From Escherichia phage vB_EcoP_PAS59, in the sequence record OQ921332.1: a stretch of 64,000 nucleotides of DNA, one strand, 5' to 3'. Below the pieces are notes generated by a model. It saw only the letters and a list, made by a program, of their open reading frames with translations. It was not told the origin of the DNA and made no database searches. This document shows positions 1 through 64,000 of the stretch, piece after piece. A program made the translations under genes and the position numbers. How positions within the stretch are numbered: position 1 is the first letter of the stretch; every line of letters starts with the position of its first letter.

Positions 1-120
1 ATGTATATCTAACCAGTGAATACATACCCGTATTTCTCTTACTCATGTTGAGAAGGGATGAAAGGCTAGACTCTGATGTACTGTACAGGCATACTGATAG
101 TGACTATAATAACTGACATA

Positions 121-205
121 ATAACCTATGATAACTAATGATAACCTATGTAAACTATATCAATCCTCACACTACCCCAAGTTTAATAGTGATAACCTAT
201 GTTAA
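121..205. repeat. direct repeats of ATAACCTATG (about 121-130, 141-150, 192-201; related copy 437-446)
   Basis: read from sequence; non-coding left end. Confidence 0.5.
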
Positions 206-393
206 TGTTTCATGAGTGGATTATTGATGTATGTATCATTAGACTGGTATTAGTTTCTTTTATCATTCTTTTAGGTCTGTTTCTTTTTCAGCGTGTCTTT
301 ATTCTTTTTCTTTTAGTTGTTTGAGTAAATTATTTGACTGGTAATTTACTACCGCATGGTCTGACCTGTTACCTGTAACTAACTTACATTATA

Positions 394-492
394 CCCTACC
401 CGTTTCCCCTTCCCCGTTAGGCTTCTTACCCATTGGCTAACCTATGCGGCACGTCTTACCCATCTATCTATCCCGTTGGTCTGCTACCCGTT
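394..492. repeat. iterated short motifs CCCGTT (x4) and TCTTACCCAT (x2)
   Basis: read from sequence; no ORF of 60 aa or more in bp 1-700. Confidence 0.4.
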
Positions 493-608
493 CTGTAAGT
501 GTTATAAAATTGTAAGCTGTATCTCTGAACAAGAAAGTTTAGTAAATTAAATTCTCTTTATATTCAGTGAGTTAGGATTATAAATCTAGATAGTTTGAAA
601 ATAAGTGG

Positions 609-636
609 TTGACATGTTTTTCCTTTAATGTATAGT
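609..636 (+). promoter_or_regulatory. sigma70-type promoter TTGACA-N16-TATAGT, overlapping a TAATGTATAG motif (626-635)
   Basis: consensus -35 at 609-614, -10 at 631-636. Confidence 0.45.
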
Positions 637-770
637 TGCAATCGTAGTTTGAATTATCGTTAATGAAGCAGTGATGTAAAGTAGTTAGCGGTGATAGTGA
701 GCAGTGAAGGTTGATCAGCCTAAGTAACTACACACGACAAACAATCTTTCATTTATCAGGAGTAGTAATA

Positions 771-1271
771 ATGGCTATCAAAGCAATGCAGGCTATCAAT
801 CTAGCGTCCTATGCACTGGTTGCAGCTATCGGTGTTAGTGCTATCGCTACCAATGTTCAGGCTAAAGATGATAAAGTGTTATCCGCTCCTACAGGTCTGC
901 AATCCTTTGTTAGCACGTTTAAGAATGCTCCTGATATGACTTGTCGTGACGTTGGTAGTGATGGTAATGATGCCTTCTGGCGTGTACACTTCAATGAAGT
1001 CACTACCGCTAATGTGCGTGTCACTCTTACCCCATTGGGCGAGAAATCTGGCACTCAGTCAGTCATTAAATTGAAACGTGCTGATAGTGATCATGACATG
1101 GTTACTTATTCTCTATATCAGAAGGTTGAGAAAGAAAAATTACAGTTTGTAACTAATCTCGTTAGTTATGGTGATGTGAGTGAAACCGTACTCGCTACTA
1201 CTGCATATCATGACGGTGTAGCAGTTTATACAACCTTTATTAACTTTGCTAATTGTGATATTGTTCAATGA
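771..1271 (+). CDS. secreted protein of unknown function
   Basis: ORF track 711..1271, start moved to ATG 771 behind AGGAG; N-terminal signal peptide MAIKAMQAINLASYALVAAIGVSAIATNVQA. Confidence 0.55.
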   Translation: MAIKAMQAINLASYALVAAIGVSAIATNVQAKDDKVLSAPTGLQSFVSTFKNAPDMTCRDVGSDGNDAFWRVHFNEVTTANVRVTLTPLGEKSGTQSVIKLKRADSDHDMVTYSLYQKVEKEKLQFVTNLVSYGDVSETVLATTAYHDGVAVYTTFINFANCDIVQ

Positions 1272-1364
1272 ATATGGTTTACCCTTTCTTGTTCTTTCTT
1301 GCAATCTTATTGTATGTTCGTAGTTGTATAGCCCTTGTTTCTCAAGCTATTAAGGATTAAACTA

Positions 1365-1613
1365 ATGAATGAGTCATACGCAACCGTAATAAATGCCTAT
1401 ATGTGCATTCAGCATGGTGATTTGGTTATCAGTGGTAAATATGGCCTTGTACTGATTCCTATCCGTGCTTTGGCTTCCTTGTCTTCAGCACATGCACGCA
1501 TGACTATTGCCCGATTGTCCGGCCTTGATCCGATGACCGCTAGCGAGTATCGCGATTTGCTGGTTAAGTCTGGTTTATCGCTGGAAGAACTGTTAACCGT
1601 CGAGGATAATTAA
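1365..1613 (+). CDS. hypothetical protein
   Basis: ORF track 1335..1613; internal ATG 1365 behind AAGGA. Confidence 0.45.
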   Translation: MNESYATVINAYMCIQHGDLVISGKYGLVLIPIRALASLSSAHARMTIARLSGLDPMTASEYRDLLVKSGLSLEELLTVEDN

Positions 1614-1615
1614 CG

Positions 1616-1888
1616 ATGGAAACTATTGCCATTATTGAAACACATAATTACGGCGTAGGCATTACACTGAATTATGACGCTATGGCTGACGTTGGTAATT
1701 TGTTATTGATCACCCCTAGCGATATGAAAATTATTGCCTTCACTGGTATTATGCTTATTGGTGCGGATTATCTTGAGCTGGCCCAATTCTTTGCCCGTAA
1801 TGGCCTACTATTGGACGTTGACGAGGTGCAAGCCATTTGTGAAACCTTTGATGACTATCTAGATAAGGTTGTAAGTGGTGATTCATAA
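1616..1888 (+). CDS. hypothetical protein
   Basis: ORF track; tightly packed after previous gene. Confidence 0.45.
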   Translation: METIAIIETHNYGVGITLNYDAMADVGNLLLITPSDMKIIAFTGIMLIGADYLELAQFFARNGLLLDVDEVQAICETFDDYLDKVVSGDS

Positions 1889-1980
1889 ATACTTCTTGCA
1901 TTGCCTGTTAGTAATTAGTATCATGTTATTTATCTATGACGTGATTTCTTATGTTGTTCGTTCCTTCTAAGGCTTGAATT

Positions 1981-2307
1981 ATGAAAATTAAATTAGCTGT
2001 ATGTGCTGCCTTGTTCGCTGTTTCTTCCGTGTCACATGCTGCCGTATTCAACGAGGCCAGTTTAGATGGTCTGCAATGCACCTATCTAATGGAAAACTAC
2101 GACACTGGCAAGAAGTCCAGCAAGGCAATATTGATTGACCTGAACGACTACGACAGCAAGATAGTTGATAGTAAGTCTGCAATGCTGGTCAATCAGACAA
2201 CAGGCAAGCAAATCACCATTGATCACATGATGCGATCTAGCATGACGTTGTTCGATGAGTCGATGAATGAAATAGCATCAGGTAACGGCACTTGCACCAA
2301 TCCGTAA
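1981..2307 (+). CDS. secreted protein of unknown function
   Basis: ORF track; signal peptide MKIKLAVCAALFAVSSVSHA. Confidence 0.55.
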   Translation: MKIKLAVCAALFAVSSVSHAAVFNEASLDGLQCTYLMENYDTGKKSSKAILIDLNDYDSKIVDSKSAMLVNQTTGKQITIDHMMRSSMTLFDESMNEIASGNGTCTNP

Positions 2308-2327
2308 CTAATCCGTAAGACTCTCTA

Positions 2328-2352
2328 AGCGCCCTTTTGAGGCGCTTTTTTC
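2328..2352 (+). terminator. rho-independent terminator
   Basis: AGCGCC-loop-GGCGCT stem followed by T-run. Confidence 0.6.
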
Positions 2353-2666
2353 ATTTCTAAGGTGATTGCACATCTTGCCCCTGTTTAGCTCGTTAGGATG
2401 CTTCCTATGTGCCTAGATTTCGATTATAGGGCTTGTTTTCTTCCTCCCTTGATGTTATTCGTGTGTGCGTTCCTTTATGCCTAAAAGAAAGTGAAATTAT
2501 TTTAGAAAAAGACTTGCAACGGTTTTAGGATAGTGTATATTGAATCTTGTCAGGACGTGATGCAGTAAGTTACCTCCTGATAGGCTAGATTCTTAGCCTT
2601 GCTCTTTAATAATTCGATTAGTGTATCTTGATAAACTCCCAACCATGCCATAATGAGGATTTATCA

Positions 2667-2867
2667 ATGAACGTGTATACCTTCTCAAGCAAAGACACGC
2701 AAATCACTTGCACTAGCATTAACGTTACTAACATGATTATGAGAATAGTCGGTAGTACATTACAGCAGGCAAAAGAGATGGTAGCCGATGCCGATAAAGG
2801 CAAAGCTATTGCGGTGTTATCGCTGGTAAGTACGGATAAAGATTTAACCTTTAAACGTATGAACTAA
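2667..2867 (+). CDS. hypothetical small protein
   Basis: ORF track 2628..2867; internal ATG 2667. Confidence 0.35.
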   Translation: MNVYTFSSKDTQITCTSINVTNMIMRIVGSTLQQAKEMVADADKGKAIAVLSLVSTDKDLTFKRMN

Positions 2868-2929
2868 GGTAAGGTTAGCGGCCTTAACGGTCGCTAGTTT
2901 ATCAAGATGCATTAATCGAAAAATAGTTG

Positions 2930-2957
2930 TTGACACATCGAATCATTATGATAAGAT
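2930..2957 (+). promoter_or_regulatory. sigma70-type early promoter (TTGACA ... TAAGAT)
   Basis: perfect -35 at 2930-2935; -10-like 2952-2957; GTTCAC follows as in the next promoter. Confidence 0.45.
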
Positions 2958-3003
2958 GTTCACACGGTCAGCGATGACATAAAACATCCGGCACTTAGTG
3001 CCC

Positions 3004-3023
3004 CGCTCTTTAACAATTTATCG
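3004..3023 (+). promoter_or_regulatory. boxA-like antitermination element CGCTCTTTAACAATTTATCG
   Basis: 18 of 20 nt identical to E. coli rrn boxA TGCTCTTTAACAATTTATCA as I recall it. Confidence 0.55.
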
Positions 3024-3089
3024 TCTTGCCCTTTCGCAAAGATTCACGCGAGATAAGGGAAGAGAATAAAAAGAAGACGATAAAAAGAG

Positions 3090-3117
3090 TTGACAAGGTG
3101 AAACGTTCTGATAGAAT
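3090..3117 (+). promoter_or_regulatory. sigma70-type early promoter TTGACA-N16-TAGAAT
   Basis: -35 at 3090-3095, -10 at 3112-3117. Confidence 0.55.
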
Positions 3118-3140
3118 GTTCACTAAGCAGTAAGAAACAC

Positions 3141-3156
3141 CGCTCTTTAAAAATAT
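3141..3156 (+). promoter_or_regulatory. degenerate boxA-like element CGCTCTTTAAAAATAT
   Basis: shares the GCTCTTTAA core with the 3004 and 3367 copies. Confidence 0.35.
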
Positions 3157-3256
3157 GAATCAGAAAGTTAAGCGCAACCGCTTACAATCTTGTTAATCCA
3201 ATGCGTGATTAACTGGTCATTCGAAAGAATAGACGAGAAAAAGATTAAAAAAGTGG

Positions 3257-3285
3257 TTGACACGCTAAACAGGATGATTCATAAT
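3257..3285 (+). promoter_or_regulatory. sigma70-type early promoter TTGACA-N17-CATAAT
   Basis: -35 at 3257-3262, -10 at 3280-3285. Confidence 0.55.
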
Positions 3286-3366
3286 GAGCACTCACTAGAC
3301 AACTAGTGAAACGCGAAACCACGGCGAACGGTGGCGGGAGGTGAGAAAGCACCTCGATAGATTTAC

Positions 3367-3386
3367 CGCTCTTTAACAATTTAAAC
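3367..3386 (+). promoter_or_regulatory. boxA-like antitermination element CGCTCTTTAACAATTTAAAC
   Basis: 17 of 20 nt identical to rrn boxA as recalled. Confidence 0.5.
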
Positions 3387-4198
3387 TTCTTCCTATATCG
3401 GTTGAACATGGCGAGCAATAATAACCATTGCAAGCTATGCCAGATAAAACGATGTAAGGCGCTCTAAAATATCAGAGGAAACCGCTTTATAATCCCTTAC
3501 TGGAAACGACACCACTGATAAATGAAGTTATTGAGTACATGCAAGGCTTAAGCTAATCGCCTACGGTTAAAGGGTAGCGGCGGCGGTGCTAGTAAAGTGC
3601 TACAATAATAGACGTTTATCGGGGTAGTCAAGTCCGACGAATTAACGCTCAATAGCGAGCGGCGGGAGGGGGTTAAAGAGTAGCAAATTGCTATTTAACA
3701 ATAAGGTTTAAGCGTGAGTATTTACTAAGTGAGTGTTTTGATACACATCAATAGCGATGTGAGTACATAAACATGTAGTGTAGTAAATCGTGAGAGAGAT
3801 AATCAAACGCCAAAGTATCAGGCGGTCAATGACTCTTTACCATATGCTTTCCCTTAGTAGGCGATAAGCAGGTTTAGAGAGTTGATATAAAAGGGTATCA
3901 CGAAGCGAAAGCAAAGTAGATAGTAATGCCATCGGCTAGAAATTTAGCTAATTAGAGATGGACGCGCTTGCCTTATTGTGATGATTGATCATCGCTGGCA
4001 AATCGGCTTTGTTTATAGCGATTAGTTGAATCCACCAGATGAAACATCACGGCAAGTTAGGCGGCAAGGTTAACTCCTGATAAGACCGCCTGATTTACCA
4101 CTGGTTACTAATGGTTAGTGATTAGTGTTAAGTCATAGTGACTTGAATAGCCCATAGAGGGCGGCGCATAGTGCGTTTATAATTGAAAGGTGAATATC

Positions 4199-5101
4199 AT
4201 GGCTAAAGTTTTTAATCTGGTTAACGAATCCGGCTTTAATGCACTGGCAAACAACATTCGTAGCAATAACGCGGCGATCAAACAAGATGTTTCTAACTTC
4301 CTGTTAGGGCATTTGCAGCACTTCCGCACCAACGGTAAGAAACTGGATGTATTGCAGGCGGCGGTTGATTTCTTGTTAACTGAACGTTATCGTGACTTAG
4401 ATGTGATTGCGGTTGCCATCTCTTTCTTAACTCCTATCAAATATAACACTGACGGGGCGAACGGTAAGAAGAAATGGATTAATCTGGAAGGTGAAGCGAA
4501 AGCTAAAGAAGATGCTAAACCGGAACAGGTTAAATCTAAAATGGAACAAAACCGCGCCCGCTGGTCGAATTCCTTTGAACGCTTTGCTAAAGGTGAAGAC
4601 GTGCAGGTTGATAACCCAGCATTCTACAAAGGTTGCAATGACAACGTTCCGGTAGCAAACCAGATCAACCAGAAGGTTAACGAAAACTTTAATCAGGATA
4701 TTTATGCACTGGTTGACCGTCTGGCTGCAATCCGTATTGAAGCGGCATTACTAGCAGATGAACGCAATGGCGCATCTTCTGATAACACTATCGCATTGAG
4801 TGAAGAAGTCGGCAAAGTTAAGAAAACTTTCGATTCACTCCTTAAGAAAGTGACCGCATCAACTGTATCTATCAGCGATGACTACCTGATTAATGCCTCG
4901 ACTAAAGAGCTTGAATCTCTGGACTCATACGCTGATGAAATGGAAAAAGCGATCAACGAAATGACTGAAAAATTGTCTAACCTTCGTGGTCGCATCTCAA
5001 ATGCTTCAACTATCAAAGCGAACGAGAAAGCTGCGCAGGAAGAAGAAGAAGTGTTGCGCAAAGCTGCCGAAATCATGGCAGCACGCCAACAAGCTGCATA
5101 A
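4199..5101 (+). CDS. early protein of unknown function (300 aa, acidic coiled-coil C-terminus)
   Basis: ORF track 4190..5101; ATG 4199; first long gene after the promoter and leader region. Confidence 0.6.
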   Translation: MAKVFNLVNESGFNALANNIRSNNAAIKQDVSNFLLGHLQHFRTNGKKLDVLQAAVDFLLTERYRDLDVIAVAISFLTPIKYNTDGANGKKKWINLEGEAKAKEDAKPEQVKSKMEQNRARWSNSFERFAKGEDVQVDNPAFYKGCNDNVPVANQINQKVNENFNQDIYALVDRLAAIRIEAALLADERNGASSDNTIALSEEVGKVKKTFDSLLKKVTASTVSISDDYLINASTKELESLDSYADEMEKAINEMTEKLSNLRGRISNASTIKANEKAAQEEEEVLRKAAEIMAARQQAA

Positions 5102-5120
5102 CCTATAATAAAACACATGA

Positions 5121-5154
5121 GGCGCTATTCGAAAGGGTAGCGCCTTTTTCTTTT
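5121..5154 (+). terminator. rho-independent terminator
   Basis: GGCGCTA-loop-TAGCGCC followed by TTTTTCTTTT. Confidence 0.6.
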
Positions 5155-5208
5155 ACTAGTGCATTGATTCAGTGTGCTAATCAAAGAAACTAAAAAGAGA
5201 TAAACACC

Positions 5209-5433
5209 ATGCCAAAACTGAAAACAGAAGTTAAGATGTATCGTAACATTCTCAACAACATGACCTATCGTAAAACCGATAAATACGGAATCGAATGCAA
5301 ATGCATTCTTACTGGCAAGTGGTATCCGTCGCCGATTCAAGAACAAGCATTGATTGAAAACTCTGTTACTTACACTATCACGCAGGAAACTAAGCTAGGC
5401 CGATTCCTTCGTAAGCTGGGGTTACGCAAATGA
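5209..5433 (+). CDS. hypothetical small protein
   Basis: ORF track. Confidence 0.45.
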   Translation: MPKLKTEVKMYRNILNNMTYRKTDKYGIECKCILTGKWYPSPIQEQALIENSVTYTITQETKLGRFLRKLGLRK

Positions 5434-5651
5434 TCTTAACTCAATCCCATTTGTGCCCTATCTGTAAGAAAGCACGTGCTAACAATAACCATCGCAAGTG
5501 TAGTAGAATCTTACAGCGTCGTCGTAATGATGCCGAGATGGATAAGATTCGAAAGAATCAGTATGAGCACGAAAGAAAACAAGCGGCGATTAGTGCATCT
5601 TCTGTAATGTATCGTCGTGTAAGAGCACTCCAATATAAAGAGGTTGTTTAA
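5430..5651 (+). CDS. small basic zinc-ribbon-like protein
   Basis: ORF track; CPICKK...HRKC; ATGA overlap with upstream gene. Confidence 0.45.
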   Translation: MILTQSHLCPICKKARANNNHRKCSRILQRRRNDAEMDKIRKNQYEHERKQAAISASSVMYRRVRALQYKEVV

Positions 5652-5861
5652 ATGACTAGTTTAAGCACGTTAGAGAAGAAAGCGACTCGACTGCTAGGAC
5701 GTCGTGTCCGCTACCACTACCTGAATAAAGGTAAGGCATTAACTGGACGTATTACCACGGTATCAAGTCGCTGCGGTAAACTAATCTCCGTAAGTGTTCT
5801 CTTTGATGGCGAACGTGTAGCAATTACACGTAGTTGGAAATCGTTTAGTTTAATTGATTAA
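5652..5861 (+). CDS. hypothetical small protein
   Basis: ORF track; abuts upstream stop. Confidence 0.45.
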   Translation: MTSLSTLEKKATRLLGRRVRYHYLNKGKALTGRITTVSSRCGKLISVSVLFDGERVAITRSWKSFSLID

Positions 5862-5931
5862 GTTATTTGGTTAAGCCTTGCTATGTGGTAAGGCTTGCAC
5901 GATATAATTTATCAGCGAAAGGAATAAAGCA

Positions 5932-6375
5932 ATGGCTAAATCTAAAATCAGCATGAAAGGCGGACGAGTGTTCTCTATGAGTGAGCTGGAAAAAGAAAAG
6001 CCAGCCGCTGTTAGTCATATTAGCAAACGTAGCCTTAAACGAAGAGCTATGAAACAGGCCGCTCAAGCACATAAAGAATCACCTGTACCAAAGGTGCTAG
6101 GTCGTCGTGTTCATCGTGCTGATGCGCTTCTTCTTGCTGATCACAAGCGTTCCTTGTTAACCAACGGGGCAGCAAAAACAGAACAAGAAAAACGTTTAGA
6201 AATCTTTTGTAATGGTCGCACTAAAGGTAAGCAGAAGAATAAAGGTAGCACTAAGCCACCGAAAGCATTTCCTACTACTAGTCAATGTGCACCGGATGTT
6301 TTCTACGCTGACAGTAAACACAAGTGGGGAGTTGAAAAATATATTGACCCAATCAAAACAGCAAGAGTTAAGTAA
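5932..6375 (+). CDS. highly basic (Lys/Arg-rich) protein, possibly nucleic-acid binding
   Basis: ORF track; composition only. Confidence 0.45.
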   Translation: MAKSKISMKGGRVFSMSELEKEKPAAVSHISKRSLKRRAMKQAAQAHKESPVPKVLGRRVHRADALLLADHKRSLLTNGAAKTEQEKRLEIFCNGRTKGKQKNKGSTKPPKAFPTTSQCAPDVFYADSKHKWGVEKYIDPIKTARVK

Positions 6376-6405
6376 GCCCCTTCTGTACCAGTGGTCAACT
6401 ACTAT

Positions 6406-6454
6406 GACGCTCTTCTTGAGCGTCTTTTGTCTGCCGCCTCTGTGCGGCTTTTTG
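6406..6454 (+). terminator. two tandem rho-independent terminators
   Basis: GACGCTC/GAGCGTC stem + T-run, then GCCGC/GCGGC stem + T-run. Confidence 0.55.
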
Positions 6455-6612
6455 CGTAGCTAGTGATGCCTAAAGGGAACTCCCTTTGTGAATCATTGGC
6501 ATGGTTCAATCCCTATTGGATGGTCATTTGACCGGGCCTTTAACGAGGCCGCTTTTTTAAGAGTCTTTGCGAGGATTTTTAAATGAGTGAGGTCATGTTC
6601 ACTTTTCAGGTC

Positions 6613-6639
6613 GCCCCGTCTTCGGATGGGGCTTTTTTA
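6613..6639 (+). terminator. rho-independent terminator
   Basis: GCCCCGTC-ttcg-GATGGGGC followed by TTTTTT. Confidence 0.55.
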
Positions 6640-6690
6640 TGCCCGTAAAACAGGGGGTAGTAAGTTCTGATAACGACAGCACAGCTACTT

Positions 6691-7077
6691 TTGACATTGA
6701 CTATTTATTATGAGGCAGGGAATCAGCCAACCGCTTGCAAAGCATTAGTAGCGGATACCGTAATAAACAGAATGTCACAACGAAAACTGACTGCCGAGCA
6801 GGTTATAAATCAACGAAACCAGTTCGAGTGGATACCCGTCCTATTAAAGAAGGAGAAACCTTTTAAGCGTTATGTAAAGCTGATTCGTGATGATAATCCT
6901 CTGACGAAGAAGTCAATCAGAGAGAGCGAGTGGCTTGCAAGGCGTGCACTGAAGAAAGGTTATGTGCCTTTGTACAGCGGTACATACTTTCAGAGTAAGA
7001 GCGAAGGGGTGCCAAAGTGGTATACCAATCCAATGTATTGTGGTGATTTAGTGTTCAATAATAGTGCCCGTGATTGA
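6691..7077 (+). CDS. possible SleB-like cell-wall hydrolase domain protein
   Basis: ORF track (TTG start, no clear RBS); EAGNQ...VADTVINR resembles the cell-wall hydrolase motif. Confidence 0.3.
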   Translation: MTLTIYYEAGNQPTACKALVADTVINRMSQRKLTAEQVINQRNQFEWIPVLLKKEKPFKRYVKLIRDDNPLTKKSIRESEWLARRALKKGYVPLYSGTYFQSKSEGVPKWYTNPMYCGDLVFNNSARD

Positions 7078-7278
7078 TTCATAGGTGCCAAGATTGACAA
7101 ACTAAATTTCCTTATAAATCACACACTTATGATTTTCTCTGCAAAAAGTGGAAGTGATTTGGGACCAGAGGTAATGACTGTATATAGACCTCTGAAAATT
7201 ATTGATAGAAATTAAGTTTAGAAATAATAAATTCTAAATAACATTTCTTATAATATCTTACTTTAAGAGGATAAAGAT

Positions 7279-7584
7279 ATGACTTTAGAGGTTTATAGAT
7301 TCCTTCTCGTACTCACCGTAACGATTTCTGTTCTAGGATTTATTGCGTTAAGTAATAAGTCAGCAAGCTGGAAGCGTCGTTATGAGTTCCTTCTTAAGCA
7401 AGAGGAAGTCTTTAATGCTGATGTTCGTTCCAAACTGCTCAAGATGCAGGAGCAAATTGAAGCACGTAATGATCGTTTGGCTTCTTTGGGTTGGGAGATT
7501 AAACGTATTCAAGATCTCAACAAGCAACTCGCTGAAGAAATTAAACGCCAGAATGAGGAAACAGAGGATGCGCTCAAAGGTTAA
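7279..7584 (+). CDS. membrane-anchored coiled-coil protein
   Basis: ORF track; N-terminal TM helix then charged helical region. Confidence 0.5.
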   Translation: MTLEVYRFLLVLTVTISVLGFIALSNKSASWKRRYEFLLKQEEVFNADVRSKLLKMQEQIEARNDRLASLGWEIKRIQDLNKQLAEEIKRQNEETEDALKG

Positions 7585-7744
7585 GTTTACCACTGGTAAC
7601 ACTGTTCGCCTTGTTGGCGGTACTCAAACAGGTGTTATTCGTCGGAGAACAACGATTGATGGTGTTCTCTGTTATCTTGTTCAGTGGAATGGTGAGTCTT
7701 CTCCTTCCTTCGAACGTCGTACTGATTTGGTGCTAGTCAAATGA
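7553..7744 (+). CDS. hypothetical small protein
   Basis: C-terminal part of ORF track 7382..7744; internal ATG 7553. Confidence 0.3.
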   Translation: MRKQRMRSKVKFTTGNTVRLVGGTQTGVIRRRTTIDGVLCYLVQWNGESSPSFERRTDLVLVK

Positions 7745-7974
7745 AGATAAACTTCGAAATCATCCCAAAGGTTAAAGAAAAGCAGCTAATCTTCAGTGAT
7801 CTCTCTAACGGGGATATTTTTAAATTTAAGAATGTTGATGCTGATACTTATCTTTGGATGAAAATTGACAAACGGTCTGCCATGAAGTTAAGTGACACTT
7901 CTGACATCACTGATGTATTTATCCATTCTGAAGTCTCTAAGTACAAATACAAAATTATCATTGAGGGTAAGTGA
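7741..7974 (+). CDS. small protein, GDxF paralog family
   Basis: ORF track; SNGDIFKF motif shared with 7974, 8735, 11249, 12306, 13948. Confidence 0.5.
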   Translation: MKINFEIIPKVKEKQLIFSDLSNGDIFKFKNVDADTYLWMKIDKRSAMKLSDTSDITDVFIHSEVSKYKYKIIIEGK

Positions 7975-8204
7975 TGAAAATTAATCTCTTCTCTGTAGTT
8001 GTTACTAAAAAGCTCAGTGAGTTACGTCCGGGCGATGTATTCCGTTTACCGACTAACTCTGAAAATGTCTACCTAAAGACAGACACTAGACTTAACGATA
8101 TGCATCGTGTGGTTGGTCTTAGTCAGGGGACACTGTTCCAATTACAGGAAGACCATGAAGTTATCCCTGTACCTGATGTTCAAGTAACTCATATCAATGG
8201 TTAA
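7974..8204 (+). CDS. small protein, GDxF paralog family
   Basis: ORF track 7971..8204; PGDVFR ... IPVP shared with 13948..14199. Confidence 0.5.
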   Translation: MKINLFSVVVTKKLSELRPGDVFRLPTNSENVYLKTDTRLNDMHRVVGLSQGTLFQLQEDHEVIPVPDVQVTHING

Positions 8205-8206
8205 GT

Positions 8207-8340
8207 AACATCGACTTATAGCCCTTGTGTTTATCAGAGGGCTATGTGAGGGTGTTCCTCAATTAACTATAATCTCAACGCCATATGGCTCACCGCTAGG
8301 GCGAGACTTGTCTCAAACATCCGGTGATAGACTAAAACCT
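8207..8340 (+). repeat. conserved intergenic element, copy 1 (perfect 8-bp hairpin 8218-8245 plus ~90 nt of conserved sequence)
   Basis: near-identical to 14201-14340, including ATAGCCCT-loop-AGGGCTATGTGAG and CTCAAACATCCG. Confidence 0.55.
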
Positions 8341-8510
8341 GTTAATTTTCGAACAGCTTTCCGATATGTAGGGGTATGTATCGGTTTGGGATAGAGAACA
8401 ATCTAGGGGTAGAGAGTTCTCGACAGTTAGTACAAGCGGAAGCCTTAACGTGTAGGGCTTCCCTTTATATTAACTGGCAAACCTGCCTCCACCAACAAAG
8501 AGAGAACGAT

Positions 8511-8651
8511 ATGAAGAAGACAACCAAACGTATGAACCGTCCTGAACGTATGGATGCAGTAGCAAATGGTGCTCTGAAGATTGAGTCTGCCATGCTTCGT
8601 CTGACAACTAACATCCGTAAGCGTCAAGGTGATTGGTTCTACGGTGGATAA
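8511..8651 (+). CDS. hypothetical small basic protein
   Basis: internal ATG of ORF track 8376..8651 behind AGAGAGAA. Confidence 0.3.
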   Translation: MKKTTKRMNRPERMDAVANGALKIESAMLRLTTNIRKRQGDWFYGG

Positions 8652-8734
8652 TTAATAATGGGCTGCCCTTCGGGGTGGCCTTTGTTGTTTTAATTAAGGG
8701 ACAACTCTTAATTAAACTAACAAGAGAGGTTGAT

Positions 8735-8986
8735 ATGTTCAATCGTTTATTTGACCGTAAAGGTCGCACTGACATACTGATACCCTCTATCGGTGTGCCA
8801 GCTAAGTTCGGTGAGATACGTGCTGGTGATTTCTTCATGGAATCAGGTCGTCTTCATCTGAAGATTAATCTTGAACACGCTGTAGAAATCCTCAGTGATG
8901 ATAAGCCAATCATTGGCACTTCGGTGTACAGTGCAAACCATACTGTATTTGTTGTCAACGTCCAGATTGAGATTAAAAAGCCATGA
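8735..8986 (+). CDS. small protein, GDxF paralog family
   Basis: ORF track 8633..8986, start moved to ATG 8735 behind AGAGAGG; AGDFF motif. Confidence 0.45.
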   Translation: MFNRLFDRKGRTDILIPSIGVPAKFGEIRAGDFFMESGRLHLKINLEHAVEILSDDKPIIGTSVYSANHTVFVVNVQIEIKKP

Positions 8987-9291
8987 CAATTTCATCTTCA
9001 ACTCGCTGCAATCCTAATGTAGATATCCGTGCTCAAATGTCTAAGATGCCCGGTGTTACTCATTTAGAGTTCACCTACAGTCACTCGCGGTATGAACCGG
9101 GCTTTACTGTGGTAATAAAATCTCCGTGGTTAACAATGACATTGTTCTCGGATGAAGTTGAGAAGGCGGTGAATGGTATTAAGTCAGGCGGACTTAAACT
9201 TTTATCCACTGAACTGGCTGATGAGTTCATGCCTCTTATCCGTAAAGGTGTGGCTAAAATGAACAAAATGATGGAGGCTGCAAAGCAATGA
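8983..9291 (+). CDS. hypothetical protein
   Basis: ORF track; ATGA overlap. Confidence 0.45.
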   Translation: MTISSSTRCNPNVDIRAQMSKMPGVTHLEFTYSHSRYEPGFTVVIKSPWLTMTLFSDEVEKAVNGIKSGGLKLLSTELADEFMPLIRKGVAKMNKMMEAAKQ

Positions 9292-9542
9292 CAAACTTCC
9301 GAGCAGCAGTTATTACGAAAGTAATAGCAGTTGGTGATGTAATGATGCAAGTTCCTCTGAACACTCGTTACATTGCCATTGACCGAATGGGTTATGTGTG
9401 GGCTTGGAAGTGGAAGCCTACTTACAATGAACTGTTCGACGAATACCAGTGCGCTGGGCCTTACATGCCAACGTTGGTTGGTGTGTATGAAGACGGTCCT
9501 TGTCGTACTCCTCAGTTAATTGAACTACCGGCGTGTGCTTAG
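9288..9542 (+). CDS. hypothetical protein
   Basis: ORF track. Confidence 0.45.
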   Translation: MTNFRAAVITKVIAVGDVMMQVPLNTRYIAIDRMGYVWAWKWKPTYNELFDEYQCAGPYMPTLVGVYEDGPCRTPQLIELPACA

Positions 9543-9543
9543 T

Positions 9544-9708
9544 ATGATTAAATGGTTCAAGCGTCTTGTGCATCTGCATGATTGGGTAATCCTTGAAAAA
9601 TATACGCTGAAGATTACTGACGATCACGGTGGGACAAAGCACAAAGGTCTTCGCTATATTATGCAGTGTAAAGTGTGTGGTCATGTTACCAAGCGTGACA
9701 TGATCTAA
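9544..9708 (+). CDS. small zinc-ribbon-like protein (tandem paralog 1 of 3)
   Basis: MIKWFKRL...CKVCGH; internal ATG of ORF track 9520..9708. Confidence 0.45.
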   Translation: MIKWFKRLVHLHDWVILEKYTLKITDDHGGTKHKGLRYIMQCKVCGHVTKRDMI

Positions 9709-9717
9709 GGGATCATT

Positions 9718-9882
9718 ATGATTAAATGGTTCAAGCGTCTCTTTCATTTCCATGAGTGGGAAGATCTTTCTACTTATGAATTGACGATCACAAATAAACT
9801 TACTGACAGAGAGCGACAAGGGTTGCGTATCTACTCTCGCTGTAAAGTGTGTGGTCTGCACAAGAAAACAGATTTGATCTAA
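9718..9882 (+). CDS. small zinc-ribbon-like protein (tandem paralog 2 of 3)
   Basis: 54-aa ORF below the track cutoff; MIKWFKRL...CKVCGL. Confidence 0.4.
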   Translation: MIKWFKRLFHFHEWEDLSTYELTITNKLTDRERQGLRIYSRCKVCGLHKKTDLI

Positions 9883-9890
9883 GGGGTGTT

Positions 9891-10100
9891 ATGTTCTTTC
9901 GTAAGAAAAAGCCCGAAGATTCTGGATGTAAACATGAATGGGTGGTCACTGAAAACTTACATATCACTCACGCTAAAGACACTCCAGTAGAGAGAAAAGA
10001 ATCTCGTGTATCTCGCATCTGTAAACACTGTTTGAAAATAGAACAGCATAAAGTTCCCGGTCATATCGGTCATGATGTGGCCTTGCGTATTTTCAGTTAA
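9891..10100 (+). CDS. small zinc-ribbon-like protein (tandem paralog 3 of 3)
   Basis: internal ATG of ORF track 9849..10100; H.W ... ICKHC. Confidence 0.4.
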   Translation: MFFRKKKPEDSGCKHEWVVTENLHITHAKDTPVERKESRVSRICKHCLKIEQHKVPGHIGHDVALRIFS

Positions 10101-10109
10101 ACAAATCCA

Positions 10110-10185
10110 GCACCCTTAGCTCAATGGACAGAGCAGCGACCTTCTAAGTCGTTGGTTACAGGTTCGAATCCTGTAGGGTGCACCA
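10110..10185 (+). tRNA. tRNA-Arg (anticodon TCT)
   Basis: hand-folded cloverleaf: acceptor GCACCCT/AGGGTGC, D-arm GCTC..GAGC, anticodon loop CTTCTAA, T-arm ACAGG-TTCGAATC-CTGT, encoded CCA. Confidence 0.85.
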
Positions 10186-10203
10186 ATCAACGTAGGAGGG
10201 TTT

Positions 10204-10344
10204 ATGACCCCTGAGTTTAATGAGTGGTTCGATGATATCTTTACTTCTCCTTTGTTCAGCGAAGAAGAAAGAGAAGAACTTAAAACCTACCTATGGATGG
10301 CTTGGCGAGATAGCCGCCGTAAGGCGCTTCAGGAGGGATCATGA
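10204..10344 (+). CDS. small protein (46 aa), paralog of 11879..12010
   Basis: EWF...EELKTY.W.AWRDSRRK shared; below the track cutoff. Confidence 0.4.
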   Translation: MTPEFNEWFDDIFTSPLFSEEEREELKTYLWMAWRDSRRKALQEGS

Positions 10345-10667
10345 GCTGGGGTGGTGTAATTACCTTAACCTGTATCTTTATCGCCTGTGTAGCTCTTACA
10401 GGCTGTGTACAGCATCGTCCTGATGGGTGGTGTGCATTATCTGTAGAAGGTGTCTGTGTTTCCCGTTGGCATAGTGGGGAGAAGGTTCCTAGCGGTGAAA
10501 TTGATATGCGTTATGCTGGCGCTTCTTGTTCTAATGGCGGTGCTGTTGACGAGAAAGCTTATGCAAAACGTGACATGGAAACACAAGGTGATTGGTCACG
10601 ATACGACTTCATCTCCCGTGGTGTACAGTGTAGTGGCTCTGTGACAACAACAGGTAAGGAGTGGTGA
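10341..10667 (+). CDS. Cys-rich secreted protein or lipoprotein
   Basis: ORF track; signal peptide with LTGC lipobox-like site. Confidence 0.4.
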   Translation: MSWGGVITLTCIFIACVALTGCVQHRPDGWCALSVEGVCVSRWHSGEKVPSGEIDMRYAGASCSNGGAVDEKAYAKRDMETQGDWSRYDFISRGVQCSGSVTTTGKEW

Positions 10668-10668
10668 T

Positions 10669-10923
10669 ATGTCTAGTCATTATTCTGATACGAAAGCTTT
10701 ACTGGAAACAGCGGCTCAGACTTCATGCCAACAGCAAGTAAAAATGTTGTTGGTTGATATTCGTAATCTGCGTTGGCTTATCAAAGAAGGTCATATCGGA
10801 AACGCTGCCTATTACAACGTTAAAGATATCCTTCGCCGCCAGCACTTTCTTATCCACGGAAACGTGGTCACTCGCAACTATCAGTGGAATGGTCAATGGT
10901 TACAGCAGCGTATGTCCTCCTGA
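10669..10923 (+). CDS. hypothetical protein
   Basis: ORF track. Confidence 0.4.
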   Translation: MSSHYSDTKALLETAAQTSCQQQVKMLLVDIRNLRWLIKEGHIGNAAYYNVKDILRRQHFLIHGNVVTRNYQWNGQWLQQRMSS

Positions 10924-11150
10924 TTTATGTTATTGGTTGGTGGTTAGCAGCCATCGTAGTTAAGTGGTGCTTCAAAACCAATACATTCTATAACTTCTTC
11001 CACAACCCGTGGAGTGGTAAGCCTGATGAATATTCTATCTGGATAGTAATATTCTTCTGGCCTATTTTGTTATTATTCCTCTTACTCATCCCTTTCATGC
11101 TCCTGTTAGGGTGGGTGTTGGACAAGATGACAATCTTTATTATACATTGA
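10896..11150 (+). CDS. small membrane protein (paralog of 11622..11870)
   Basis: two hydrophobic helices; shared F.WPI motif; internal ATG of ORF track 10884..11150. Confidence 0.4.
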   Translation: MVTAAYVLLIYVIGWWLAAIVVKWCFKTNTFYNFFHNPWSGKPDEYSIWIVIFFWPILLLFLLLIPFMLLLGWVLDKMTIFIIH

Positions 11151-11248
11151 AAGAAAGGATTAATAAAACCCACTTCATCATGTATGGTCGTACTAGAAGT
11201 TATATCAAGTATGACTTTTGGAACTCTTACTACGGTTAGGATGTTATT

Positions 11249-11470
11249 ATGAAACTGAATTCTAAACAGTGCCTTAAAACTGTTGAACTATCCTCCCTCT
11301 CTAATGGGGATGTTTTTGGGCACGATAAACATTTCTGGATTAAAACAGATTTCTTAAATGACGGGTACATCACCTGCGTCAATCTTTGGAATGGTTCGGT
11401 AGATGGTTATCGCCCTAGTGCACAAGTGGTTCCTCAGCCTGATGCAAAGGTTGTAGGTTTAGTCTACTAA
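11249..11470 (+). CDS. small protein, GDxF paralog family
   Basis: ORF track; SNGDVFGHDKHFWIKTD. Confidence 0.45.
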   Translation: MKLNSKQCLKTVELSSLSNGDVFGHDKHFWIKTDFLNDGYITCVNLWNGSVDGYRPSAQVVPQPDAKVVGLVY

Positions 11471-11479
11471 GGAATTCAT

Positions 11480-11653
11480 ATGGCTTGCTATGGTGGTGGT
11501 GAAGTGTGTGACGATGATGACATGGAATCCAACGGAGAGTGCCCTGACTGTGGGTGTGAGACGTGGAATGGTGTGTCAGTATATCCTGCCTGTAGTTATT
11601 CACCAGTGATTTGTAAAACATGTGGAGATCAACCTTGTGATCAGTCCTGTTAG
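11480..11653 (+). CDS. small Cys-rich protein (57 aa)
   Basis: ATG behind AAGGA; CPDCGC and CKTCGDQPCDQSC clusters; below the track cutoff. Confidence 0.4.
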   Translation: MACYGGGEVCDDDDMESNGECPDCGCETWNGVSVYPACSYSPVICKTCGDQPCDQSC

Positions 11654-11870
11654 TGTGTTAATAGTCTACCTGATAGGTATTGTGTTAACCTCAGCTCTGA
11701 TAAAATTCCTTGATGTAAAAGGTAGTGTCGAGTTCAGAGGATGGGGTAACGAACCAAACCTATCAAAGATAGCAATTATAGTTTTTCTATGGCCCATTGT
11801 TGCTGTGATGTTTATATCCCTTTGCTTGTGGGCAGGGCTGTGGGGTTTCATTCTTCCTAAAAAGGAGTAG
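11622..11870 (+). CDS. small membrane protein (paralog of 10896..11150); start uncertain
   Basis: ORF track; F.WPI motif. Confidence 0.4.
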   Translation: MEINLVISPVSVLIVYLIGIVLTSALIKFLDVKGSVEFRGWGNEPNLSKIAIIVFLWPIVAVMFISLCLWAGLWGFILPKKE

Positions 11871-11878
11871 GGGTATTT

Positions 11879-12010
11879 ATGACTAAAGAATTTTTAGAGT
11901 GGTTTGGAAATACCTTCAAAGAATATCTATTCTCTCCAGAAGACTTTGAAGAGCTGAAAACCTACACTTGGTTGGCTTGGAGAGATAGCCGACGAAAAAT
12001 GAATAAGTAA
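11879..12010 (+). CDS. small protein (43 aa), paralog of 10204..10344
   Basis: ATG behind AAAGGAG; EWF...EELKTYTWLAWRDSRRK. Confidence 0.4.
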   Translation: MTKEFLEWFGNTFKEYLFSPEDFEELKTYTWLAWRDSRRKMNK

Positions 12011-12305
12011 TATCGTGAAGGACTCTTACGAGAGTCCTTTGAGATAGGACTTCAGATCTTCTATCAAACTAACTTTCACGTAACTAGCCCATAAGGGCGT
12101 TACCCTTCAATAACCCAGCCCACTAAGGGGGCGGGAGTTTAGTGCTGGAAAAGCATAACGCTTATCCTACAAAGGCAACCGATTGTTAGATCTTACATGC
12201 AATATTAATTAATAGGATATGGGAGGATTCGTCCCCTCCCCCTATTTATGAAAGCATTCTCCCGAGAGTTCTCTCATAAATTGGTCCATAACTAAAGGTG
12301 GTAAA

Positions 12306-12560
12306 ATGAAAGTTAACAAACCAGCCAGTAAGAACGCAATACCACTCAGCGCTCTGCGTCTTGGGGATTGCTTCATGTACCCTAACAGTGAAGATGGTGA
12401 TTTGTATATCTTACTGTCTACAGAGTTCTCCACTCGTTTGTGCATTAAGGGTGCGGACGAGCACAGACTTGTAGCCTGTCTTAACACAGGCCGAGCGACA
12501 GCTCCTCGTAAAGATGTTGCTGTTATTCCTATTAAAGCTGAAGCAACTATTAAGGAGTAA
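12306..12560 (+). CDS. small protein, GDxF paralog family
   Basis: ORF track; LRLGDCFMYP. Confidence 0.45.
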   Translation: MKVNKPASKNAIPLSALRLGDCFMYPNSEDGDLYILLSTEFSTRLCIKGADEHRLVACLNTGRATAPRKDVAVIPIKAEATIKE

Positions 12561-12563
12561 GCA

Positions 12564-12827
12564 ATGGCTCTGACCATTAACAAAACTCGTATTGCGGATA
12601 TTCCTCTAATGGTGGCAGGTGTTTCTATCGGTTCTTTCTTTACTTTGAAAGAAGATAAAGAACAAACCATTTACATGAAAGTGAACAAAAGCTCTAATGG
12701 TTGTGAATACCACCGAGCTGTGTCTGTGCAGAGTGGATACGTTCGTAATATGGCATCCAATATGCCAGTTGGTGTTGTGTTTGAATCAGCAACTCTGGAT
12801 TTAGTGGAGAAGATCAGTGAAACATAA
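12564..12827 (+). CDS. small protein (divergent GDxF-family member?)
   Basis: ORF track. Confidence 0.4.
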   Translation: MALTINKTRIADIPLMVAGVSIGSFFTLKEDKEQTIYMKVNKSSNGCEYHRAVSVQSGYVRNMASNMPVGVVFESATLDLVEKISET

Positions 12828-13074
12828 AGACCATCCAAAGTATGTATCGCTATTGGATGCAGCCCTTCTCTGCACGTACTGGCTCCTTATTGTTATTGGG
12901 GTTGTGCTAATGATATGTGGTGTCGTACAGTTCTTTATGTATCTGCAAAGCGTGTTAGATACCACATTAGCTAACACTATAATCCTTGCAATTCTCGGTG
13001 TTATTGCTTTCTGTGTGATTGTCTTCTTCGTTTGGTTATCTATGAACGACGACTCTACACACACCTTCTATTGA
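12817..13074 (+). CDS. small membrane protein
   Basis: ORF track; two hydrophobic helices. Confidence 0.35.
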   Translation: MKHKDHPKYVSLLDAALLCTYWLLIVIGVVLMICGVVQFFMYLQSVLDTTLANTIILAILGVIAFCVIVFFVWLSMNDDSTHTFY

Positions 13075-13273
13075 CAGGAGAAAATCAGTGAGAAAACGTG
13101 CCTACTCTGAAGAAGAAATGGTTAACTTGAAAGGCTTCGGTCAACGACAGCCTGACGGTTCAGTTATCTGGTACATTAACGGACAGAAAAAGGCAAGTAA
13201 ATAAGCCCTCTTCTCTCCTCCTTTTAACTACTATGACGCCTCTCTTTTCGGCGCTGTTTTGGAGCTTCAAAAA

Positions 13274-13687
13274 ATGGCTGGGAAATTCCCCAACGTAAGC
13301 AAGAAATTGGCTTACCTCACGTATAAAGAAAACATTGATCTTCTGGTCAAGCTTTATCCGGCTTCATTCAACAAGCAATTCCCTCTTCCTTTGGAGCTTA
13401 ACATCCATAAGGAAATAGCCCGTAAGACCGGTTGGTCAGCGGAGAAAACAAGCATGGTGCTCAACATCTGGACTACTCGTATGGAGTATGTGATGATGGC
13501 CTGTAGCACTGGTAAACGCTTCAAGCTGCACTCTGTAGCTATGAAGATTCGTAGCCCTATCGACCCTGAGCCGATGGCTGGGTTCAGTAGCCGTTTGAAA
13601 TCTTTCCGTGATCGTGGTCGTGTAGTGAAATTCAAGCATGACTTCTCTTACAAGTTTGGATACGAAGCGTTCCAATTTGTTGTTTAA
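13274..13687 (+). CDS. ProQ/FinO-domain RNA-binding protein (putative)
   Basis: internal ATG of ORF track 13259..13687; pattern YPASFNKQFPLPLELNIHKEIARKTGWSAEKTSMVLNIWTTRMEYV aligns with the E. coli ProQ N-terminal domain as recalled. Confidence 0.45.
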   Translation: MAGKFPNVSKKLAYLTYKENIDLLVKLYPASFNKQFPLPLELNIHKEIARKTGWSAEKTSMVLNIWTTRMEYVMMACSTGKRFKLHSVAMKIRSPIDPEPMAGFSSRLKSFRDRGRVVKFKHDFSYKFGYEAFQFVV

Positions 13688-13714
13688 TCTCTCTTTAAAA
13701 TAAGGTAATAAAAC

Positions 13715-13948
13715 ATGTCTAAAGTTAGCGCAATTGATGCCATCCGTCAGCCGTTCCAGTTCCAGTCTAAATCAACTCAGACCCACAGCGAACCTAAACA
13801 GATTCGTCTGGGCGGTACAGAGAAGACTGTATTTGATATTGCGAAAAACAAAAGCGTAACCATCGTCGAAGGCGGCGAACTGGTTAATGTTTCCCACCGT
13901 ATTCGCACTGGCAAGACTGCCAAAGATCGTGCTAAGAAAGGTTTGTAA
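13715..13948 (+). CDS. hypothetical small protein
   Basis: ORF track; translation-initiation region AAGGTAATAAAnATGTCTAAAGT repeated at 34410. Confidence 0.45.
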   Translation: MSKVSAIDAIRQPFQFQSKSTQTHSEPKQIRLGGTEKTVFDIAKNKSVTIVEGGELVNVSHRIRTGKTAKDRAKKGL

Positions 13949-14199
13949 TGCAAATTTCCAATAAAACACCTCCTGAGCCTACTGTTCAAGTAAAAGATAT
14001 GACACCGGGAGATGTGTTTCGTTCGGTTGAATATCCGGGGGAATTCTTTATCCGAACCCCTTCTGCCTCTGTTGATGGTGTCACTAAGCCGGTAACAGCA
14101 GTTCAGTTGAGCACAGGTCATCTCTTCCGTTTAGAGCTTGACATGGCAGCTATTCCTGTTCCGACAGCAATCCTCCGCTTCGACGGAGACACAGAGTAA
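13948..14199 (+). CDS. small protein, GDxF paralog family
   Basis: ORF track; PGDVFR ... IPVP. Confidence 0.5.
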   Translation: MQISNKTPPEPTVQVKDMTPGDVFRSVEYPGEFFIRTPSASVDGVTKPVTAVQLSTGHLFRLELDMAAIPVPTAILRFDGDTE

Positions 14200-14200
14200 C

Positions 14201-14340
14201 ATCTATAGCCCTCGTGAGTATCAGAGGGCTATGTGAGCTATTCTGGCTCAACTAACCTAATCTTAATTTAATCTTACCCGTATGGGGCCGATGCTAGGGA
14301 GAGGAACAATCCTCAAACATCCGTCGGATAGAATATTTTA
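14201..14340 (+). repeat. conserved intergenic element, copy 2 (hairpin 14206-14231)
   Basis: near-identical to 8207-8340. Confidence 0.55.
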
Positions 14341-14604
14341 AGAGCAGGTTATCCACAGATATTGGGTGATATCTATTTAATTGGCCTTAAAGCTTGGCTC
14401 TCTTAGGAGAGTCCTTTTTTAAGTTCAAAGAAGAGGTTGTATGGATAATAAGTTGAAAGCTAAATTCTTATTGGCAGCAATCTTTATTTGCTTAGCCACT
14501 GTAGGGTTTGTCAGGATGTACTCTTTTGCATCTTGTGAATTAAGCAAGAATGATAGAGGGTCTTACAACTGGCTAACCAATCAATGTGACAAACAGGAGA
14601 AGTT

Positions 14605-14967
14605 ATGAACCTACGCCCCATTAAAGGCCATGTGAACCTGTCTACGCTTCATAAAGTAGCAAATGATTTAGGTGGTATGGATGAGAATGATTTGGAGCAG
14701 AATTTGCTCTGGATTGCTAATGGCATCAAGGCGGCAAAGGCCAAAATGGCTCGTGCACAAGGTAAACTAAAAGCGAATAAATATCTTATTCGTCGTCGTA
14801 ATGTCTTGCCTCAGGATGTGGTGAGTTTAGCTTTATCGGGATATAAAGCGGCAGAGTTAGAACTTCAGGAAGCTGAATTTGAAAAGATGCGCTTCCAAGA
14901 GAACTATCGAAACTTCCGTAGTATTGACTACATTCGCAAATCTCTGGGCCTTCTGGTATCAGAGTAA
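14605..14967 (+). CDS. hypothetical protein
   Basis: ORF track. Confidence 0.5.
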   Translation: MNLRPIKGHVNLSTLHKVANDLGGMDENDLEQNLLWIANGIKAAKAKMARAQGKLKANKYLIRRRNVLPQDVVSLALSGYKAAELELQEAEFEKMRFQENYRNFRSIDYIRKSLGLLVSE

Positions 14968-14977
14968 AGAGGTAAAA

Positions 14978-16195
14978 ATGTTCCCTGTAACACTTCAAAG
15001 CTGGAAAGAATCAGAAGACGTTGTAACTGTTTGGCCTCCTTGTTATGGTTTCCTGAAAGCAGGTTACTATCAGGGTGGTGATTATGATGAAGATGAAGAT
15101 GGTTATCCTGACTACTACAACGCATATGACAGCAATTTTGGCTGGAATATCCGTATTAAGGTGTGGAGTGAGGGTATGATGGTTCGTCAAGGCACTGCTG
15201 AAGAGAATGTTCTCGAAAACATGATGCCTATGTCCGAAATCAAGTACATCTGGAACTCTGGTACACACCTTCCCGCTTATGGTGTAAAACGTTATGGCGA
15301 TAAAGAGCCTATTACCACTCAGTATTTCCGCGAAGGGTTGGAGAATGGAGACCCTCGTCCTCCGTCTCATGTAGAAACATGGGCAGAAGAAAACAACCGT
15401 CCTGATATTACTGATCGCGCTGTAATGGAAACCTTTGAAGCATTCATGGATAAAGACCTCGATTCATGTCTGGTGTGGCATGAAGCAGGATTCATGGGTG
15501 TTTGTACTGATGGTTGTCCTGCTGATCGCGCTCTGTTCTATCTGATGCTGAATCGCACATTCTATACAGATGATGAAAAATCTGCTGTGTATGAAATGTT
15601 GAACAAGATGTATAAGAAGGGCTGGTCTCCTTTAGCCTCTCTTGCATTCAGCCGACTGATCAACTCTTCAGTGGATGTGTTCGGTAACGAACGTGTTGCT
15701 TTAACAGGGAATGATTACGATTCCTGTATCTTCCAAGCATCTCTGTATACAGTGGGTGTTGGCAGTACAATGGTTGAACCTCGCCAGACCAAGTGGCGAC
15801 AGTGTGAATACACCGAAGGTGAAGGGCATCTTCGTGATGAAGACTTCCCCAGTCTGCTCTACCGTAGTGAAGGTGTGCGAGACTGTCGAGTGAATAACTC
15901 AATGTTCTTACCAATCCTTCTTCCTCAGTATTGCAATCTGCCGAATGGTGAACGTCCGGTCATCACAGAGAAGTCACTCTTGGTTGAATTTATCCGAGAA
16001 GTAGCTGAATCTGAAACATCTTTTGATAAAATTGTGTTCGGTTATAACTGGAACAATGAAACAGCTTCAGCTCGAAGCTACAACACGTATAACATTATCA
16101 GTAGTATGTCCAATGGACTGACAGGTAGTAATTATACAGTACGTCCCTCAGAAGAGTGGGAAAACATTTTGGAAAAATTATTCTTCAATAAATAG
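14978..16195 (+). CDS. large acidic Trp/Tyr-rich protein of unknown function (first gene of the amide-ligase block)
   Basis: ORF track 14879..16195; ATG 14978 behind AAGAGG. Confidence 0.55.
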   Translation: MFPVTLQSWKESEDVVTVWPPCYGFLKAGYYQGGDYDEDEDGYPDYYNAYDSNFGWNIRIKVWSEGMMVRQGTAEENVLENMMPMSEIKYIWNSGTHLPAYGVKRYGDKEPITTQYFREGLENGDPRPPSHVETWAEENNRPDITDRAVMETFEAFMDKDLDSCLVWHEAGFMGVCTDGCPADRALFYLMLNRTFYTDDEKSAVYEMLNKMYKKGWSPLASLAFSRLINSSVDVFGNERVALTGNDYDSCIFQASLYTVGVGSTMVEPRQTKWRQCEYTEGEGHLRDEDFPSLLYRSEGVRDCRVNNSMFLPILLPQYCNLPNGERPVITEKSLLVEFIREVAESETSFDKIVFGYNWNNETASARSYNTYNIISSMSNGLTGSNYTVRPSEEWENILEKLFFNK

Positions 16196-16203
16196 AGGCG
16201 AAT

Positions 16204-17154
16204 ATGTCAATCTCCGCATCGATTGCTCCGGTAACACCGGCAGAGGATTTCGGTGAGTCAGTGTTTAAAGGAAGGGCTTGCTTTGGTACTTTTAACTGTA
16301 TGCACATGTACTCTGTTACAGACATTAATGGCGACAGTCTTAGACAAACAAACCTTCGTGATAGAACTTCAGAAATTGAAGTTATTAACTTCTGGCCTCA
16401 CAATTTTTATGGCGTACCGTCTAAAGATATCGAAAGAGCTTTAGTTGAAGCAACAGACATTTTTAACTCAATGTCTTGCTATAAAGATATGTTCTCTGTC
16501 ACTTCGGTGAACTCTATTGCCGTGAACCTTCGAAACCATCCAGCAGACAAGGTGTTTACTGGACTAATGACCATCCGTAGCTATTTGGATGGTGATTTTA
16601 ATGGAATGGAGTTCCTTCAGGAAGGCGTACAAGACAAGGAAGAGTTGCTTAAGCGACAACGAATCGGTTTAGCTCTACGCCTAGCTGGTTTAAGTCGTAA
16701 CTTCTTTGGTCGCTGGTGTTATAGTAATGACGTAGACTCAACTGATGAGTCAGCAGCGACTTATTTTGATGGTGACATGAGTGCAATTGCATTTCTGCCA
16801 CTAATTTGCACCACTGATGAATTTTCTGAAAACGTATGGGTTCAGAATGTGTTCGGTGTTGATGATAACCGAGATGGTTATGTACGAAACCATAATGATG
16901 GAGTTCTCCGTCGTATGGCACGTCGTCGTGACCAAGACCCTGACCATTATGAGAGTATGAGTGAGTGGTTGCGTCTCTGGTCAACTTGTGCAGGTCACAA
17001 GCGAGAAGTATTAGATCAGCGTATGGACAGAATTACTGTTCGCAGTTTTATTGAACGTCTGATGCAAGCAGTACCTTCCTCAATGACACCAGAAGAAGCT
17101 GGTGCCCGTGTTGTTTCCCTTTTTGATGAACTCGTGGAGTATTACAATGACTAA
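16204..17154 (+). CDS. protein of unknown function
   Basis: ORF track; stop overlaps next start. Confidence 0.55.
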   Translation: MSISASIAPVTPAEDFGESVFKGRACFGTFNCMHMYSVTDINGDSLRQTNLRDRTSEIEVINFWPHNFYGVPSKDIERALVEATDIFNSMSCYKDMFSVTSVNSIAVNLRNHPADKVFTGLMTIRSYLDGDFNGMEFLQEGVQDKEELLKRQRIGLALRLAGLSRNFFGRWCYSNDVDSTDESAATYFDGDMSAIAFLPLICTTDEFSENVWVQNVFGVDDNRDGYVRNHNDGVLRRMARRRDQDPDHYESMSEWLRLWSTCAGHKREVLDQRMDRITVRSFIERLMQAVPSSMTPEEAGARVVSLFDELVEYYND

Positions 17155-17953
17155 GCGCGCTTTCCTTATTGGCTCTGACCCTGAAATGTTTGTTCGTACT
17201 GCTTCCGGTATTATCACCTCTGTGGCTGGTAAGCTGGGCTGTTCTAAAGATAATAAAATTGATCTGGCTCCTGATGTTCGTCTTCAAGAAGACAACGTTC
17301 TGGCTGAATTCGATATTAACCCACAGAAAGGGTTTGAAGCGTTTGATGATAATATTCAGCGTGGTATTGATCTGACTAACAAAGTTCTCAATGAACGTGG
17401 CATGGAGGCAGCACTTGGGATTAGCTCTCATGTGTTCACTTCAGAAGAACTTGAATCATTCCACCCGTCAGCTTTTGTATTTGGCTGTACTCCTGATTTC
17501 AATGCCTTCACTGGACAAAAGAACCCTTCACCAGTCGCAACCGATAAGGGTTTGCGTACTGCTGGGGGTCATGTGCACCTTGGTGTCTCCGGGACTTTAG
17601 AGATTACTCGACAAACTCAAATGATGTTGGGTGTGTTATGTGATTACTTCCTGTCCTTGCCAGCTGTGATCATGGATAAAGACACTCGTCGTAAAGAGTT
17701 GTACGGAAAGGCTTCTGCCATTCGCTACAAAGATTACGGTATTGAATATCGTTCTCTTTCTAACTTCTGGATTGGTGATAAGTCCACTCGCAAGTTTGTT
17801 TACGAGCAAGTGGATAAGGTTGTTCAGGGTTGTGATATGGAAGTGTTGATGTCACTTCACTCTCGCCTTCCAATTGAAAAGCTTCATAACATCATCAACA
17901 GCAACGATGTTAAAGAAGCGGATAAATTCTCCTCTAAACTCCAGATTGTATAA
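17147..17953 (+). CDS. glutamine-synthetase/GCS-like carboxylate-amine ligase (amidoligase), putative
   Basis: internal ATG of ORF track 17102..17953; motifs GSDPEMF, GGHVHLG, GIEYRSL in the order of the E..E / H.H / E.R motifs of YbdK-type ligases. Confidence 0.4.
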   Translation: MTKRAFLIGSDPEMFVRTASGIITSVAGKLGCSKDNKIDLAPDVRLQEDNVLAEFDINPQKGFEAFDDNIQRGIDLTNKVLNERGMEAALGISSHVFTSEELESFHPSAFVFGCTPDFNAFTGQKNPSPVATDKGLRTAGGHVHLGVSGTLEITRQTQMMLGVLCDYFLSLPAVIMDKDTRRKELYGKASAIRYKDYGIEYRSLSNFWIGDKSTRKFVYEQVDKVVQGCDMEVLMSLHSRLPIEKLHNIINSNDVKEADKFSSKLQIV

Positions 17954-17962
17954 GGTGATATT

Positions 17963-18589
17963 GTGAGCTTGTTAAGAGATTTTCAACACTATTATTGTGG
18001 AACATGGATTGCTCAGCGATCACCTGATGGTAAAAACCTCCCTCTATATGTGCTTGATGTTCGTCAGCAAGGTAACTTTGATATCGACGACTACTCACAC
18101 GACGCTGAAAGGTCTTTAGTGTTTGAGGCGGAACGCTGGACTAAAAACTCTGAAGGTCAGTTTGAACGTCAGATTGTTAGTAATATCCCAGTGTTTGATC
18201 ACAGCCTCATTCTAGAGTCTCCAGATGTAGGATACCTTCAGCATGGTAATAACATGGTGAGCTGGACCCATATCAACCCTGTTCGTCAGCGAGCTAAAGG
18301 CTTGATGGGGAATAAACTTCGTGGTGCTGCACCTTCTCTCGGACGTTCGATTCCGGGTGATTTGGTGTACAACTTGTTTAATCCAGAGTTTGAAGGGTTG
18401 GTTACTCGTTTCATCTATATCAACCCTGTCGATGGAAAAGTGTATTACAAAGGGGCTTACGTTGGAAACGTGCTTCTTGAAGCTGGCTATGGCGACAACG
18501 GTCGCCAATCTTTAAACCTTCTGGAGAAGTTCAAGCACATTTCTTCAGACCTGTCATCATATAATGTAGAGTTGGTGGAATCACTATGA
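17963..18589 (+). CDS. protein of unknown function
   Basis: ORF track; RBS AAGGTGA. Confidence 0.5.
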   Translation: MSLLRDFQHYYCGTWIAQRSPDGKNLPLYVLDVRQQGNFDIDDYSHDAERSLVFEAERWTKNSEGQFERQIVSNIPVFDHSLILESPDVGYLQHGNNMVSWTHINPVRQRAKGLMGNKLRGAAPSLGRSIPGDLVYNLFNPEFEGLVTRFIYINPVDGKVYYKGAYVGNVLLEAGYGDNGRQSLNLLEKFKHISSDLSSYNVELVESL

Positions 18590-19686
18590 CAACCGTAGCA
18601 CAAGTTTTTGGATACCGTAACCCTCGCTTATCTGAACCGCATCCAAGCATTGCTTTTCAGTGTGGTGTTGGTATTGAGTTAGAAGTCGAAGGTACTACTG
18701 ACATTGACGTTGATATGTGGGTTTGTACTGAAGACGGCTCTCTTCGTGATGGTTGTGAGTTAGTGTGTTCACGACCTTACAACGGTGAAGAATTACTTCG
18801 TGCTATTAACAATCTGAGTGAAGCAGTACAGGATTCTGGAGCCGAGGGGACTTGGCGCTGCTCCACTCACGTTCATATGGATATGCGGGACGCTGATAGT
18901 AATATCCTTAAGAAAGTTATTCTTGGGTGGACGTTCTATGAAAAGATGATGTTCAAATGTTCTGGATATCATCGTTACCGTAGTAACTTCTGCCCAGCTT
19001 TTGCTGTTGTTCAAGCTCAAGTTATGAATGCTTCATCAGCGTTCAACCGAGATGGGGAAGATTTCTTCCGTACTCTTGTTAATAGCTGGGACAAGTATAC
19101 CTCCCTTAACCTGTTGCCTCTATCTCAGTTTGGTTCTGTTGAGTTTCGTATTTCAGAGCCGAAGTGGAAAAAGAGTCAGCTGCTAAATCTGGTCAATCGC
19201 TTCTTGGTTCTCAAGAAACTGGCTGTTGAATATGCAGATTTAGATAATGAAGCTTATGTTGAGAAGTTGAATGAGCTGCGCTTCGCTCCTATGATTCAAC
19301 ATCTACCTCTAGACTATACTCCAAGAGATAGCGATCTCACTGAAGGGTATCGTCTTGCCCGTGATATTCTGTTCTGTCGTGAGCAATCTGTAACTTTGGT
19401 TGGTCGTGTTCGTGTGCAACAGACTGGCCCTGATGGTGAAGTCCTTATCAACTTACGTGACATGAATGACTTCTATGGTTTCTTGGGATATGTGCGCGGT
19501 AATGCCAACACTGTCTATGAAGAGATCATGACCTACTACACCCCTCAGATTGAAAGCACTCGAATCGCAACGGTTCGTGAAATTCGTCACATGTTTGCAT
19601 TGATGCGTGAATCAGGTAGCAGTGATAATAACATCACTGATTACATTCCAGACCATCTGGAAATGCAATTAGAACGACTGCTGTAA
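18586..19686 (+). CDS. glutamine-synthetase/GCS-like carboxylate-amine ligase (amidoligase), putative
   Basis: ORF track; motifs GIELEVEG, CSTHVHMD, SVEFRISE. Confidence 0.45.
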   Translation: MTTVAQVFGYRNPRLSEPHPSIAFQCGVGIELEVEGTTDIDVDMWVCTEDGSLRDGCELVCSRPYNGEELLRAINNLSEAVQDSGAEGTWRCSTHVHMDMRDADSNILKKVILGWTFYEKMMFKCSGYHRYRSNFCPAFAVVQAQVMNASSAFNRDGEDFFRTLVNSWDKYTSLNLLPLSQFGSVEFRISEPKWKKSQLLNLVNRFLVLKKLAVEYADLDNEAYVEKLNELRFAPMIQHLPLDYTPRDSDLTEGYRLARDILFCREQSVTLVGRVRVQQTGPDGEVLINLRDMNDFYGFLGYVRGNANTVYEEIMTYYTPQIESTRIATVREIRHMFALMRESGSSDNNITDYIPDHLEMQLERLL

Positions 19687-19763
19687 CACAATGGGCGCTC
19701 TGATAAAGGGCGCATTTAAAGGTTAATTAGATGAAAGGGTTTACCCTTCAGGTGGATTAGAAA

Positions 19764-21797
19764 ATTTGTGGTATCGTATTAGCTGGCGGCAACATGACCT
19801 CAACAGATTTGGATATTTTCAACCAACTTCTGTATGCTGGTGTTTTCCGTGGACAGCACTCAACTGGTGTGTTTGGTCAGCGTAAAGGTGAAAAGCAAGT
19901 CTTCTCTTATAAAGAAGCTCTTCCTTCTTATGCTTTTATGCTCCAGACAGAATATACAAATATTACCAAAGGGCTTACGAACTACGTAGTTCCTCCTTCG
20001 TGGATTGTTGGTCACAGCCGACATGCCACTCGTGGGGCTGTCAATGCTCGAAATGCTCACCCATTTACTCACGGGGATATTACTCTGGTTCATAATGGAA
20101 CCCTGTTAGATCAAGATCTCCTTCCTGACAGTAAGCGTTTCGAAGTTGATAGTGAAAACATCTGCCACTCAATTAATACCATTGGAGCAGCAGAGACTAT
20201 CCAAAAACTGGATGGTGCATTCACTTTGATTTGGCATGATGCTAAAGACAACACGCTTCACATTATCCGTAATGATGAGCGTCCTTTCCACCTAGCCCGT
20301 TGTGGTTTAGATTGGTTTGGGGCTTCTGAAGAAGCTATGCTTATGTGGATTTTAGAGCGTTCTAAATCCCACAAGAACCGTATCAATGACCACTTCGAAT
20401 GTAAAGTGGGAACTGAGTATATCTTTGATGTGTCTAACAGTCGTATGACTCTGGTTCAAGAGGTGGAGCACAAGCTTCCGGTTTTTACGATAACGAGTCG
20501 CTGGGGCGGCTATTACTCGAACTCCTCTCTATATCAGAACCGACAGACAAACAAATCAAGCAGCAGCACAAGCGACATTTACGGAAACAAAGACGACAAG
20601 CCCGGCGTGACAAGCGGAGACATTCGTCGTCGTAAAGCGATTGAAGACCAGAACAAACTGGCTGCCGATCGTGGTCTTCCTTATCGTCGTGATGGTCGTG
20701 TGGATATTATTCCTCACGAGTTCCATGCTTATAACAACACAGATCGTGGTAAGATGGTTGGTTACATCTACGACGATAAAGCCCAAGAGTATGTCGAAGG
20801 GGATGTTCACAACGTAGCCAAAGATGAATATCTTAAGGCTCTTGAAAACCCAAAGGTAGTATATCGCGGGACGATTGCTTGTATCTCCGAAGTGGACAGT
20901 ATGATTCGCCTCGTACTAACTTCAGGGCTGTTTGTTGATGCTACAGATAAGGAGCCTCAAAGCACTACTGCTGATTTTGATGATGATATCCCTTTTGATG
21001 CAGAGGACTCCTTCATCACTAAAAATGGTGTAGAAGTCACTCGTAAGTTCTGGGAATCTCACTCTCATGGAGATTGTGGTGGCTGTGATAAGCACATTGA
21101 CTGGAAAGATGCTCGTAAGGCTGTGTTTGCTTACCAAGCGTACTGGCATCCAGAATGCTTCGAAGCGTTGTCTAAAACCTCTGAAGAGGAAGAAGACGTA
21201 CCTTTGGGTGTATGTGCTGTCTGTGGTGAAGTCAAGACTGATTTCGAGTTTGACAACGAAATGAGTAAACTTCGTGGTGAAGATATTTGTTATATCTGCT
21301 CCAAAGAAATCAAAGATAAAGTAAAAAATGTTACTCTGTCTGAAGGTTATATTTGGACTAAAGCAGTAGACACAACTAATCCGCGTCGTCCTGAAGTGGC
21401 TGTTCGTGTTGATGAACGTATGCTTAGCCGTATGATTGTAATGGTCAGCTCAGCAAAACGTTCAGGGGATATTACACTCGCAGATGTTCCTAACTCATAT
21501 TTGGAAAAACGTGGTGGCGATACTTATGCCATTTCCGTTTACGGTCCAAAGAATGCCCCAAAGGAGGTACCCGCTGAGAAAGCGGAGACATTTCCAGAAA
21601 AATCAACCTCTCTCCGAAAAACAGTTGTCAGTTATGACGGACAACGAACAGCTGAGTTCACAAAAGCCCTCTGGACTTCAATTGGGTTTTGTGCAGTCTG
21701 TTATAAACAAATTCCGTGGCGTGATGCAGAAACTTGCTCACTAAACAAAGAAAATAGAGTGATCTGTAATTCAGATTACTGTAAAGGTAAACACTAA
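19764..21797 (+). CDS. class-II (Ntn) glutamine amidotransferase with Cys-rich C-terminal extension; start proposed at ATT 19764
   Basis: ORF track gives 19794..21797, but the in-frame codons just upstream encode (I)CGIVLAGGN, the canonical N-terminal Cys of PurF/GlmS-type amidotransferases; RGQ motif; C-terminal CxxC clusters. Confidence 0.5.
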   Translation: MCGIVLAGGNMTSTDLDIFNQLLYAGVFRGQHSTGVFGQRKGEKQVFSYKEALPSYAFMLQTEYTNITKGLTNYVVPPSWIVGHSRHATRGAVNARNAHPFTHGDITLVHNGTLLDQDLLPDSKRFEVDSENICHSINTIGAAETIQKLDGAFTLIWHDAKDNTLHIIRNDERPFHLARCGLDWFGASEEAMLMWILERSKSHKNRINDHFECKVGTEYIFDVSNSRMTLVQEVEHKLPVFTITSRWGGYYSNSSLYQNRQTNKSSSSTSDIYGNKDDKPGVTSGDIRRRKAIEDQNKLAADRGLPYRRDGRVDIIPHEFHAYNNTDRGKMVGYIYDDKAQEYVEGDVHNVAKDEYLKALENPKVVYRGTIACISEVDSMIRLVLTSGLFVDATDKEPQSTTADFDDDIPFDAEDSFITKNGVEVTRKFWESHSHGDCGGCDKHIDWKDARKAVFAYQAYWHPECFEALSKTSEEEEDVPLGVCAVCGEVKTDFEFDNEMSKLRGEDICYICSKEIKDKVKNVTLSEGYIWTKAVDTTNPRRPEVAVRVDERMLSRMIVMVSSAKRSGDITLADVPNSYLEKRGGDTYAISVYGPKNAPKEVPAEKAETFPEKSTSLRKTVVSYDGQRTAEFTKALWTSIGFCAVCYKQIPWRDAETCSLNKENRVICNSDYCKGKH

Positions 21798-21808
21798 GAG
21801 GTATAGTT

Positions 21809-22042
21809 ATGGAAGTTCGTAAACTGATGTTGGATAACGTGGTAACTACCCGTCGTATTCCGATGACAAGCACAGGATGTGATAACCTCCGAGCAATTCA
21901 GAAGTGGATGCAAGAAGGTATTGGGAAGCTGGTTGACTCTCCAGTAGAAATCCCTTTTCCAACCGTTATCAATAACGTGTTGGCTGACTATGTTAAAATG
22001 AAGGGGATTAAAGTTGAGCCTCATGTCAAGCAAGGGAGCTAA
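21809..22042 (+). CDS. hypothetical small protein
   Basis: ORF track. Confidence 0.35.
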   Translation: MEVRKLMLDNVVTTRRIPMTSTGCDNLRAIQKWMQEGIGKLVDSPVEIPFPTVINNVLADYVKMKGIKVEPHVKQGS

Positions 22043-22244
22043 GCCTCACCTGACAATGCTGGAGTATCAACAACTCCGACTTCAACAACTGGTAACGGAG
22101 CAGCGAAAGCTGTATCCGTTTGCTTTTAACTTAATCGACTCTCCAAGTGATGCCCAAGAAGACGAAATGTTCGCCGAGTATTGGGCAATCGAAGCTAAAA
22201 TTCAATCCTGTCGTAACGAAATTCTTAAACTAAAAGGTATCTAA
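22014..22244 (+). CDS. hypothetical small protein
   Basis: ORF track. Confidence 0.3.
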   Translation: MSLMSSKGAKPHLTMLEYQQLRLQQLVTEQRKLYPFAFNLIDSPSDAQEDEMFAEYWAIEAKIQSCRNEILKLKGI

Positions 22245-22246
22245 AA

Positions 22247-23494
22247 ATGACTACTCGTATCCGTGTTCTTCCGTATGGCCCGTCTGATTCTGTTAACGCT
22301 CTGGTATCTGCTATCAGTGATACTATCCGTGATGAACGTATCAACGCTAACATAATGGGTCTTCTTTCAGAGAACAGTCGCTGGCGTTCTCGTGAGGATG
22401 ATGTGGTTGTGAACTACGGGAACCGTCGCTATCCTGAATCCTTCTTTGGTTCTGCAACTGTCCTTAACCGTACCGCAGCCTTACATATGGCAGCGAACAA
22501 ACGTCGTGCTTTCAGCGTGATGGACCAAGCAGGTGTTAAAACTGTTGAGTATACAGATGTTCAAGAGATTGCTCAGGAGTGGTCAAACTCTGGCAACATT
22601 GTGTATGAACGTCATGAACTGACTGGTCACTCTGGTTCGGGTATCGTTGTTGTTGAGCCTCGTGATTCAATTGGTCAAGCTGAACTGTACACCAAAGGTA
22701 TTCAAGGTCCACGTCGTGAATGGCGTGTCCATGTGTTCAAAGGTGTTATCACCTATGTTCAGAAGAAGATTCGTCGTAACGGCTATCGTGAAGACCCTAA
22801 CTATCGTGAAGATGTTCGTAACCATCACACTGGTTGGGTTTACTCAAGTTCCTTCACAGACGCTCCAAATGATGCATCTCTGATCAACGCAGTGAAGGCC
22901 GTTGAATCGATGGGTCTGGATTTTGGTGCAGTTGATATCATTACCAAAGGCCGAGAAGCATGGGTACTGGAAGTTAACACAGCACCGGGCCTGACTGGTA
23001 CAACTCTGGATATCTACCGTCACAACATCCTTGAGTTTGTTAAAGCTCAAAATCCTCTCTATACTCCTCAGTATAAAGTGGGTTACCAGACTCCTGTTGA
23101 AGCTCCAATCGAAGACGGAGATGGAGAGTTGGTAGATGACAGCGAAAGCGCTAATGATGAAAACTTTGCACTGGAAGGTCAGGTAGCACAGCCGGTTGAG
23201 TTGGTAGATGTAGTTCCTGAAGAGATGCAACTGGAAGGTCAGATGAATACTCAAACTATTCGTAATGCACCTACTGGTTACACTTTATCTCGTGGTTATT
23301 GGATTGCAGATATCCGTCATGTCCATAACAACCTGCAACCGAATGCAATGTCTTCCAATGTCATTTTGTTCTGTGATGGTCGTAACTTCTACCGTAGTGG
23401 CTGGAACGTTCCGGTCAATCCAGTCCAGATTCATAACCCTCGCAAGTTAGAATCTGTCAATGTTGAAGGTAGCGAAGTAGCAGTAACTCTGTAA
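22247..23494 (+). CDS. ATP-grasp ligase (RimK-like) with acidic C-terminal extension
   Basis: ORF track; ERHELTGHSGSGIVVVEP, EWRVHVFKG, DFGAVDII...WVLEVNTAPG. Confidence 0.55.
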   Translation: MTTRIRVLPYGPSDSVNALVSAISDTIRDERINANIMGLLSENSRWRSREDDVVVNYGNRRYPESFFGSATVLNRTAALHMAANKRRAFSVMDQAGVKTVEYTDVQEIAQEWSNSGNIVYERHELTGHSGSGIVVVEPRDSIGQAELYTKGIQGPRREWRVHVFKGVITYVQKKIRRNGYREDPNYREDVRNHHTGWVYSSSFTDAPNDASLINAVKAVESMGLDFGAVDIITKGREAWVLEVNTAPGLTGTTLDIYRHNILEFVKAQNPLYTPQYKVGYQTPVEAPIEDGDGELVDDSESANDENFALEGQVAQPVELVDVVPEEMQLEGQMNTQTIRNAPTGYTLSRGYWIADIRHVHNNLQPNAMSSNVILFCDGRNFYRSGWNVPVNPVQIHNPRKLESVNVEGSEVAVTL

Positions 23495-23520
23495 TTAAAT
23501 TAAACAAAAAGGAATTTGTA

Positions 23521-23763
23521 ATGTTGTCTATCGAAGATTTGATCAGCCGTGGAATGACCGAAGAAAAAGAGCCTCTGATTGTAGGCTCTCGTAAAGCTAT
23601 CAACCAACTCTGTGAAGAGTTCGGTATCACAAATAAGAGAATGATTGGTAATCAGTTCTCTGCAATCATCACCTTCCTCAAACGAGGTGATAAATATTCA
23701 ATGGAAAGTGCTGAGCGTATCATCGCAATTGCACAAGCAGATAAGGGAGTAACAAGTCTGTGA
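23521..23763 (+). CDS. hypothetical small protein
   Basis: ORF track. Confidence 0.4.
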   Translation: MLSIEDLISRGMTEEKEPLIVGSRKAINQLCEEFGITNKRMIGNQFSAIITFLKRGDKYSMESAERIIAIAQADKGVTSL

Positions 23764-23945
23764 ATAAATATACAATCATGTTTCGTACAGTAACATCAGA
23801 AGGGAATATTCAATCTCTGGATATTCAAGCAGACCGCTTTGAATCACTTGGAACAAATGTCAATTTCTTCCGAGGCGCAGAGCTAGTAGGTACGTTCCAA
23901 TCTGATGTATTAACTGGTGTGATCAAACACTTCGAAGTAGAATAA
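23760..23945 (+). CDS. hypothetical small protein
   Basis: ORF track; followed by hairpin AGCCTC...GAGGCT. Confidence 0.4.
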   Translation: MNKYTIMFRTVTSEGNIQSLDIQADRFESLGTNVNFFRGAELVGTFQSDVLTGVIKHFEVE

Positions 23946-24011
23946 TTTGCTTTAGCCTCTTCGAAAGAGGAGGCTAGTTCGAATTTAACTGAAACACTAA
24001 AAGGTAATATA

Positions 24012-24443
24012 ATGTCTGATAAAGTACTAGTTGCAACTTACGGAAGCTTGAGAAAAGGTCAACACAACCACGCTATCAATGCTCGTGCAGGTGGTGTGTC
24101 TATTGGTGAAGGGTGGACAGTAAACAACTGTAACCTGTATCAGTATTGCACAGCATACTTCCCAAGTGTATCTTTGGAGCATGACAGCAATGGTAAGCCT
24201 GTTCGTGTAGAAGTCTTTGAAACAACCCAAGCTGGTCTGGAAGGTCCGTATGACGGTCTGGAAGGTCATCGTGGTAATGATAACCCATACACCTTTTATA
24301 AGCGTACACTGATTCCAGTATTATTGGACAGCGGTGAAACTGTGGAAGCGTGGATTTATCACATCGACGAAGAACAAGATGTTCTGGTTGAATCGGGTGA
24401 CTGGACAGCATATCTGGCAGGTGAGAAGGATGACAGTAACTGA
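24012..24443 (+). CDS. gamma-glutamyl cyclotransferase-like (GGCT/AIG2 fold) protein
   Basis: ORF track; N-terminal YGSLRKG motif. Confidence 0.5.
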   Translation: MSDKVLVATYGSLRKGQHNHAINARAGGVSIGEGWTVNNCNLYQYCTAYFPSVSLEHDSNGKPVRVEVFETTQAGLEGPYDGLEGHRGNDNPYTFYKRTLIPVLLDSGETVEAWIYHIDEEQDVLVESGDWTAYLAGEKDDSN

Positions 24444-24636
24444 CAGGCAGAAGTTAAGAAAGCTTGAATCTGACTACTTAAAGATGCGGTGGAAGATTAA
24501 TCGCTATGAAAAGTTTGTCAGTATGCTCACACCTGATAAGCACTCTGAAGAGTTTATTCACAGAACAAAGCAAACCTTGCAGGGTTTTCGAAACTTGCAA
24601 GATGACGTGTGGGAAGAAATACGATCGTTTTATTAA
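24430..24636 (+). CDS. hypothetical small protein
   Basis: internal ATG of ORF track 24334..24636. Confidence 0.35.
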   Translation: MTVTDRQKLRKLESDYLKMRWKINRYEKFVSMLTPDKHSEEFIHRTKQTLQGFRNLQDDVWEEIRSFY

Positions 24637-24671
24637 GAAGATTGCTCAAGGAATTCCAAGGAGGATAGAGC

Positions 24672-26462
24672 ATGTCAAAGATCATTTTGGGAGACACAGG
24701 CTGTAAAGAGTGCATCTCTCATGGTCGTGATAAGACCCATAATCACATGATTCTCTTCCGAAATGAAGAGTCCGGTGAGGAGTGGGGTTCATGTAACAGA
24801 TGTGGTGCGTATGAAATCTTCGAGAAAGGAACGACGCCCACTCCTAATGAAAAGAAAGAGCTGTCCCCTGAAGAACTTCGAGAAGTCTTAGACGATTGCT
24901 TAGAGCTTCCTCAGGGAGAGTTGACTCGTCGCTTAATCCCTAAAGCTGTGTCTGAACGCTATGGATGCCGTATTGGTTTAAGTCAAACAGACGGTCAAAC
25001 TCCTGACAGCTACTTCTTCCCTCGTGAACGTGATGGGAATATTGTTGGATATGAAGTAAAACTTCTAGACAGCAAGAAATTCTATTATGTAGGTAATGTG
25101 AAAGAAGCCGACTTATTTGGTATGGCTCAAGCACAACGTGGTGACGTATACAACAAGAAACTCTTCATCTTTGAAGATCCTCTCTCTTGTATGTCTGGGT
25201 TCCACGTACTTACCGCGTTTACAAACGCAACTAACATCAAACCTGCTTGCGTCTCTCTTCCGTTCGGTGCAGGTTCAATCTCTTCTGTCTTATCAAGAAA
25301 CCGTGATTTTATTAATGGTTTCGAGGAGATTGTACTCTGCATGGACAATGATGATGCAGGTGAGATTGCTTTAACTAAGGGTCGTTCTCTGTACCCGCAT
25401 GTTAAGTTTTCAAGGATTCCAAAAGGTACGTTCACTTATAACGGACAAGAAAAGGAAATCAAAGATGCAAACGACATGTTACTGGCAGGGAGAGGTCAAG
25501 AGCTTTTCAATAATCTTAAGTATTCAGCTAAGCGGGAATCTCCTGCTGGAGCTGTTACAGTTTTTGATTGCCTCGAAGATGCTCTGAAGAAAGCGGAATG
25601 GGGTATTCCTTATCCGTGGAAAACTCTTAACGACATGACCTTTGGTATTCGTTGGGGAGAGATGGTTGCAATCGGCGGTGGTGTTGGTTCAGGTAAAACC
25701 TTAATCGCACACGAACTGGTAGCATGGCTTTGCCTTGAGCATGGTTTTAATGGTGGTGGCTTCTTCTTGGAAGAGAAGGTAGGCATGTCTGTTAAGAACA
25801 TTGCTGGTAAGTCTGCATCTGTTCCATTTCACCGACCAGATGTTGAGTATGAAGAAAGCCAGCTACGAGATGAAGCACTTCGATACGCTGATAAGTTTTT
25901 CTTATACGACAACTTTGGACAGAATGAGTGGGAAGACATTAAGCAGTGTATTCGCTTTTGGGTAGTTGAGAATCAATGTAAGTTTATCATCCTTGATAAC
26001 ATCACTGCATTGGTATCTCACTTAACTCCATCCGAAGTGAATACAGAAATCAGTAAGATTGCTTCAGAGCTTGCTGGTATGTGTAAGGAATTAGACTTCA
26101 CTGCTTTTGTGTTATCTCACTTGAATGCTCCGGCGGGCGGTGCCCCTCACGAAGAAGGTGGTCAGGTTAAAGAAGTACAGTTTACTGGCTCACGTTCATT
26201 AATGCGCTGGTGTCAATGTATTATCGGTTTCGAACGTAATAAACAAGCGGATGGGTTAGGTAAAAACTTGTCAATCATACGTCTGCTCAAAGAGCGTAAC
26301 TATGGACAGACGGGGGTTTGCTATACCAAATATATTAACGAAACAGGTCGTCTTGTAGAACGAGAAGATCATGAAGTTGATGAAGATAATCCGTTTACAG
26401 TCACCAACGGAGAAGATGCAGCTTCCTTACTCTCACAAGAAGGGGAGGCGCGTCCGTGGTAA
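24672..26462 (+). CDS. T7 gp4-like primase-helicase
   Basis: ORF track; RBS AGGAGG; zinc ribbon CKEC...CNRC; Walker [10 protein letters not shown]. Confidence 0.85.
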
Positions 26463-27004
26463 AGAAACTGTATGCGTTTGATATTGAAGGTGATAACCTC
26501 TATGACGGTATTCAGAATGTCTGGTGTATATGGATATTTGATGTACTGTCTGGAGAACGGTGGGGGTATCGCCCTCACCAAATTGAAGAAGCACTACACA
26601 AACTGAAAGAAGCTGATGTAGTAATAGGTCACAATATTATTGATTTTGACCTTCCTGCTTTGTTTAAATTCTATTCTCATGTGATACCTTTTCGTTTTAA
26701 TGTCTTTGATACTCTGTGCCTGAGTCGATACCTCAAGCCTGACCGTATTGGTGACAGTCCAGAATACCCCAAAGGCGACCCTAGACATGGCCCTCGCGGT
26801 CATGGCCTCAAGCAATGGGGTGAATTTCTGGGAGAGCTGAAGGGTGATTATGGTGAACAGGAAGAAGCATGGGACGCATTCACTGAAGACATGTTCACAT
26901 ATTGTGAGCAAGACGTTAACTTGACAGTTAAGGTTTACATGTGTCTTTGCCAAATGGCAGGATTTGATTATAAGAATCCCCCATCTCTCAACTGGAAAAT
27001 GTAG
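26456..27004 (+). CDS. family-A DNA polymerase, N-terminal 3'-5' exonuclease domain (separate ORF)
   Basis: ORF track; Exo I motif FDIEG; [38 protein letters not shown] align with T7 gp5 residues ~1-190 as recalled; ends at a stop. Confidence 0.8.
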
Positions 27005-27006
27005 AA

Positions 27007-28479
27007 ATGATTAAGATTCCATTATCTGAATTGAACCTTCAAGAAGGAGAAGCCCTCAGTGTAGGGCTTGACCTGATTCGTAATTTGATCAGAGATAACG
27101 TAGTCCCTGATGGCATCTATCCTGTTATTGCAGGTGGTGCTATCCGTGATACGTTCTTTCAAAATAGAACTCCGAATGATGTTGATATCTTCCTAGTTCA
27201 AGGAGGATTACGTTGGAACGCTCGTCAGGAAAATAGCCCTGCTAACGTAGGTAATGCTGCACTTTTCCTTGACAACTTCTTATCTTGGACAGAAAGTAAA
27301 GGGCTTCAGGTTACATCTCGACTAATTCAGCCTGTTAACGGGACAACCTATGCTGAAGCGCTTTTCACTTTCCAAGAGATTCTGGAAATCGAGATTGATC
27401 AAGTTAAAATCCAGATGATGATTAATCTACCTTTGGATATGGATACTTTAAGCCGTCGCTTCCCTATGATCTGTCAAGGGTTTATGACTCTTGGTAATCT
27501 GTATGTGTCAAACGAAGGTTTGTTTGCAATGTCATACACTCGTGACATTCCTGTGGTGTCCAGTCGTGAAATGAAGTATGTTCACAAGAAGTGGCCTGAA
27601 GCAACTGTTGCAGTTTATAGCAGTTCTACCGAATATATGCACCTTGCAATGGGAGCTTTCGGTGAGCCAGAAGTTCACCTGATTAGTGATTTAGTTGGAC
27701 CTATGGCTGGTGTAAATTTATATCAGAATCAGCGTCGTCATTATACCCTGAAGATGATGGAAACTACATTAAACATTCCTCAGGAAAGGGGTCGTAGTTA
27801 TCTGGACGAGGAAGTTAACCTACAGACAGAATGGTCTAGTGGATTAACCACTATAGGTGCTGAAGCAATTACACGACCTTGGACTCCGGGAACTAACAGA
27901 CGAGATCTTCAAGCTTTTAATGAAGAAACTTCTCGAACTGTTCGAGGAGGTGTTGTAGGGTATAACGTACAACCTCATGAAAGACCTCGTGATACTTTCA
28001 CTGGTAGTTTTGGTAGTGCACACTCTTCTGGAATGGATACTCGTACATGGCATGTCCAAGGAGGAACTGCTCGTCCTATTCCCTCTCCGTCAATGGATGA
28101 TTTGCAGCGTTCTCGTCGTTCATGGGAAACAGTAAGCTCTGTTGTTCAGGGTCTACGTGCTAGTGATATTGAACGTGTAGAAGTTGGTGATTTGCCAACC
28201 TCTACAGAAGATCGAGTATCAGCTATAGCGGCTCGTGAAGCTGCTCATATTGGTTTTGCATCATTAGCTAATGACGCTAACGAAGCTCCTCGACCTGTTG
28301 GTCGTCGTAATGGTCTAGCTCACTCTGACACTGCACTTGGTGCAGAACTACGAGCAGCAGCTCGTGAGCTATCTGGTGAGCTTCACAACAACCTGGCAGG
28401 TGTTACACTATCTCGTGAAACAGCTCGTAATATGATTAATAATTTGGCATCATCTGTACAAGGAAACAGAAACTCATGA
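27007..28479 (+). CDS. Pol-beta superfamily nucleotidyltransferase (CCA-adding/poly(A) polymerase-like head) with low-complexity C-terminal half
   Basis: ORF track; GGAIRDTFFQNRTPNDVDIF matches the GGxVRD...DxD signature. Confidence 0.5.
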   Translation: MIKIPLSELNLQEGEALSVGLDLIRNLIRDNVVPDGIYPVIAGGAIRDTFFQNRTPNDVDIFLVQGGLRWNARQENSPANVGNAALFLDNFLSWTESKGLQVTSRLIQPVNGTTYAEALFTFQEILEIEIDQVKIQMMINLPLDMDTLSRRFPMICQGFMTLGNLYVSNEGLFAMSYTRDIPVVSSREMKYVHKKWPEATVAVYSSSTEYMHLAMGAFGEPEVHLISDLVGPMAGVNLYQNQRRHYTLKMMETTLNIPQERGRSYLDEEVNLQTEWSSGLTTIGAEAITRPWTPGTNRRDLQAFNEETSRTVRGGVVGYNVQPHERPRDTFTGSFGSAHSSGMDTRTWHVQGGTARPIPSPSMDDLQRSRRSWETVSSVVQGLRASDIERVEVGDLPTSTEDRVSAIAAREAAHIGFASLANDANEAPRPVGRRNGLAHSDTALGAELRAAARELSGELHNNLAGVTLSRETARNMINNLASSVQGNRNS

Positions 28480-29009
28480 GTCTTTTAGGTTCTCAAGAAT
28501 TACACAGCGTTATTGATAATGGCTTTTTAGATGCGGAGCATAAATATGTTAACGCTGCTAGTGTGGATATCCGTATTGGTGATACTATCCTTGTTGAAGA
28601 GCAGGCTGATGGTATTGTTGACATTGATGCTAAAGAAAACCTCAAGTGGAAAGAAGTAAAAATCCCTGAAGATGGTATCGTTATCACTCCGGGACAGTTC
28701 TTCTTAGCTCACTCAATGGAAGAGTTTAACCTTCCAGACAATATTTCAAGTCTGTTTGTACTCCGCTCCTCAATGGCTCGTTGTGGTTTAAACCATCTCC
28801 ATGCTGGTTGGGCTGATGCAGGGTTTAATAACAGTAAGCTGACCTTTGAGTTCCATAACGTTACTCACAATCACAGCTTACGAGTTCGTGCTGGGATGCG
28901 TGTCGGTCAAATGGTTATGTTTGAACACTCTCACGCTGGTGATGATTCCTATGCAGTGAAGGGTCGTTATAACAACTCCGATGGGGTTGTTGCTTCTAAA
29001 GGTGTATAA
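28476..29009 (+). CDS. dcd: dCTP deaminase / dUTPase-superfamily protein
   Basis: ORF track; AASVDIRIGD and RSSMARCGL resemble Dcd motifs. Confidence 0.6.
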   Translation: MSLLGSQELHSVIDNGFLDAEHKYVNAASVDIRIGDTILVEEQADGIVDIDAKENLKWKEVKIPEDGIVITPGQFFLAHSMEEFNLPDNISSLFVLRSSMARCGLNHLHAGWADAGFNNSKLTFEFHNVTHNHSLRVRAGMRVGQMVMFEHSHAGDDSYAVKGRYNNSDGVVASKGV

Positions 29010-29027
29010 CTGATGGAGTTTGGAACA

Positions 29028-29225
29028 ATGAAAAGACGTTGGGTTGTTCGTGTTCACTGGAGCAGTGGTACAGAATCAATGGGTATCAGAAACACTCGTC
29101 AAGAAGCTCGCGCTCATAAGAAGTTCCTATTAAGCTGCGAAAGTACTATTGACAAGATCACTATCCACAAAGCTCAGGACTTTAAATCAGGTCGTTTCTA
29201 TATCAGCGGAAAGGTACATTACTAA
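29028..29225 (+). CDS. small protein (tandem paralog 1, ends KVHY)
   Basis: internal ATG of ORF track 29013..29225; W.VRV.W...TRQEAR shared with next gene. Confidence 0.4.
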   Translation: MKRRWVVRVHWSSGTESMGIRNTRQEARAHKKFLLSCESTIDKITIHKAQDFKSGRFYISGKVHY

Positions 29226-29431
29226 TGGCTAAATTATGGGCAGTTCGTGTTAAATGGGCTAACAAAGATCTCGGTGGTGACTGTCTTAAATTATTCGACA
29301 CACGACAAGAAGCTCGTCTTGCTAAGAAAGCTACAAAAGCTTTAGGACTCGCTGAAAAAGTGGATATTCATCGCTGGTTTCAAAATGATAATAACAGTGC
29401 TGGGTCCTTGACTAGCAAGGTCCACTACTAG
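29225..29431 (+). CDS. small protein (tandem paralog 2, ends KVHY)
   Basis: ORF track. Confidence 0.4.
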   Translation: MAKLWAVRVKWANKDLGGDCLKLFDTRQEARLAKKATKALGLAEKVDIHRWFQNDNNSAGSLTSKVHY

Positions 29432-29501
29432 TTGGTAGTAGATATGATAACTCTCAAATGTATATACAGTATAAGAATATTGTATGAAACAGGAGAGAGT
29501 T

Positions 29502-29831
29502 ATGTTAGATTTGAGTAAAGTGGCCCCGCCATCTGAAGAGATTAGCAAAGCTAAAGTTATGCAGCAGTTCTATCATCGTGACATGCTTGGTCGTTATATC
29601 AAGAATCGTGATGTTGTTGCATGGTCTATTGGAAACCAAGGCTATCTTCTCAAAGTGTTGCAAGTTACTGGCTCAACAGCCAAGCGAGTCAAAGTCTATG
29701 ACCCTGAGATGGGGCGTTCTAAATCGGTAGACCCACAGAATTGCATTGTTATTACACAGCAGGTCATGGATAACATTGCTCGTAATGTAGCTAATTCAAC
29801 TAACTTAGAAGGGGATGCACCTAATGCATAA
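29502..29831 (+). CDS. hypothetical protein
   Basis: internal ATG of ORF track 29484..29831 behind AGGAGAGAG. Confidence 0.4.
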   Translation: MLDLSKVAPPSEEISKAKVMQQFYHRDMLGRYIKNRDVVAWSIGNQGYLLKVLQVTGSTAKRVKVYDPEMGRSKSVDPQNCIVITQQVMDNIARNVANSTNLEGDAPNA

Positions 29832-29919
29832 TAATGTCTTCGACTTACCAGAACTAACAAGAGTGGGTTCTAGTAATCCATTCTCTACTACTGATTCTTC
29901 TATCTCTCGTCTTGAGGGA

Positions 29920-30390
29920 ATGAATAAACTGATTAGCAGTAACAGCCTAGAGCACATTCTTTGTGGTGTGCAGGCTAACCTTGAACTTCTACACATCAAA
30001 GCAAAGAACTACCACTGGAACGTCTCTGGAGCTGGTTTCCAAGGTGTTCATGGGATGTTCGATGAGTTAGAAGATTATGCTCGTGAGGCAGGCGACCGAA
30101 TAGCAGAGCGTATGCGCTTCCATTGTGTTAAGGTGGATGCCACTGCTAGTAACTATTTAGGTCACGCTTGGTTCCGAGAAGGTAACGCTGATCTCGACAT
30201 GGACGGTATGCTTTCCGACATGTGCATGACTCTTATGTGTATCATTGAGAAGATGGACGAGTTTGATTCAGACTTGTGCACCTATCCAGTTGATCAGAGT
30301 ATGCTTCAAGAAATTAATGAAGGTCTTGGCAAGTTCTGTTACTTTGTCAAGAGCAACATGTCCCACTCTGGTGGTGATGTGTCTTACTAA
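29920..30390 (+). CDS. Dps-like ferritin-fold protein (start could be as early as 29815)
   Basis: ORF track 29815..30390; HIKAKNYHWNVSGAGFQGVHGMFDE...DRIAERMRF aligns with the Dps ferroxidase region. Confidence 0.5.
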   Translation: MNKLISSNSLEHILCGVQANLELLHIKAKNYHWNVSGAGFQGVHGMFDELEDYAREAGDRIAERMRFHCVKVDATASNYLGHAWFREGNADLDMDGMLSDMCMTLMCIIEKMDEFDSDLCTYPVDQSMLQEINEGLGKFCYFVKSNMSHSGGDVSY

Positions 30391-30453
30391 TCAAACCTCC
30401 GCCCTGTCTCGTTTGTTCAAGAGGTGGGGCGAACTTTTTATAAGGATGTGAAT

Positions 30454-30633
30454 ATGTTTTCAGCAATCGTATGGTCTGTGTGGGCAATTCTTGTTGGCGG
30501 TATCGTTTATCTGGCTCAGAAGCAGATGCTTAAAGAGAATCCGAATGATGCCAAACCTATTAAACATGGTAGCATTGCTCTGGTAGTTTTCTCTGTTGTC
30601 ATTCCTTTCCTTCTCCACCTGTTGACTGCATAA
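30454..30633 (+). CDS. small membrane protein (tandem paralog 1)
   Basis: internal ATG of ORF track 30424..30633; IVW.VW.I.VG.VIY...KENP. Confidence 0.4.
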   Translation: MFSAIVWSVWAILVGGIVYLAQKQMLKENPNDAKPIKHGSIALVVFSVVIPFLLHLLTA

Positions 30634-30642
30634 GGGTTTGAT

Positions 30643-30828
30643 ATGATTTCACTGATTGTGTGGGCCGTGTGGTCGTTAATAGTTGGTACTGTTATATATA
30701 AAGCTCGAAATTTAGCAATTAAAGAAAACCCAGCAGAAGAGGATGTTAAAGCTATCAAGCTAGGTAGTGTTGTTCTGGTACATTTTGCTATAACACTACC
30801 TCTTGTTATTATTCTTTGTATGCTATAA
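30643..30828 (+). CDS. small membrane protein (tandem paralog 2)
   Basis: ORF track. Confidence 0.4.
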   Translation: MISLIVWAVWSLIVGTVIYKARNLAIKENPAEEDVKAIKLGSVVLVHFAITLPLVIILCML

Positions 30829-31018
30829 GGAACCCAAAGAGTGAAACTAAACCTACCTGAAGAATTACAAGCACATGCCATTATCGTTAGTGGCTGTGTG
30901 ATGGGTCTTGGTCAGACAAAGAAGATTGCTCATGACTTAGCAAAAGGTCAGTATAAATCTTTTATTGTTGTTCCTGCTACCCAGCGTCATATCAATCTGT
31001 TTATTAACAAGGAATAGA

Positions 31019-31294
31019 ATGAGTAAAGTAATTAAGTTTTATAGTGATCAGTGTGCTCCATGTAAAGCAATGGCTCCTACCTTTGAGAAGGTTGTTAAGG
31101 AGTTTGATGTAGAAGTGGAAGAGATTAACATCCTTGAAGGTGATGGTCGTGAACAAGCTGTTAAGTATGGTGTACGAAGTATCCCTGCTTTCGTTGTGCC
31201 TGACCGTAACAGTGGTGCACACTACAGCCTCTCCGGTATGCAGACTGAAGCAAACCTGAAAGCATTTTTGGATACAGCTCTAGGCAATAAATAA
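31019..31294 (+). CDS. thioredoxin
   Basis: internal ATG of ORF track 30965..31294 behind AAGGA; CAPCK active site; YGVRSIPAFVV and LKAFLDTALG align with E. coli TrxA. Confidence 0.75.
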   Translation: MSKVIKFYSDQCAPCKAMAPTFEKVVKEFDVEVEEINILEGDGREQAVKYGVRSIPAFVVPDRNSGAHYSLSGMQTEANLKAFLDTALGNK

Positions 31295-31309
31295 TAAGGG
31301 TATTCACGG

Positions 31310-31801
31310 ATGAATAATATTGACCCGTCAATAAAAGAAGCTCTTGATTACGACCCTTTGACTGGAGATTTCCGATGGGTTAAAACTTATGGAAAAGGAC
31401 ACAAAGGGTCTATAGCTGGTTCTGTAAATACCAATGGGTATTTGAGAATCGTTTATAAAGGTGCTAGATACTACGCTCATCGACTTGCTTACTGGTGGGA
31501 CACTGGATTGCTTCCTGAAGAAGTAGATCACATAGACCGCAACAGGATAAACAACAAAAGAGAGAATCTTAGGGGGACTACTAGATCAGGAAATGGCCTA
31601 AACAAAGTAGCTCAGAGTAATAATTTATCAACCGGAGTGATTGGAGTGACTGTCCATAGAAGGAAAAGTGGCTCTATTGCTTACCGGGCGGTATTTAAAT
31701 CTAAGCACATAGGACTCTTCTCAACCATAGAAGAAGCCTCTAGGGAATATAATAAAGTCAAGGAGACTTACATAAATGACAATCAAAGCTTCATTAATTG
31801 A
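31310..31801 (+). CDS. HNH homing endonuclease (HNH + AP2-like)
   Basis: ORF track; AHRLAYWWDTGLLPEEVDHIDRNRINNKRENLR; paralogous to 42242, 45226, 46618; overlaps ThyX start. Confidence 0.7.
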   Translation: MNNIDPSIKEALDYDPLTGDFRWVKTYGKGHKGSIAGSVNTNGYLRIVYKGARYYAHRLAYWWDTGLLPEEVDHIDRNRINNKRENLRGTTRSGNGLNKVAQSNNLSTGVIGVTVHRRKSGSIAYRAVFKSKHIGLFSTIEEASREYNKVKETYINDNQSFIN

Positions 31802-32423
31802 TAACTTCGGTTCAGATCTTACAGTAGTCAATGCTGCTCGTGTAACTATGGGGGTAGAAAGGGAAGAATTAAAAGAAAGTGACACTCGTCTAATAAATTT
31901 TCTAGCTCGGGAACGGCACGTAAGTCCTTTTCGTCACCCACAAGCGAGCTTCAGATGCGAAGCTCCTATAGCAATTGCACGACAGTTACAGAAGCATCAA
32001 GTTGGTTTTTCTTGGAACGAGATGAGTCGTAGATATAAAGATGGAGCAGTGGATATTTTCATACCTAAAGAAATCTTCTCCCGTCCAGATGATCTACATT
32101 CTGGTTCTGGAATACTTCTTGAAGGGGAGGAAGAGGCAAAAGCTTTAGCTTTGTTTAACTCTGCGTACGAGGCATCTCTTGCTAGTTATGACGAATTGAT
32201 TAAGTTCGTAGCTCCTGAACAAGCTAGATTTGTTTTACCTCAAGGTATGGTAACTACTTGGTACTGGACTGGTAGCTTGTATGGCTGGTTTGAATTGTGT
32301 CGTCAACGACTATCATCCCATGCTCAATATGAAGTTCGACTATTTGCTCAGTCATTAGATGAAGAGATGGCTAAACTCTATCCAATCTCATGGGCAGCTT
32401 TGAAGAAAACTTTGGAGAGTTAA
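31776..32423 (+). CDS. thyX: flavin-dependent thymidylate synthase (ThyX-like)
   Basis: ORF track; RBS AAGGAGA; RHPQASFR and RLSSHAQYEVR motifs. Confidence 0.6.
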   Translation: MTIKASLIDNFGSDLTVVNAARVTMGVEREELKESDTRLINFLARERHVSPFRHPQASFRCEAPIAIARQLQKHQVGFSWNEMSRRYKDGAVDIFIPKEIFSRPDDLHSGSGILLEGEEEAKALALFNSAYEASLASYDELIKFVAPEQARFVLPQGMVTTWYWTGSLYGWFELCRQRLSSHAQYEVRLFAQSLDEEMAKLYPISWAALKKTLES

Positions 32424-32568
32424 TTTTGGAAGAAAACGATGATGATGTTTTCTGTACACGGTGCGGTATGACAGTTGATGATGCTTACGACCCTACAGTA
32501 GAGATTTGTCCTTGCTGCGGAGTTTGTGAGTATTGTTGTAGTCACAATTCAGATGAATAGGTAAAACT

Positions 32569-32754
32569 GTGGACTTATACAAAACATGTAGCTTCTGTCA
32601 AAAGCAGAAGCTTCTTATCAACTTCAAGCTGAACGAGGAAACAGGTTTGGGTCATGCTTTTTGTCATGATTGCAGACACTACCTTGAACAGAAACAATAT
32701 ATAAACTGGTTGCATTATTTCAACCCCAGCATCTACGAGCACAAGGTTATCTAA
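32569..32754 (+). CDS. small Cys/His zinc-finger-like protein
   Basis: ORF track. Confidence 0.35.
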   Translation: MDLYKTCSFCQKQKLLINFKLNEETGLGHAFCHDCRHYLEQKQYINWLHYFNPSIYEHKVI

Positions 32755-33075
32755 ATGATCAACGATAGTACATTTAGGACTGGTAACGGAAATGAAATCA
32801 GTCCTGCTGAAGTGATTAAACGACACAGAACACAGATGCTTATCCACTCCTATTTGTATTATTGGTTGGATGACCCAATCTGGTCTGACGATAAGTGGCA
32901 ACAAGTGGCTGATGACTTAACCACCTTGCAAGAGATGTATCCTGAGCCTATTGGATTCTTCGATTCAGAGTTCAATGGATGGAATGGCTCCACTGGTATG
33001 CATCTTCCTCATGACGAGCGTATAGCTTGTATGGCTACTGAAGTATACCGTTTACATAAGGACAAATCAATCTGA
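32755..33075 (+). CDS. hypothetical protein
   Basis: ORF track. Confidence 0.45.
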   Translation: MINDSTFRTGNGNEISPAEVIKRHRTQMLIHSYLYYWLDDPIWSDDKWQQVADDLTTLQEMYPEPIGFFDSEFNGWNGSTGMHLPHDERIACMATEVYRLHKDKSI

Positions 33076-33257
33076 AATGTTTTAAATGTGAATCAACTCT
33101 TCTCCATTTGGACTCGAAAGTAATACGGGAGCTTGCCAAAGGCTCCCCGACTAAAGGGAAGAATAAGAAGTTTGTCGAAATTAAGGTTATAGGTATCCAT
33201 TGCTCAGAGTGTAAATCCTGTAGCTTCTTATATGAAGAACACGGAGGTAGGAAATGA
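33072..33257 (+). CDS. candidate zinc-ribbon protein with no canonical start codon (CTG 33072 or ATC 33066 proposed)
   Basis: open frame 33060-33257 encodes CFKC...CSECKSC; stop overlaps the PhoH ATG; AAGGA 9 nt upstream of CTG. Confidence 0.3.
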   Translation: MKCFKCESTLLHLDSKVIRELAKGSPTKGKNKKFVEIKVIGIHCSECKSCSFLYEEHGGRK

Positions 33258-33991
33258 GTCGTAGAGAATCTCGGAAAGCATCACGGAGAGAATTACGTCG
33301 TGAAGCTCTCGTCACCAAGAAAGGAAAGCGGGAATTTGAAGAAGTAGTTCTTGCTAAGCCGGTAGTACCTCAGAACCAATTCCAGAGTGAGCTGCTTGAT
33401 GCAATTAAAACCAAACAGGTTGTATTCACAGATGCTCCTGCTGGCTGTGGTAAGACATTCGTAATCACTTCTACAGTGATCGATGCTCTGAAGAGTGGGA
33501 AGATTGAGAAGATTATCCTAAGCCGACCTGCTGTTGGTATGGGTAACAGTCTAGGATTACTTCCCGGTGGGCTTCGTGAGAAATTTGAACCATACCTGAT
33601 GCCAATTGTTGATGTTATCACTCAGCGTTATGGTAAAGGCTTCTATGAGTGTCAAATTGGTAATGGTAACATTGAGTTTGTACCTCTGGAATACCTCCGT
33701 GGCCGTTCATTCAACGATGCTATTGTGATTGTTGATGAGTTCCAGAATACCACTCCTGATGAAGCATATTCAATTATGACTCGTCTTGGTGAAACCTCTC
33801 AGATGTTCTGTATGGGGGACACCAATCAGCACGATATGCGTGGTGAGAGTGGTCTAGATTGGGCTACTGATTTCATATACCGTCACAAATTGTTTGAATT
33901 TGCCGCTCTAGTAGATGGTGAATCGGATGATATTGTTCGTTCAGGTTTCTGTAAAGCTATTGTCAAAGCAATGGAATCTGAAAAATCATAA
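33254..33991 (+). CDS. phoH: PhoH-like ATPase
   Basis: ORF track; Walker A AGCGKTF; Walker B VIVDEFQN. Confidence 0.8.
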   Translation: MSRRESRKASRRELRREALVTKKGKREFEEVVLAKPVVPQNQFQSELLDAIKTKQVVFTDAPAGCGKTFVITSTVIDALKSGKIEKIILSRPAVGMGNSLGLLPGGLREKFEPYLMPIVDVITQRYGKGFYECQIGNGNIEFVPLEYLRGRSFNDAIVIVDEFQNTTPDEAYSIMTRLGETSQMFCMGDTNQHDMRGESGLDWATDFIYRHKLFEFAALVDGESDDIVRSGFCKAIVKAMESEKS

Positions 33992-33993
33992 AC

Positions 33994-34004
33994 ATAATGT
34001 ATAC
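33994..34004 (+). promoter_or_regulatory. candidate phage-sigma promoter motif ATAATGTATAC
   Basis: member of the recurring TAATGTATA motif set; ~32 nt upstream of ATG 34036. Confidence 0.4.
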
Positions 34005-34035
34005 TCCTTAGTGTACACTGATATATTAAGGAGTT

Positions 34036-34353
34036 ATGATGACCGATAAGGCGAAAAGAGATTATGCACAAGAACGAAGAACTGCAATCAAACGTGGGGA
34101 GACAGGTGTTGGTAGCAAGAGCGGAGATGCTCAGCGCCACCGTGCACGTCGCATCGTTGAAAAACGCGATGGAAAAGCTGCTGTCCGAGGTAAAGATGTT
34201 GGACACAAACGATCAATCAAGTCGGGAGGTTCTAATGCGTCAAGTAACTTACGTGTTGAATCAGTCTCTCGAAATCGCTCGAACGGCGGCAAAAGTGGAG
34301 ATCGTGCTGGAAAATCAGCAGGCGGTCGCAAAGGAGCTTTAAGCTCAAGCTAA
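34036..34353 (+). CDS. highly basic Lys/Arg/Gly/Ser-rich protein (an alternative helical ORF exists in another frame, 34064..34342)
   Basis: ORF track; RBS AAGGAG before ATG 34036. Confidence 0.4.
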   Translation: MMTDKAKRDYAQERRTAIKRGETGVGSKSGDAQRHRARRIVEKRDGKAAVRGKDVGHKRSIKSGGSNASSNLRVESVSRNRSNGGKSGDRAGKSAGGRKGALSSS

Positions 34354-34357
34354 TATA

Positions 34358-34388
34358 AGGCTACCCATTTCGGGTGGCCTTTTCTTTT
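34358..34388 (+). terminator. rho-independent terminator
   Basis: AGGCTACCC-loop-GGGTGGCCT followed by TTTTCTTTT. Confidence 0.6.
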
Positions 34389-34409
34389 ATGTAACCTAAG
34401 GTAATAAAT

Positions 34410-34661
34410 ATGTCTAAAGTAACTTATATCACTGTAACTGATTTCCTTCCTTCTCTGAACACAACTGAGAGTTATACTTTTCCTGTAGAAAATGTTACAA
34501 GCTCTGTTGAGATGATTCAGTTTAACAAAACAACAGCTCGTACTAATGTAACCCTTCGTGGCCCTGATGGCAAGTTCATCTCCTTCCGTGATAAGGGTGT
34601 TCCTAAGCGTATTGCTAAATCTATTGAAAATCTGAAACCTTTCCCCAACTTTGGTGCATAA
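34410..34661 (+). CDS. small protein (tandem paralog 1; KTARTNV...NLKPFP family)
   Basis: ORF track. Confidence 0.45.
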   Translation: MSKVTYITVTDFLPSLNTTESYTFPVENVTSSVEMIQFNKTTARTNVTLRGPDGKFISFRDKGVPKRIAKSIENLKPFPNFGA

Positions 34662-34662
34662 T

Positions 34663-34920
34663 ATGAAGATTAGCTTAATCCAAATTCGTGATCATCTCTT
34701 TAATGGTGACGCTCAGACTCATGACTACAAGGTTAATCAAGGACAACACCCTACCAATCACCTGATTGGAGGGATTTCTTTATTGCCTAATAAAACAGCA
34801 CGGACTAATGTAATGATTCGTGGTAAGGATGGTAAATTCCTCTCTTATCGTGACCCTGAAATCTGTGCTATTGTTCGTACAGCCATGAACAACCTAAAAC
34901 CATTCCCGACAGTGGAGTAA
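34663..34920 (+). CDS. small protein (tandem paralog 2)
   Basis: internal ATG of ORF track 34651..34920. Confidence 0.45.
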   Translation: MKISLIQIRDHLFNGDAQTHDYKVNQGQHPTNHLIGGISLLPNKTARTNVMIRGKDGKFLSYRDPEICAIVRTAMNNLKPFPTVE

Positions 34921-34923
34921 GTT

Positions 34924-35274
34924 ATGCCAGTACCTCAACGCCTAGAACGTCACTGCGTTCTCAAATGGGACAATATTCATGACAACCTCTCTAGTCAAGA
35001 GTTTCGTCAGTTTATTGAATTGACAGCGAAGATTAACCGAAACCGACCAGCTCGAAATTATGTGGTGGTTAGTGACAAGTATCCAGAGCTGTATGAGCAG
35101 GTGTGGGGTATGAAACTTGCACAAGTTCAGAGGAACAGTAACGAACGGAGAGAAGCTCGTAGACAGAGAGCAGAAGATATTCCAGCAGTCTTTTATGTGG
35201 ATGAAGCGGAATCCTACGAACAGTTAGATATTGTTGAGGATAACCAAGCGTTCACTGATTTAATATACCGATAA
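34924..35274 (+). CDS. hypothetical protein
   Basis: ORF track. Confidence 0.45.
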   Translation: MPVPQRLERHCVLKWDNIHDNLSSQEFRQFIELTAKINRNRPARNYVVVSDKYPELYEQVWGMKLAQVQRNSNERREARRQRAEDIPAVFYVDEAESYEQLDIVEDNQAFTDLIYR

Positions 35275-35290
35275 CTATAAGGAGTGGGTG

Positions 35291-37012
35291 ATGGATAACC
35301 CTGATAAGTTACCTTTCATAACGGAGATGACAGTCGCTGATATAATCTCAAAACAGGCGAAGCATGGAGTCAACTTCAACAGAAGAAACGCTCGGTGGTT
35401 TGTTCATCTTCTCAAAGAGATTATTGTCAATATTGATAAAGAACTGATTCCTCTCCTCCCCAAAATGCGGGTGGATGGTTCAACTTATTCTAAACCTTTT
35501 AAGAAATCAGGTGCTTTACAGAAGTGGCCTCAGCTCTATTGCGATAGGGTTGGTCTTAAAAGAGAAGATATCGGTGGGGCGTTTACTTGCGTTGAGTATG
35601 TAGATTTTGACCCATCAAAAGATGCACGTATTAAAGAAGCCTTGATGGATGAAGGTTTTATACCTCCAGAGTGGAATTATTCTAAGAAACCTTGGAATAC
35701 TTTTGAAATTCGTAAAGCTATGAAGAAGTATGGTACATACTCTGCATGGTATTCTGCTTGGATTCGAGGTAACGCTAAAGAGAAACAGACAGCAGAGATG
35801 ATAGATGCTGATATCCGAAGGTTTTTGGATAAGCACTTCCGTTATCACACTGTCAATTATATGAAAGCCTATGTCAGCGGTTTAGGTCTTAACCCTAACA
35901 GGAAGAAGCCTGTAACCTTTGATGAAATCAAAAAAGCTTTGGCTACATCAAACAAGTGGCCTACAGCCCCTACAAACCTTGAGGAGACTCTTGAAGAGGG
36001 GCTTGGGGGTGAACTAGGGGGTGTAGGAAGTTTGCTTAAGAGACGCGTTGTAGCGGCTCACAGGCTAGGTTTGATTAGCGGGCTTATCGACAAGGAACGT
36101 AAAGATGGTAAACTGTCCGCCGAAGCTAATAGCTGCGCTACTCCGACATTTCGTTTTAAACATCGCATTGTTGTTAATATTCCTTCTCGCGGTTTGTTTG
36201 GTCACGAGTGCCGCAGTCTTTTTCAATCTGACTATTCCTCAGACGATAGTCATAACCATCCTTTCATCATTACCAACCATATCCCTGATGGGTGTTACGT
36301 ACGAAAGGGTACTAACATTATCTACGAAATGGGAAAACCGGGCAAGAAAGACAAACCAATAGGTGCTTATAAATTTTATGTACCTGCTGGTCGTGAAGTC
36401 TTCTTAGGTTATGATGGCTCTGGTCTTGAGCTGAGGATGCTTGCTCATTACCTTATCAAAGAGTGTCGTGAGATGCTCGCTGAAGCAGAGCGGGAAAACA
36501 ACCCAGCTAAGAAACGGGAAGCTGAACGCGGTCTAGCTTCTGCTGTTATGTACAGAGATATTCTTTTAGAAGGGGATATTCACTCACATAACCAAAAACT
36601 TGCTGGCCTTCCTACTCGTGATAATGCTAAAACGTTTATCTACGCATTCAACTACGGAGCTGGTGACGCTAAGTTAGGAAGCATCGTAGGTGGTGGCTCT
36701 GATGAAGGGGCTGTCATGAGGGCAAGATTCTTAGCAGAGAATCCTTGTATTGCAATTCTTATTGAACGTATGACAGAGAAAGCACAAAGTGGATACATCT
36801 ACGGTGTGGATGGACGTCGTATTACAATGAGGAGGGATGCAACTGGAAAGGTTATGGTTCATAAAGCCTTAAACACCCTCTTACAGAGCGCTGGGGCGAT
36901 TGTTATGAAGTATGCAATGCTATTCCTTAATAAATGGATTGAGCGTGATGGTGTTCGTTGTGCGAAGGTTATTGACATGCATAAACTTCATTGTGCATGT
37001 AAAAGTTGGTGA
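35291..37012 (+). CDS. family-A DNA polymerase, polymerase domain (separate ORF, ~8.3 kb downstream of the exonuclease ORF)
   Basis: ORF track 35288..37012; motif A GYDGSGLELRMLAHY; motif B RDNAKTFIYAFNYGAG; NTLLQSAGA; collinear with T7 gp5 from about residue 200. Confidence 0.85.
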   Translation: MDNPDKLPFITEMTVADIISKQAKHGVNFNRRNARWFVHLLKEIIVNIDKELIPLLPKMRVDGSTYSKPFKKSGALQKWPQLYCDRVGLKREDIGGAFTCVEYVDFDPSKDARIKEALMDEGFIPPEWNYSKKPWNTFEIRKAMKKYGTYSAWYSAWIRGNAKEKQTAEMIDADIRRFLDKHFRYHTVNYMKAYVSGLGLNPNRKKPVTFDEIKKALATSNKWPTAPTNLEETLEEGLGGELGGVGSLLKRRVVAAHRLGLISGLIDKERKDGKLSAEANSCATPTFRFKHRIVVNIPSRGLFGHECRSLFQSDYSSDDSHNHPFIITNHIPDGCYVRKGTNIIYEMGKPGKKDKPIGAYKFYVPAGREVFLGYDGSGLELRMLAHYLIKECREMLAEAERENNPAKKREAERGLASAVMYRDILLEGDIHSHNQKLAGLPTRDNAKTFIYAFNYGAGDAKLGSIVGGGSDEGAVMRARFLAENPCIAILIERMTEKAQSGYIYGVDGRRITMRRDATGKVMVHKALNTLLQSAGAIVMKYAMLFLNKWIERDGVRCAKVIDMHKLHCACKSW

Positions 37013-37073
37013 ACTCGGTGAAACCCGACCATTAAGTTGAGGGCAATACCGAGCTAAGCTATTAGGAGGTGAT

Positions 37074-37469
37074 ATGGCTAAGAAAGATCTAGTGTTAGAA
37101 ACTACTGACACAGGATGTATCATCCCTATCTCACACAAACTTAATAAAGATGGTTACTTCAGAAAGGTAATAGATGGCAAATGGGTCATGTATCACCGAT
37201 ACGTCATGGAAGAAAAGTTTGGAAAGATTCCTGATGGGTTTGAAGTAAACCATAAATGCAAGAACAGAGCTTGCTGTAACACAGACCACCTAGAGATTCT
37301 ATGGGGGAGTGCTCATGCAATAGAATCCAATACAGGTAGAAACAGAGAAAGACAGGAAGCTGCTAAAGAATTCTGGCTTAATAATGAATGTACCGGTGTT
37401 GCTCTTGCGGAAAGATTTGGTGTGAGCTTTGGAATCGCTTGTAGATGGATTCGAAAGTGGAAAGTGTAG
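37074..37469 (+). CDS. HNH homing endonuclease inserted in the DNA polymerase gene
   Basis: ORF track; RBS AGGAGG; EVNHKCKNRACCNTDHLEILWGSAHAIESNTG. Confidence 0.75.
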   Translation: MAKKDLVLETTDTGCIIPISHKLNKDGYFRKVIDGKWVMYHRYVMEEKFGKIPDGFEVNHKCKNRACCNTDHLEILWGSAHAIESNTGRNRERQEAAKEFWLNNECTGVALAERFGVSFGIACRWIRKWKV

Positions 37470-37586
37470 AGACTATCCTTTGGGAGTAGGGGGTTAACAG
37501 GGAAACCCTCGAAGCGCCAACAACAGCAAATTAGCTATGCTGTTATGATATAGTCCGATACCCGAAGTAATTTGGGAATAACATAA

Positions 37587-37742
37587 ATGGATGAAGGTCA
37601 GTTCACTGTACATCGTGATGATGTTAACAAACTTCGTACCCTCACTGAAGAGTGTGTTCGTAAAGCAGGAGAGTACCTCAAGATGGAATGTCCTCTGGCA
37701 TCTGATTGCAAAATTGGATTAAACTGGAATCACACCCACTAA
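37587..37742 (+). CDS. DNA polymerase C-terminal segment (51 codons), separate mini-ORF or 3' exon
   Basis: translation MDEGQFTVHRDDVNKLRTLTEE...CKIGLNWNHTH aligns with the T7 gp5 C-terminus (...GKMGPNWAICH); in-frame TAA immediately precedes the ATG. Confidence 0.5.
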   Translation: MDEGQFTVHRDDVNKLRTLTEECVRKAGEYLKMECPLASDCKIGLNWNHTH

Positions 37743-37759
37743 TTTGTAGTGGAGGAATA

Positions 37760-37951
37760 ATGACTAGACATGTACATGAAACATGGGCCATTACGGGAGC
37801 AAAAGATGCAATTGTTTGCTGTAATGGACATTTCTGCATCTATAACACAGAAAGAAAAGCTATTCAAGAAGCGGCTGAGTTAATGGAAGAGTTTCCTGAT
37901 AAAGATTTCTCCATTAAGAATTTAACCATCAATCTCCCGTGGAAGAGCTGA
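37760..37951 (+). CDS. hypothetical small protein
   Basis: internal ATG of ORF track 37706..37951 behind GGAGG. Confidence 0.35.
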   Translation: MTRHVHETWAITGAKDAIVCCNGHFCIYNTERKAIQEAAELMEEFPDKDFSIKNLTINLPWKS

Positions 37952-38306
37952 ATCGTATTACGAAATGAACTAGTCTTATTGATTAGTTCTTTTTAAGGAG
38001 ACAAGGAAGTGGAAGAAGTAAAAAGTTCTGAATGGTGCTTGAAGCAACAAAAACTCGCACAGGAAGAAGGACGTTTTGATGATGCCAAAGTGTATGGGGA
38101 GCTTTTCCGTACATGGGTTGAACGAGAGGAGAAAGATCAATGATGGATTTGATTCGTAAACCTGCTCCAAAATGGAATGTATATTTCCAAGATGCTACAG
38201 GAAAATTTCACAACCAACTGGTTTATTCTGACGAAGAACGCGATGAAGTCGCTGCTCAGATTAAAGCAGGCGGTGGTACAGTTCTCAAAATTTATGAAAG
38301 GGAGTA

Positions 38307-38552
38307 ATGATGACTTTAACATCTAAAGAATTAAAAGAGACTTTGGAAACAACTGAAGGTAAGCAATTCTTTGTTGCACAGATTCATTCTATGGGCAAAG
38401 ATTCACTACGTCAGGCTTTGTATGAACTAACTACTGCGGTTCTTCAAACAGAAGCTGACGCTGAAGAAGCTCTAATTAAGCTAGAAGCCGCTCAGGCTGA
38501 AATTAATGGTTTGAAAGTTCGTATCAGTGAACTGGAAACACAGAATAAATAA
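38307..38552 (+). CDS. hypothetical helical protein
   Basis: ORF track. Confidence 0.4.
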   Translation: MMTLTSKELKETLETTEGKQFFVAQIHSMGKDSLRQALYELTTAVLQTEADAEEALIKLEAAQAEINGLKVRISELETQNK

Positions 38553-38576
38553 GCTACCTTCGGGTGGCTTTTCTTG
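38552..38576 (+). terminator. rho-independent terminator
   Basis: AGCTACC-ttcg-GGTGGCT followed by TTTTCTT. Confidence 0.55.
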
Positions 38577-38590
38577 TCTAAGAGGCTAGT

Positions 38591-38983
38591 ATGAATATTG
38601 GTTTAGATTATGATGATACTTTTACAGTGGACAAGGAGATGTGGACCCACATTGTAGGTCTTATGAAATCTCGTGGACATGATGTTCGTATCGTCACTTA
38701 TCGTTTTGCTCAGCCCAATGGGTATTCAAATGAAGAGCTTCTAGCAGATGCAGCAAGTCTAGATATTCCTGTTATCTTTTGCAACGGTGTTCAGAAGGAT
38801 TCTGTCACTCAGAGCTTGGGTTTCTTTGTGGATGTTTGGATTGATGACTTCCCTGTCGGTATCCCTAAAATGGACCACCTAGATGGAATGCTAAAGGGTG
38901 TAAGACTTAATGACCTTAAAGCAGCACCTCCGGTAGAAATAGCCTCTCCTGTGTACTCTGAAGAGCCTCTGGTGATACGATGA
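38591..38983 (+). CDS. HAD-superfamily hydrolase-like protein (possible nucleotidase)
   Basis: ORF track; motif I GLDYDDT; later VWIDDF. Confidence 0.4.
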   Translation: MNIGLDYDDTFTVDKEMWTHIVGLMKSRGHDVRIVTYRFAQPNGYSNEELLADAASLDIPVIFCNGVQKDSVTQSLGFFVDVWIDDFPVGIPKMDHLDGMLKGVRLNDLKAAPPVEIASPVYSEEPLVIR

Positions 38984-39155
38984 AGAAGTTTCTAATCTGG
39001 TCTATTGTAATTGCTCTGTTTCTTTGGGTGATGGATGCTCTTGGAGATTATAGCAAAGAAGACTGTGAGACTCGAATCTCTCAAGAGTTTAAATCAGAGA
39101 CCAAGTGGGTTGATGGTCGCTGTTACATCAAGGATTGGGGAAGGGTCTTATCAAG

Positions 39156-39335
39156 ATGAAGAAATACAGCGTGTGGTTCAATGAGGTAGAAGAGGGTTTT
39201 GATGAAGTTGGTGGTTGGGTTAATATCCTAAACACAGACGACATAGAAGAGGCCGAGAAATGCGCCCTAAACTACAACTCTGGATATTATGAAAGAAATT
39301 GGGAGCACGATGAAATACTACAAAGTAGTTTATAA
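39156..39335 (+). CDS. small acidic protein (paralog of 39903..40070)
   Basis: internal ATG of ORF track 39135..39335; Y.VW..E...GW..IL.TDD.EEAE. Confidence 0.4.
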   Translation: MKKYSVWFNEVEEGFDEVGGWVNILNTDDIEEAEKCALNYNSGYYERNWEHDEILQSSL

Positions 39336-39495
39336 GTTAAATTTATACCTTCGTGGAACAGGCAGTCTTGAAGTGTCAGGGTGTAAAGTTGTAGAAGAAG
39401 AAAACCCTATTAAAGCTGTTGAGAAGGTTAAAGAGACTATTAAGCTTGAAGAAATAGGAAGTTTTGAATTAGTTGATATTGAGGAAGTTAAATGA
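39310..39495 (+). CDS. hypothetical small protein
   Basis: internal ATG of ORF track 39289..39495. Confidence 0.35.
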   Translation: MKYYKVVYKLNLYLRGTGSLEVSGCKVVEEENPIKAVEKVKETIKLEEIGSFELVDIEEVK

Positions 39496-39716
39496 TTTGG
39501 GTTCATACTTATAAGATTGGAAAGAAAATAGTTGACCGAATTCACTATGATGAAGCAGAAGCTCAGGCTTCTCTGGCAGTTCTTGGTGGTAAGGTGAGGA
39601 ATTATGTAGAGGCTGGTAAGCCAGTTAACAATCCACCTGTTCTAGAGTATCTCGGAACAAACAATCCAATCACAGCAATGTCAATCATCAACAATAAACA
39701 AAGGGAGTTGTTATAA
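39492..39716 (+). CDS. hypothetical small protein
   Basis: ORF track. Confidence 0.4.
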   Translation: MIWVHTYKIGKKIVDRIHYDEAEAQASLAVLGGKVRNYVEAGKPVNNPPVLEYLGTNNPITAMSIINNKQRELL

Positions 39717-39919
39717 TGACTAATGAATATATTATTAAAAATGATGCGACAGGTTTGTTTCAATTCATCACAGATGCGACAGACTATGGACAACTTATCA
39801 ATTTCGTAGAACTTGCAAAGCTCAAGGAAGAAATTGATGCTCTATATGCCGACGAGCAATCTAAACTCCTACAAGAGTCTCTAAGTGGAGATTACATCTG
39901 TGATGGTTGCACAATCTAA
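39716..39919 (+). CDS. hypothetical small protein
   Basis: ORF track. Confidence 0.4.
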   Translation: MTNEYIIKNDATGLFQFITDATDYGQLINFVELAKLKEEIDALYADEQSKLLQESLSGDYICDGCTI

Positions 39920-40070
39920 ACGATATAAAGTCTGGCTAGATGAAGGAGCTGAGTATCCTGAAGGTTTTGGCTGGAAAGTTATTCTGGAAACAGATGATAT
40001 GGAGGAGGCTGAAACGAAAGCTGAATCTTTCAACTACTCATATTATGAGGACACATACGAGAATGGCTGA
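39903..40070 (+). CDS. small acidic protein (paralog of 39156..39335)
   Basis: internal ATG of ORF track 39885..40070. Confidence 0.4.
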   Translation: MVAQSKRYKVWLDEGAEYPEGFGWKVILETDDMEEAETKAESFNYSYYEDTYENG

Positions 40071-40569
40071 AGTTTATTTTGCAGGTGATGGTCACCTAGG
40101 CCATCGTAATATTTGTAACTTTAGAAAGAAGTTTAGTAGTATTGAAGAGCATGACAAAGCTATCTTAGCAGCGTTTGATCATGTTACTAAACGTGATAAA
40201 ACTTTCTTTACAGGTGACTGGGTGTTTGAGAAGTATGCACTTGATATTATCGCTGAAGTAAAAGGAGAGAAGCATCTTGTCTTAGGGAACCATGACAGAT
40301 TAGAACTTCTCCCTGATATGATGAAAGTCTTTAGACACATCAGTGGTGATTATAAGTACAAAGAGTTTTGGGTAACTCATATTCCTATTCACTCTGATGA
40401 AATGAGAGGAAAGTATAATATCTATGCTCATACTCATAATCATGTGATTGATGATTGGAGATACTTCTGTACTTCGATGGAACAAATCAACTTTAAAGCT
40501 GTATCTCTGCAAGAGATTAGGAAGACCTTTGATGAAAGAAGAAAAGAACAAAGTATCATCACTATTTAA
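40063..40569 (+). CDS. calcineurin-like metallophosphatase
   Basis: internal ATG of ORF track 39940..40569; motifs GDGHLGH, LGNHD, AHTHNH. Confidence 0.6.
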   Translation: MAEVYFAGDGHLGHRNICNFRKKFSSIEEHDKAILAAFDHVTKRDKTFFTGDWVFEKYALDIIAEVKGEKHLVLGNHDRLELLPDMMKVFRHISGDYKYKEFWVTHIPIHSDEMRGKYNIYAHTHNHVIDDWRYFCTSMEQINFKAVSLQEIRKTFDERRKEQSIITI

Positions 40570-41045
40570 ACCACCTGTTGTTTATAAAGATAGTCTCAGA
40601 GATCAATACAGTAAGATGTTAAAAGATCAAGCTGAATCTAACTTACTTTATCAGCGAATAGTAGAAGAATCTAGATTAAAAGGAATGATGGAGTGGTAAC
40701 TTATGTTCTTTACTTCTTAGCTTTCTTAGGAATAATCTTTTTATCTATTATTATTGAATTTGGTTTAAGTAAGTTAGTTAACTATTTAGGTAGTAAGTAA
40801 TTAATATTCTTTTAAATAGAGAATCAAAGTCCCTAGGAGTCCCCACAACCTAAATCAAGGATTCCTTAATTCTCTATTTTTATCTCGCAGGTGTCTCCTG
40901 CCCTTCGGTACTTGCAAGGGTTACAATGATTGCCCAATATACAAGCCTGCAATAGCTTTACTAGCTATACCATATATACATTACTACTTGTCATTATCTA
41001 CTACCAAAAAGGTTATAGTATAATAGAACCTTATCTGTATAGGTG

Positions 41046-41057
41046 TAATGTATATAG
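41046..41057 (+). promoter_or_regulatory. candidate phage-sigma promoter motif TAATGTATATAG
   Basis: ~57 nt upstream of the SSB-like gene; same motif on the minus strand upstream of the 1481-aa gene. Confidence 0.45.
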
Positions 41058-41113
41058 TATACAAACCGCTCAAAGAGAGCAACAATCTTAAATCTATATA
41101 AGGAAATATTAAT

Positions 41114-41854
41114 ATGTCTATGATCCCTGAACTGTCTGTATCCCGTAAATCCAACTACGATGTAATCCCTGATGGTGAGTACGAAGCACGTATTGTTCGT
41201 GTTGTAGGTTTGGGTGTTCACAATCGTGACCCTTGGATTGACCCTAAGACCAAAGCAGTTACCCCTAAGAACCCAGCTTTCCGTATGGACTTAGCTTTTG
41301 AGCTGATTGGCGTAGATGCAACAGGGACTGATAATGAAGGCAAACCTCTGGACCCTCGTCCTGCTTGCCAGTTTAAATCTTTCGATGTAAACCCACGAGC
41401 TAAGAACTCTGGTATTCTAAATCTGATTAAAATGATCGACCCAAGTGTTCAAGCACTGAAAGGTGATTTGGGTTGGTTTAAAGATATGCTGTTAGGTCAG
41501 CCTGTTAACATTCTGGTTAACTCTTACACCAATAAAGCTGGTGAGAAGAAAAACTCCATTAAAAGCATCACTCCAATCCCGACTAAATATCGTGACGCGG
41601 TAGGTGCTCCTCGTAGTGAGTTGATCTTCTTCGAACCGTATGCTGAGACTGACGCTAACTTAGCTGCTTATCAAGCAATCTTCCCATTCCAACGTAACCT
41701 CTTGACTCAAGCTAACGATGCTAAGAATATCCCTCTGGCTGGTCGTGAAGTTACTAAAGCTTCTGATACTGAACAGAAAGATGCTACTCCAAGCATCCCT
41801 ACCATTAATGAAGAGCCGCAATCAACCTTTGAAGAGGATGATTCGCCTTTCTAA
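41114..41854 (+). CDS. single-stranded DNA-binding protein (T7 gp2.5-like), putative
   Basis: ORF track; acidic C-terminal tail ending FEEDDSPF; position in the replication module. Confidence 0.45.
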   Translation: MSMIPELSVSRKSNYDVIPDGEYEARIVRVVGLGVHNRDPWIDPKTKAVTPKNPAFRMDLAFELIGVDATGTDNEGKPLDPRPACQFKSFDVNPRAKNSGILNLIKMIDPSVQALKGDLGWFKDMLLGQPVNILVNSYTNKAGEKKNSIKSITPIPTKYRDAVGAPRSELIFFEPYAETDANLAAYQAIFPFQRNLLTQANDAKNIPLAGREVTKASDTEQKDATPSIPTINEEPQSTFEEDDSPF

Positions 41855-41876
41855 GAATCTCTCCTTGTAACAGCTT

Positions 41877-41900
41877 AGCCACCTTCGGGTGGCTTTTTTC
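41877..41900 (+). terminator. rho-independent terminator (overlaps the GTG/ATG region of the next gene)
   Basis: AGCCACC-ttcg-GGTGGCT followed by TTTTTTC. Confidence 0.5.
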
Positions 41901-41912
41901 GTTGGAGTTAAA

Positions 41913-42254
41913 ATGGAAAAGCTTCAAAACAATATAGGTTTTTTAATCTTCACAGCTCTGGTTTTCTTTGGTGGTGTCAAGTTTGAGCAATACAGAAGTG
42001 ATAGTAATGCTCTTGACCATGAGAAGAAACAGCAAGAGATTGAGGTTGAGAGAGCTAAGGCTGCTGATGAAGTGGCTCAGAAAGTTCTGACTGGTTTATC
42101 TAACTGGAAGAAGAACACGGAAACTATTTACAAAGAGATGCATTATGAAAAGACTAAGCCAGTTTTTTACAATGTGTGTGCTAGTGATGAGTATGTAGGA
42201 CTTTTCAATGAACGACAGCAACAAGCAGCGGAGGCACTGAAATTAAAGAATTAG
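41913..42254 (+). CDS. i-spanin-like protein (N-terminal TM helix plus periplasmic coiled coil), putative
   Basis: internal ATG of ORF track 41889..42254; its C-terminal GLFNERQQQAA is repeated at protein level at 42743-42775. Confidence 0.4.
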   Translation: MEKLQNNIGFLIFTALVFFGGVKFEQYRSDSNALDHEKKQQEIEVERAKAADEVAQKVLTGLSNWKKNTETIYKEMHYEKTKPVFYNVCASDEYVGLFNERQQQAAEALKLKN

Positions 42255-42736
42255 TTAAATATCTATCTTACAATGAGGTTTCTGGTCTTCTCTGCTGGAA
42301 ACAGTCTGAGGATAAGAGCGCTCAGTGGAATTCAAGATTCGCTGGAAAGGTGGCAGGTTGTAAAGCCACAGATGGCTATACAGTGATTACCTATCAATAT
42401 AAACAGTACAAAGCTCATAGAATTGCTTGGTATATCAAAACTGGAGAGATTCCTGATTTTCAAATAGACCATAAAGATTTAGACAAATCTAATAATTCTT
42501 GGAGCAATCTAAGAAGAGCAACACCTGTCCTTAATAATGCCAACAAAATAGTTCAAAAGAACTCTTTAACTGGAATAAAAGGTGTAGGGTACAGGTCGGA
42601 TATTAACAAATGGAGTGCTCGCATCGGATATCAAAACAAAGTAATTTGGCTTGGTTATCACAGCACTCAAGATGGTGCAGAAAATGCTTACAAAGAAAAA
42701 GCAAAAGAGTTGTTTGGTGATTTTTCTCGCTTCTAG
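42242..42736 (+). CDS. HNH homing endonuclease; start proposed at ATT 42242
   Basis: ORF track gives 42350..42736, but the conserved N-terminal region (KELVKYLSYNEVSGLLCWK, aligning with LKRLLKYDPNSGQFTWK of 45226) lies upstream in frame with no ATG/GTG/TTG; GGAGG 7 nt before the ATT. Confidence 0.55.
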   Translation: MKELVKYLSYNEVSGLLCWKQSEDKSAQWNSRFAGKVAGCKATDGYTVITYQYKQYKAHRIAWYIKTGEIPDFQIDHKDLDKSNNSWSNLRRATPVLNNANKIVQKNSLTGIKGVGYRSDINKWSARIGYQNKVIWLGYHSTQDGAENAYKEKAKELFGDFSRF

Positions 42737-42950
42737 TTTGATGGCTTGTTCAACGAGCGACAACAGCAGGCAGCTAATGCCCTTACCAACAAACCTAAAA
42801 GCTGAATGTGATGTAGACCTCCCTTTACTTCAGAGTGGACAGGGAGTAGCACTTGCAACAACACTCGAGTGGTATCAGGACAATTATACAACCTGTGCCG
42901 CTAACCACAACGGTTTGCTTAAAGCTCTCAAGGAGAGAGGAATACAATGA
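42672..42950 (+). CDS. o-spanin-like lipoprotein, putative
   Basis: internal ATG of ORF track 42651..42950; KKKQK n-region, hydrophobic core, LMAC lipobox-like site; overlaps the remnant i-spanin 3' end in another frame. Confidence 0.4.
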   Translation: MVQKMLTKKKQKSCLVIFLASSLMACSTSDNSRQLMPLPTNLKAECDVDLPLLQSGQGVALATTLEWYQDNYTTCAANHNGLLKALKERGIQ

Positions 42951-43171
42951 TCAGAGCGGAACTTACAATACCAGAAGGTGTTACTCAGTTTCATGCAGTA
43001 TGGGAACACAATAACCAAATCTTTGGTTGTACCTTCAAGTTCTTTATTAATGAAAATGGGTCTTATTGGGCTTATTATGTCCCTGAAGATGATATATGGT
43101 CTCGGATTGGGCATCCAAGTCAACACATTCCTTGCCCTGAAACAGCAATGTATTTATTCTGCGTAGTTTAA
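42947..43171 (+). CDS. hypothetical protein
   Basis: ORF track. Confidence 0.4.
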   Translation: MIRAELTIPEGVTQFHAVWEHNNQIFGCTFKFFINENGSYWAYYVPEDDIWSRIGHPSQHIPCPETAMYLFCVV

Positions 43172-43195
43172 TATAAAGTAAGTTAAGGATGACTT

Positions 43196-43846
43196 ATGAA
43201 GAAAAAGACAACACCCACACGCTATCGTATTCATGGCATACCTATTAAATACTACCCAACCTTCGATGAATTCTATCGAGAGAATTGGAAAGTTGTGCAT
43301 AAGTATTTTATGTACGACATTAAAGATTATCACGAAGCAGAGGATGTTGCTCAGGAAGTGTTACTGAACTCTTGGCGTTTTGTATTTGCAAAGCAAGAAG
43401 AACTGCTGCTTACCGATGAAAAAGATATTGAACACATGACTTATCGTGTGAAGAATATCATCTGGTCGATTCGTTCTAATCGACAGACAGTTGGAGACAG
43501 ACGTATCTATTCTATTCCAGAGGCTGATATGTTTAGACCTCCCGAGATGAATTCATGGGAAAGTCCTTTAGAGATTGCTATGGATAAGCATGATTCTACT
43601 GGAGACCCATTCTTGGAATCTAGAATCTTTTTCTTCTTCCAAGACCTAAGTGATATTATGGAAAACCGCAAGATGGCAAGTATGTTCTCAATGCTCTTCC
43701 TCGGTATTCCTCATGATCACATCCAACAAGAGCTGGGAATTTCACACGGAACCTTCTATCGCCGTTATTCGGAGAATCGTGATCTGTATGAAGCGGTAGT
43801 AGAGAAGCACTTTGATAAAGAAGATCTTCAAGGGATGATTCAATAA
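43196..43846 (+). CDS. ECF-like sigma factor (phage-encoded), putative
   Basis: ORF track; region-2-like [15 protein letters not shown]; C-terminal HTH-like [19 protein letters not shown]. Confidence 0.5.
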
Positions 43847-44442
43847 TGAGTAAACCTTTAGTAGTAATCCTAAATGGACCTCCGGGTTGTGGTAAAGATA
43901 CAATCGCTAATGCTTGGTTAGAGAAGACAGCTGGTAACACTGAGTTTAGACCGCATGTAAAGGCTTTTAAGGAGCCTATGTATCGGGTGGCTGCTGCTGC
44001 ATTAGGTCTCCCTCTTTATGAGTTCATGGAGCTGTACAACGACCGTGAGTGGAAAGAACTTGTCCGTCCTGAATGGGGAGGTAAGTCAGTTCGAGATTTG
44101 ATGATTGCAACTAGCGAGAATTATCTGAAGCCTATGTTTGGTGAGACCTGCATGGGTAAACTTGCTGTTAGCAGTATCCAACAACATATCCCATCACAGA
44201 ATGATGTTATCGTCTTCTCTGATGGTGGTTTTAGAGCAGAAGTTGAAGAACTAGAGAGACACTTCCATGTTCGAGTAGTTCAGGTTCTCCGCGATGGCTG
44301 CTCCTTTGAAGGAGACTCCCGTTCTTATATTGAAGGAACAAACCTACCAACCTACCTCCTCTTTAATGACCGTTCTGTAGAAGAGGCAGTTGAGGATTTA
44401 GAGTGGATTATTGAAGGGACACGGAGAGATCTCTATGTCTGA
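43846..44442 (+). CDS. P-loop nucleotide kinase (dNMP kinase-like)
   Basis: ORF track; Walker A ILNGPPGCGKDT. Confidence 0.55.
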   Translation: MSKPLVVILNGPPGCGKDTIANAWLEKTAGNTEFRPHVKAFKEPMYRVAAAALGLPLYEFMELYNDREWKELVRPEWGGKSVRDLMIATSENYLKPMFGETCMGKLAVSSIQQHIPSQNDVIVFSDGGFRAEVEELERHFHVRVVQVLRDGCSFEGDSRSYIEGTNLPTYLLFNDRSVEEAVEDLEWIIEGTRRDLYV

Positions 44443-45253
44443 TGTAATCTATCCTGAAGTGGCAATTGTGGATGCAGATGTTCTACGATATGAAGTCGGT
44501 GCTCTTACACAAGAGCATCCTTTTCTAGACACAGGTCGTGTTCCAGTTGATTATGGATTCTTGATTGAACGACTTCAACATAAAATAGATGTAATCATTG
44601 CAAGGTCTGGTTGCGAGAAAACAATCTTTTACTTCAGCGAAGGTGGTAATTTTCGGTTTGATATTGCTAAGCAGCAAGGCTATAAAGCTAATCGACCACC
44701 GGGAGAAAGACCTCACCACTGGCAAAATGTCAGTGATTACATTAAAGAGAATTACGAATACGTAGAAGTTTTTGGGAGAGAGGCGGATGATGCCCTAGCT
44801 GAAAGACAGAGACGTGATAAGAACACTATCATTTGCACCCGTGATAAAGATTTGTTAATCACTCCCGGATGGCATTACCGTTGGGCTTGCGGGGAGAGAC
44901 AGAAAGAAGTACCTCCTCACTATGTATCAGAGGAAGTAGCATGGCAGAACTTCTTCTACCAGATGCTGATCGGGGATAGCACAGATAACATTCCCGGATG
45001 CGGTGAGAAGGTTGAAATGATGTGGGGTGGCAATCTAGTAATGCGTCGTAAAGGCATTGGTAGTAAGGCTGCAATCAAACTTATTGAGAAGGTATTCGAT
45101 AAGTGGACTCTTTATCATATTATACGAATGGAATACTATAAAAGGTTCGAGGAAGAAGCAGAAGCTAAGATGTTAGAAAATGCTCGATTGCTCTTCGTTG
45201 GACAAGCTGAAGGTGACCTCTTTGATTGGTCATGGTTAAACAAGGAATGGTGA
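44435..45253 (+). CDS. 5'-3' exonuclease (T7 gp6-like)
   Basis: internal ATG of ORF track 44411..45253; GYKANRP, CTRDKDLL, IGDSTDNIPG align with T7 gp6 motifs as recalled. Confidence 0.65.
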   Translation: MSDVIYPEVAIVDADVLRYEVGALTQEHPFLDTGRVPVDYGFLIERLQHKIDVIIARSGCEKTIFYFSEGGNFRFDIAKQQGYKANRPPGERPHHWQNVSDYIKENYEYVEVFGREADDALAERQRRDKNTIICTRDKDLLITPGWHYRWACGERQKEVPPHYVSEEVAWQNFFYQMLIGDSTDNIPGCGEKVEMMWGGNLVMRRKGIGSKAAIKLIEKVFDKWTLYHIIRMEYYKRFEEEAEAKMLENARLLFVGQAEGDLFDWSWLNKEW

Positions 45254-45741
45254 TCTTGGATAGAGAAGAGTTAAAAAGGCTTCTCAAGTATGATCCAAAT
45301 AGTGGTCAGTTTACTTGGAAAGTTAAGAAAGGTAGGAAGAATGTTGGAGATGCGGCTGGATGCTTTTATGGAAAACATAGATACCGCTGCATCAAGTTAA
45401 ATCAAATATTGTATCAATCTCATAGACTTGCATACCTTTACATGGAAGGTTACATTCCTGATTGTGTAGACCACATAGACGGAGACCCTTCTAATAACAA
45501 GTGGTGCAATCTAAGAGAAGCAACTTTAAGTCAGAATCAGTGGAACAGAAAGATCTCTATAAACTGCACTTCCGGAATCAAGGGAGTCTCTTTCCATAAA
45601 AGAGCTAATAAGTGGAGAGCTATTATTGGAGTGTCTGGGAAATCTATCCATCTAGGGTATTATGCAACTAAAGAAGAGGCTGAAGAAGCCCTGAGACTGA
45701 AAAGAGAAGACCTACACTTAGGCTTTCATCGTCACAAATAA
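45226..45741 (+). CDS. HNH homing endonuclease (HNH + AP2-like)
   Basis: ORF track; SHRLAYLYMEGYIPDCVDHIDGDPSNNKWCNLR. Confidence 0.7.
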   Translation: MVMVKQGMVILDREELKRLLKYDPNSGQFTWKVKKGRKNVGDAAGCFYGKHRYRCIKLNQILYQSHRLAYLYMEGYIPDCVDHIDGDPSNNKWCNLREATLSQNQWNRKISINCTSGIKGVSFHKRANKWRAIIGVSGKSIHLGYYATKEEAEEALRLKREDLHLGFHRHK

Positions 45742-45764
45742 AACTTGGGAATAAGGATATTATA

Positions 45765-45956
45765 ATGGGTAAATTTGACTATCGTTCGTATGATGAAAAC
45801 TTCTCTACTCGCGAATCTCGTAAAGATCAAAAGATTAAGCACCAAGCATTTGATCGTCGCACAGGTCGTATCCCTCGTGCTGATAAAGAATCACACCGAG
45901 TCAATAAACGCATTTGGGAAGACGCTGATATGGATGTAGGTTATGGCGAAAGCTGA
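45765..45956 (+). CDS. hypothetical small protein
   Basis: ORF track. Confidence 0.4.
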   Translation: MGKFDYRSYDENFSTRESRKDQKIKHQAFDRRTGRIPRADKESHRVNKRIWEDADMDVGYGES

Positions 45957-46347
45957 GAAGACAAGATGCTCTGGTCAGTGGACTGAAGCACGTTATAACT
46001 CCTTCATTAAGTCAGGGATTCGTTCTCTGACTAGGAAATGGAAACCTATGTTTGATTCTCTCAAAGAGGCTCAGACAGAACGTAAAATCAACCCTAAAAC
46101 TGGCAAACTGGCAATGCACTATAAGTGTGCTATGTGTGGTAATGATTCTCCTCTTAAAGACGTAGCAGTAGACCATATAGAGCCTATTGTTCCAGTGGAC
46201 CATGAAGCTACTTGGGATGAAATCATCGAGAGGGCTTTAGTTGAGAAAGATGGTTTTCAAGTCTTATGCAAAGAGCCTTGCCATAAGATAAAAACTAAGG
46301 AAGAGAATGATGCAAGACGTGAATTTAAAAAATCTAGAGACTCCTGA
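45943..46347 (+). CDS. HNH-family nuclease, putative
   Basis: ORF track; CAMCGNDSPLKDVAVDHIEPIV ... LCKEPCH. Confidence 0.5.
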   Translation: MAKAEKTRCSGQWTEARYNSFIKSGIRSLTRKWKPMFDSLKEAQTERKINPKTGKLAMHYKCAMCGNDSPLKDVAVDHIEPIVPVDHEATWDEIIERALVEKDGFQVLCKEPCHKIKTKEENDARREFKKSRDS

Positions 46348-46609
46348 AGAAAAGGAAGTCTTTGAATCCATGAACAAGGAAAGCACAAATGATCAAGTAT
46401 CTACGAAACAAGTTCTTCGCTTTAGCTATCGTAATTGGAGAGGCGAGATTGCAGACCGCTCCGTTATTCCTATACGAACCTCAGTTGCTTCTTCCCGTTA
46501 TCATAATGGGGGCAAACCTTGTTGGATAATGACCGCTTGGGACAATGACAAGAATGACATTCGAGAGTTTAAGCTCTCTGATATTATTAAGTATTATGAT
46601 TTAATCTAG
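46307..46609 (+). CDS. hypothetical protein (start uncertain)
   Basis: ORF track. Confidence 0.35.
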   Translation: MMQDVNLKNLETPEEKEVFESMNKESTNDQVSTKQVLRFSYRNWRGEIADRSVIPIRTSVASSRYHNGGKPCWIMTAWDNDKNDIREFKLSDIIKYYDLI

Positions 46610-46617
46610 GAGGTCTT

Positions 46618-47121
46618 ATGAATGAAGAGAAGTGGACCCATTTTCTATACTCCTCTGAATCTCCTTCTGGATTTCTCTGGAGGAGTAAACCAGCCCCTTT
46701 TGTAAAAATAGGAAGCGTGGTAGGTACGAAAAACAAGAAAGGTTATTGGGAAATCAACACCAAAAACTCTGGAAGAATTAAAGCTCATCGGTTGGTTTGG
46801 GAGTACCATAATGGACCTATCCCAGAAGGGTTTTTGGTAGACCACATAGATAATAACCTAGACAACAATACAATAGAAAATCTTAGACTTTGTAATGCGA
46901 AGGAAAGTGCTAGGAATACTAGAGGTTGGAGCAGTAAAAGAGATTCTTTACCTAAAGGTATTCATGACAACTCTCATGGAGGAAAGAATCCGGGATACTA
47001 CCAAGCTCGAATTTACATATCAGGTAAATCTTACACGAAATCTTCATACGATATCTTATATTTACACAGATGGCTTAAGAGTAAAAGAGAGGAACATCAT
47101 GGAGAGTTTAAAAAAGATTGA
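46618..47121 (+). CDS. HNH homing endonuclease
   Basis: ORF track; AHRLVWEYHNGPIPEGFLVDHIDNNLDNNTIENLR. Confidence 0.65.
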   Translation: MNEEKWTHFLYSSESPSGFLWRSKPAPFVKIGSVVGTKNKKGYWEINTKNSGRIKAHRLVWEYHNGPIPEGFLVDHIDNNLDNNTIENLRLCNAKESARNTRGWSSKRDSLPKGIHDNSHGGKNPGYYQARIYISGKSYTKSSYDILYLHRWLKSKREEHHGEFKKD

Positions 47122-47155
47122 TGAATTCGATGGATTCTAACATCTAGAAATAAAG

Positions 47156-47190
47156 AAGCCCCCTTCCTTTTCAGGTTGGGGGCTTTTCTC
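47156..47190. terminator. bidirectional rho-independent terminator between convergent transcription units
   Basis: AAGCCCCC-loop-GGGGGCTT with T-rich tracts on both strands. Confidence 0.6.
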
Positions 47191-47193
47191 GTT

Positions 47194-50100
47194 TTACTCC
47201 TTAGCTCGAACTCTAACACGGAGTTTAGCTTGACGCTTACTTCTCTCCAACTTGTCAGACAGAGAACCACGTTTGACTTTCAACTCTCCCTCGTCATTAT
47301 ACTTCTCCAAGAACTGTAAATACTCTTGTCGAGTAGTTGTCTTGTAAGAAGGAATCTTAGCATTAGGATTCGCTTCAATCACACGTCTAATCTTAGCTAC
47401 ATCATCCCTCCCTAAAAGTTTCCCTTTAGCTTGTTCTGCTGTAGAACCAAAGATCTTCTCAAGTGCTCGAGATTTGTTACCACCTGCCGAAGCAGCACCA
47501 AGTTTCGCAATAGCAGAATAATCATCAGCACTAAACCAAGCCACTGGATTATCTCCATAACGTTTCTTGTTCTCAGCAGCAGTCTGTAGAGCACGCACAA
47601 ATCGACGGTTGTTACCAGCCTTATCTGCACCATGAACCCTATCTAGAACCTCTGCAACACTCGCCAACTCCTGCAAGTCTTTCCCTTCAATAAAAGCTTT
47701 CTCTGCTTTGTTAGCAAAGTCGTCTTCCTGCTTCTTAATACTTTCAAGAATATCAGAGTTAGCCTGAGATCTTTCATCCTCAGGTAGAGCCGAACGAATC
47801 TTCTCCATTTCTTTCTCTTCATCTAAAAGTTTCTTAAAGTCAGAATCAACTTTACGAGCATCTTCGATAGCTTTTGATGTTTCTGCATCAAGGTCAGAAG
47901 TTTTCCCATCTGCATCACCAGTTGCCTTAGCAATCTCTCTTTCGATTGGAGTAGCTGTTTCATACTTCTTAACAAACTTCTCTACGTCAGATTCGATACG
48001 AGCACGAGCATTCTGATGTTCCACTGGAGTCATAGGTTTCTCTAACAAAGCATACCGATTGTCCATATAAGAACCAGCATACGCTTCAGCATCCTCCCTA
48101 GAAACCCCCTTCTCTTCCAAAGTGTTGACTAAACGCTTATGAATGTCGTCACGTTGACGTTGAACTGCCATTAGGTCATTCTCTCGTTCCTGAGCTTCTT
48201 TCAGAGCCTTATCTCTCTTCACTCTAGAATCAATATCAAACCTACGGTTCATTTCCTCAGCCTGTTCATACATCCTATTCCACTTAGCCTCACGAGCATC
48301 TTCCTCTGCTTCGGTCAAACGACGTTTGCGATCGAGGTAATCACTCTCAGCGTTGTGAATACGTTCAATAATACTACGGAAACGCTCTGGTGGTACTGGA
48401 GAGTTTTTATCATGGTGAGCAGCAAGCTGCTTCAAAGTACGACCTTCCTGAGCTTCTCTGACACTTTCAGGCAATTCTTTGAACATCTTCTCCATCTCGG
48501 ACTTCTGAGCCGCTATAGCTTCCAAGGACTGCTTTTCAGCTTCCATAGCTGCCTTGGCATCATTACGAGCCTTAGCTCTGTTACGGAGCGTCTCAAGACG
48601 TTCTTGACGTGCTTGCAAGTGTTTAGCCGCTGCTTCGTATTGAGAGTTCTTGTTAGCCTTGTTGAACATGTTAACTTCTCGGTTATATGTATTGATAAAC
48701 CCATCCCACACATCCTTCATTTGACCAACTTCCAAAGCCTCAACCCTTCCAGCTTTCTCTGAAGATTTAAACTTACTCTCCACGAAGTCTTCCATAATCC
48801 TACGCATAGCATCTTTCTGAGCAGGACGTAACGGTTCTGCATCAAGCAGTGTACCAATTTCATCCTGAAGCTCTTTCTTCTGATCTACCAGTTTAGGAGC
48901 ATCTTTCTTGTCAAAAGCTTTATTCTCTTCCAGAGCCTCTCGATAGAGACGGTCAAATTCATCATCTCTCTGTTTCTGATATAAACGCTCAGCTCTTCGT
49001 TTCAGTGAGTCTAGACTTGTGACGTTTCCACCCAAACCCTTCTCTTCAGCACGTAAAGCCTTAGTAGCAATATCAGAAGGCAACCCACGCTCTTTTACCC
49101 AATCAGCAAAAGAAGAACGAACATGTTGAGACTTAGCAGAAGCAATACCTTGCTGTGAAGCTAGCTGGTTTCTAGCCATCTCTTCATGACGCTGTGTGTT
49201 GTTTGCTTGGTCTTCCTGACGGATACGACGCATAAGCTCTTTAGGGTCTCCTTTATAAGAAAGGAAGTTTTCCGCAGTAGCTTTGGCTTTAGCAGCAGCC
49301 GAATACAAAGAACGAGCAAATCGGTCAGCACGATCTTTTGTTGCCTGACGGGCAGCAGTTGACATAGAAGCCAGACGCTCTACACCGAGTGATGGTTTAA
49401 CAGGCTCAGGAGCCTTCTCAGGAGCTTTGGGCGCACGAGCAGGTAATGGCTCAGGTTTCTCTTGAGGTTCCTCTACGGTCTTCTCAGGAGCTTCTTTAGC
49501 ACGTTCTGCTTCCTCTGCTTCTTGACGTTTCTTCGCTTCTGCTACAGCTCTGCGCTGAGCTACTAGTTCTCTTGCTGTCAGTGCTTCTTGCTGTGGTTCA
49601 GGTTCTGGAGTAGTGCTTTCTTGAGCCTGAGCAGCTTCCGCTTCTTGACGTCTAAGTTCTGCTTGTTGTAGAGCACGTCTTTGAGCAACTAAATCTCTTG
49701 CCGTAAGAGGTGTTTCAGTAGGAGCTGGAGAGGAAGGAATTTCTTCCGTCACAGTAGTAGCAGAAGGCTCCTCACGAACCGGTTCGGAAGGGGCATCATT
49801 TTGGGTACGGAATTTGATGTCTTCTGTGGTTGGTTCTTCTTCCATTTTTGCTCTTGCTTCTTCGGCTTGAGTTCTAGCTCGTTGTACTTCTAAATCCGCT
49901 CTAGCCAAAGAACGAATAGCTTCACTATTAGCTGACTGTTGTTTCTCTCGTTGAGCACGAGCACGATCAGAAGTGAAACGATTAAGTACATACTTAGCCG
50001 CACCAAGAGGATTCTTAACCAAGACAGGAGCTGGAGCTTCACGGAAACCATCATCAGTCAGAGAGGTCCAACCGCGATCTTGGTTGCTCATGAACTTAGC

Positions 50101-51639
50101 CGTGTTATTTAAAGTGAAAGCATCTTGAATAGGATTAAACCCTTCAGGCATACCTTTCAGTTTCTTCAACCCACCAATAGCCTTCTTCATCTCTGGAGAA
50201 ACATTATCAGAGAGCTTCTGCAACTGAGTAGCTTTCTCAATGAAGTTATTTAGATCTTCGCCATCACGAGCTTTGAAACGATTTGCTTCGCTGTAGAAGG
50301 TCTTGTAGGCATCAATAAAGTCACGGTCAGCTTGTGTACGGTTCTTAATGTCAATAGCACTACCAGTAAAGTCACCACTCGCTCGGAGAGCTACTAACTC
50401 TCGGTCTAGGTTGTCTAGAACATCAGTAAGAGCCTTGGTGTTGTCTTTAGTGTAGTCAGCCATCGCATCTTTCATTGCTACAGCTTGTTTCTGGTTATAC
50501 TCATTGTCAGCAAAAGCTTTACCTTGAGTCTTCTTAGGAGAAGCTAAAGGATTGAGACCGGGAACGTTAGAACTGTCTTTCTGAACAGTAGCAGCCTTCT
50601 CTGCACGACTTTGGTCTGTATTTAAGATGCGCTGAACAGCAGGAGAATCCATAGCAACTGCATCAGTGATACGGAAACCATTTTCATCTAGAAGATTTAA
50701 AGCAGAAGCAGCATTAGCATTCTCAGCTTTAGAGTAGGCTTCACGAAGTTCATCAGCATTAGCAGCTTTACGAATAGCTTCATCTTCAGCAGCAATATCA
50801 GTTTTAACATGCTCAGGAGTACGGTCAAATACTTGAGGGCTAGAACGACTTATCAATCCATGAACCCCACCAATTGCCCCACCATAAGCAGCACCAAGTG
50901 CACCCTCTTCAATAGCCCCTTCTAAGACATTAGCGAGAGTAGTATCATCCCCATATTTGTTCTGAGCTTCAGCAGCACCTACAATAGCACCACCCTTAGC
51001 ACCCGCAACTGCGTTGGAAGCTACGCTCTGTCCTACACGACCAAGAGTCGTAGAAGCTGTACCAGTCATACCCGGAAGGATTTTCTGAGCAGCGTAGTTA
51101 GCACCACCAACAAGAGCAGCATCCAGAACTGACTTGTCTTCGTCTTCTTTTGGAGTTTGGTCAGCATATGCACGACCTGTTTCACGAGCCGCAATAACAG
51201 CAGCAGCAACAGCAGGGTTTGCAACTGTCAAACCAATATCAGCAGCAACTCCAGCATACTGACCAGCTGTTTTACCAAAACCATCTTCTATTTTAGATAA
51301 GCGCTCTTCTAACAATTGCTTGGAGTTCTCTTGAATACGCTTACCGTAGCTTGTTTCTGAACCAGTTAAGTTTTCACCAATCTCTACCAGCCCACCTATA
51401 CCCCTAGCAGCACTAGCTGCAATGTTAGCACCACCAGATTGAAGAGCGTTAGACACACCTTGAGCAAACTCCCCAATAGCACCTCGTTCTTCTTGTTGTG
51501 GTTGCTCTTGTGGTTGAGTCTCAGGAATAGTGCCCCCTGCTGCCTTGTATTGTTCTCTCATTTGAGCCTGTTGCTCTGGAGAGGCATTCAGATACGCAGG
51601 AGCTTTGGAAGCTTCTTCCCACGATTTTAAATTAGCCAT
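47194..51639 (-). CDS. large virion protein (1481 aa; Ala/Glu/Lys/Gln-rich, long helical regions)
   Basis: ORF track; RBS AAGGAG on the minus strand; function inferred from size, composition and position. Confidence 0.55.
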   Translation of the reverse strand: MANLKSWEEASKAPAYLNASPEQQAQMREQYKAAGGTIPETQPQEQPQQEERGAIGEFAQGVSNALQSGGANIAASAARGIGGLVEIGENLTGSETSYGKRIQENSKQLLEERLSKIEDGFGKTAGQYAGVAADIGLTVANPAVAAAVIAARETGRAYADQTPKEDEDKSVLDAALVGGANYAAQKILPGMTGTASTTLGRVGQSVASNAVAGAKGGAIVGAAEAQNKYGDDTTLANVLEGAIEEGALGAAYGGAIGGVHGLISRSSPQVFDRTPEHVKTDIAAEDEAIRKAANADELREAYSKAENANAASALNLLDENGFRITDAVAMDSPAVQRILNTDQSRAEKAATVQKDSSNVPGLNPLASPKKTQGKAFADNEYNQKQAVAMKDAMADYTKDNTKALTDVLDNLDRELVALRASGDFTGSAIDIKNRTQADRDFIDAYKTFYSEANRFKARDGEDLNNFIEKATQLQKLSDNVSPEMKKAIGGLKKLKGMPEGFNPIQDAFTLNNTAKFMSNQDRGWTSLTDDGFREAPAPVLVKNPLGAAKYVLNRFTSDRARAQREKQQSANSEAIRSLARADLEVQRARTQAEEARAKMEEEPTTEDIKFRTQNDAPSEPVREEPSATTVTEEIPSSPAPTETPLTARDLVAQRRALQQAELRRQEAEAAQAQESTTPEPEPQQEALTARELVAQRRAVAEAKKRQEAEEAERAKEAPEKTVEEPQEKPEPLPARAPKAPEKAPEPVKPSLGVERLASMSTAARQATKDRADRFARSLYSAAAKAKATAENFLSYKGDPKELMRRIRQEDQANNTQRHEEMARNQLASQQGIASAKSQHVRSSFADWVKERGLPSDIATKALRAEEKGLGGNVTSLDSLKRRAERLYQKQRDDEFDRLYREALEENKAFDKKDAPKLVDQKKELQDEIGTLLDAEPLRPAQKDAMRRIMEDFVESKFKSSEKAGRVEALEVGQMKDVWDGFINTYNREVNMFNKANKNSQYEAAAKHLQARQERLETLRNRAKARNDAKAAMEAEKQSLEAIAAQKSEMEKMFKELPESVREAQEGRTLKQLAAHHDKNSPVPPERFRSIIERIHNAESDYLDRKRRLTEAEEDAREAKWNRMYEQAEEMNRRFDIDSRVKRDKALKEAQERENDLMAVQRQRDDIHKRLVNTLEEKGVSREDAEAYAGSYMDNRYALLEKPMTPVEHQNARARIESDVEKFVKKYETATPIEREIAKATGDADGKTSDLDAETSKAIEDARKVDSDFKKLLDEEKEMEKIRSALPEDERSQANSDILESIKKQEDDFANKAEKAFIEGKDLQELASVAEVLDRVHGADKAGNNRRFVRALQTAAENKKRYGDNPVAWFSADDYSAIAKLGAASAGGNKSRALEKIFGSTAEQAKGKLLGRDDVAKIRRVIEANPNAKIPSYKTTTRQEYLQFLEKYNDEGELKVKRGSLSDKLERSKRQAKLRVRVRAKE

Positions 51640-51672
51640 AACGTCTCCTTATAAATAAAAATGTCCTACCTC

Positions 51673-51684
51673 CTATATACATTA
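51673..51684 (-). promoter_or_regulatory. candidate phage-sigma promoter motif TAATGTATATAG (minus strand)
   Basis: reverse complement of plus-strand CTATATACATTA, ~35 nt upstream of ATG 51639. Confidence 0.45.
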
Positions 51685-51709
51685 TAAGAGATAGGACTTA
51701 GGTCTTAGA

Positions 51710-53377
51710 TTACTGTAACATCCAACTTGTGTCCGCTGGAGCAGAAGAAAGAGCACCTGTTAATCGAGGATTTGTAGCATCCCCACCAACAGCTGCTTCA
51801 GCTTCACTCTCAAACGTACCGAATGGGTCATAGAAACCAGCAGAAGGAATAGCACGGTTGACAAGAGCTGTCGCTCGTTTCTTATCCATACCAGAGCCAA
51901 TATACGCTTCGATCGTTGCTTTCTTAGCATCCTTAACACCCTTCTCAGCGGAAGTAGCACCAACAGTTGCCTGCTTACGAGCATATGACAGAGCAGCATC
52001 AGAGGGACGATAACCTGCTTTAAGTGACCATGTATTACCCAACTTAACAAAGATGGACGGGTCTTCTGCAAAGTGGGCTAAGTCATCAGCTTGGAGAGAA
52101 CGGTTAGCACCGATTTCTGCCCTTGCGGAGTTCATAATAGCCTGCATGTAAGCAGAACGAGCAGTTTGGTAATCCTTATCCTTAACAGCTTTGTCTGCCA
52201 AATCCAAGTCCTTATGAGACTGGTTGAACAGACCTGCTTTCTCTGCCCACTGCTTAGCAACTGTACCTTCTGCTGTGTTCTGAGCCAGACGAACTTCTTT
52301 CGGATTGAAAGTAAAGCTCTGAGCAGCTTTCTCTGCACGATCTGCTTTAACTTGATCACGATATCCAATAAGTTCTTTCTGTTTCTCAAACTGAGCATTA
52401 GCACGTTCTTCAGCAGCACGGCGAGTTTCAGCAGCACGCTCCCGCATAGAGTTCTCTTGAATCTGCTGACGTCTATCCCATTCACGGTTAGCACGTTCTT
52501 CATCTTGAGCAGCAAGAGCCATTTTCTCCTGAGGACTAATTTGACGCATTTTAAGAAGAGAAGGATCTCCTGAAGCAATTGCAGCAGCAACCGAGTCTTG
52601 AGAGTAGCCTTGCTCTAACAGAGCGTCACGATTAGCTTCTAACTGTTGTTTAGTTTCATCCTGAGCAGCCAAACCAGAGCCAATCTGGAAAGCTTCAATA
52701 GGGGACTTACCAGACATAATAGAAAGACCAACACCCATCAACCCTGTATAGAAACTAGACTTCTGATAGAAAGGTTGTTTTTGAAGTTCATTCCAAGCTT
52801 GAGCTGGGTCTTTGGCTTTAGCAACTTCCATAATATCATTATTGATACGCTCTTGATCTTTAGCACGGGTAGCACCAGCCATACCTTCAGGAGCAGGATT
52901 ACTATTAGCTAGAGTATTAATAACGTTCTGAGCCTGTTCCACCTGAACTGGAGAAAACTCTTTATCTGTTTCTTCCAGAGGTTTACGAGGGGGGGTAACA
53001 GGAAGAGGATCACTAGGCATTAATCCAGCAGCCTGTAAACCTTCATCAGAGGAAAGATCTGGATTAGCCACAGCAGGAGCTGGTTCACCGATATCAATAC
53101 CCTGAAGGCTCGTAGGGGTTCCTTGATTCTCTGATTCCAGAAGTCTCTGTCTGAATCCTGGGTTTAACATAGCCTCTTGATCTTCCTGAGCAGTAGCAAC
53201 AAGAGAAGATAAACCTACAGGAGAGGCAGGAGGTCTCTGACTATACATTGAAACATCAGCAGCTGGGTAAGCAGGTCTTGCCATGTATGGAGAGGCCGAA
53301 GCGGCCCCTTGTTTAACACCATAAATCTGATTTCTTGGGTCTTGACTGCGAAGATACGCATAAGAAGTTTGTTGCAT
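51710..53377 (-). CDS. virion-associated protein of unknown function (555 aa)
   Basis: ORF track; position in the structural operon. Confidence 0.55.
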   Translation of the reverse strand: MQQTSYAYLRSQDPRNQIYGVKQGAASASPYMARPAYPAADVSMYSQRPPASPVGLSSLVATAQEDQEAMLNPGFRQRLLESENQGTPTSLQGIDIGEPAPAVANPDLSSDEGLQAAGLMPSDPLPVTPPRKPLEETDKEFSPVQVEQAQNVINTLANSNPAPEGMAGATRAKDQERINNDIMEVAKAKDPAQAWNELQKQPFYQKSSFYTGLMGVGLSIMSGKSPIEAFQIGSGLAAQDETKQQLEANRDALLEQGYSQDSVAAAIASGDPSLLKMRQISPQEKMALAAQDEERANREWDRRQQIQENSMRERAAETRRAAEERANAQFEKQKELIGYRDQVKADRAEKAAQSFTFNPKEVRLAQNTAEGTVAKQWAEKAGLFNQSHKDLDLADKAVKDKDYQTARSAYMQAIMNSARAEIGANRSLQADDLAHFAEDPSIFVKLGNTWSLKAGYRPSDAALSYARKQATVGATSAEKGVKDAKKATIEAYIGSGMDKKRATALVNRAIPSAGFYDPFGTFESEAEAAVGGDATNPRLTGALSSAPADTSWMLQ

Positions 53378-53391
53378 AATTATTCTCCTAA

Positions 53392-54363
53392 TTAAGAGCT
53401 AGCTAAGCCACCGATAACACCGCCAGCTAAAGCACCCCAAGGGCCAAAAGCTGAACCAGCAGCAGCACCACTCGCAGCACCGCCTAGGAAGCCTCCACTA
53501 CCACCAGATGTTTTAGTAGTTGTGGTTGTTCCCAAAGCCCCGTTAAGAACCCCGGCAGCACCTAGTTGATTGTTAATATCCTGCCAACCCCAATTAGCAG
53601 CATTCTGAGCATTCTCATAAGCATTGTTCAAATCAGACTGCTGTTGTTGCTGCTGTTGCAGTCCTGCATTCCACTGATTCATCATTTGCTGTTGTGATAG
53701 CTGACCAGCTTGGTTTCCTAGATTAGCAAGGTTGGAGCCAATGTTAGATAAACCACCTAAAGCAGATGCTTGTGTTTGTCTATTACCAGAAAGAATGTTC
53801 TGTGCTTGAGTTAGAGCAGAGTCATAGGCACTATTAGTAATATTAGTTGCTGTGTTCTGCATCTGGTTCAGAGCATCACCCTGAGCAAAAGATTTAGCCA
53901 TACGTGCACCAGAACCTTGCTGACCAGCAAACTGCTGAGAGATTTGAGGAAGTGCATTCCTAGCCAAACTCTGTTGGGTTTGTTCATTATTCGCTGCAAT
54001 AGCTGCTTGCACAGCCTCGTCGTCATAGAGCTGGCCTGCAAGAGCCCCAATCTGTTCTCCAGTGATTTGACCAGAGTTTGCAAGGTTGTTATATCCAGAG
54101 TATGTGTTATCTAGATACCCTAAACCAGATTGAGCAGCATCCATGTATTGAGAAGAAAGTGCACCTAATGCACCAGATTGTGATAGGTTGTTCAGAGCCT
54201 CTTGCTGGTTTTGATTAAGTCCAACATTTTCTCGATACACATAATCGCCTGAACTAGTGTTATTAACCTGATTGACCAGCTGATCAATATAGGATTGAAT
54301 GTAGTCAGGTCTTGTCATTTTAGAAGTAGTCTTGCTACTCCCACCACCAAATAAACCTGCCAT
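53392..54363 (-). CDS. Gln/Asn/Gly-rich structural protein (paralog of 54822..55874)
   Basis: ORF track; shared LFG..S.KTT N-terminus and Q/N-rich repeats. Confidence 0.5.
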   Translation of the reverse strand: MAGLFGGGSSKTTSKMTRPDYIQSYIDQLVNQVNNTSSGDYVYRENVGLNQNQQEALNNLSQSGALGALSSQYMDAAQSGLGYLDNTYSGYNNLANSGQITGEQIGALAGQLYDDEAVQAAIAANNEQTQQSLARNALPQISQQFAGQQGSGARMAKSFAQGDALNQMQNTATNITNSAYDSALTQAQNILSGNRQTQASALGGLSNIGSNLANLGNQAGQLSQQQMMNQWNAGLQQQQQQQSDLNNAYENAQNAANWGWQDINNQLGAAGVLNGALGTTTTTKTSGGSGGFLGGAASGAAAGSAFGPWGALAGGVIGGLASS

Positions 54364-54812
54364 TATTTACCTCCTCGCAGATATTTAATTGCATTTTCTA
54401 GGTTTTCTGGTGAATCTTTAAAAAGACCTAAACCAGTGTTACAACTAGAACACAGCAAACCTCTAATGTGAAGACCTTCATGACAATGATCGACAGCAAG
54501 TCTCTTAACAACCCCTTTCAGGGTTGCTGTCTCTGGTTGACCACAGATTGCACAAAGTCCTTCTTGCTTTTCAAACAGTGCATCATATTCTGCAAGAGTT
54601 ATTCCATAAAGTCTTCTCAGGTTTCGGTCTGTTATATTCTCAACAGGTTCACCATAGAGTTTTTTATAGTATGACGGACTGGTTGTTTCTAAACCAGAGC
54701 TTTTGAGTTTTCTTTTTTCTTTCTCTCTCTGGCGGCTAGCCAGATATTTAGATACATCCCTATAACCTTTCTTACGAGCAGCAGCTATAGTGGATTCTGA
54801 GTATTCTTCCAT
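54363..54812 (-). CDS. HNH endonuclease (endonuclease VII-like) between two paralogous structural genes
   Basis: ORF track; CAICGQPE...LAVDHCHEGLHIRGLLCSSCNTGLGLF. Confidence 0.7.
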   Translation of the reverse strand: MEEYSESTIAAARKKGYRDVSKYLASRQREKEKRKLKSSGLETTSPSYYKKLYGEPVENITDRNLRRLYGITLAEYDALFEKQEGLCAICGQPETATLKGVVKRLAVDHCHEGLHIRGLLCSSCNTGLGLFKDSPENLENAIKYLRGGK

Positions 54813-54821
54813 AGCTCCTCC

Positions 54822-55874
54822 TTAATTTGCTCCAAAGGCTCCTAGAACACCACCTAAGATATTACTCCCTGCGGTAGATAGCCAGTTGCTCTGACCGTTC
54901 TGTTGAGACAGGTTTGAGCCACCAATCATAGGACCAGCCATCCCAGCTTGACCTCCAGAAGCATTGTACGAATTCCAAGCATTAGTAGTTTGCTGGTTAG
55001 GGGTAAAAGCACCTAGACGACCAGCAATACCAAGACCAGTAATCCCAGCACCAAGGATTTGTTGTGAAGCATTAGGGGCAGCACCTCTATTAGTAATAGT
55101 GTACCCAGCCATTGGACTTACTGAGTTTAATACATTAAGCTGATTGTTAAGCTGATTCCAACCATACTGCTGACTACCAATAGCATTCTCCCAATTGTTG
55201 TTAGCTTGGAGTTGATCTTGCTGCTGTTGAAGGTTTCCAGCAATGAGCTGATTCTGTATTGCCTGTTGACCAGCTTGTACTCCAGCAGCACCTAGATTCA
55301 AGTTCTGACCTGCTAAACCAGATTGAGCATTTAGCAAACCTTGCTGATAAGAGTTGTTATTCAGAAGATTACTAACACCCATATTTTTACCCTGAATAGA
55401 GCGAGAGAGGTTAGTATTCGCTGAAGAAAGAGCAGCACCTTGGGCAGCAGCACGTCTCAGAGAACCTGAGTCAGATCCATTGCCAAGGGATACATTAGCA
55501 GCAGCTTTACCTGTAGACTTAGCTAGTGCAGAATTATTCAATCCAGAACTAAAGTTATTAACATCCTGAGCAGAGATACCACCTTTATTAACTAGGTTTT
55601 GGTATTTCTGAGCCAACTCATTCATCTGGTCTAGCCCTTGTTGAGTTCGAGGAGTATACATCTGACTAAGTTGGTTAAGTGTATTAGAGTTTGCTAAATT
55701 AGAAAGAGCTGCCGTTTGGCCTTCATTAAAGCCCGCTATATTACGACTGATGAACCCTTGGTCATTTTGATTCATAGCTTGGGCATTGGCTACAATCTGT
55801 TTCAGAAGAGCATCAACCTGAGAAGACGGAGCTACCGTAGTCTTAGATTTAGGAGCAGAACCGAAAAGAGACAT
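54822..55874 (-). CDS. Gln/Asn/Gly-rich structural protein (paralog of 53392..54363)
   Basis: ORF track. Confidence 0.5.
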   Translation of the reverse strand: MSLFGSAPKSKTTVAPSSQVDALLKQIVANAQAMNQNDQGFISRNIAGFNEGQTAALSNLANSNTLNQLSQMYTPRTQQGLDQMNELAQKYQNLVNKGGISAQDVNNFSSGLNNSALAKSTGKAAANVSLGNGSDSGSLRRAAAQGAALSSANTNLSRSIQGKNMGVSNLLNNNSYQQGLLNAQSGLAGQNLNLGAAGVQAGQQAIQNQLIAGNLQQQQDQLQANNNWENAIGSQQYGWNQLNNQLNVLNSVSPMAGYTITNRGAAPNASQQILGAGITGLGIAGRLGAFTPNQQTTNAWNSYNASGGQAGMAGPMIGGSNLSQQNGQSNWLSTAGSNILGGVLGAFGAN

Positions 55875-55883
55875 ATGTCCTCC

Positions 55884-56681
55884 TTATCTGTAAATGTCAG
55901 TGCCTATGCTAGACAGACGTCTAAGCACGGCTTGTGTTTGTGGACTATATCGAGAACCTGCCTGAGTGGGAGCATGTGCTCTTTGCACAGTTTGAGAGTT
56001 AGGTTGCTTTCCTGCAAGCATAGAGGCAGCTGCCAATACAGCATTACCAAAATTCTGTTGAGGTTTTTGATCCTCTCCGGAAGATTGTTCGTCAGAGTAA
56101 AACTCTACAGGACTACCACCTAAAGCTCCAGCCTTACTTGCAGCTATCTCTGCCTGAGTTGGAGCATTAGCAGCTCCTTCTTTAGTAAGTGTGTTAGAGC
56201 CGAATTGGTCTACAGGTTGTGCTGCTTTCAAAGCACCGACAGGGTTAGCCACTTGAGATGCTGCTGTATTCTTATCAAAGAATGGTAGGAACAGTTTGTT
56301 ATTCATCGAATCCAAAGCCTGAGGCGTAAACCCCTTCTTACCAGAGAACATCTGTTTAGCACCGCCAGTCCCTTCTGAATATCCCACCAAAGCCTTCCTC
56401 ACATCGCCATCAAAAGCTTTTAGATTATCTCTTAAATATCTAGCACCCATGTCAATATTCTTTGCAGGGTCTAGCCTATCTTCAAGTTTGTACCCATAAT
56501 CTTTAGCCAACCCCTTACTAATTTGCATTAAACCTACTGGCCCTGTACCTGATGCAACAGAGGGTCTACCACTAGACTCCCTCTGGATAACTGCATGGAT
56601 AAGAGCAGCAGGAATGCCGTACTTCTTAGAAGCTTGCTGGACCATAGGATCTAGCTCAGACACTCCCATTCTTATTGTCAT
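55884..56681 (-). CDS. lytic transglycosylase (SLT-domain) virion protein
   Basis: ORF track; QRESSGRP...GLMQI motif. Confidence 0.7.
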   Translation of the reverse strand: MTIRMGVSELDPMVQQASKKYGIPAALIHAVIQRESSGRPSVASGTGPVGLMQISKGLAKDYGYKLEDRLDPAKNIDMGARYLRDNLKAFDGDVRKALVGYSEGTGGAKQMFSGKKGFTPQALDSMNNKLFLPFFDKNTAASQVANPVGALKAAQPVDQFGSNTLTKEGAANAPTQAEIAASKAGALGGSPVEFYSDEQSSGEDQKPQQNFGNAVLAAASMLAGKQPNSQTVQRAHAPTQAGSRYSPQTQAVLRRLSSIGTDIYR

Positions 56682-56693
56682 ACGTCCTCCTTG

Positions 56694-57728
56694 TTATATA
56701 CTTGCAAAAACTTTAGTTGCATCTAATACAGGAACGGAGATCCCTATAGTTGAGTTAGAGCCTAGGTCGTAGGAGTTATCCCACTGGAACATATACCTCC
56801 CATACCCTGTACCAAAAGAAGAACCATTCATAGTGTGTGACCTAGCATGTTGGAAATACCAACCACTACCACTACCTCGGATAGCACCTACACCAGAAGA
56901 TAAAGGTATCATTGGGTATGAGATTCCTGTATTCCCACCACTATAAGGCATGAAATTGTGAATCATCATTGGTGTTCTGTAAGTAGAGAATACACACTGA
57001 GAGCCGTTAGGAGAATAAATGTTTAGTCCTCCATTGTGAGTAGGGACACTACCACCATCACAGAATACTGCAACCCTAACTGTTCCAATGTTACCACCTG
57101 CGTTGTTGTTTCCGTTATTGTAAGATCTGTTCTGATACACACGGATAGTTCTATCACCAGCTGTGTAGAGAAGACCTGCACCACTATTTGACCAGTTAGC
57201 AAATACCATGTATCTATTTGAGTCAAACCCGCTAATTGCTGGTATTTGCATAGAGCCGTTGATTGTTCCCTCCCAAGCATAGATACACTGACCAACTGTA
57301 CCACTATCAGAGATGGAGAAATAGTCAGCTGTGTTTGAAAAAGTAATACCGTAATTTCTATTAGCTCTAGGCCAAATCTGATATACGTTAAACCCACAAT
57401 CAAACAAAGGGTTGCTTCCGGGGTTTTGATTGATACTGACCCTAAAGGTAGAATTGTTAACCACAGATATTCCGGTGACACAATAAACATCAGGAACCAA
57501 GTTAGGAGGGACTTCCCATTGCCAACACAAACTACCAATCGGAGCAATAACAATCTGACCTGAACCATCCCAGCCAGATATAGGAAAATCTCTACTCCCA
57601 CCATTGAAGTTGTAATTACCACTTACTCTGTTCTTAAACTGAGGGAATGTTGAATCGCTATCAATATATAAGTCAGCTGGAGAAGCTGGTCCCGGACCTA
57701 CCGGAGTTGTCCAAATCCCATATGCCAT
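56694..57728 (-). CDS. tail fibre distal / receptor-binding protein, putative
   Basis: ORF track; Gly/Asn/Ser-rich; start 1 nt after the stop of 57730..58743. Confidence 0.45.
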   Translation of the reverse strand: MAYGIWTTPVGPGPASPADLYIDSDSTFPQFKNRVSGNYNFNGGSRDFPISGWDGSGQIVIAPIGSLCWQWEVPPNLVPDVYCVTGISVVNNSTFRVSINQNPGSNPLFDCGFNVYQIWPRANRNYGITFSNTADYFSISDSGTVGQCIYAWEGTINGSMQIPAISGFDSNRYMVFANWSNSGAGLLYTAGDRTIRVYQNRSYNNGNNNAGGNIGTVRVAVFCDGGSVPTHNGGLNIYSPNGSQCVFSTYRTPMMIHNFMPYSGGNTGISYPMIPLSSGVGAIRGSGSGWYFQHARSHTMNGSSFGTGYGRYMFQWDNSYDLGSNSTIGISVPVLDATKVFASI

Positions 57729-57729
57729 A

Positions 57730-58743
57730 TTACCATGTCCCTATTCTGATTCTCAAAACACCATTACCGTCATAGAAATCTATACGGCTTCCATTCATCC
57801 ACAGCCTGTTACCACCAGAGCTTGGACCTAGTTGGAAATCTCCACCAACTGTAAGTCTCCAGTTAGTTCCGCTCATTGCACCAGCAGTGATTTTATTAGC
57901 TGCCAAGTTTTGAATCTGAGCATTACTAACAGACACATTATCAATTTGTGCCCATTGGATTCTAGCATTTGCTATCATTGCTGTCGTTATATTGACATTC
58001 TTGATGTCCGCAAATTCCATCCTAGCTCGACCGTTCTCAAAAACAAAAGGAGTGTTACCTGTTGTTCCGTTACCAACTATAAACTTGTTAGCAGTAACTT
58101 GAAATTGGCTATTAGTTCCGTTGTTGGTCAGCTTAACACCAGCATACTGACCGTTGACAGAAGAGTTGACACCCCAAGTAGCCTCATATGAAGAAAGTTT
58201 CATATATTGAGATAAAGAGTTCTGAACTGTAGTAACTTTACCATCTACCGTTGCTATCTGTTGACCTTGAGCGGTAAGCTCTGTTTGAACTAAAGCAATC
58301 TCTTGACCTTGGTCATTTACAATACCTTCTACCGTTTGAATCTTAAGATTAGCCCCTTCAATAGAGGTCTTGAAGCCTGCTACCGTCCCATCTAGTTTGG
58401 TAGGAGGAACAGTTGAGTTATCCCAAATATCTTCAGTGGACAGATTACCCATTTGTGTCTGGATATCAGCAATAGCTGTTTCAATCTCTGTAGTAATTCT
58501 ATTCTCAAGTTCGTCAAATTGAAGATTCATTGCATTAAGAGCTTTGATTCGAACATCAATCTCATCATGTATCTCATCAATTGCTTGGAACATTTGGTTT
58601 GTAGCGGTGCTGACTTTCTGGAGTTCATCATAAACCGCAACGTTGTATTTATCCGTATCCTCTACATTGTTGAGAAAGCCAACGTTGTAGGGAAGCGTGG
58701 TGTTGTTTCTTCCAGTATTCTTACGAAAACCTCCAGCACCCAT
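57730..58743 (-). CDS. tail fibre protein (N-terminal coiled coil)
   Basis: ORF track; helical N-terminus then beta-rich C-terminus. Confidence 0.5.
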   Translation of the reverse strand: MGAGGFRKNTGRNNTTLPYNVGFLNNVEDTDKYNVAVYDELQKVSTATNQMFQAIDEIHDEIDVRIKALNAMNLQFDELENRITTEIETAIADIQTQMGNLSTEDIWDNSTVPPTKLDGTVAGFKTSIEGANLKIQTVEGIVNDQGQEIALVQTELTAQGQQIATVDGKVTTVQNSLSQYMKLSSYEATWGVNSSVNGQYAGVKLTNNGTNSQFQVTANKFIVGNGTTGNTPFVFENGRARMEFADIKNVNITTAMIANARIQWAQIDNVSVSNAQIQNLAANKITAGAMSGTNWRLTVGGDFQLGPSSGGNRLWMNGSRIDFYDGNGVLRIRIGTW

Positions 58744-58790
58744 AAGTACCTCCCATTATAAACAATAAAAGGGGCCGAAGCCCCTTGTCG

Positions 58791-61790
58791 TTACCTTCGA
58801 CCGCCAACAGCAAACTCTATAGTGAGTCCATTCATAGAGGCATTACTATTAACATCATTATCTATAACATTATAGAATAGGTATGGATGGTTCAATCTGA
58901 CCGATACGTGACGATCTACACCAACCCTAAACTCTTTAGTTGAGTGATTATGTCCATACTCATTAGAGAATTGACTTCCACCTGCTTCGAACACATAAGT
59001 ACCTGTTCCAGTTACTTGTGGTCTAAACTTGTTGATGTGTTTTTGATTCCATTCATTAGTGACATTATCAAAGTCAATACCAGTCCTCTCTAGCCTCATT
59101 TCTAAAGGCCTTTCTATAACTGTATCATTTGATCTGTCATAAAAATAATCTAAAGCACCAACATCTACTTGATAGAACCCTCTCAAGAAAGAACCTACTA
59201 TTGTAACCCTCTGACGGAAGTTTGTTGCATCCTTTCTCCAGACAAGTTTGTCAATAGATGGATCATCCCAAGTGACTTCTTGAAAGTCTGCCCAAATAGG
59301 ACCACGCTCAAGAACAGGAGGATCAACCAAACCAATACAGTAAGAGTATGGAATAGTACGGAAAGACCAAGTATCAAATTCGTAGTTCCAAACAGCAGCT
59401 TTGGTACAAGCGAAACTCTCTTTTGGCTCTCCCGGTCCTACATATAGAATCCAAACTTCTTTCTTATCTTGATGTAGATGGACTTTGGTAGCTATAGGAT
59501 TTACTAGGCATATTTCATTGATTAGCATATTCTTAACACGGTTAGAAGCAATAGACTTCTTAGATGCCCCATTATGAAGAATAACATCGTTCTGAGTAAC
59601 TACAAAATGACCACCCTCTACTTCCACAACACATTCGGGAGCAAGAATTCCTGAATCGTTAAACAACTTCTTAAACATCAGAGGTTGATATGTGTTATTA
59701 GTGGGTGACCCAATGTATGTCTCAAATTCAGTGTAAACAAACAAATAGTCCTTCAGAGGTAACACTTCTATAAGACTACCGTTCGAATCTGCAAGATCAA
59801 TATACCCTGCATACCCATTCTCAAGAGCTTCAGTCTGTCCGACAATATTAGCAGCAAGATCAGAGCTGACAGCCCTATCATATGCATAATCATCCCACAG
59901 CTCTGGAGCCTTGTTCTCTTCTGCAAAATTAGACCAACGAAGACGCAACGGGTAATGTGTTGTAACGCCAGAAGCATTAGATTCTCTCATATTCAGAGCA
60001 AACAATCTGTTGTTAAATGCACGAATGCGCTCACACTTCCAGTTATACTTCTTAACAGAAGGGTTCCCTGATGCATCTACTACTGTCTGTTCACCCCATC
60101 CCGGCAAGTCAACAAAGTATTCAGAATCAAACTCTTTAACTTGAGGAGTTTCATAATGGGTGGTTGCAACTGCACAGTTAGAGATGATAGTATGATACCA
60201 CGGGTAATCTTCAAAAGCATCGTAGTCTTTTTGAACCATCTGACTTACAGTGCAGGTAACTTTCACTTCACCCTTACGGAGAGCTGTGAGCTTGAGAGTA
60301 GGACTACTGGTGTTGGTAGTAGACACATAACCACTCTTATCTACGGTCCATTTATAGGAATAGTTACCAGTCGGAGAAGCTGTTGCTGTCAATACAATCT
60401 CTTCACCAACATCCAGAGAGGCATCTATAATATCCAAAGTCACGCCACTTAAAGGAGGATCATTAGCTAGAAGAGCAGCTCTGCCAAAACCTTCAAGGTC
60501 CATTACGTTAGAGTAGTCATAGAAATTGTTACCTTCTGCCATACCTGTTGTATCAATTCCAGTGTTCTCTGATGCAAAATATACCACATCTTCTTTCTCA
60601 ATCACAGGCTCTTCTACCGGAGCTTCAGGAGTAATAGAGTAAGACAAAGAACGAGCCATTCTAGAAGCCAAACCAACTTGAACTTCACAAGTAGCGGTAC
60701 GATTACCTTCTACAGTTGTTGCTGTAATTTGAGTATACCCCGCTACTAAACCAGTAATAGTTGCTTCTGTACTAGAACCACTAACAGTAGCAATGTTGGG
60801 GTTAGAACTTGTCCAAGTGATTGCTTTGTTAGGGGCATTGGCTGGATTAACCGTAGCTGTTAGTATGTACTGAGTCCCTCTATTCATTGTTACATTCTCT
60901 TGACTTAGAGAGATGCTATCAATCTGAGGAATTGCAGAAACTACACAAGATGCAGTTTTTGTCCCATTATCAGCTGTAATGGTTACGTTACCTTCTCCTG
61001 AAGCCCTCAATACTGCGGTTAAAGAGTTTGAGTTAGGTGTGACTGACACAATACTTGGGTTAGAGCTTGTCCAAGTGACGCTTGGTTTTCCTGTAATAGC
61101 AGTAAGTGTTGAAGTTCCTCCTTTTCTCACTGTCAATGTATCCTGACTTAAGAAGATTCCAGAATCTCCATCAATAATGTTAACAGCAATCTGAGTGGAC
61201 ACAGATTCATCTGCTGTTCGAACTGTAACTACTAGATTTCCTTCAACAGCTTTAGAAGTAAGTGTTGCTTTTTTGGAATCTGTAGGGTCAACAACAATGC
61301 TACCATATGCTGAATTACTTACTGACCAAACTAGATTAGTATTCTGTGCATCTTCCGGGGTTATACTGACTTCTAAAACCTTTGTCTTGTTGAAAGTCAT
61401 TGAGACAGAAGACTCTTTAGGGGTAATAGAAGATACAACCGGATAGATCTTGAGTGTCGCTGTTGCTTTCTTAGTTGCCGTAGCAACCTTGCGGCTGATA
61501 TCAGTAAGCCCTTCATCAGTTAATTTGTACAACTTCTTGTCTGTACCAACTACAAGGAAACTATTGCCAGCACTGTAATAATCAAAAGGCATAGAGATAA
61601 AAGAAAGAGGGGTTAGGTCTTTATCTTCATCAACGTAAGAAAGAGGGGCATTGCCCCCCGTCTTAAATACCCTCTGCTCTACAAAGCGAGCATTAATAGC
61701 GTTAGTGAAAGCATTTGGTGCTAAGTCAGTAGGTGCTTGGTCAGCGATAACCCCAACTGCCCCTAATGATTTTATTGGATATAAAGCCAT
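58791..61790 (-). CDS. large structural protein with tandem bacterial Ig-like (Big_2) domains
   Basis: ORF track; three or four ~80-aa repeats of the type ...TSSNP.IATVS... between residues ~130 and 370. Confidence 0.55.
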   Translation of the reverse strand: MALYPIKSLGAVGVIADQAPTDLAPNAFTNAINARFVEQRVFKTGGNAPLSYVDEDKDLTPLSFISMPFDYYSAGNSFLVVGTDKKLYKLTDEGLTDISRKVATATKKATATLKIYPVVSSITPKESSVSMTFNKTKVLEVSITPEDAQNTNLVWSVSNSAYGSIVVDPTDSKKATLTSKAVEGNLVVTVRTADESVSTQIAVNIIDGDSGIFLSQDTLTVRKGGTSTLTAITGKPSVTWTSSNPSIVSVTPNSNSLTAVLRASGEGNVTITADNGTKTASCVVSAIPQIDSISLSQENVTMNRGTQYILTATVNPANAPNKAITWTSSNPNIATVSGSSTEATITGLVAGYTQITATTVEGNRTATCEVQVGLASRMARSLSYSITPEAPVEEPVIEKEDVVYFASENTGIDTTGMAEGNNFYDYSNVMDLEGFGRAALLANDPPLSGVTLDIIDASLDVGEEIVLTATASPTGNYSYKWTVDKSGYVSTTNTSSPTLKLTALRKGEVKVTCTVSQMVQKDYDAFEDYPWYHTIISNCAVATTHYETPQVKEFDSEYFVDLPGWGEQTVVDASGNPSVKKYNWKCERIRAFNNRLFALNMRESNASGVTTHYPLRLRWSNFAEENKAPELWDDYAYDRAVSSDLAANIVGQTEALENGYAGYIDLADSNGSLIEVLPLKDYLFVYTEFETYIGSPTNNTYQPLMFKKLFNDSGILAPECVVEVEGGHFVVTQNDVILHNGASKKSIASNRVKNMLINEICLVNPIATKVHLHQDKKEVWILYVGPGEPKESFACTKAAVWNYEFDTWSFRTIPYSYCIGLVDPPVLERGPIWADFQEVTWDDPSIDKLVWRKDATNFRQRVTIVGSFLRGFYQVDVGALDYFYDRSNDTVIERPLEMRLERTGIDFDNVTNEWNQKHINKFRPQVTGTGTYVFEAGGSQFSNEYGHNHSTKEFRVGVDRHVSVRLNHPYLFYNVIDNDVNSNASMNGLTIEFAVGGRR

Positions 61791-61801
61791 TATAGCCCTC
61801 C

Positions 61802-62605
61802 TTAGCTAATACGTCTCCAAATGTGTGCTGCTCGGAACGGCGGCAATGTGTTAATAGGTTGGCGAGATGTATCATCACGACCAAAACTAACAGAACCTGT
61901 GATTGTGTGTGAGTGAGTATTAGTGTCAGTCACCTGAGTGTAACCACTACCCGGACTATACCAGTTAGGGCTGCTGTTATGACCACTTGCATCACCTCGT
62001 CCCATTCTGATATTGTGTGAGTGGGAATAAGAACTAACTTGGAAGCTAGAGCCATTGATTGTGGTTAGAGGTATGTTATCAGCACGAATCGTATTGAATA
62101 CGCGACCACCTGTACCACCTGCTTGAAATTCTACACGTTGGGCGTTAGGAACAGACCCATCAGGGTTAACAACACCAGTACCCATAATAACACCTGTTAC
62201 TTTAGCCCAAGAGCCAAAACCAAGAGATGCAGAATCACCGGGGTTAATATCTTCTTCAGTGATGTAATAAGAACCAATACGGTACAACTTATTCTGCATC
62301 CAGTTCAACATGAAAGCTTCCATCTGACCTTTTGTTACAGCATCCCTATCCCCGGTTCCCGGAGTAAGGTTCTTAATCATGAGATTACCAACATCCATAG
62401 CATCACCAGTAAAAGTGATCTTCTCTGATAGAGCTTTAAAAGATTCAGAAGAAAGGTTTACTGGTTCTGTAATATTTGGGAATGTGTTAATCAAAACCTG
62501 CTTAATAAGGCGGAGTTGAGCCGCCCCTTCATAAATGTAATCTCTGTCTCTAGGGTACAGAGGGTTTAAATCGGTAGTCACTACCGCAGTTGTTTCGATA
62601 GCCAA
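61802..62605 (-). CDS. tail/virion protein of unknown function
   Basis: ORF track; position between the Big_2 protein and the endolysin. Confidence 0.45.
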   Translation of the reverse strand: MAIETTAVVTTDLNPLYPRDRDYIYEGAAQLRLIKQVLINTFPNITEPVNLSSESFKALSEKITFTGDAMDVGNLMIKNLTPGTGDRDAVTKGQMEAFMLNWMQNKLYRIGSYYITEEDINPGDSASLGFGSWAKVTGVIMGTGVVNPDGSVPNAQRVEFQAGGTGGRVFNTIRADNIPLTTINGSSFQVSSYSHSHNIRMGRGDASGHNSSPNWYSPGSGYTQVTDTNTHSHTITGSVSFGRDDTSRQPINTLPPFRAAHIWRRIS

Positions 62606-62617
62606 AAGGCACCTCCA

Positions 62618-63142
62618 TTAATATTTTCCTGTGGTGTATAGGTCTGCTTCTGCAACCCTACGATTGTGAAGTCCCGGACTCTGTTGTTTTACACCCTTAA
62701 CAGTTATCTTATCCCAACGCAAGAATTCTGAATAAACATCACCCTTTACGTCCCCGTTAATCACTTTCCTAAGTTTTGAGGTTGATAGAGCACCACCACC
62801 AACATTAAAGTTGAACGAGGTGACAGCATCAAACTCATGAGCTAACATAGGAACTCTTATGTTTTTCTGAGTAGCACGAACAGAGTCTTGTGTGTCTCTA
62901 TCTAGCAGAGCTAGACAATCCTCTATAGAATACGTTAATCCTTGTCTTACTGGATACCCATTCATATCGCGCGTAGCCCCTACACATATTGTCCAGATTC
63001 CAGCGGAGTCTTTATAGGCTTTAGTTCTCATGCCTTCATGTTTCATGATAAACTCCATACCGTCCGGACTCAGGCTCATTTGTACAGGTGGCAATGCGAT
63101 AGCGTCCATCTTGACCTCCTTTTTGTTATTATGATAGGTCAA
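62618..63142 (-). CDS. endolysin, GH24 (T4-lysozyme-like) muramidase
   Basis: ORF track; catalytic-region pattern HEG...YKDSAGIWTICVG. Confidence 0.75.
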   Translation of the reverse strand: MTYHNNKKEVKMDAIALPPVQMSLSPDGMEFIMKHEGMRTKAYKDSAGIWTICVGATRDMNGYPVRQGLTYSIEDCLALLDRDTQDSVRATQKNIRVPMLAHEFDAVTSFNFNVGGGALSTSKLRKVINGDVKGDVYSEFLRWDKITVKGVKQQSPGLHNRRVAEADLYTTGKY

Positions 63143-63361
63143 TTAAGGAAGAATTTTTCTCAGAGCTGAAGATTGAGCATCTGGGCAAATAACAACCAAA
63201 TTATTTTGAATGGTCCTTTGTTTACATTGAGAACTAAGCTTCTCTACGGGAGCTTCTATAACAGAATGAGAGCTTACCGCATTTACAGGCACTGCCGTAG
63301 AAATCACAAAACCAGTCCCTAAGCAAGCAAGACCATAAGTTACTTGTTTCATCATTTTCAT
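63143..63361 (-). CDS. small secreted or membrane protein next to the endolysin (possible lysis accessory)
   Basis: ORF track; N-terminal signal or anchor MKMMKQVTYGLACLGTGFVISTAVPVNA. Confidence 0.35.
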   Translation of the reverse strand: MKMMKQVTYGLACLGTGFVISTAVPVNAVSSHSVIEAPVEKLSSQCKQRTIQNNLVVICPDAQSSALRKILP

Positions 63362-63452
63362 TTTCTTCTCCTTTTCGTTTTCCTTTTGGATATAATAGTT
63401 TCATTACTTATTCATCAGTTTCACTCCTAAAAGCCCCCGAAGGGGCTGTTAA

Positions 63453-64000
63453 TCATTTAGCAGCTTTCAGCGTAGCAACCTCCTTCTTCAACTCATCAAC
63501 CTGCTTCATCAACTCTAAAATAGCTTCATGATGAAGTGCCGCAGCAACACCATAAGTGTCTACAGACTTTGTATCTTTAACAATCGAACCATCTTGAAGC
63601 TCTGTATCCCCGGTAACTTTGACAGCATCAGGGAAGATTTTTTCCACATCTTGTGCAATAAACCCATAACCCACTTTATCACCGGATGTTTTAAGTTTCC
63701 AAGAAACACCTTTTATCTCTTTCATCTTGTCCAAAGGTTTTTCTATTCTAGAAATATCATCTTTTATTCTTTCATCAGAATCAGTGCTCCAACCACCCGG
63801 GCAAACAGCTCTTCCATCCTTGAGAAATTGAAAATGTTTTAGATTAGTTCCGGCTGTAGATGTTGATATGGTAACGTCACCATCACGCTCTGTGTAAAGT
63901 CTTCCATATATAGCAGTGTTAGCGCTGTTTTTAAATTCAATGAAAGATTGATTATTGTTGTTACCTACAAAAGTTGCTTTACCTTCACGAGAAATTAACT
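63453..64000 (-). CDS. tail fibre/spike C-terminal part with intramolecular-chaperone (peptidase S74-like) domain; 5' end lies beyond the window
   Basis: minus-strand frame open from 64000 to the stop at 63453; ...GWSTDSDERIKDDISRIE... and GFIAQDVEKIFPDAV match the autoproteolytic chaperone motif. Confidence 0.55.
   Translation of the reverse strand, partial: LISREGKATFVGNNNNQSFIEFKNSANTAIYGRLYTERDGDVTISTSTAGTNLKHFQFLKDGRAVCPGGWSTDSDERIKDDISRIEKPLDKMKEIKGVSWKLKTSGDKVGYGFIAQDVEKIFPDAVKVTGDTELQDGSIVKDTKSVDTYGVAAALHHEAILELMKQVDELKKEVATLKAAK

Follow-up and report, generated by a model that had tools for sequence, protein, structure and literature searches.

A probable mobile group IA2 intron lies within motif C of the DNA polymerase gene of Escherichia phage vB_EcoP_PAS59

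The window analyzed here, a stretch of 64,000 nucleotides from Escherichia phage vB_EcoP_PAS59 (OQ921332.1), belongs to a phiEco32-like coliphage (Gordonclarkvirinae, Suseptimavirus) and contains a family-A DNA polymerase gene that appears in the DNA as two pieces with an HNH endonuclease gene between them (Table 1). The first piece is an open reading frame at 35288..37012, likely starting at the ATG at 35291, whose product ends in ...AKVIDMHKLHCACKSW at the TGA at 37010-37012. The last is a frame of 51 codons (37587..37742, MDEGQFTVHRDD...NWNHTH) directly 3' of a TAA at 37584-37586. Both ends, and the HNH gene with its own AGGAGG, are as the first-pass annotation described them. The part of the polymerase encoded upstream of the insert comprises the polymerase domain only, the exonuclease domains being separate genes in the phiEco32-like phage group (PMC9965538).

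Table 1. Features of the interrupted polymerase locus (positions are those of the window).
Feature	Position	Strand	Basis or remark
Polymerase exon 1	35288..36982	+	End at motif C His codon CAT; gapless EK010 alignment; Pfam DNA_pol_A match
P1 5' strand in exon, ACAUGCAU	36975..36982	+	8 bp with internal guide sequence GUGCAUGU
Putative group IA2 intron, 607 nt	36983..37589	+	Exact insertion relative to EK010; partial matches to Rfam RF00028; covariation
Internal guide sequence	36986..37000	+	CUUCAUU 36986-36992 (P10), GUGCAUGU 36993-37000 (P1)
P3 5' strand GUUGGUG	37005..37011	+	Partner CGCCAAC 37515-37521
P4-P5 domain	37014..37053	+	Covariation, RNAalifold; weak Rfam match, model positions 60-139
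P6 and P6a 5' strands (CU..CUA)	37054..37061	+	Partners UGG 37458-37460, AG 37463-37464
Shine-Dalgarno AGGAGG	37064..37069	+	5' of ATG 37074
HNH homing-endonuclease gene, 131 aa	37074..37469	+	Pfam HNH_3, PHROG 6254
P7 5' strand GACUAU (R element GUAGAGACUAU)	37471..37476	+	Partner AUAGUC 37550-37555; Rfam consensus match
P7.1, A-GUA linker and P7.2 hairpin	37477..37510	+	Kept in all homologues
P3 3' strand CGCCAAC	37515..37521	+	P3/P7 pseudoknot
P8 hairpin AACAGCA...UGCUGUU	37522..37544	+	Preserved in all homologues
J8/7 and P7 3' strand (S element AUGAUAUAGUCC)	37545..37555	+	Rfam alignment, pairing analysis
P9 hairpin CCCGAA-GUAA-UUUGGG	37561..37576	+	Compensatory changes in 4/6 pairs, 100% paired
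Terminal G (omega-G), last intron nucleotide	37589	+	EK010 boundary
Polymerase exon 2	37590..37742	+	DEGQFTVHRDD...NWNHTH and stop; EK010, T7 and Klenow alignments
Probable co-conversion tract 3' of intron	37590..37771	+	Substitution cluster relative to EK010

The boundaries of the insert are defined by gapless alignment with the intron-less relative EK010 (LC553734). This alignment places the insert in phase 0 between the CAT (His) and GAT GAA (Asp-Glu) codons of motif C, with flanks that are collinear with EK010 and show neither loss nor duplication (...ATTGACATGCAT/GATGAAGG..., where the slash marks the insertion point here and below). The HNH gene thus sits inside polymerase motif C, as had been proposed. 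The accompanying suggestion of recoded flanks is contradicted by the 149 nt 5' of the insert, which match EK010 exactly, and by the junction codons, which are likewise unchanged.

Joining the two exons in silico yields a polymerase of 614 residues (...VIDMH/DEGQFTVHRDD...) that is identical to the uninterrupted EK010 enzyme at 611 of 614 positions. In HMMER alignments, MHDE of the spliced protein falls opposite VHDE of T7 gp5 and opposite VHDE of the Klenow fragment, which corresponds to His881-Asp882-Glu883 of E. coli Pol I (query H41 lies opposite residue 558 of the Klenow chain, equivalent to His881 for a chain that starts at residue 324). FTVHRDD, in turn, falls opposite QVGCRTEE of T7 and FEVHKDD of Klenow, so that VHRDD is the counterpart of VHKDD in Pol I, seven residues downstream of motif C. 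Indeed, MHDE and VHRDD occur together in the single, uninterrupted chain of the EK010 polymerase. These alignments indicate that the canonical H-D-E motif C is split as MH/DE by the intron and would be regained on exon ligation.

The first-pass annotation had instead proposed that the region around motif C is represented twice through a degenerate duplication, with a variant H-R-D-D in the last reading frame as the functional motif C or, possibly, as a sequencing error. Such a model draws on the superficial likeness of both ...VIDMH... and ...FTVHRDD... to ...AWVHDE... of T7. It is already refuted by the sequence comparisons above, in which VHDE of T7 and Pol I aligns with MHDE and not with HRDD, HRDD aligns with HKDD of Pol I, both segments occur in an intron-less polymerase and the DNA shows no duplication; its probability is practically nil. 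The odd motif and the apparent duplication arise because unspliced DNA was read. HRDD is an ordinary downstream feature for which no resequencing issue is indicated, and the KLHCACKSW tail that had been taken for polymerase sequence is intron read-through. The ATG of the 51-codon frame is similarly fortuitous, consisting of the last three intron nucleotides with G37589 as its G.

Both edges of the insert pair with an internal guide sequence. The 5' splice-site nucleotide U36982 forms with G36993 the U·G pair that closes an 8-bp P1 (ACAUGCAU/GUGCAUGU), and a splice-site U·G is found in 17 out of 17 homologues. At the other edge, CUUCAUU of the guide pairs with the first nucleotides of exon 2 (GAUGAAG, 37590-37596) to form P10, and a G precedes GAYGAR in all homologues. 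We further note that the guide covaries with the exon codons in both helices: P1 (exon/guide) reads GUGCAU/GUGCAC in T7-like phages and AUGCAU/GUGCAU here, while P10 shows 92.9% pairing over 17 sequences and has two pairs altered on both sides.

The non-coding sequences around the HNH gene contain the remaining elements of a group I core. There is no P2, and AAAA alone lies between P1 and P3. P3 shows compensatory changes in six of its seven pairs with 100% of cells paired. The next domain is made up of P4 (CUCGGU/ACCGAG), J4/5 (GAAA), the P5 hairpin (37024-37043) and J5/4 (CAAU). P6 and P6a, which surround the HNH frame, are short (2 + 3 bp, one compensatory pair, 100% paired) and face a competing local hairpin over the HNH start codon; ORF-less relatives have a plain P6a hairpin where the frame sits here. 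Between P7 and the 3' strand of P3 lie P7.1 (CC-UUUG-GG, 37477-37484) and the P7.2 hairpin (37489-37510), joined through G-U-A (A-GUA, 37485-37488), which places the intron in subgroup IA2 by the GUA-linker criterion (PMC3428280). The P7.2 and P8 hairpins are kept despite unrelated stem sequences among the homologues, and P8 of homologue L026 differs from that of PE006 by a C-G to U-A double change. The P7 pair is the same in each of the 17 sequences and so uninformative for covariation; several P4 pairs likewise do not vary and give no covariation signal.

Over 17 distinct homologues, 95.6% of cells in this structure are paired, compared with 32-45% when the partners are slid, and 16 pairs show changes on both sides. 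The covariation score is matched by none of 500 shuffles. RNAalifold independently finds P1, P3, P4, P5, P6, P6a, P7.1 and P9; P7.2 and P8 were folded for each sequence between anchors, as the MAFFT alignment misaligned these variable regions.

The HNH frame lies between the two P6a strands, that is, in the P6a loop, and its last codons form the 3' strands of P6a and P6, with the UAG one base 5' of P7. The encoded protein matches Pfam HNH_3 (E 9e-12, 44.9 bits, cutoff 24.8) and PHROG 6254 (E 3e-41), in agreement with the earlier assignment, and has 54-60% identity with the ORFs in the introns of 13a, K1F and Vp_R1. Residues H60, N69, H72 and H81 are invariant in seven HNH homologues, in keeping with an HNH (beta-beta-alpha-metal) motif that includes the catalytic His and conserved Asn/His, and dN/dS values of 0.045-0.10 indicate that the frame is under strong purifying selection. 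A PDB sequence search with this protein gave no meaningful match (best E 0.34) and detected no similarity to I-HmuI-type enzymes, and a single-sequence AlphaFold model was unusable (mean pLDDT 43.9). Any likeness to I-HmuI, which is a nicking enzyme, thus finds no support here in sequence or model. An intein can be rejected because of stop codons, as the exon 1 frame is closed by a TGA 10 codons inside the insert and the HNH gene has its own ribosome-binding site and start. Separately, a local hairpin (AGCUAU/AUGGCU) would put the AGGAGG in a loop and the AUG in a stem; as not every homologue has it (it occurs in the types of the window, SU7 and Vp_R1), we mention it tentatively.

Matches of the insert to the Rfam group I model (Intron_gpI, RF00028) are partial. 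The 3' core (37470-37577) scores 30.9 bits (E 6.8e-6 in a search of 801 nt, 5e-4 in a search of the whole window) and the 5' half 10.9 bits, against a gathering threshold of 50 bits. When the whole window is searched with Rfam at gathering threshold, a tRNA is the single match and the intron is not returned. The window intron probably falls below the threshold because its ribozyme is interrupted by the 396-nt frame; at the same H/DE site, a homologue with no ORF (L034, 9330-9587) scores 61.2 bits, and further homologues score 64-80 bits. The low score could also be taken to mark a decayed, splicing-dead relic, with the polymerase gene inactivated or rescued by another polymerase or mechanism. 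We consider this extremely unlikely, given that no core helix has been lost, that the splice-site U·G, terminal G and P10 are likewise intact and that several viable phages isolated independently have almost the same intron core. The selection on the HNH frame and the near identity of the exons to an intact polymerase also argue against a relic. Taken together, these observations suggest that the insert is very probably a mobile, self-splicing group IA2 intron, placed in phase 0 between the motif C His and Asp-Glu codons of a family-A DNA polymerase gene.

A self-splicing PhiI/W31 polymerase intron at Pol I site 881 was reportedly described by Bonocora and Shub in 2004. By sequence and structure, the intron considered here is a further example of this known type. 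The likeness to PhiI/W31 (AY769989, AY769990) was judged through homologues such as 13a and K1F, together with the published description. The polymerase introns of 13a, K1F, JeanTinguely and Bas102 occupy the same site, are 66-73% identical in nucleotide sequence to the window intron and lie in genes annotated as a joined CDS. Introns of this type share the insertion point after the motif C His codon, between His881 and Asp882, and the junction TGCAT/GAYGAR in 13a, K1F and other homologues; they also lack P2, have GUA-joined P7.1 and P7.2, and carry in P6a a frame of likewise 131 codons (54-57% amino-acid identity for the T7-like ORFs), whose stop codon lies one base before P7 throughout, as here. 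Self-splicing of the PhiI/W31 intron and its location at Pol I site 881 are mentioned in a passage of PMC3428280 that cites earlier work.

Hosts of PhiI/W31-type introns are Autographiviridae, whereas the host here is a phiEco32-like podovirus whose polymerase has no fused exonuclease domain. Compared with T7-like homologues, P5 is longer by about 9 nt and P7.2 is shorter, the guide sequence fits Met-His (AUGCAU) rather than Val-His (GUGCAU), and the residue preceding the catalytic His of the HNH protein is Asn instead of Asp.

More distant parallels are found in other phages. The td, nrdB and sunY introns of T4 belong to subgroup IA2, loop their endonuclease ORF out of a helix at the periphery and fall within conserved catalytic regions of genes for nucleotide metabolism or replication, but they differ in their host genes and encode endonucleases of the GIY-YIG or other families. 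The Bacillus phages SPO1, SP82 and Bastille (I-HmuI, I-HmuII, I-BasI) and cyanophage Pf-WMP3 (I-PfoP3I) have HNH-encoding group I introns in family-A polymerase genes; the characterized enzymes of this kind introduce a nick in one strand close to where the intron is inserted, and flanking sequence is co-converted during homing (PMC3428280). These introns occupy a different site, Pol I position 674 in the finger subdomain, and their endonucleases are different and larger (161-174 aa, compared with 131 aa here).

Whether the insert is an intron or a free-standing endonuclease gene had been left undecided in the first-pass annotation, and the group I structure it pointed to is indeed present, as partial RF00028 matches, a full IA2 architecture and covarying helices. 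The Rfam matches, the ORF-less homologue and the covariation uphold the intron and speak against the free-standing gene. Under the latter, an HNH gene would split the polymerase into pieces of 574 and 51 residues that are translated apart and assemble non-covalently, without RNA splicing. The GenBank records of SU7, ECBP2, PE006, pEC-N1203-2Af.1 and FH3 (the five inspected) are annotated in this manner, with two separate polymerase CDSs and an endonuclease; an ATG at 37587, with a weak purine-rich stretch upstream, stands ahead of exon 2; and genes broken up by free-standing homing endonucleases or by split inteins are on record, the former in phages (PMC2677866). Such genes have the same annotated look (gene piece, endonuclease, gene piece), but the ribozyme is absent there and present and conserved here. 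A split gene would moreover divide the catalytic His/Asp-Glu triad over two chains, and insertion of an endonuclease alone cannot explain the ORF-less versions of 225 nt at the same site, the presence of every group I core element with covariation in the non-coding flanks, or a guide sequence that covaries with both exon edges. The ATG itself belongs to the intron, and T7-like homologues read AAG/GAT at this junction, so that there is no ATG there and exon 2 has no start codon; splicing is reported for them in a passage of PMC3428280. We thus regard the split gene as very unlikely.

For the group IA2 intron, we infer splicing, the site and chemistry of HNH cleavage, and homing from these sequence features. 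The polymerase pre-mRNA would fold into a ribozyme comprising P1 with its U·G, the P3/P7 pseudoknot, P4-P6, P7.1/P7.2, P8 and P9. Free guanosine would attack after U36982, and exon 1 would next attack after the terminal G37589, with the register kept by P10. The predicted ligated junction is ...GACAUGCAU/GAUGAAGGU... (AUGCAU/GAUGAA), and the ligated mRNA would encode a single polymerase of 614 residues with the canonical ...MHDE.... The HNH protein of 131 residues would be made from a ribosome-binding site of its own, located in the P6a loop, and serve as the homing endonuclease of the intron. Its most likely targets are the intron-less polymerase alleles of co-infecting relatives, in which it would nick or cut near the H/DE codons, and recombinational repair would then copy the intron, along with some adjoining exon, into those alleles.

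The distribution of the intron is consistent with such movement. The same intron is present in at least seven public Gordonclarkvirinae genomes (SU7, ECBP2, PE006, pEC-N1203-2Af.1, 1-6af, 1-6bf and FH3), a patchy occurrence in which about seven of the related genomes carry it, and we found no mention of an intron in Gordonclarkvirinae in the literature searched. Its closest relatives are introns of the genus Kuravirus (91.9%), whereas the polymerase exons are closest to Suseptimavirus. Immediately 3' of the intron, the probable co-conversion tract carries 11 differences from EK010 over 182 nt, while the 1813 nt compared elsewhere carry 20 (Fisher p 4.5e-5). The 10 substitutions that fall in exon 2 are all synonymous, and the best identity of exon 2 to any phage record is 94.1%; the 153 nt upstream of the intron are 99-100% identical to EK010 and E20-1. 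The patchy presence, the intron/exon incongruence and the one-sided 3' tract are signs of recent lateral homing.

In a joint reading of these data, one lineage of intron and endonuclease would have moved among at least three phage groups that are unrelated to each other (T7-like Autographiviridae, phiEco32-like Gordonclarkvirinae and, with Vibrio phage Vp_R1, Grimontviridae), and could do so because the HNH enzyme would target the near-universal motif C coding sequence TGCAT/GAYGA. The window copy would then reflect recent cross-genus homing, with a Kuravirus-like donor, a Suseptimavirus backbone as recipient and one-sided 3' co-conversion of about 180 bp, a polarity as expected of a strand-specific nicking enzyme. 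We lean slightly towards this scenario.

The main value of these findings is corrective, in that the "variant motif C" and the "split polymerase" arise from unspliced DNA, and no new mechanism is revealed. The intron may be of use for studying HNH nickase-driven homing in coliphages under development for therapy. The host range of the PhiI/W31-type polymerase intron now appears to extend beyond T7-like phages, and the locus would provide a clean natural case of intron mobility, with intron and exon relationships that disagree, derivatives that lack the ORF and a co-conversion tract on one side.

The window derives from a phiEco32-like coliphage of the subfamily Gordonclarkvirinae, and its nearest genomes over the polymerase region are Suseptimavirus EK010, E20-1 and Bas86 (98.4% identity). 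In this subfamily the polymerase domain and the exonuclease domains are found on separate genes (PMC9965538), and because the exonuclease domains are separately encoded, the polymerase ORF begins with the thumb/palm region. The interruption reported by the first-pass annotation is real and correctly located, and its three ORFs are all found in the window sequence. The family-A polymerase ORF (Pfam DNA_pol_A) ends ...AKVIDMHKLHCACKSW*. The 131-aa ORF, whose ATG follows an AGGAGG at 37064-37069, matches Pfam HNH_3 (E 9e-12, exceeding the curated cutoff) and PHROG 6254 'HNH endonuclease' (E 3e-41), and a 51-aa ORF, MDEGQFTVHRDD...NWNHTH*, starts at ATG 37587, 3' of a TAA.

The polymerase gene of EK010 (LC553734) is uninterrupted. 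Window 36850-36982 aligns to it without gaps, ending ...ATTGACATGCAT, and the window resumes at 37590 with GATGAAGG... at the directly adjacent EK010 base. Both flanks are thus collinear with EK010 and delimit a 607-nt insert, which separates a His codon from an Asp codon (phase 0) with no bases duplicated or deleted at its junctions. The joined exons encode a 614-aa protein that shares 611 residues with the EK010 polymerase and reads ...CAKVIDMH|DEGQFTVHRDDVNKL... at the junction. In a HMMER alignment with T7 gp5, MHDE falls on VHDE and FTVHRDD on QVGCRTEE. Likewise, in an alignment with the Klenow fragment, MHDE falls on VHDE, which we take to be His881-Asp882-Glu883 (established numbering, chain start at residue 324), and VHRDD is placed opposite VHKDD of Pol I, seven residues downstream. 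The canonical motif C is therefore simply interrupted, with the insert at H|DE. HRDD, previously read as a variant motif C, is a commonplace downstream element, also found in the uninterrupted enzyme; the proposed degenerate duplication disappears in the gapless EK010 alignment, where nothing is duplicated; and KLHCACKSW* comes from reading on into the insert. Both oddities are artefacts of reading an unspliced gene, and splicing that restores HDE, the outcome named earlier as counting against the variant motif, is what the sequence predicts.

The first-pass annotation left the choice between an intron and a free-standing endonuclease unsettled and proposed a search for group I structure. Such a search makes the full architecture readable, as checked base by base against the window sequence, including the marks of subgroup IA2 (criterion from PMC3428280). 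With Rfam Intron_gpI, the 3' core is hit at 37470-37577 (30.9 bits; E 6.8e-6 in a local search, 5e-4 over the whole window) and the P4-P6 segment, weakly, at 37015-37079; interruption of the ribozyme by the ORF keeps the score under the gathering threshold. Beside the ORF, the P6/P6a pairing is short and has a competitor, a local hairpin covering the start codon (AGCUAU-UAGGAGGUG-AUGGCU). This hairpin, conserved in only part of the family, would place the endonuclease Shine-Dalgarno in the loop and the AUG in the stem. The UAG of the endonuclease ORF lies one base before P7, so that translating this gene and folding the ribozyme core would hinder one another.

Features of the window and elements of the intron RNA
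Feature	Position	Strand	Detail
tRNA gene	10110..10182	+	Rfam 73.2 bits
Stand-alone NAD+-ligase N-terminal (Nlig-Ia) domain protein	32755..33075		
PhoH-like ATPase	33254..33991		
Small ORF, first	34410..34661		
Small ORF, second	34651..34920		
Polymerase ORF	35288..37012		
Exon 1	35288..36982	+	
Intron	36983..37589	+	
Hairpin over start codon	37059..37082		
HNH ORF	37074..37469		
Exon 2	37590..37742	+	
T4 Y13H-family protein	37760..37951		
Metallophosphatase	39940..40569		
P1			exon ACAUGCAU / guide GUGCAUGU; U·G at splice site
P10			CUUCAUU paired with GAUGAAG, first seven exon 2 bases
P2			absent
P3			GUUGGUG/CGCCAAC
P4			CUCGGU/ACCGAG, then P5
P6/P6a			ORF within loop
P7			GACUAU/AUAGUC, inside classical R and S elements
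P7.1, GUA linker, P7.2			marks of subgroup IA2
P8, P9, terminal G			G is the last intron nucleotide

Homologues of the intron DNA are found in seven Gordonclarkvirinae genomes (84-92% identity) and, at 66-73%, in many T7-like phages (13a, K1F, JeanTinguely, Bas102; Yersinia, Salmonella and Klebsiella phages), Vibrio phage Vp_R1 and an Aeromonas phage; an IMG/VR pattern scan adds 27 further loci. With 17 distinct introns aligned after removal of their ORFs, the proposed structure pairs 95.6% of cells versus 32-45% with partners slid, both sides change in 16 pairs, and none of 500 shuffles reached the observed covariation. Support is best for P3 (six of seven pairs) and P9 (4/6), and the guide covaries with the exon codons (Val-His GUGCAU/GUGCAC versus Met-His AUGCAU/GUGCAU). 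P7.2 and P8 form a hairpin in all sequences with unrelated stems. RNAalifold, independent of the proposed structure, recovered P1, P3, P4, P5, P6, P6a, P7.1 and P9. In the IMG/VR locus L034, the same H|DE site is occupied by an ORF-less copy of 225 nt that scores 61.2 bits, above the Rfam gathering threshold, and further ORF-less relatives score 64-80 bits. These ORF-less cores (L034 9330-9587 and loci L020, L023, L025, L030 and L038) carry a simple P6a hairpin in place of the HNH gene; the latter five have no GAYGAR after the 3' end and therefore may lie in other genes.

A free-standing endonuclease, with the polymerase translated as two pieces, is contradicted by several features: the ribozyme on both sides of the ORF is conserved and covaries, copies without the ORF exist, and the guide sequence is complementary to the exons. 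Moreover, the supposed start codon of the last piece is the final three intron bases and reads AAG in T7-like homologues. Judged from its sequence, the insert is instead an ordinary group IA2 intron, mobile and encoding an HNH homing endonuclease. An intein is ruled out by the stop codons.

Sequence comparison also makes this intron homologous to a known polymerase intron of T7-like phages at the same site. The prototype, described in PMC3428280 with citation of Bonocora & Shub 2004, is found in PhiI and W31: a self-splicing IA2 intron with an HNH ORF in P6a and insertion at Pol I site 881. The window intron shares its insertion site, subgroup features, and ORF position and length, and its HNH protein is 54-57% identical to those of the family; it therefore belongs to the PhiI/W31 family in a new host lineage. 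In the records of 13a, K1F, JeanTinguely and Bas102 the polymerase is a joined CDS around a 131-aa HNH gene, and the K1F element has been termed a putative group I intron (PMC4925675). Unlike these, none of five inspected Gordonclarkvirinae records (SU7, PE006, ECBP2, pEC-N1203-2Af.1 and FH3) has a joined CDS: the polymerase is annotated as two separate CDSs, both labelled hypothetical proteins in FH3, the first overlapping a 'homing endonuclease' in SU7. The word 'intron' was not found in the literature searched on these phages, and at the replication locus only 'homing endonuclease insertions' are remarked (PMC11990801).

We further note other interruptions of related polymerase genes. In Escherichia phage KBNP1711 (NC_023593, 1657-2397), from the related genus Nieuwekanaalvirus, an insert of about 840 nt encoding a 150-aa 'endonuclease' interrupts the polymerase elsewhere, after about 455 aa; it scores 48.1 bits (E 3e-10) against Intron_gpI, slightly under threshold, and probably represents a second site at which Gordonclarkvirinae polymerases have independently gained an intron. 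Aeromonas phage PT2 (27-249 and 691-1314) and L034 (8689-8917 and 9330-9587) each have two group I introns in one polymerase gene, one at the H|DE site and the other upstream. Just upstream of the window polymerase, the two adjacent, slightly overlapping small ORFs are a tandem duplication of a gene of unknown function; their paralogous products (36% identity, E 8e-15) share ARTNV-RG-DGKF-S-RD ... NLKPFP, with no Pfam match for either.

Splicing, cleavage specificity and homing are predicted from homology and sequence footprints. The dN/dS of the HNH ORF (0.045 versus PE006, 0.10 versus SU7) points to strong purifying selection, and every conserved His, Asn and Cys position is retained; a PDB sequence search with the protein gave no hit, and its single-sequence structure model is poor. 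The core is intact, the ORF is under selection and several viable isolates share nearly identical cores, all of which makes a dead relic unlikely. Evidence for an active, mobile element also comes from its patchy distribution among close relatives. The closest introns (91.9%), in Kuravirus pEC-N1203-2Af.1 and PE006, interrupt polymerase exons only 82.5% identical to those of the window, and in Suseptimavirus SU7 the intron is 84.7% and the exons 92.8% identical. No difference from EK010 occurs in the 149 nt leading up to the intron, and the 182 nt 3' of it (37590..37771) carry 11 substitutions versus 20 in 1813 nt elsewhere (Fisher p 4.5e-5). All ten in exon 2 are synonymous, and identity over exon 2 does not exceed 94.1% for any phage-collection record. 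This cluster may be a one-sided (polar) co-conversion tract whose donor is unsampled. What is new is modest: the host lineage, a corrected public annotation and clear signs of lateral homing.

Follow-up and report, generated by a model that had tools for sequence, protein, structure and literature searches.

Where does translation begin when the conserved N terminus of a protein is encoded ahead of every canonical start codon? This question is raised by an HNH endonuclease gene of Escherichia phage vB_EcoP_PAS59 (OQ921332.1), which is a phiEco32-like coliphage of the Gordonclarkvirinae, in the stretch of 64,000 nucleotides that we analyzed (the window). The frame is open back to 42212, as the original prediction had claimed: TGA 42209 to 42211 closes frame 2, and TAG 42734 to 42736 ends the ORF. 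Direct reading of the codons, which run ACG ACA GCA ACA AGC AGC GGA GGC ACT GAA ATT AAA GAA ... from 42212, likewise bore out the claim that 42212 to 42349 contains no ATG, GTG or TTG, the first canonical start being GTG 42350. The proposed ATT does lie 7 nt after a GGAGG, with CACTGAA as the spacer. The upstream i-spanin gene, read in frame 0, stops at TAG 42252 to 42254, and the overlap with the HNH gene, counted from the ATT, is 13 nt. The features around the start are as follows.

42230 to 42234, plus strand: Shine-Dalgarno-like GGAGG, 7 nt 5' of the ATT
42242 to 42244, plus strand: proposed AUU initiation codon of the HNH endonuclease, from locus comparison, the start of the phrog_99 match and the family ATG positions
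42242 to 42736, plus strand: proposed HNH homing endonuclease ORF, 164 codons plus stop, from domains, profiles and AlphaFold2
42254 to 42349, plus strand: conserved N-terminal coding part, codons 4 to 35, from dN/dS and pLDDT; it overlaps no other gene and lies before any canonical start
42350 to 42352, plus strand: GTG, the first canonical start and the annotated start in the SU7 RefSeq record; its 128-aa product is without the N-terminal hairpin

These sequence features alone are compatible with chance, and the observation beats chance only through comparative and family evidence. Neither GGAGG itself nor the arrangement GGAGG-N7-ATT is enriched (2 of the latter in the window versus 1.77 expected), and a canonical start follows only 12 of the 33 plus-strand GGAGG sites in the window, most of which are not ribosome-binding sites; neither statistic was counted as evidence for the ATT start. 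The 46-codon start-free lead of the HNH frame ranks 8th among 120 open frames and is unexceptional by itself. Another frame, at 48175 to 48762, has a 60-codon start-free lead and looks noncoding.

Coding sequence ahead of the first canonical start

The original prediction had likened the segment IKELVKYLSYNEVSGLLCWK to the N terminus of the HNH paralogue at 45226. BLASTP recovered this alignment (38% identity, E = 4e-31), which begins at the residue directly after the ATT. A match to phrog_99 (E = 2.3e-57) covers residues 11 to 173 of the 174-residue open frame, and the first matched residue is the ATT codon. HNH_3 (PF13392) was detected at 51 bits (E = 1.1e-13; gathering cut-off, 24.8). In an 18-sequence family alignment, numbered on the HNH protein, H77, N85, N89 and N101 are invariant and D76 is nearly so, and the catalytic residues align to the DHKDGNKDNN...N motif of I-HmuI. 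The architecture comprises an I-HmuI-like N-terminal region, the HNH_3 motif and a putative C-terminal AP2-type DNA-binding domain, for which the Pfam score is below the cut-off (24.9 bits; cut-off, 33.3). The family profile matches plant AP2 structures (7wq5, E = 1.9e-8; 7et4, 9.7e-5), and Foldseek matched AP2 domains with an rmsd of 1.1 to 1.9.

Homologues open with M-x(1-4) just ahead of the residue aligned to the ATT position, and 331 of 334 phage matches found by tblastn begin at residues 1 to 7 of the ATT-started protein and cover 80% of it or more. As a control we used 62 distinct distant homologues from a metagenome scan, which also contributed one further cassette, L017. A canonical start was present within -13 to +4 codons of the ATT position in 59 of them, the picked start being ATG in 58; one of the 3 exceptions is another spanin cassette. 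Two scans of IMG/VR returned distant relatives only.

AlphaFold2 gave a mean pLDDT of 89.4 for the ATT-started protein and values of 95, 97, 92 and 94 over the first four ten-residue blocks. Codons 4 to 35, which precede the GTG, are predicted to form a helix, a beta-hairpin and a second helix (pLDDT, 92 to 97). Over these codons, dN/dS was 0.17, 0.14, 0.05 and 0.28 in four pairs, comparable to the 0.16, 0.13, 0.09 and 0.14 found downstream (codons 36 to 163) in the same pairs. Synonymous sites are saturated between the cassette clades compared below. On these comparisons and the predicted model, the 36 codons that lead up to the GTG do encode protein, are under protein-level selection and belong to the family fold.

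A cassette in the overlap of two spanin genes

Alignment with the endonuclease-free phage vB_EcoP-101114UKE3, in which the junction reads ...GATGAGTATGTCAGCTTGTTCAACGAGCG..., showed flanks 97.5% and 99% identical on either side of an insertion. By this alignment, the insertion is a free-standing HNH homing-endonuclease cassette placed where the i-spanin and o-spanin genes, which serve in outer-membrane lysis, overlap. It was found in 8 of 98 matching records, corresponding to 6 distinct phages. The features of the region are as follows.

41913 to 42254, plus strand: gene in frame 0 for an Rz-like i-spanin of 113 aa, from a match to phrog_1152 (Rz-like spanin; E = 3.5e-33)
42145 to 42198, plus strand: ancestral o-spanin signal peptide, now a dead remnant (MKRLSQFFTMCVLVMSM and a stop) that TAG 42196 to 42198 truncates at the left cassette junction
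42197 to 42743, plus strand: homing-endonuclease cassette, a 547-bp insertion, from the alignment with vB_EcoP-101114UKE3
42198 to 42254, plus strand: cassette-borne, recoded i-spanin C-terminal tail (GLFNERQQQAAEALKLKN and a stop), from comparison with the second copy at 42743 to 42805
42684 to 42950, plus strand: o-spanin gene, 88 aa, with a signal peptide and a phrog_2425 match; the same ORF is named O-spanin in the SU7 GenBank record
42743 to 42805, plus strand: ghost i-spanin tail (GLFNERQQQAANALTNKPKS and a stop), identical to the endonuclease-free allele and now in no i-spanin ORF

The i-spanin, which is annotated as an Rz-like spanin in SU7, EK010 and UKE3, has a hydrophobic N terminus (IGFLIFTALVFFGGV) that forms its membrane anchor. 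Its last 19 codons (42198 to 42254) come from the cassette; the endonuclease-free homologue has 115 aa. The two tail copies are identical at 13 of 14 residues, with 10 of 14 codons differing synonymously and 29 of 42 nt identical. The ghost tail is retained for its +1 frame, in which the N terminus of the mature o-spanin (CSTSDNSRQLMPLPTNLKAEC) is encoded. In the frame of the o-spanin remnant, endonuclease-free alleles encode MKRLSQFFTMCVLVMSMSAC followed by STSD..., and the window reads ATG TGT GTG CTA GTG ATG AGT ATG TAG.

At the right end, the cassette encodes the o-spanin signal peptide, MLTKKKQKSCLVIFLASSLMAC (42684 to 42749), and 53 nt of the o-spanin gene (42684 to 42736) overlap the 3' end of the HNH gene in another frame. 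The o-spanin matches phrog_2425 at positions 6 to 82 of 86 (E = 1.9e-23), with an additional weak match to the spanin family phrog_456. All 11 cassettes compared below encode a K-rich n-region, a hydrophobic core and the sequence L-[MSTA]-A-C, a lipobox with its Cys identified by eye. Two other o-spanin starts were rejected: ATG 42741 (MACSTSD...), which the EK010 clade does not have and from which no signal peptide would be encoded, and the widely annotated ATG 42777 (MPLPTN...), which is also without a signal peptide. The cassette keeps both spanin genes whole without splicing. Its left end re-encodes the last 19 residues of the i-spanin in the same stretch that bears the putative endonuclease Shine-Dalgarno sequence and start, and its right end supplies a new o-spanin lipoprotein signal peptide in the other frame of the last 17 endonuclease codons.

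The BASEL records (Bas86 and Bas87) annotate the Rz-like spanin as a two-piece join across the HNH gene, as if the insertion were an intron-like element and the i-spanin a split gene with two joined parts, and a second in-frame-looking i-spanin tail does follow the HNH stop. However, the i-spanin ORF upstream lacks nothing, having a tail and a stop of its own (113 aa versus 115 aa uninterrupted). The two tails are a duplication and not halves. The 547-bp insert is almost wholly ORF, and no Rfam intron of group I or group II and no other relevant RNA was found in 41500 to 43300 (E <= 1; three weak, unrelated matches). We regard an intron here as extremely improbable.

Start codons in related cassettes

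We compared 11 related cassette loci, which represent only about 6 independent lineages and therefore give the conservation argument limited statistical weight. The first canonical start lies at five different positions, or is absent, among them. In 10 of the 11, the codon at ATT 42242 is ATT or ATC, with GAGG 7 to 8 nt upstream. In the 11th, the frameshifted locus L010 (5 contigs), a 1-nt insertion in a T-run shifts the first seven codons out of frame, and the only candidate is another in-frame ATT, which follows the i-spanin stop by 3 nt and is itself preceded by AGGA at a distance of 8 nt; the exact start is thus not fixed and the first residues are dispensable. All 11 cassettes share GAGG or AGGA with ATT or ATC ahead of a conserved LSYDE motif (codons 7 to 11), which is retained despite synonymous changes in all clades, and ATT/ATC is the only start-like codon upstream of LSYDE common to all loci.

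The GAGG core is retained although the overlapping i-spanin codons vary (A-E-A, A-E-V, T-E-V and K-R-V). The first four HNH codons overlap the i-spanin tail, and part of the local conservation could stem from the i-spanin frame. The isoleucine position is variable in the wider family (Q, A, T and E in alignment A3) but invariant within cassettes, which points to a role as a codon. In the A and B clades, the ATT is the sole start candidate. In clade C, where the frame is closed by a stop 5 codons ahead of the ATC and LSYDE is conserved, the start must fall within an 11-codon span, in which the start-like codons are only ATC and ATA. The EK010 clade has an in-frame ATG or GTG at codon +12 that could act as a start there.

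Under the existing annotation, synthesis starts at GTG 42350, the 128-aa product (Met-Ala-Gly-Cys...) is functional and the upstream open frame is a relic. This is the start in the SU7 RefSeq record and the gene-finder call on metagenomic contigs, and GTG is a far stronger initiator than ATT (bioRxiv 10.1101/063800). However, the 42350 start is not conserved: outside the SU7-like clade, a single metagenomic lineage has GTG there, and the codon is GTT in Bas86/87 and GAG in the EK010 clade; GTG is absent in P0004c as well. The annotated starts in these relatives lie instead at +48 (Bas86/87, a TTG 12 codons beyond the GTG position), at +74 (the P0004c contig, an ATG) and at +12 (EK010, E20-1 and KM01, an ATG or GTG). 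The GTG is preceded by ctggaaag, without a Shine-Dalgarno sequence, and its product would lose the helix, beta-hairpin and second helix (pLDDT >90) present in every family member. Upstream conservation was found in every homologous locus and is protein-level, and a relic would need to have stayed open at a dN/dS of 0.05 to 0.28 through synonymous saturation. The original prediction had named a start at 42350 and a lack of upstream conservation as grounds for its refutation, and on both counts the comparison favored it. These observations make initiation at the GTG improbable.

Relative to the i-spanin, the HNH gene is read in the -1 frame, which stays open over the 10 codons that precede the ATT. 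A programmed -1 frameshift near the i-spanin end would fuse the endonuclease to the i-spanin, and the GGAGG, which in the window precedes an A-AAG by about 10 nt, would then serve as a stimulator of the dnaX type and not as a ribosome-binding site. The EK010 clade carries a heptamer, U UUA AAA, that fits the pattern perfectly and lies in the i-spanin frame immediately ahead of the ATC. However, the original prediction had noted that no classical slippery heptamer is evident in the overlap, and we agree: the i-spanin frame (CTG AAA TTA AAG AAT TAG) contains no X XXY YYZ, nor do SU7, Bas86/87, P0001c, P0004c or L010, U UUA AAA being limited to the EK010 clade. In clade C, the heptamer directly adjoins the purine-rich motif instead of being separated from it by 10 to 14 nt, and only 4 codons of the -1 frame are open. 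Folding predicts no stable structure downstream (z = -0.02). The fusion would bear the i-spanin membrane anchor; given established spanin topology, the nuclease would end up in the periplasm, where it would be separated from DNA. We consider such a frameshift very improbable.

Finally, the endonuclease may be decaying or silenced, its ancestral ATG lost and no full-length protein made, with the cassette persisting only through its essential spanin pieces. Homing endonuclease genes often degenerate after fixation, a clean deletion is impossible because the i-spanin tail and the o-spanin signal peptide both come from the cassette, and one lineage does have a frameshift near the 5' end. However, the whole 164-codon frame is intact in 10 of the 11 loci, the catalytic and structural residues are invariant, and the low dN/dS across synonymously saturated clades shows that the non-ATG state is old and that selection on the protein continues. 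Two i-spanin backgrounds, EK010-type and KBNP1711-type, carry the clade-C cassette, a distribution that fits recent mobility. Decay therefore has little probability.

Probable initiation at a near-cognate codon and its meaning

We favor, as the probable account, a start of the HNH gene at AUU 42242 that is Shine-Dalgarno assisted and probably coupled to i-spanin termination, with low nuclease output and a cassette that patches both spanin genes. On the comparative evidence, AUU is most likely the initiation codon; read as fMet, it would give a 164-residue endonuclease with the N terminus (f)Met-KELVKYLSYNEVSGLLCWK, and the GGAGG would assist initiation. Ribosomes ending the i-spanin at UAG 42252, 10 nt downstream of the AUU, would re-initiate nearby and probably aid HNH translation; the 13-nt overlap makes this coupling likely. 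AUU, AUC, AUA and CUG initiate at 1 to 2% of AUG in E. coli (bioRxiv 10.1101/063800), so that the nuclease would be scarce, made in small amounts from late lysis-gene mRNA. We hypothesize that the ATT start sets a low nuclease level and that this level is beneficial, and we infer nuclease activity and homing of the cassette.

An RNA structure at the start was not evident: the fold of 42195 to 42300 has an MFE of -18.8 kcal/mol (z = -0.02 versus shuffles). A regulatory hairpin pairing GCAGCGGAGGC with downstream CUUCUCUGCUG was rejected on the same z score, and its partners are not conserved in Bas87 and EK010. A promoter scan around the locus gave only consensus-level matches at background frequency, and one clear terminator (41877 to 41894) lies upstream of the i-spanin gene.

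The original prediction had grouped this gene with an amidotransferase and a zinc-ribbon ORF as a subset using noncanonical starts. The CTG 33072 of the zinc-ribbon ORF aligned exactly with the ATG of phiEco32 and SU7, one check that favors such a subset; it overlaps a UGA in a stop/start junction and is likely a second near-cognate start in the window. The amidotransferase ATT-start case could not be located by Pfam searches of eight large ORFs and inspection of the leads of nine ORFs. A broader proposal would make near-cognate starts at stop/start junctions a deliberate, recurrent expression device in Gordonclarkvirinae, with the cassette a coevolved three-gene overlap (i-spanin tail, endonuclease and o-spanin signal peptide) that is both harmless and undeletable. 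We find this unlikely; if it is true, post-termination ribosomes, or start-codon proofreading altered by the phage, would set very low, coupled expression levels.

The closest solved structure to the HNH protein is I-HmuI, the HNH nicking endonuclease of Bacillus phage SPO1 (PDB 1U3E), which was matched by profile at query positions 40 to 104 (E = 6e-8; 65 aligned by sequence) and more extensively by Foldseek (103 columns; probability, 1.00). The two share the DH...N...N catalytic motif and an N-terminal beta region before it. However, the gene of I-HmuI lies within a group I intron and begins with AUG, and the C-terminal domain of the enzyme is a helix-turn-helix, whereas the HNH protein is free-standing, has a putative AP2-type C-terminal domain and is without a canonical start. 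The only two confirmed AUU genes of E. coli are infC and pcnB (bioRxiv 10.1101/063800). As in these genes, the conserved HNH coding region opens at AUU with a Shine-Dalgarno sequence upstream, and low output would be expected as a regulatory device. Their starts are experimentally proven, infC being autoregulated by IF3, whereas that of HNH is deduced; unlike theirs, it varies between AUU and AUC in its relatives and is embedded in the 3' end of another gene, whose stop follows 10 nt later.

Free-standing endonuclease genes of T4 often overlap the upstream ORF by 11 to 24 bp, and low-frequency re-initiation that limits the nuclease level has been proposed (PMC2988022). The T4 genes segC, segF, mobA and mobC (and mobE, at UAAUGA) resemble HNH in being free-standing, overlapping an upstream gene and being without a strong initiation region of their own. 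However, they start at AUG, or GUG for mobA, neither of which HNH has, and they sit between genes, whereas HNH lies inside a two-frame overlap. A GIY-YIG endonuclease gene lies between the spanin genes of the T5-like phages Shivani and phiR201, compared with T5, and turns the overlapped spanin pair into a separated one, the i-spanin differing only at its extreme C terminus and the o-spanin only in its signal sequence (Kongari et al. 2018, PMC6139136). As here, an endonuclease gene occupies the i-spanin/o-spanin junction, but the nuclease family and the phages are different, and that report describes neither a start-codon anomaly nor an endonuclease ORF that overlaps the patched ends of both genes. 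Our literature search found no AUU- or AUC-initiated phage homing endonuclease, the closest report being a GTG start in mycobacteriophages, and the HNH locus is undiscussed in the SU7 and BASEL papers.

Under the AUU reading, every public record or gene call of this endonuclease is N-terminally truncated (100, 116, 128 or 152 aa), and cloning of the annotated ORF would probably yield an inactive or mis-specific enzyme. Most records also shorten the o-spanin to 57 aa, without its signal peptide. Homing endonuclease levels are known to be limited by hairpins that sequester the ribosome-binding site, by late promoters and by coupling; if the reading is true, the choice of start codon joins these means, a modest addition to the known tricks of gene expression. 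The cassette also exemplifies the entry of a mobile gene into DNA that is read in two frames: it brings new ends for both host genes, and these overlap its own ORF.

An endonuclease cassette between the spanin genes

The window belongs to a phiEco32-like E. coli podophage (Gordonclarkvirinae), and its HNH locus is 96% identical to that of vB_EcoP_SU7. The window is mosaic: at about 33 kb (32950-33300), identity is 100% with Bas87 against just 68% with SU7, and across the spanin locus (41100-43200) it is 96% with SU7 and 93% with Bas87. The features of the locus are as follows.

41913-42254, plus strand, frame 0: Rz-like i-spanin gene, stop TAG 42252-42254 (phrog_1152, E = 3.5e-33)
42212 to TAG 42734-42736, plus strand, frame 2: HNH endonuclease open frame, closed 5' by TGA 42209-42211
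first 57 nt of the cassette, plus strand: left patch, re-encoding the i-spanin tail, GLFNERQQQAAEALKLKN and stop
42684-42743 (last 60 nt of the cassette), plus strand: right patch, encoding most of a new lipoprotein signal peptide, MLTKKKQKSCLVIFLASSLMAC

A strong hairpin resembling an intrinsic terminator (41877-41894, AGCCACC-TTCG-GGTGGCT, then a T-run) lies 19 nt 5' of the i-spanin start, so transcripts of the i-spanin, endonuclease and o-spanin genes would need read-through or an unrecognised promoter.

The product of the HNH open reading frame (ORF) is an endonuclease of the HNH_3 type whose C-terminal domain is AP2-type (Pfam HNH_3 score 51 bits, cut-off 24.8; phrog_99, E = 2.3e-57). A family profile also matches I-HmuI (1u3e, E = 6e-8) and plant AP2 structures. 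The family is large, and as an enzyme this member is unremarkable. It is carried by 8 of 98 matching phage records, representing six phages (SU7, Bas86, Bas87, EK010, E20-1 and KM01); the remaining records listed gave two-piece matches that skip the insert. Such patchy presence among relatives is typical of a homing endonuclease gene.

Alignment with the endonuclease-free phage vB_EcoP-101114UKE3 (flanks 97.5% and 99% identical) placed the insertion at 42197-42743, in the overlap of the two spanin genes. In endonuclease-free alleles, the o-spanin starts within the i-spanin gene (MKRLSQFFTMCVLVMSMSAC followed by STSDNSRQLMPLPTNLKAEC...); in the window, TAG 42196-42198 truncates this former signal peptide at the left junction. 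The left patch matches the resident tail copy (42743-42805) at 13 of 14 residues, with synonymously different codons at 10 of 14. As this patch is a cassette-borne piece of host gene, the Shine-Dalgarno sequence and probable start codon of the endonuclease sit inside host-gene sequence. Retention of the downstream "ghost" tail is explained by its +1 frame, from which the N-terminus of the mature o-spanin is read. In the right patch, 53 of the 60 nt lie within the endonuclease 3' end in another frame, and the signal peptide runs from ATG 42684 to the resident Cys codon 42747-42749. A peptide of this kind is present in all 11 cassettes, in each case behind a canonical start and made up of an n-region rich in K, a hydrophobic core and L-[MSTA]-A-C. 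The lipoprotein signal peptide is thus encoded within the i-spanin gene in endonuclease-free phages and within the HNH 3' end in cassette-bearing phages. The 88-aa o-spanin (42684-42950) matches phrog_2425 (positions 6-82 of 86) and is the "O-spanin" of the SU7 authors' annotation. In most GenBank records the o-spanin is a 57-aa protein starting MPLPTNLKAEC, without a signal peptide; the real ORF includes it (42684-42950 in the window; 1347-1607 in locus L003).

The BASEL records of Bas86 (locus L002, 1114-2006) and Bas87 (locus L005, 172-1064) give the Rz-like spanin as a spliced-looking, two-piece "join" across the endonuclease gene, implying that the insertion is an intron. This is contradicted by the complete upstream i-spanin ORF, which has a duplicated, recoded tail, and by an Rfam scan of 41500-43300 that found no intron RNA; both spanin genes are intact without splicing. 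A GIY-YIG gene likewise turns overlapped spanins into separated ones when T5 is compared with Shivani and phiR201 (PMC6139136).

Coding sequence ahead of the first canonical start

The original prediction proposed that the endonuclease starts at ATT 42242. As it stated, the 46 codons at 42212-42349 contain no ATG, GTG or TTG, GTG 42350 is the first canonical start, and GGAGG (42230-42234) precedes ATT 42242 by a 7-nt spacer. No single sequence feature at this start exceeds chance when taken alone: GGAGG-N7-ATT occurs twice in the window (1.77 expected), a canonical start follows only 12 of 33 plus-strand GGAGG sites, and the 46-codon start-free lead ranks eighth among 120 long open frames.

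Homology extends to the ATT. In the 174-residue open frame, the phrog_99 match opens at residue 11, encoded by the ATT. Of 334 phage tblastn hits, 331 span 80% or more of the 164-aa protein read from the ATT, beginning at residues 1-7. Homologue N-termini consist of M-x(1-4) immediately ahead of the aligned residue (24-sequence alignment; for example, MITQERLKELLSYDPLTG versus TEIKELVKYLSYNEVSG). The predicted similarity to the paralogue at 45226 was borne out, the alignment opening one residue past the ATT (38% identity, E = 4e-31). An AlphaFold2 model from an 18-sequence alignment had a mean pLDDT of 89.4 (95, 97, 92 and 94 for the first four ten-residue blocks), the first 40 residues being predicted to form two helices with a beta-hairpin between them. 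Foldseek aligned 103 columns with I-HmuI against 65 by sequence, which suggests that the structural match takes in the N-terminal region; this region of I-HmuI reportedly touches DNA.

Selection was estimated over codons 4-35 (numbered from the ATT as codon 0), which lie upstream of the GTG and overlap no other gene. Upstream conservation was found at homologous loci: in four pairs, dN/dS was 0.17, 0.14, 0.05 and 0.28, compared with 0.16, 0.13, 0.09 and 0.14 across codons 36-163. Comparison of the two main cassette clades showed saturation at synonymous sites (pS 0.74-1.0), with pN at 0.19-0.27 in both gene parts. Taken together, conservation and selection indicate that the codons before the GTG are translated. 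Decay of the endonuclease gene is contradicted by the low dN/dS, intact frames and invariant catalytic residues.

A conserved AUU or AUC codon as the probable start

Starts were compared among 11 loci that carry the cassette, namely the window, six phages from GenBank and four contigs from metagenomes.

First canonical start, by codon relative to the ATT/ATC position
Window, SU7, contigs P0001c and L010: GTG at +36
Bas86 and Bas87: TTG at +48 (codon +36 is GTT)
EK010: ATG at +12
E20-1, KM01, contig L017: GTG at +12
Contig P0004c: ATG at +74

Public annotations accordingly give endonucleases of 128, 116, 152 and 100 aa. Translation from GTG 42350 is contradicted, since this codon is not conserved and the codons upstream are under selection. 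At position 0, five loci have ATT and another five have ATC, and in all ten a GAGG core lies 7-8 nt 5' of this codon, where the overlapping i-spanin residues vary (A-E-A, A-E-V, T-E-V, K-R-V). The wider family shows no conservation at the position of this Ile (24-sequence alignment). LSYDE (codons 7-11) is kept in every clade despite synonymous changes (CTA TCT TAC AAT GAG; CTG TCT TAT GAC GAG; TTA TCC TAT GAT GAA; TTA TCA TAT GAT GAA), and the EK010 clade (clade C) has a stop five codons ahead of position 0, which together confine the start to a short span.

Start-like codons within this span
Clade A: ATT (0) only
Clade B: ATT (0) and ATT (+4) only
Clade C: ATC (0) and ATA (+3) only

Among 62 distinct distant family members from metagenomes, 59 had a canonical start within -13 to +4 codons of the aligned position, the picked start being ATG for 58; the three exceptions include another spanin cassette. 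Contig L010 (ENA ERZ22233142, 1060-1135), whose lineage occurs on five contigs, has an extra T in a T-run that puts the first seven endonuclease codons out of frame; the i-spanin TAG then immediately precedes the remaining HNH ORF, in the same frame. Its sole in-frame start-like codon ahead of LSYDE is another ATT, 3 nt past the i-spanin stop with AGGA 8 nt upstream. This insertion could be a real variant using the other ATT, a homopolymer assembly error or the onset of decay.

These comparisons make the AUU/AUC codon (AUU 42242 in the window) the most probable start of the endonuclease. The Shine-Dalgarno sequence would direct initiation there, and ribosomes terminating at the i-spanin stop, 10 nt downstream, probably add to it by re-initiating nearby. 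Re-initiation has been proposed for T4 segC, segF, mobA and mobC, each with an ORF that shares 11-24 bp with the gene ahead of it (PMC2988022). A -1 frameshift yielding an i-spanin-endonuclease fusion is one rival explanation. In the EK010 clade (L004 ~1436-1446, L006, L007 and L017), a pattern-perfect U UUA AAA heptamer in the i-spanin frame directly precedes the ATC; this one feature that would fit frameshifting probably arises incidentally from the AAA ATC context. Most lineages lack the heptamer, including the window's clade, where, as predicted, the i-spanin-frame end (CTG AAA TTA AAG AAT TAG) contains no X XXY YYZ. Downstream structure is likewise lacking (z = -0.02), and in a fusion the i-spanin anchor would leave the nuclease in the periplasm.

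Avoidance of ATG may be partly mechanical in clades A and B, where changing ATT to ATG puts TGA into the i-spanin frame (AAA TGA). In clade C the same change costs the i-spanin only Ser to Trp, so this constraint is not the whole reason for the missing ATG. In E. coli, AUU, AUC, AUA and CUG give 1-2% of AUG output, and infC and pcnB are the only confirmed AUU genes (bioRxiv 10.1101/063800). Weak output from AUU/AUC fits the tight limitation found for homing endonucleases generally (PMC2988022).

A probable second near-cognate start, and consequences

The proposal that a few genes use near-cognate starts gained support from a zinc-ribbon ORF (33066-33257); the amidotransferase case was not found among eight large ORFs by Pfam or in the leads of nine ORFs. 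The first CxxC of the zinc-ribbon ORF lies 5' of its first canonical start, TTG 33108; read from CTG 33072, the ORF matches phrog_14369 end to end (1-61 of 61). ATG AAG TGC in phiEco32 and SU7 corresponds to CTG AAA TGT in the window, Bas87 and Bas88 (MKC... versus LKC...). This CTG overlaps the stop of the preceding gene (CTGA) and follows AAGGA at a distance of 9 nt; it is likely a CUG start coupled to termination. The two cases suggest that near-cognate starts occur at stop/start junctions. The window also carries a phiEco32-type amidoligase gene cluster (17102-19686 and 22247-23494) with COOH-NH2 ligase (PF14395), Amidoligase_2 (PF12224) and a weak RimK ATP-grasp match.

The paralogous HNH_3/AP2 endonuclease (45226-45741, 38% identity) overlaps the end of an upstream 280-aa gene (44411-45253), taken from its own sequence to be a 5'-3' exonuclease. 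The paralogue has canonical starts, such as ATG 45247 in an ATGGTGA start/stop overlap, so the proposed non-canonical start is specific to the spanin-locus cassette.

Precedents exist for near-cognate initiation, for the coupling of an endonuclease gene to the ORF ahead of it and for an endonuclease gene lying between spanin genes. Our literature search found no phage homing endonuclease with a conserved AUU/AUC as its only available start, and no cassette whose ORF overlaps both patched host-gene ends. In practice, the endonuclease is truncated in all public annotations, and the o-spanin in most.

Follow-up and report, generated by a model that had tools for sequence, protein, structure and literature searches.

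How did an HNH endonuclease gene come to stand between two spanin genes, with the end of the first of those genes present twice? The window analysed here, a stretch of 64,000 nucleotides, comes from an SU7-like coliphage (Gordonclarkvirinae, Suseptimavirus). An earlier note on it had described an i-spanin-like open reading frame, an HNH gene, a second copy of the i-spanin tail and a lipoprotein-like open reading frame, and all four are present as described. Genome comparison indicates that a mobile HNH cassette of 545 bp (42197..42741, assigned to neither strand; the genes discussed below are all on the plus strand) sits where two spanin genes overlap and probably restores both of them.

Results

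The two ends of the i-spanin gene

The i-spanin gene (41913..42254, frame 0, 113 aa) encodes an N-terminal transmembrane segment, NIGFLIFTALVFFGGV, followed by a periplasmic helical domain, and ends in VGLFNERQQQAAEALKLKN and a stop codon (in a longer reading, DEYVGLFNERQQQAAEALKLKN and stop). It matches PHROG phrog_1152 'Rz-like spanin' (E=3.5e-33), and database annotation in SU7, UKE3, EK010 and Paul names it Rz-like spanin or i-spanin, the homologue of phage Paul being given a transmembrane domain at residues 8-23. Phages phiEco32, ECBP2, NJ01 and KBNP1711 have been listed with spanin pairs (PMC6139136). We found no experimental work on this spanin family in the literature searched, and neither the SU7 genome paper nor the BASEL paper discusses the locus; the assignment of the family as spanins rests on sequence features and annotation.

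Immediately after the HNH stop codon, the HNH frame reads FDGLFNERQQQAANALTNKPKS and stop (42737..42805), which is a second i-spanin tail. Across the aligned codons of the two copies (42198-42239 and 42743-42784), 13 of 14 residues are identical and 10 of the 13 matching codons differ synonymously, in line with the synonymous codon differences that the earlier note had pointed out; nucleotide identity is 29/42 (69%). The motif LFN.RQ..A occurs only at these two sites in a six-frame translation of the 64-kb window, so the similarity of the tails is not due to chance.

Comparison with relatives identifies the upstream copy (42197..42254, (V)GLFNERQQQAAEALKLKN and stop) as a recoded replacement 3' end belonging to the insert, and the downstream copy (42743..42805, (G)LFNERQQQAANALTNKPKS and stop, frame 2, without a start codon) as displaced native sequence, which from GCTTGT (42744) on is nucleotide-identical to the HNH-free allele. 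The i-spanin gene is hybrid, with native bases at 41913-42196 and a cassette-borne tail at 42197-42254, and the new tail keeps all the family-invariant residues F98, N99, Q102 and L109. The HNH gene lies directly 3' of the recoded tail in 19 of 19 recoded-tail alleles examined (these alleles represent 8 of the 11 tail-bearing clusters, out of 25 i-spanin clusters found in all), and no case of a recoded tail without HNH was seen.

Insertion boundaries

Alignment with the HNH-free phages UKE3 and Paul sets the left junction after GATGAGTATGT and the right junction before (T/C)(G/A)GCTTGTTCAA, with an ambiguity of 1-2 nt, and so places the insertion at 42197..42741. The distance between junctions is 561 nt with the insert and 16 nt without it. 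The 545-bp insert is found in all 17 HNH-carrying alleles that have both junction motifs, and the 16-nt distance in 10 of the 11 HNH-free alleles (UKE3, Paul and nine metagenomic or IMG/VR sequences), the left-motif search having failed to match in the eleventh. An exact-pattern scan of IMG/VR yielded two HNH-free genomes, and a single-protein scan of the same resource one distant match.

At the uninterrupted site, HNH-free alleles read GATGAGTATGTCAGCTTGTTCAACGAGCGACAACAG; their i-spanin ends in EYVSLFNERQQQAANALTNKPKS and stop, and the o-spanin, M(K/R)(R/K)L..MSMSAC followed by STSDNS, overlaps it in the +1 frame. Overlap without an HNH gene extends to outgroups whose i-spanins are about 51% and 70% identical, and these have ALT(N/Y)KP-type tails. 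The spanin pair is thus overlapped in HNH-free relatives and outgroups and separated by HNH in the window, and the embedded arrangement that the earlier note had read into the present locus applies to neither. These alignments show that the change was an insertion, not a deletion, and show its boundaries; the relatives also bear out the proposal that an endonuclease landed in the i-spanin 3' end and brought a recoded replacement with it.

Severed and new signal peptides of the o-spanin

The earlier note did not describe a further consequence of the insertion: the o-spanin was also severed from its signal peptide, and a new one lies in the HNH 3' end. The vestige of the old o-spanin start and signal peptide (42145..42198, frame 1, 17 codons) reads MKRLSQFFTMCVLVMSM and stop, and three-frame translation shows that it stops at a TAG that the left junction created. 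UKE3, which lacks HNH, has the same open reading frame running on as MKRLSQFFTMCVLVMSMSAC followed by STSDNS, which is the o-spanin.

The window's o-spanin gene has a new 5' end (42684..42950, 88 aa). Its new lipoprotein signal peptide, MLTKKKQKSCLVIFLASSLMAC (42684-42749), is read from ATG 42684 within the 3' end of the HNH gene, in its +1 frame; TGT 42747-42749 encodes the lipobox Cys, and native sequence makes up the mature part. The lipoprotein-like frame as first described (42672..42950, frame 0, with a KKKQK n-region and an L-M-A-C lipobox) begins at an upstream ATG, 42672, that is not conserved, SU7 having AGG there, and the SU7 record annotates an 'O-spanin' with a start equivalent to 42684. 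The product matches PHROG phrog_2425 (E=2.3e-23) and, weakly, the Rz-like phrog_456. The native i-spanin tail bases persist because the same bases encode, in frame 0, the o-spanin lipobox Cys and mature N-terminus. The earlier suggestion that the old 3' end was kept for the sake of the o-spanin therefore stands, except for the supposed overlap with the o-spanin start: the remnant runs from the final codons of the signal peptide through the lipobox Cys into the mature N-terminus, and the start lies in the HNH gene.

Four cassette variants (A, A', B and C) share the same layout, with about 65-69% DNA identity between A and either B or C. The signal-peptide start lies at a homologous position with an upstream Shine-Dalgarno sequence in types A, B and C, and is ATG in types A and A' and GTG in B and C. 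The signal peptides of types A, A' and B and the ancestral one pass a PROSITE-style lipobox rule; in type C the core is L-T-A-C, but position -4 breaks the strict rule. LipoP gives the Paul o-spanin homologue an SpII score of 18. All 17 alleles that span the whole cassette combine the recoded tail with an open signal-peptide frame ending in the lipobox Cys. By these features the cassette is predicted to repair two genes, not one.

The +1 frame is open and as hydrophobic as in the window in only 2 of 59 distinct HNH-AP2 homologue 3' ends, so that the new signal peptide cannot be put down to a general property of such tails; the idea that AP2-type HNH tails are generally 'pre-adapted' by a hydrophobic +1 frame was rejected on the same count. 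Within the 63-nt overlap of HNH gene and signal peptide, three within-type pairs have 0 synonymous differences at about 12 sites. We dropped this as proof of dual coding, as it is not significant given how unevenly divergence is spread along the insert, with a peak at 42362-42411 and little in the 3' half.

The HNH endonuclease gene

The HNH homing-endonuclease gene (42242..42736, HNH_3 plus an AP2-like domain, 164 codons if read from ATT 42242) matches Pfam HNH_3 at 51.2 bits against a cut-off of 24.8 (E=9.5e-14), scores 25.2 bits for Pfam AP2, under the cut-off of 33.3, and has a full-length match to PHROG 99 (E=5.6e-57); a PDB sequence search with it found no relative. In an alignment with the Moogle and phiEB49 homologues, D76, H77, N84, N85, N89 and N98 are invariant, and D76, H77, N89 and N98 are called catalytic.

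The frame is open from 42212 to the stop TAG at 42734-42736, and its first canonical start is GTG 42350. However, Met1 of both homologues aligns with ATT 42242, and the equivalent codon is ATT or ATC in every allele, preceded by a GAGG Shine-Dalgarno sequence; no allele has ATG, GTG or TTG at the homologous N-terminus. The window's version, GGAGG (42230..42234), lies 7 nt 5' of the proposed start within the i-spanin tail codons GCG GAG GCA, and its equivalents in types B and C are AAGAGGG and AAGAGGA. The ratio dN/dS is 0.17 over 42242-42349, the 36 codons before the first canonical start, and about 0.1-0.13 in the core. From the alignment, the Shine-Dalgarno sequence and dN/dS, we infer an AUU or AUC start. 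The 164-codon frame is intact, with no internal stops, in 17 of 17 alleles spanning the whole cassette, and the comparisons show three intact reading frames under purifying selection at the locus.

Both ends of the gene are shared with its neighbours. The i-spanin tail overprints the HNH Shine-Dalgarno sequence and start, the two genes overlapping by 13 nt, and the o-spanin signal peptide overprints the C-terminus of its AP2-like region. The dual-coding target site is among the most conserved DNA of the locus.

Several ideas about the gene were set aside. A programmed -1 frameshift producing an i-spanin-HNH fusion was rejected, since a T_TTA_AAA heptamer is present in type B and absent from A and C, and since a periplasmic nuclease fusion makes no sense. 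A Felix O1-like source with a spanin link was also rejected: of the closest homologues from outside, the Moogle HNH gene lies between prs and nadV, and that of phiEB49 comes after the major head protein gene, neither having a link to spanins. Four folded regions were no more stable than shuffled sequences and gave no sign of an RNA structure hiding the HNH or o-spanin start.

Distribution and probable mobility of the cassette

Among 98 matching records, only 6 sequenced phages carry the cassette; these are the isolates SU7, Bas86, Bas87, EK010, E20-1 and KM01, and carriers are therefore viable. At its one fixed site the cassette is present in some close relatives and absent from others, and each type occurs in both Kuravirus-like and Suseptimavirus-like backbones. 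Bas86 and Bas87 have 100% identical inserts between flanks that are 91.6% and 94.9% identical; Bas86 and allele L102 share 98.9% of the insert and 72.6% of the left flank; and alleles L103 and L104 share 96.0% of the insert, with flanks at 74.4% and 78.1%. The window and Bas86, conversely, have inserts at 88.6% and flanks at 99.6% and 99.5%. The comparison shows that cassette identities are at odds with flank identities, which argues that the cassette moves, although the discordance could also stem from ordinary phage recombination.

Discussion

We consider it probable that an HNH homing cassette inserted into an overlapped spanin pair and repaired both genes. The ancestor would have had an overlapped two-component spanin, the final ~115 nt of its i-spanin gene also encoding, in the +1 frame, the signal peptide and lipobox of the o-spanin. 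A free-standing cassette of the HNH_3/AP2 type would have entered exactly at the lipobox codons, breaking both genes. Its 5' end would supply an in-frame but diverged version of the i-spanin tail, complete with a stop codon, and the last codons of this tail would double as the HNH Shine-Dalgarno and start region. The last ~50 nt of the HNH frame would encode, in the +1 frame, a Shine-Dalgarno sequence, a start codon, a Lys-rich n-region and a hydrophobic h-region that reads directly into the native lipobox Cys, creating a new o-spanin lipoprotein signal peptide, while the native i-spanin tail would remain downstream as an untranslated reading of o-spanin-coding bases. The HNH protein may be translated at a low level from AUU or AUC, coupled to i-spanin termination; it may cut the HNH-free allele near GATGAGTATGTCAGCTTGTTCAACG and spread by double-strand-break repair; and the hybrid spanins presumably function in lysis.

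Could the interruption instead be removed after transcription? The HNH gene might lie within a self-splicing intron or a similar element acting at the level of RNA or translation, so that the true i-spanin would consist of the part before the HNH gene fused to the native tail beyond it. In GenBank, Bas86 and Bas87 have the i-spanin annotated in this way, as a two-piece join across HNH (CDS 372..1264), and taking out 545 bp would give back a near-ancestral frame. However, an Rfam scan of 41600-43300 returned no family, hence no group I or group II intron model, with E<=10 in the endonuclease region of the insert, its matches being seven sub-threshold chance ones to small-RNA families, none of them an intron. 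The HNH frame leaves only ~50 nt of the insert free, which is not enough room for a ribozyme core, and no stable local RNA structure was found; an intein is ruled out, as 545 is not divisible by 3 and the HNH gene uses a different frame. Additionally, the upstream tail is in frame with its own stop and keeps invariant residues through 10 synonymous changes, which is sensible only if it is translated. We regard splicing as highly improbable. Much the same weight, very little, falls to the reverse order of events, in which the separated, HNH-bearing form is ancestral and loss of the endonuclease produced the overlapped form. For the T5-like case, both directions have been considered formally possible (T5 versus Shivani; PMC6139136), but here the outgroups (51% and 70% identity) have overlapped genes and no HNH, and HNH-carrying genomes keep both the severed signal-peptide frame and the displaced native tail with its stop. 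A single insertion that then spread also accounts more easily for three diverged types with the same 545-bp boundaries.

An insertion that has since become a fixed, immobile relic deserves more consideration, and we judge it unlikely. The endonuclease would be inactive or barely made, the cassette would be kept because the spanins need its ends, and its mosaic distribution would come from ordinary recombination, Kuravirus and Suseptimavirus genomes being mosaic in general. The lack of a canonical HNH start in any allele fits such a relic, as does the dual coding of both ends of the HNH frame with spanin parts, which would make imprecise loss harmful. Against it, dN/dS is ~0.1 across the whole HNH gene including the catalytic core, where no spanin constraint acts, and the frame is intact in every allele spanning the whole cassette. 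The identity of the Bas86 and Bas87 inserts between flanks differing by 5-8%, and the polymorphism of the cassette among close relatives, likewise favour a mobile cassette.

More tentative, and in our view slightly short of an even chance, is the further proposal that this mobile cassette is a co-adapted three-part module, in which the HNH gene is dual-coding at both ends, very low expression is achieved through a conserved AUU or AUC start coupled to i-spanin termination, and the signal peptide evolved to colonise a dual-coding site. If this is true, imprecise loss would kill spanin function, locking the element in.

Why the i-spanin tail is recoded admits several answers. Recoding may guard against self-cleavage, as the earlier note had proposed, a suggestion that is logical only if the target spans the junction, because an unrecoded copy next to the left flank would restore the complete target. 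It may equally reflect a separate history of the cassette, serve to fit the HNH Shine-Dalgarno sequence and start into the tail, or avoid direct-repeat deletion. The recoded tail may have come from a foreign donor or have diverged following a duplication.

Both scars are still legible at this locus, and they show a way for a selfish endonuclease to enter a gene overlap while sparing both genes. The locus offers a clean natural case of overprinting whose origin can be placed after the insertion, explains one route from an overlapped to a separated spanin architecture, and suggests a way in which an element becomes difficult to shed. It also bears on annotation: database records variously truncate the o-spanin to 57 aa, give the i-spanin as a join across HNH, or start HNH at an internal GTG, TTG or ATG, and these three treatments are mutually incompatible. 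The conserved ATT or ATC codon provides a testable case of non-canonical initiation limiting a nuclease.

Comparison with known systems

The closest parallel lies in T5-like phages, where Shivani and phiR201 have a GIY-YIG homing endonuclease between the spanin genes (Kongari et al. 2018, PMC6139136). As in the window, the endonuclease lies at the i-spanin 3' end and an overlapped pair has become a separated one. The i-spanins of the T5-like pairs differ only at the extreme C-terminus and their o-spanins only in the lipoylation signal sequence, and Kongari et al. noted that the endonuclease event must leave a working signal sequence (PMC6139136). The present case differs in having an HNH_3/AP2-type enzyme, another spanin family and another phage group. 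Additionally, the direction of insertion is resolved here, and the window displays both leftovers together with a signal peptide inside the endonuclease gene in another frame, Shivani being compared by its published description only.

Duplicated gene ends also accompany the mobile endonuclease frames (mORFs) of fungal mitochondria, with C-terminal duplication in atp6 of Allomyces and in atp6, atp9, cox2 and nad3 of Glomus (PMC3630166). These share with the window a diverged in-frame C-terminus, an endonuclease frame and a displaced native C-terminus nearly identical to that of element-free relatives. The Glomus atp6 copies have 63.5% DNA and 91% protein identity (PMC3630166), compared with 69% of DNA and 13/14 residues for the window's tail copies. 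However, the setting here is a phage, not an organelle, and the enzyme is HNH, not LAGLIDADG or GIY-YIG. The target is also dual-coding, so that a second gene needed repair, and the window's displaced end, far from decaying as a pseudogene, still codes in another frame.

In T4-like phages, the seg and mob genes encode free-standing endonucleases that spread by 'intronless homing' with co-conversion of flanks, and several such genes overlap the upstream reading frame by 11-24 bp, which has been read as low-level coupled translation (PMC2988022). The 13-bp overlap of the HNH gene with the upstream i-spanin gene falls within that range. Endonucleases have also split host genes in these phages, as in Aeh1 nrdA/mobE and T4 gene 60/mobA (PMC2988022). 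There the split gene yields two polypeptides that reassemble, whereas in the window no protein is split and each gene receives a replacement end. The account of the T4-like endonucleases (PMC2988022) describes neither an AUU or AUC start nor a host signal peptide overprinted on the gene, and both would set the present cassette apart from them.

Results

Spanin genes and a duplicated tail

Megablast of 41100-43900 matched 98 phage records, all of them Gordonclarkvirinae, podophages of E. coli or Shigella; the closest is vB_EcoP_SU7 (Suseptimavirus; 96.7% across the full length). The local gene order runs from a 246-aa protein and the terminator hairpin behind it (41877-41894), through i-spanin, HNH, o-spanin, a 74-aa protein and an ECF-type sigma factor to a dNMP kinase. 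The i-spanin ORF (41913..42254; PHROG 1152 'Rz-like spanin', E=3.5e-33) ends in ...DEYVGLFNERQQQAAEALKLKN, and after it comes an HNH_3/AP2 reading frame closed by TAG at 42734-42736 (Pfam HNH_3, E=9.5e-14; PHROG 99, E=5.6e-57). Directly past this TAG the same frame reads a second i-spanin tail, FDGLFNERQQQAANALTNKPKS and stop (42737..42805). The two copies encode the same residue at 13 of 14 aligned codons, 10 of those 13 differing synonymously, and share 29/42 nucleotides; six-frame translation of the window found the motif only in these copies. A lipoprotein-like ORF in frame 0 (42672..42950) has a Lys-rich n-region, a hydrophobic stretch and L-M-A-C. All four elements are in the sequence as the earlier note described them, and its observation is confirmed.

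The o-spanin stop forms an ATGA (42947-42950) with the start of the 74-aa gene (PHROG 30479, unknown function), which suggests that the two are translationally coupled. Three further HNH_3-type homologues of this endonuclease lie on the + strand of the window, at 45265-45732 (38% identity), 31343-31771 (34%) and 46711-46887 (41%, a partial match only); thus the genome has several homing-endonuclease-like genes.

Insertion into an overlapped spanin pair

Most of the 22 records (of 98) that cover at least 80% of the megablast query lack ~545 bp, aligning in two pieces at 82% coverage. In the HNH-free relatives UKE3 and Paul, the i-spanin ends in ...EYVSLFNERQQQAANALTNKPKS and the o-spanin, MKRLSQFFTMCVLVMSMSAC/STSDNSRQLMPLPTNLK..., begins within it in the +1 frame, the classic overlapped arrangement. 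The curated Paul record names the two genes i-spanin and o-spanin and reports a TMD and a LipoP SpII signal, and phiEco32, ECBP2, NJ01 and KBNP1711 are counted among two-component spanins by Kongari et al. 2018 (PMC6139136).

In the alignment with HNH-free relatives, GATGAGTATGT (up to 42196) borders the left junction and GCTTGTTCAA (from 42744) lies immediately 3' of the right one, for a net insert of 545 bp (42197..42741). The downstream tail copy matches the HNH-free allele at every nucleotide; the diverged upstream copy is part of the insert. The proposal that an HNH gene landed in the i-spanin 3' end, bringing a recoded replacement end, is thus borne out. A tail duplication lacking the endonuclease, which the earlier note gave as refuting it, was looked for, and among the gathered alleles no recoded tail occurred without HNH. 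Two outgroup loci, L114 (~70% i-spanin identity) and L113 (~51%), are overlapped, HNH-free at this site and have ALT(N/Y)KP-type tails, and HNH-carrying genomes hold both scars, the old signal-peptide start and the displaced native tail. Thus, the direction of the event was insertion.

Residues at the insertion site are unusually variable in HNH-free i-spanins (alleles P0004, P0008, P0009, P0012 and P0016; loci L017 and L021), with YV-S-LF replaced by YVIMF, YILMF, YIRMF or YVKLF, and, read in the other frame, the same variation alters the lipobox region of the o-spanin (MSSC in L017 and L021). Such variants could be cleavage-resistant targets. A different HNH_3 gene (L113 434-856) lies directly 5' of the i-spanin in L113, where the spanin pair is intact and overlapped.

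Two genes repaired by one cassette

The cassette entered at the lipobox itself and so severed the o-spanin from its signal peptide. Reading from the old start, kept at 42145, now stops at a TAG that arose at the junction, which leaves MKRLSQFFTMCVLVMSM (42145..42198). The mature o-spanin is now preceded by a different signal peptide, MLTKKKQKSCLVIFLASSLMAC, starting at ATG 42684; over its first 17 codons it is encoded in the +1 frame of the HNH C-terminus, ...NAYKEKAKELFGDFSRF. The cassette thus restores both spanin genes, one with a carried i-spanin tail and the other with an overprinted o-spanin signal peptide. The earlier note held that the old 3' end was kept for its overlap with the o-spanin start. 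Retention for the o-spanin stands, since frame 0 of the native tail (42743..42805) encodes the lipobox Cys and the mature N-terminus; the start is not covered. The interpretation was correct in outline and incomplete in detail, having missed the severed and replaced signal peptide.

The o-spanin start falls at a homologous nucleotide in all cassette types (ATG in A, GTG in B and C), with GGTG, GGAG or GAGGA 6-8 nt upstream, and the KKK of the new n-region derives from the conserved AYKEKA motif. As a control for overprinting, we examined HNH-AP2 homologues from IMG/VR. Of their 59 distinct 3' ends, 26 had a +1 frame open for at least 20 codons, and only 2 were as hydrophobic as the window. A hydrophobic open +1 frame is thus unusual and not generic to AP2 codons, the independent cassette lineages being too few for a formal selection test.

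We gathered 19 HNH-carrying alleles from GenBank phages (SU7, Bas86, Bas87, EK010, E20-1, KM01), a metagenome pattern scan and contigs with i-spanin homologues. The whole cassette and both junction motifs occur in 17; in the others (L107, left motif diverged; L112, contig end within HNH) HNH was called directly downstream. Type A (window, SU7) has the i-spanin tail ...GLFNERQQQAAEALKLKN and signal peptide MLTKKKQKSCLVIFLASSLMAC; A' (Bas86, Bas87) has the same tail with MLTKKKQKSCLVILLASSLMAC; B (EK010, KM01) has ...SLFNQRQEEAKRVLKSKE with (V)HIKKKLLSCTGILLAFSLSAC; and C (L103, L104) has ...KLFNTRQEEAKRILKSKE with (V)HTKKKLLSCLGILLAANLTAC. Identity to the window HNH protein is 87% for A' and ~64% for B, and insert DNA of A against B or C is only 65-69% identical. 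In all measurable alleles the insert is 545 bp long, the 164-codon HNH frame is intact, the tail continues the i-spanin frame to a stop of its own, and the signal-peptide frame stays open up to the native Cys. All recoded tails retain the family-invariant i-spanin residues F98, N99, Q102 and L109. The type B tail also holds T_TTA_AAA just 5' of the HNH frame opening (L003 ~1632-1640, GTT TTA AAA), a form of heptamer known to promote -1 frameshifting; types A and C lack it, and its presence in B is probably coincidental.

The Bas86 and Bas87 records annotate the i-spanin as a two-piece join across HNH (372-1264 in L005 and L006), as if HNH lay within an intron. This reading is very improbable: no Rfam intron model matched even at E<=10, only ~50 nt of the insert lie outside the ORF, and the upstream tail is clearly translated and under selection. 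Public annotation of the locus is inconsistent between records. The o-spanin is cut to a 57-aa 'hypothetical protein' from MPLPTNLK in EK010, E20-1, KM01, Bas86 and Bas87 (L003 2179-2352; L005 and L006 1236-1409), only the SU7 record places its start inside HNH, and the HNH start is put at various internal GTG, TTG or ATG codons.

Mobility, initiation and recoding

Insert and flank identities are discordant in both directions. Left flank, insert and right flank are 91.6%, 100% and 94.9% identical between Bas86 and Bas87; 72.6%, 98.9% and 92.1% between Bas86 and L102; 74.4%, 96.0% and 78.1% between L103 and L104; and 99.6%, 88.6% and 99.5% between the window and Bas86. Every cassette type is found in Kuravirus-like and in Suseptimavirus-like backbones, the HNH core has a dN/dS of 0.08-0.13, and catalytic residues are invariant. 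An active homing endonuclease would give this pattern, and ordinary recombination could contribute to the discordance. Just before the catalytic motif, a patch at 42362-42411 is hypervariable (CKATDGYTVITYQYKQY versus CKTKAGYVTLNFQRKTY, CLIDAGYIVVRFNGKAH, CKTDIGYITIRFNRKTY and CKTEQGYIVIRFNGKSY), with 20-23 differences per 50 nt in pairs elsewhere 89-92% identical; the patch may determine specificity or stem from recombination.

The first ATG, GTG or TTG in the window's HNH frame is GTG 42350. Read from ATT 42242, the protein aligns with homologues from residue 1-2, Met1 of the Moogle and phiEB49 enzymes matches this ATT exactly, and the 36 intervening codons have a dN/dS of 0.17. These three results place the real start 5' of GTG 42350. 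The Met1-equivalent codon (42242-42244) is ATT in all A and A' alleles and ATC in all B and C alleles (L003, L008, L018, L103, L104), with no ATG, GTG or TTG among those examined, and GGAGG (42230-42234), AAGAGGG or AAGAGGA, formed by i-spanin tail codons, lies 7-8 nt upstream. From these features we infer weak HNH initiation at AUU or AUC. With a start at ATT 42242, HNH would overlap the i-spanin by 13 nt; in T4, overlaps of 11-24 bp between free-standing endonuclease genes and the ORFs before them are taken as low-level coupled initiation (PMC2988022).

Recoding as a guard against self-cleavage, suggested in the earlier note, is consistent with the junctions. Were the recognition site to span GATGAGTATGT/CAGCTTGTTCAACG, a duplicate without recoding would recreate the full site at the left junction, so that recoding would be needed there; the right junction would have lost the left half-site to the HNH 3' end. 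Other contributors may be the cassette's own evolutionary history, as argued for fungal mORFs (PMC3630166), the fitting of the HNH SD and start into the tail, and avoidance of a direct repeat able to delete the element.

Discussion

Our literature search found no paper on this spanin/HNH locus. The nearest published case is that of Shivani and phiR201, in which, according to a paragraph of Kongari et al. 2018 (PMC6139136), a ~700-bp GIY-YIG gene separates spanins that are overlapped in T5, the i-spanins differing only in the C-terminus and the o-spanins only in the signal sequence. The direction of that event was left open (PMC6139136). The window cassette also has the same structure as mobile endonuclease ORFs of fungal mitochondria, for which a carried C-terminus, an endonuclease and a displaced native C-terminus are well described (PMC3630166). 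We regard the locus as a tidy, testable example and not a new principle. What it adds to known cases is a different endonuclease family, a different phage group, a direction that could be resolved, the repair of two overlapping genes at once, the overprinting of a host signal peptide within an endonuclease ORF, and a putative conserved non-canonical start.
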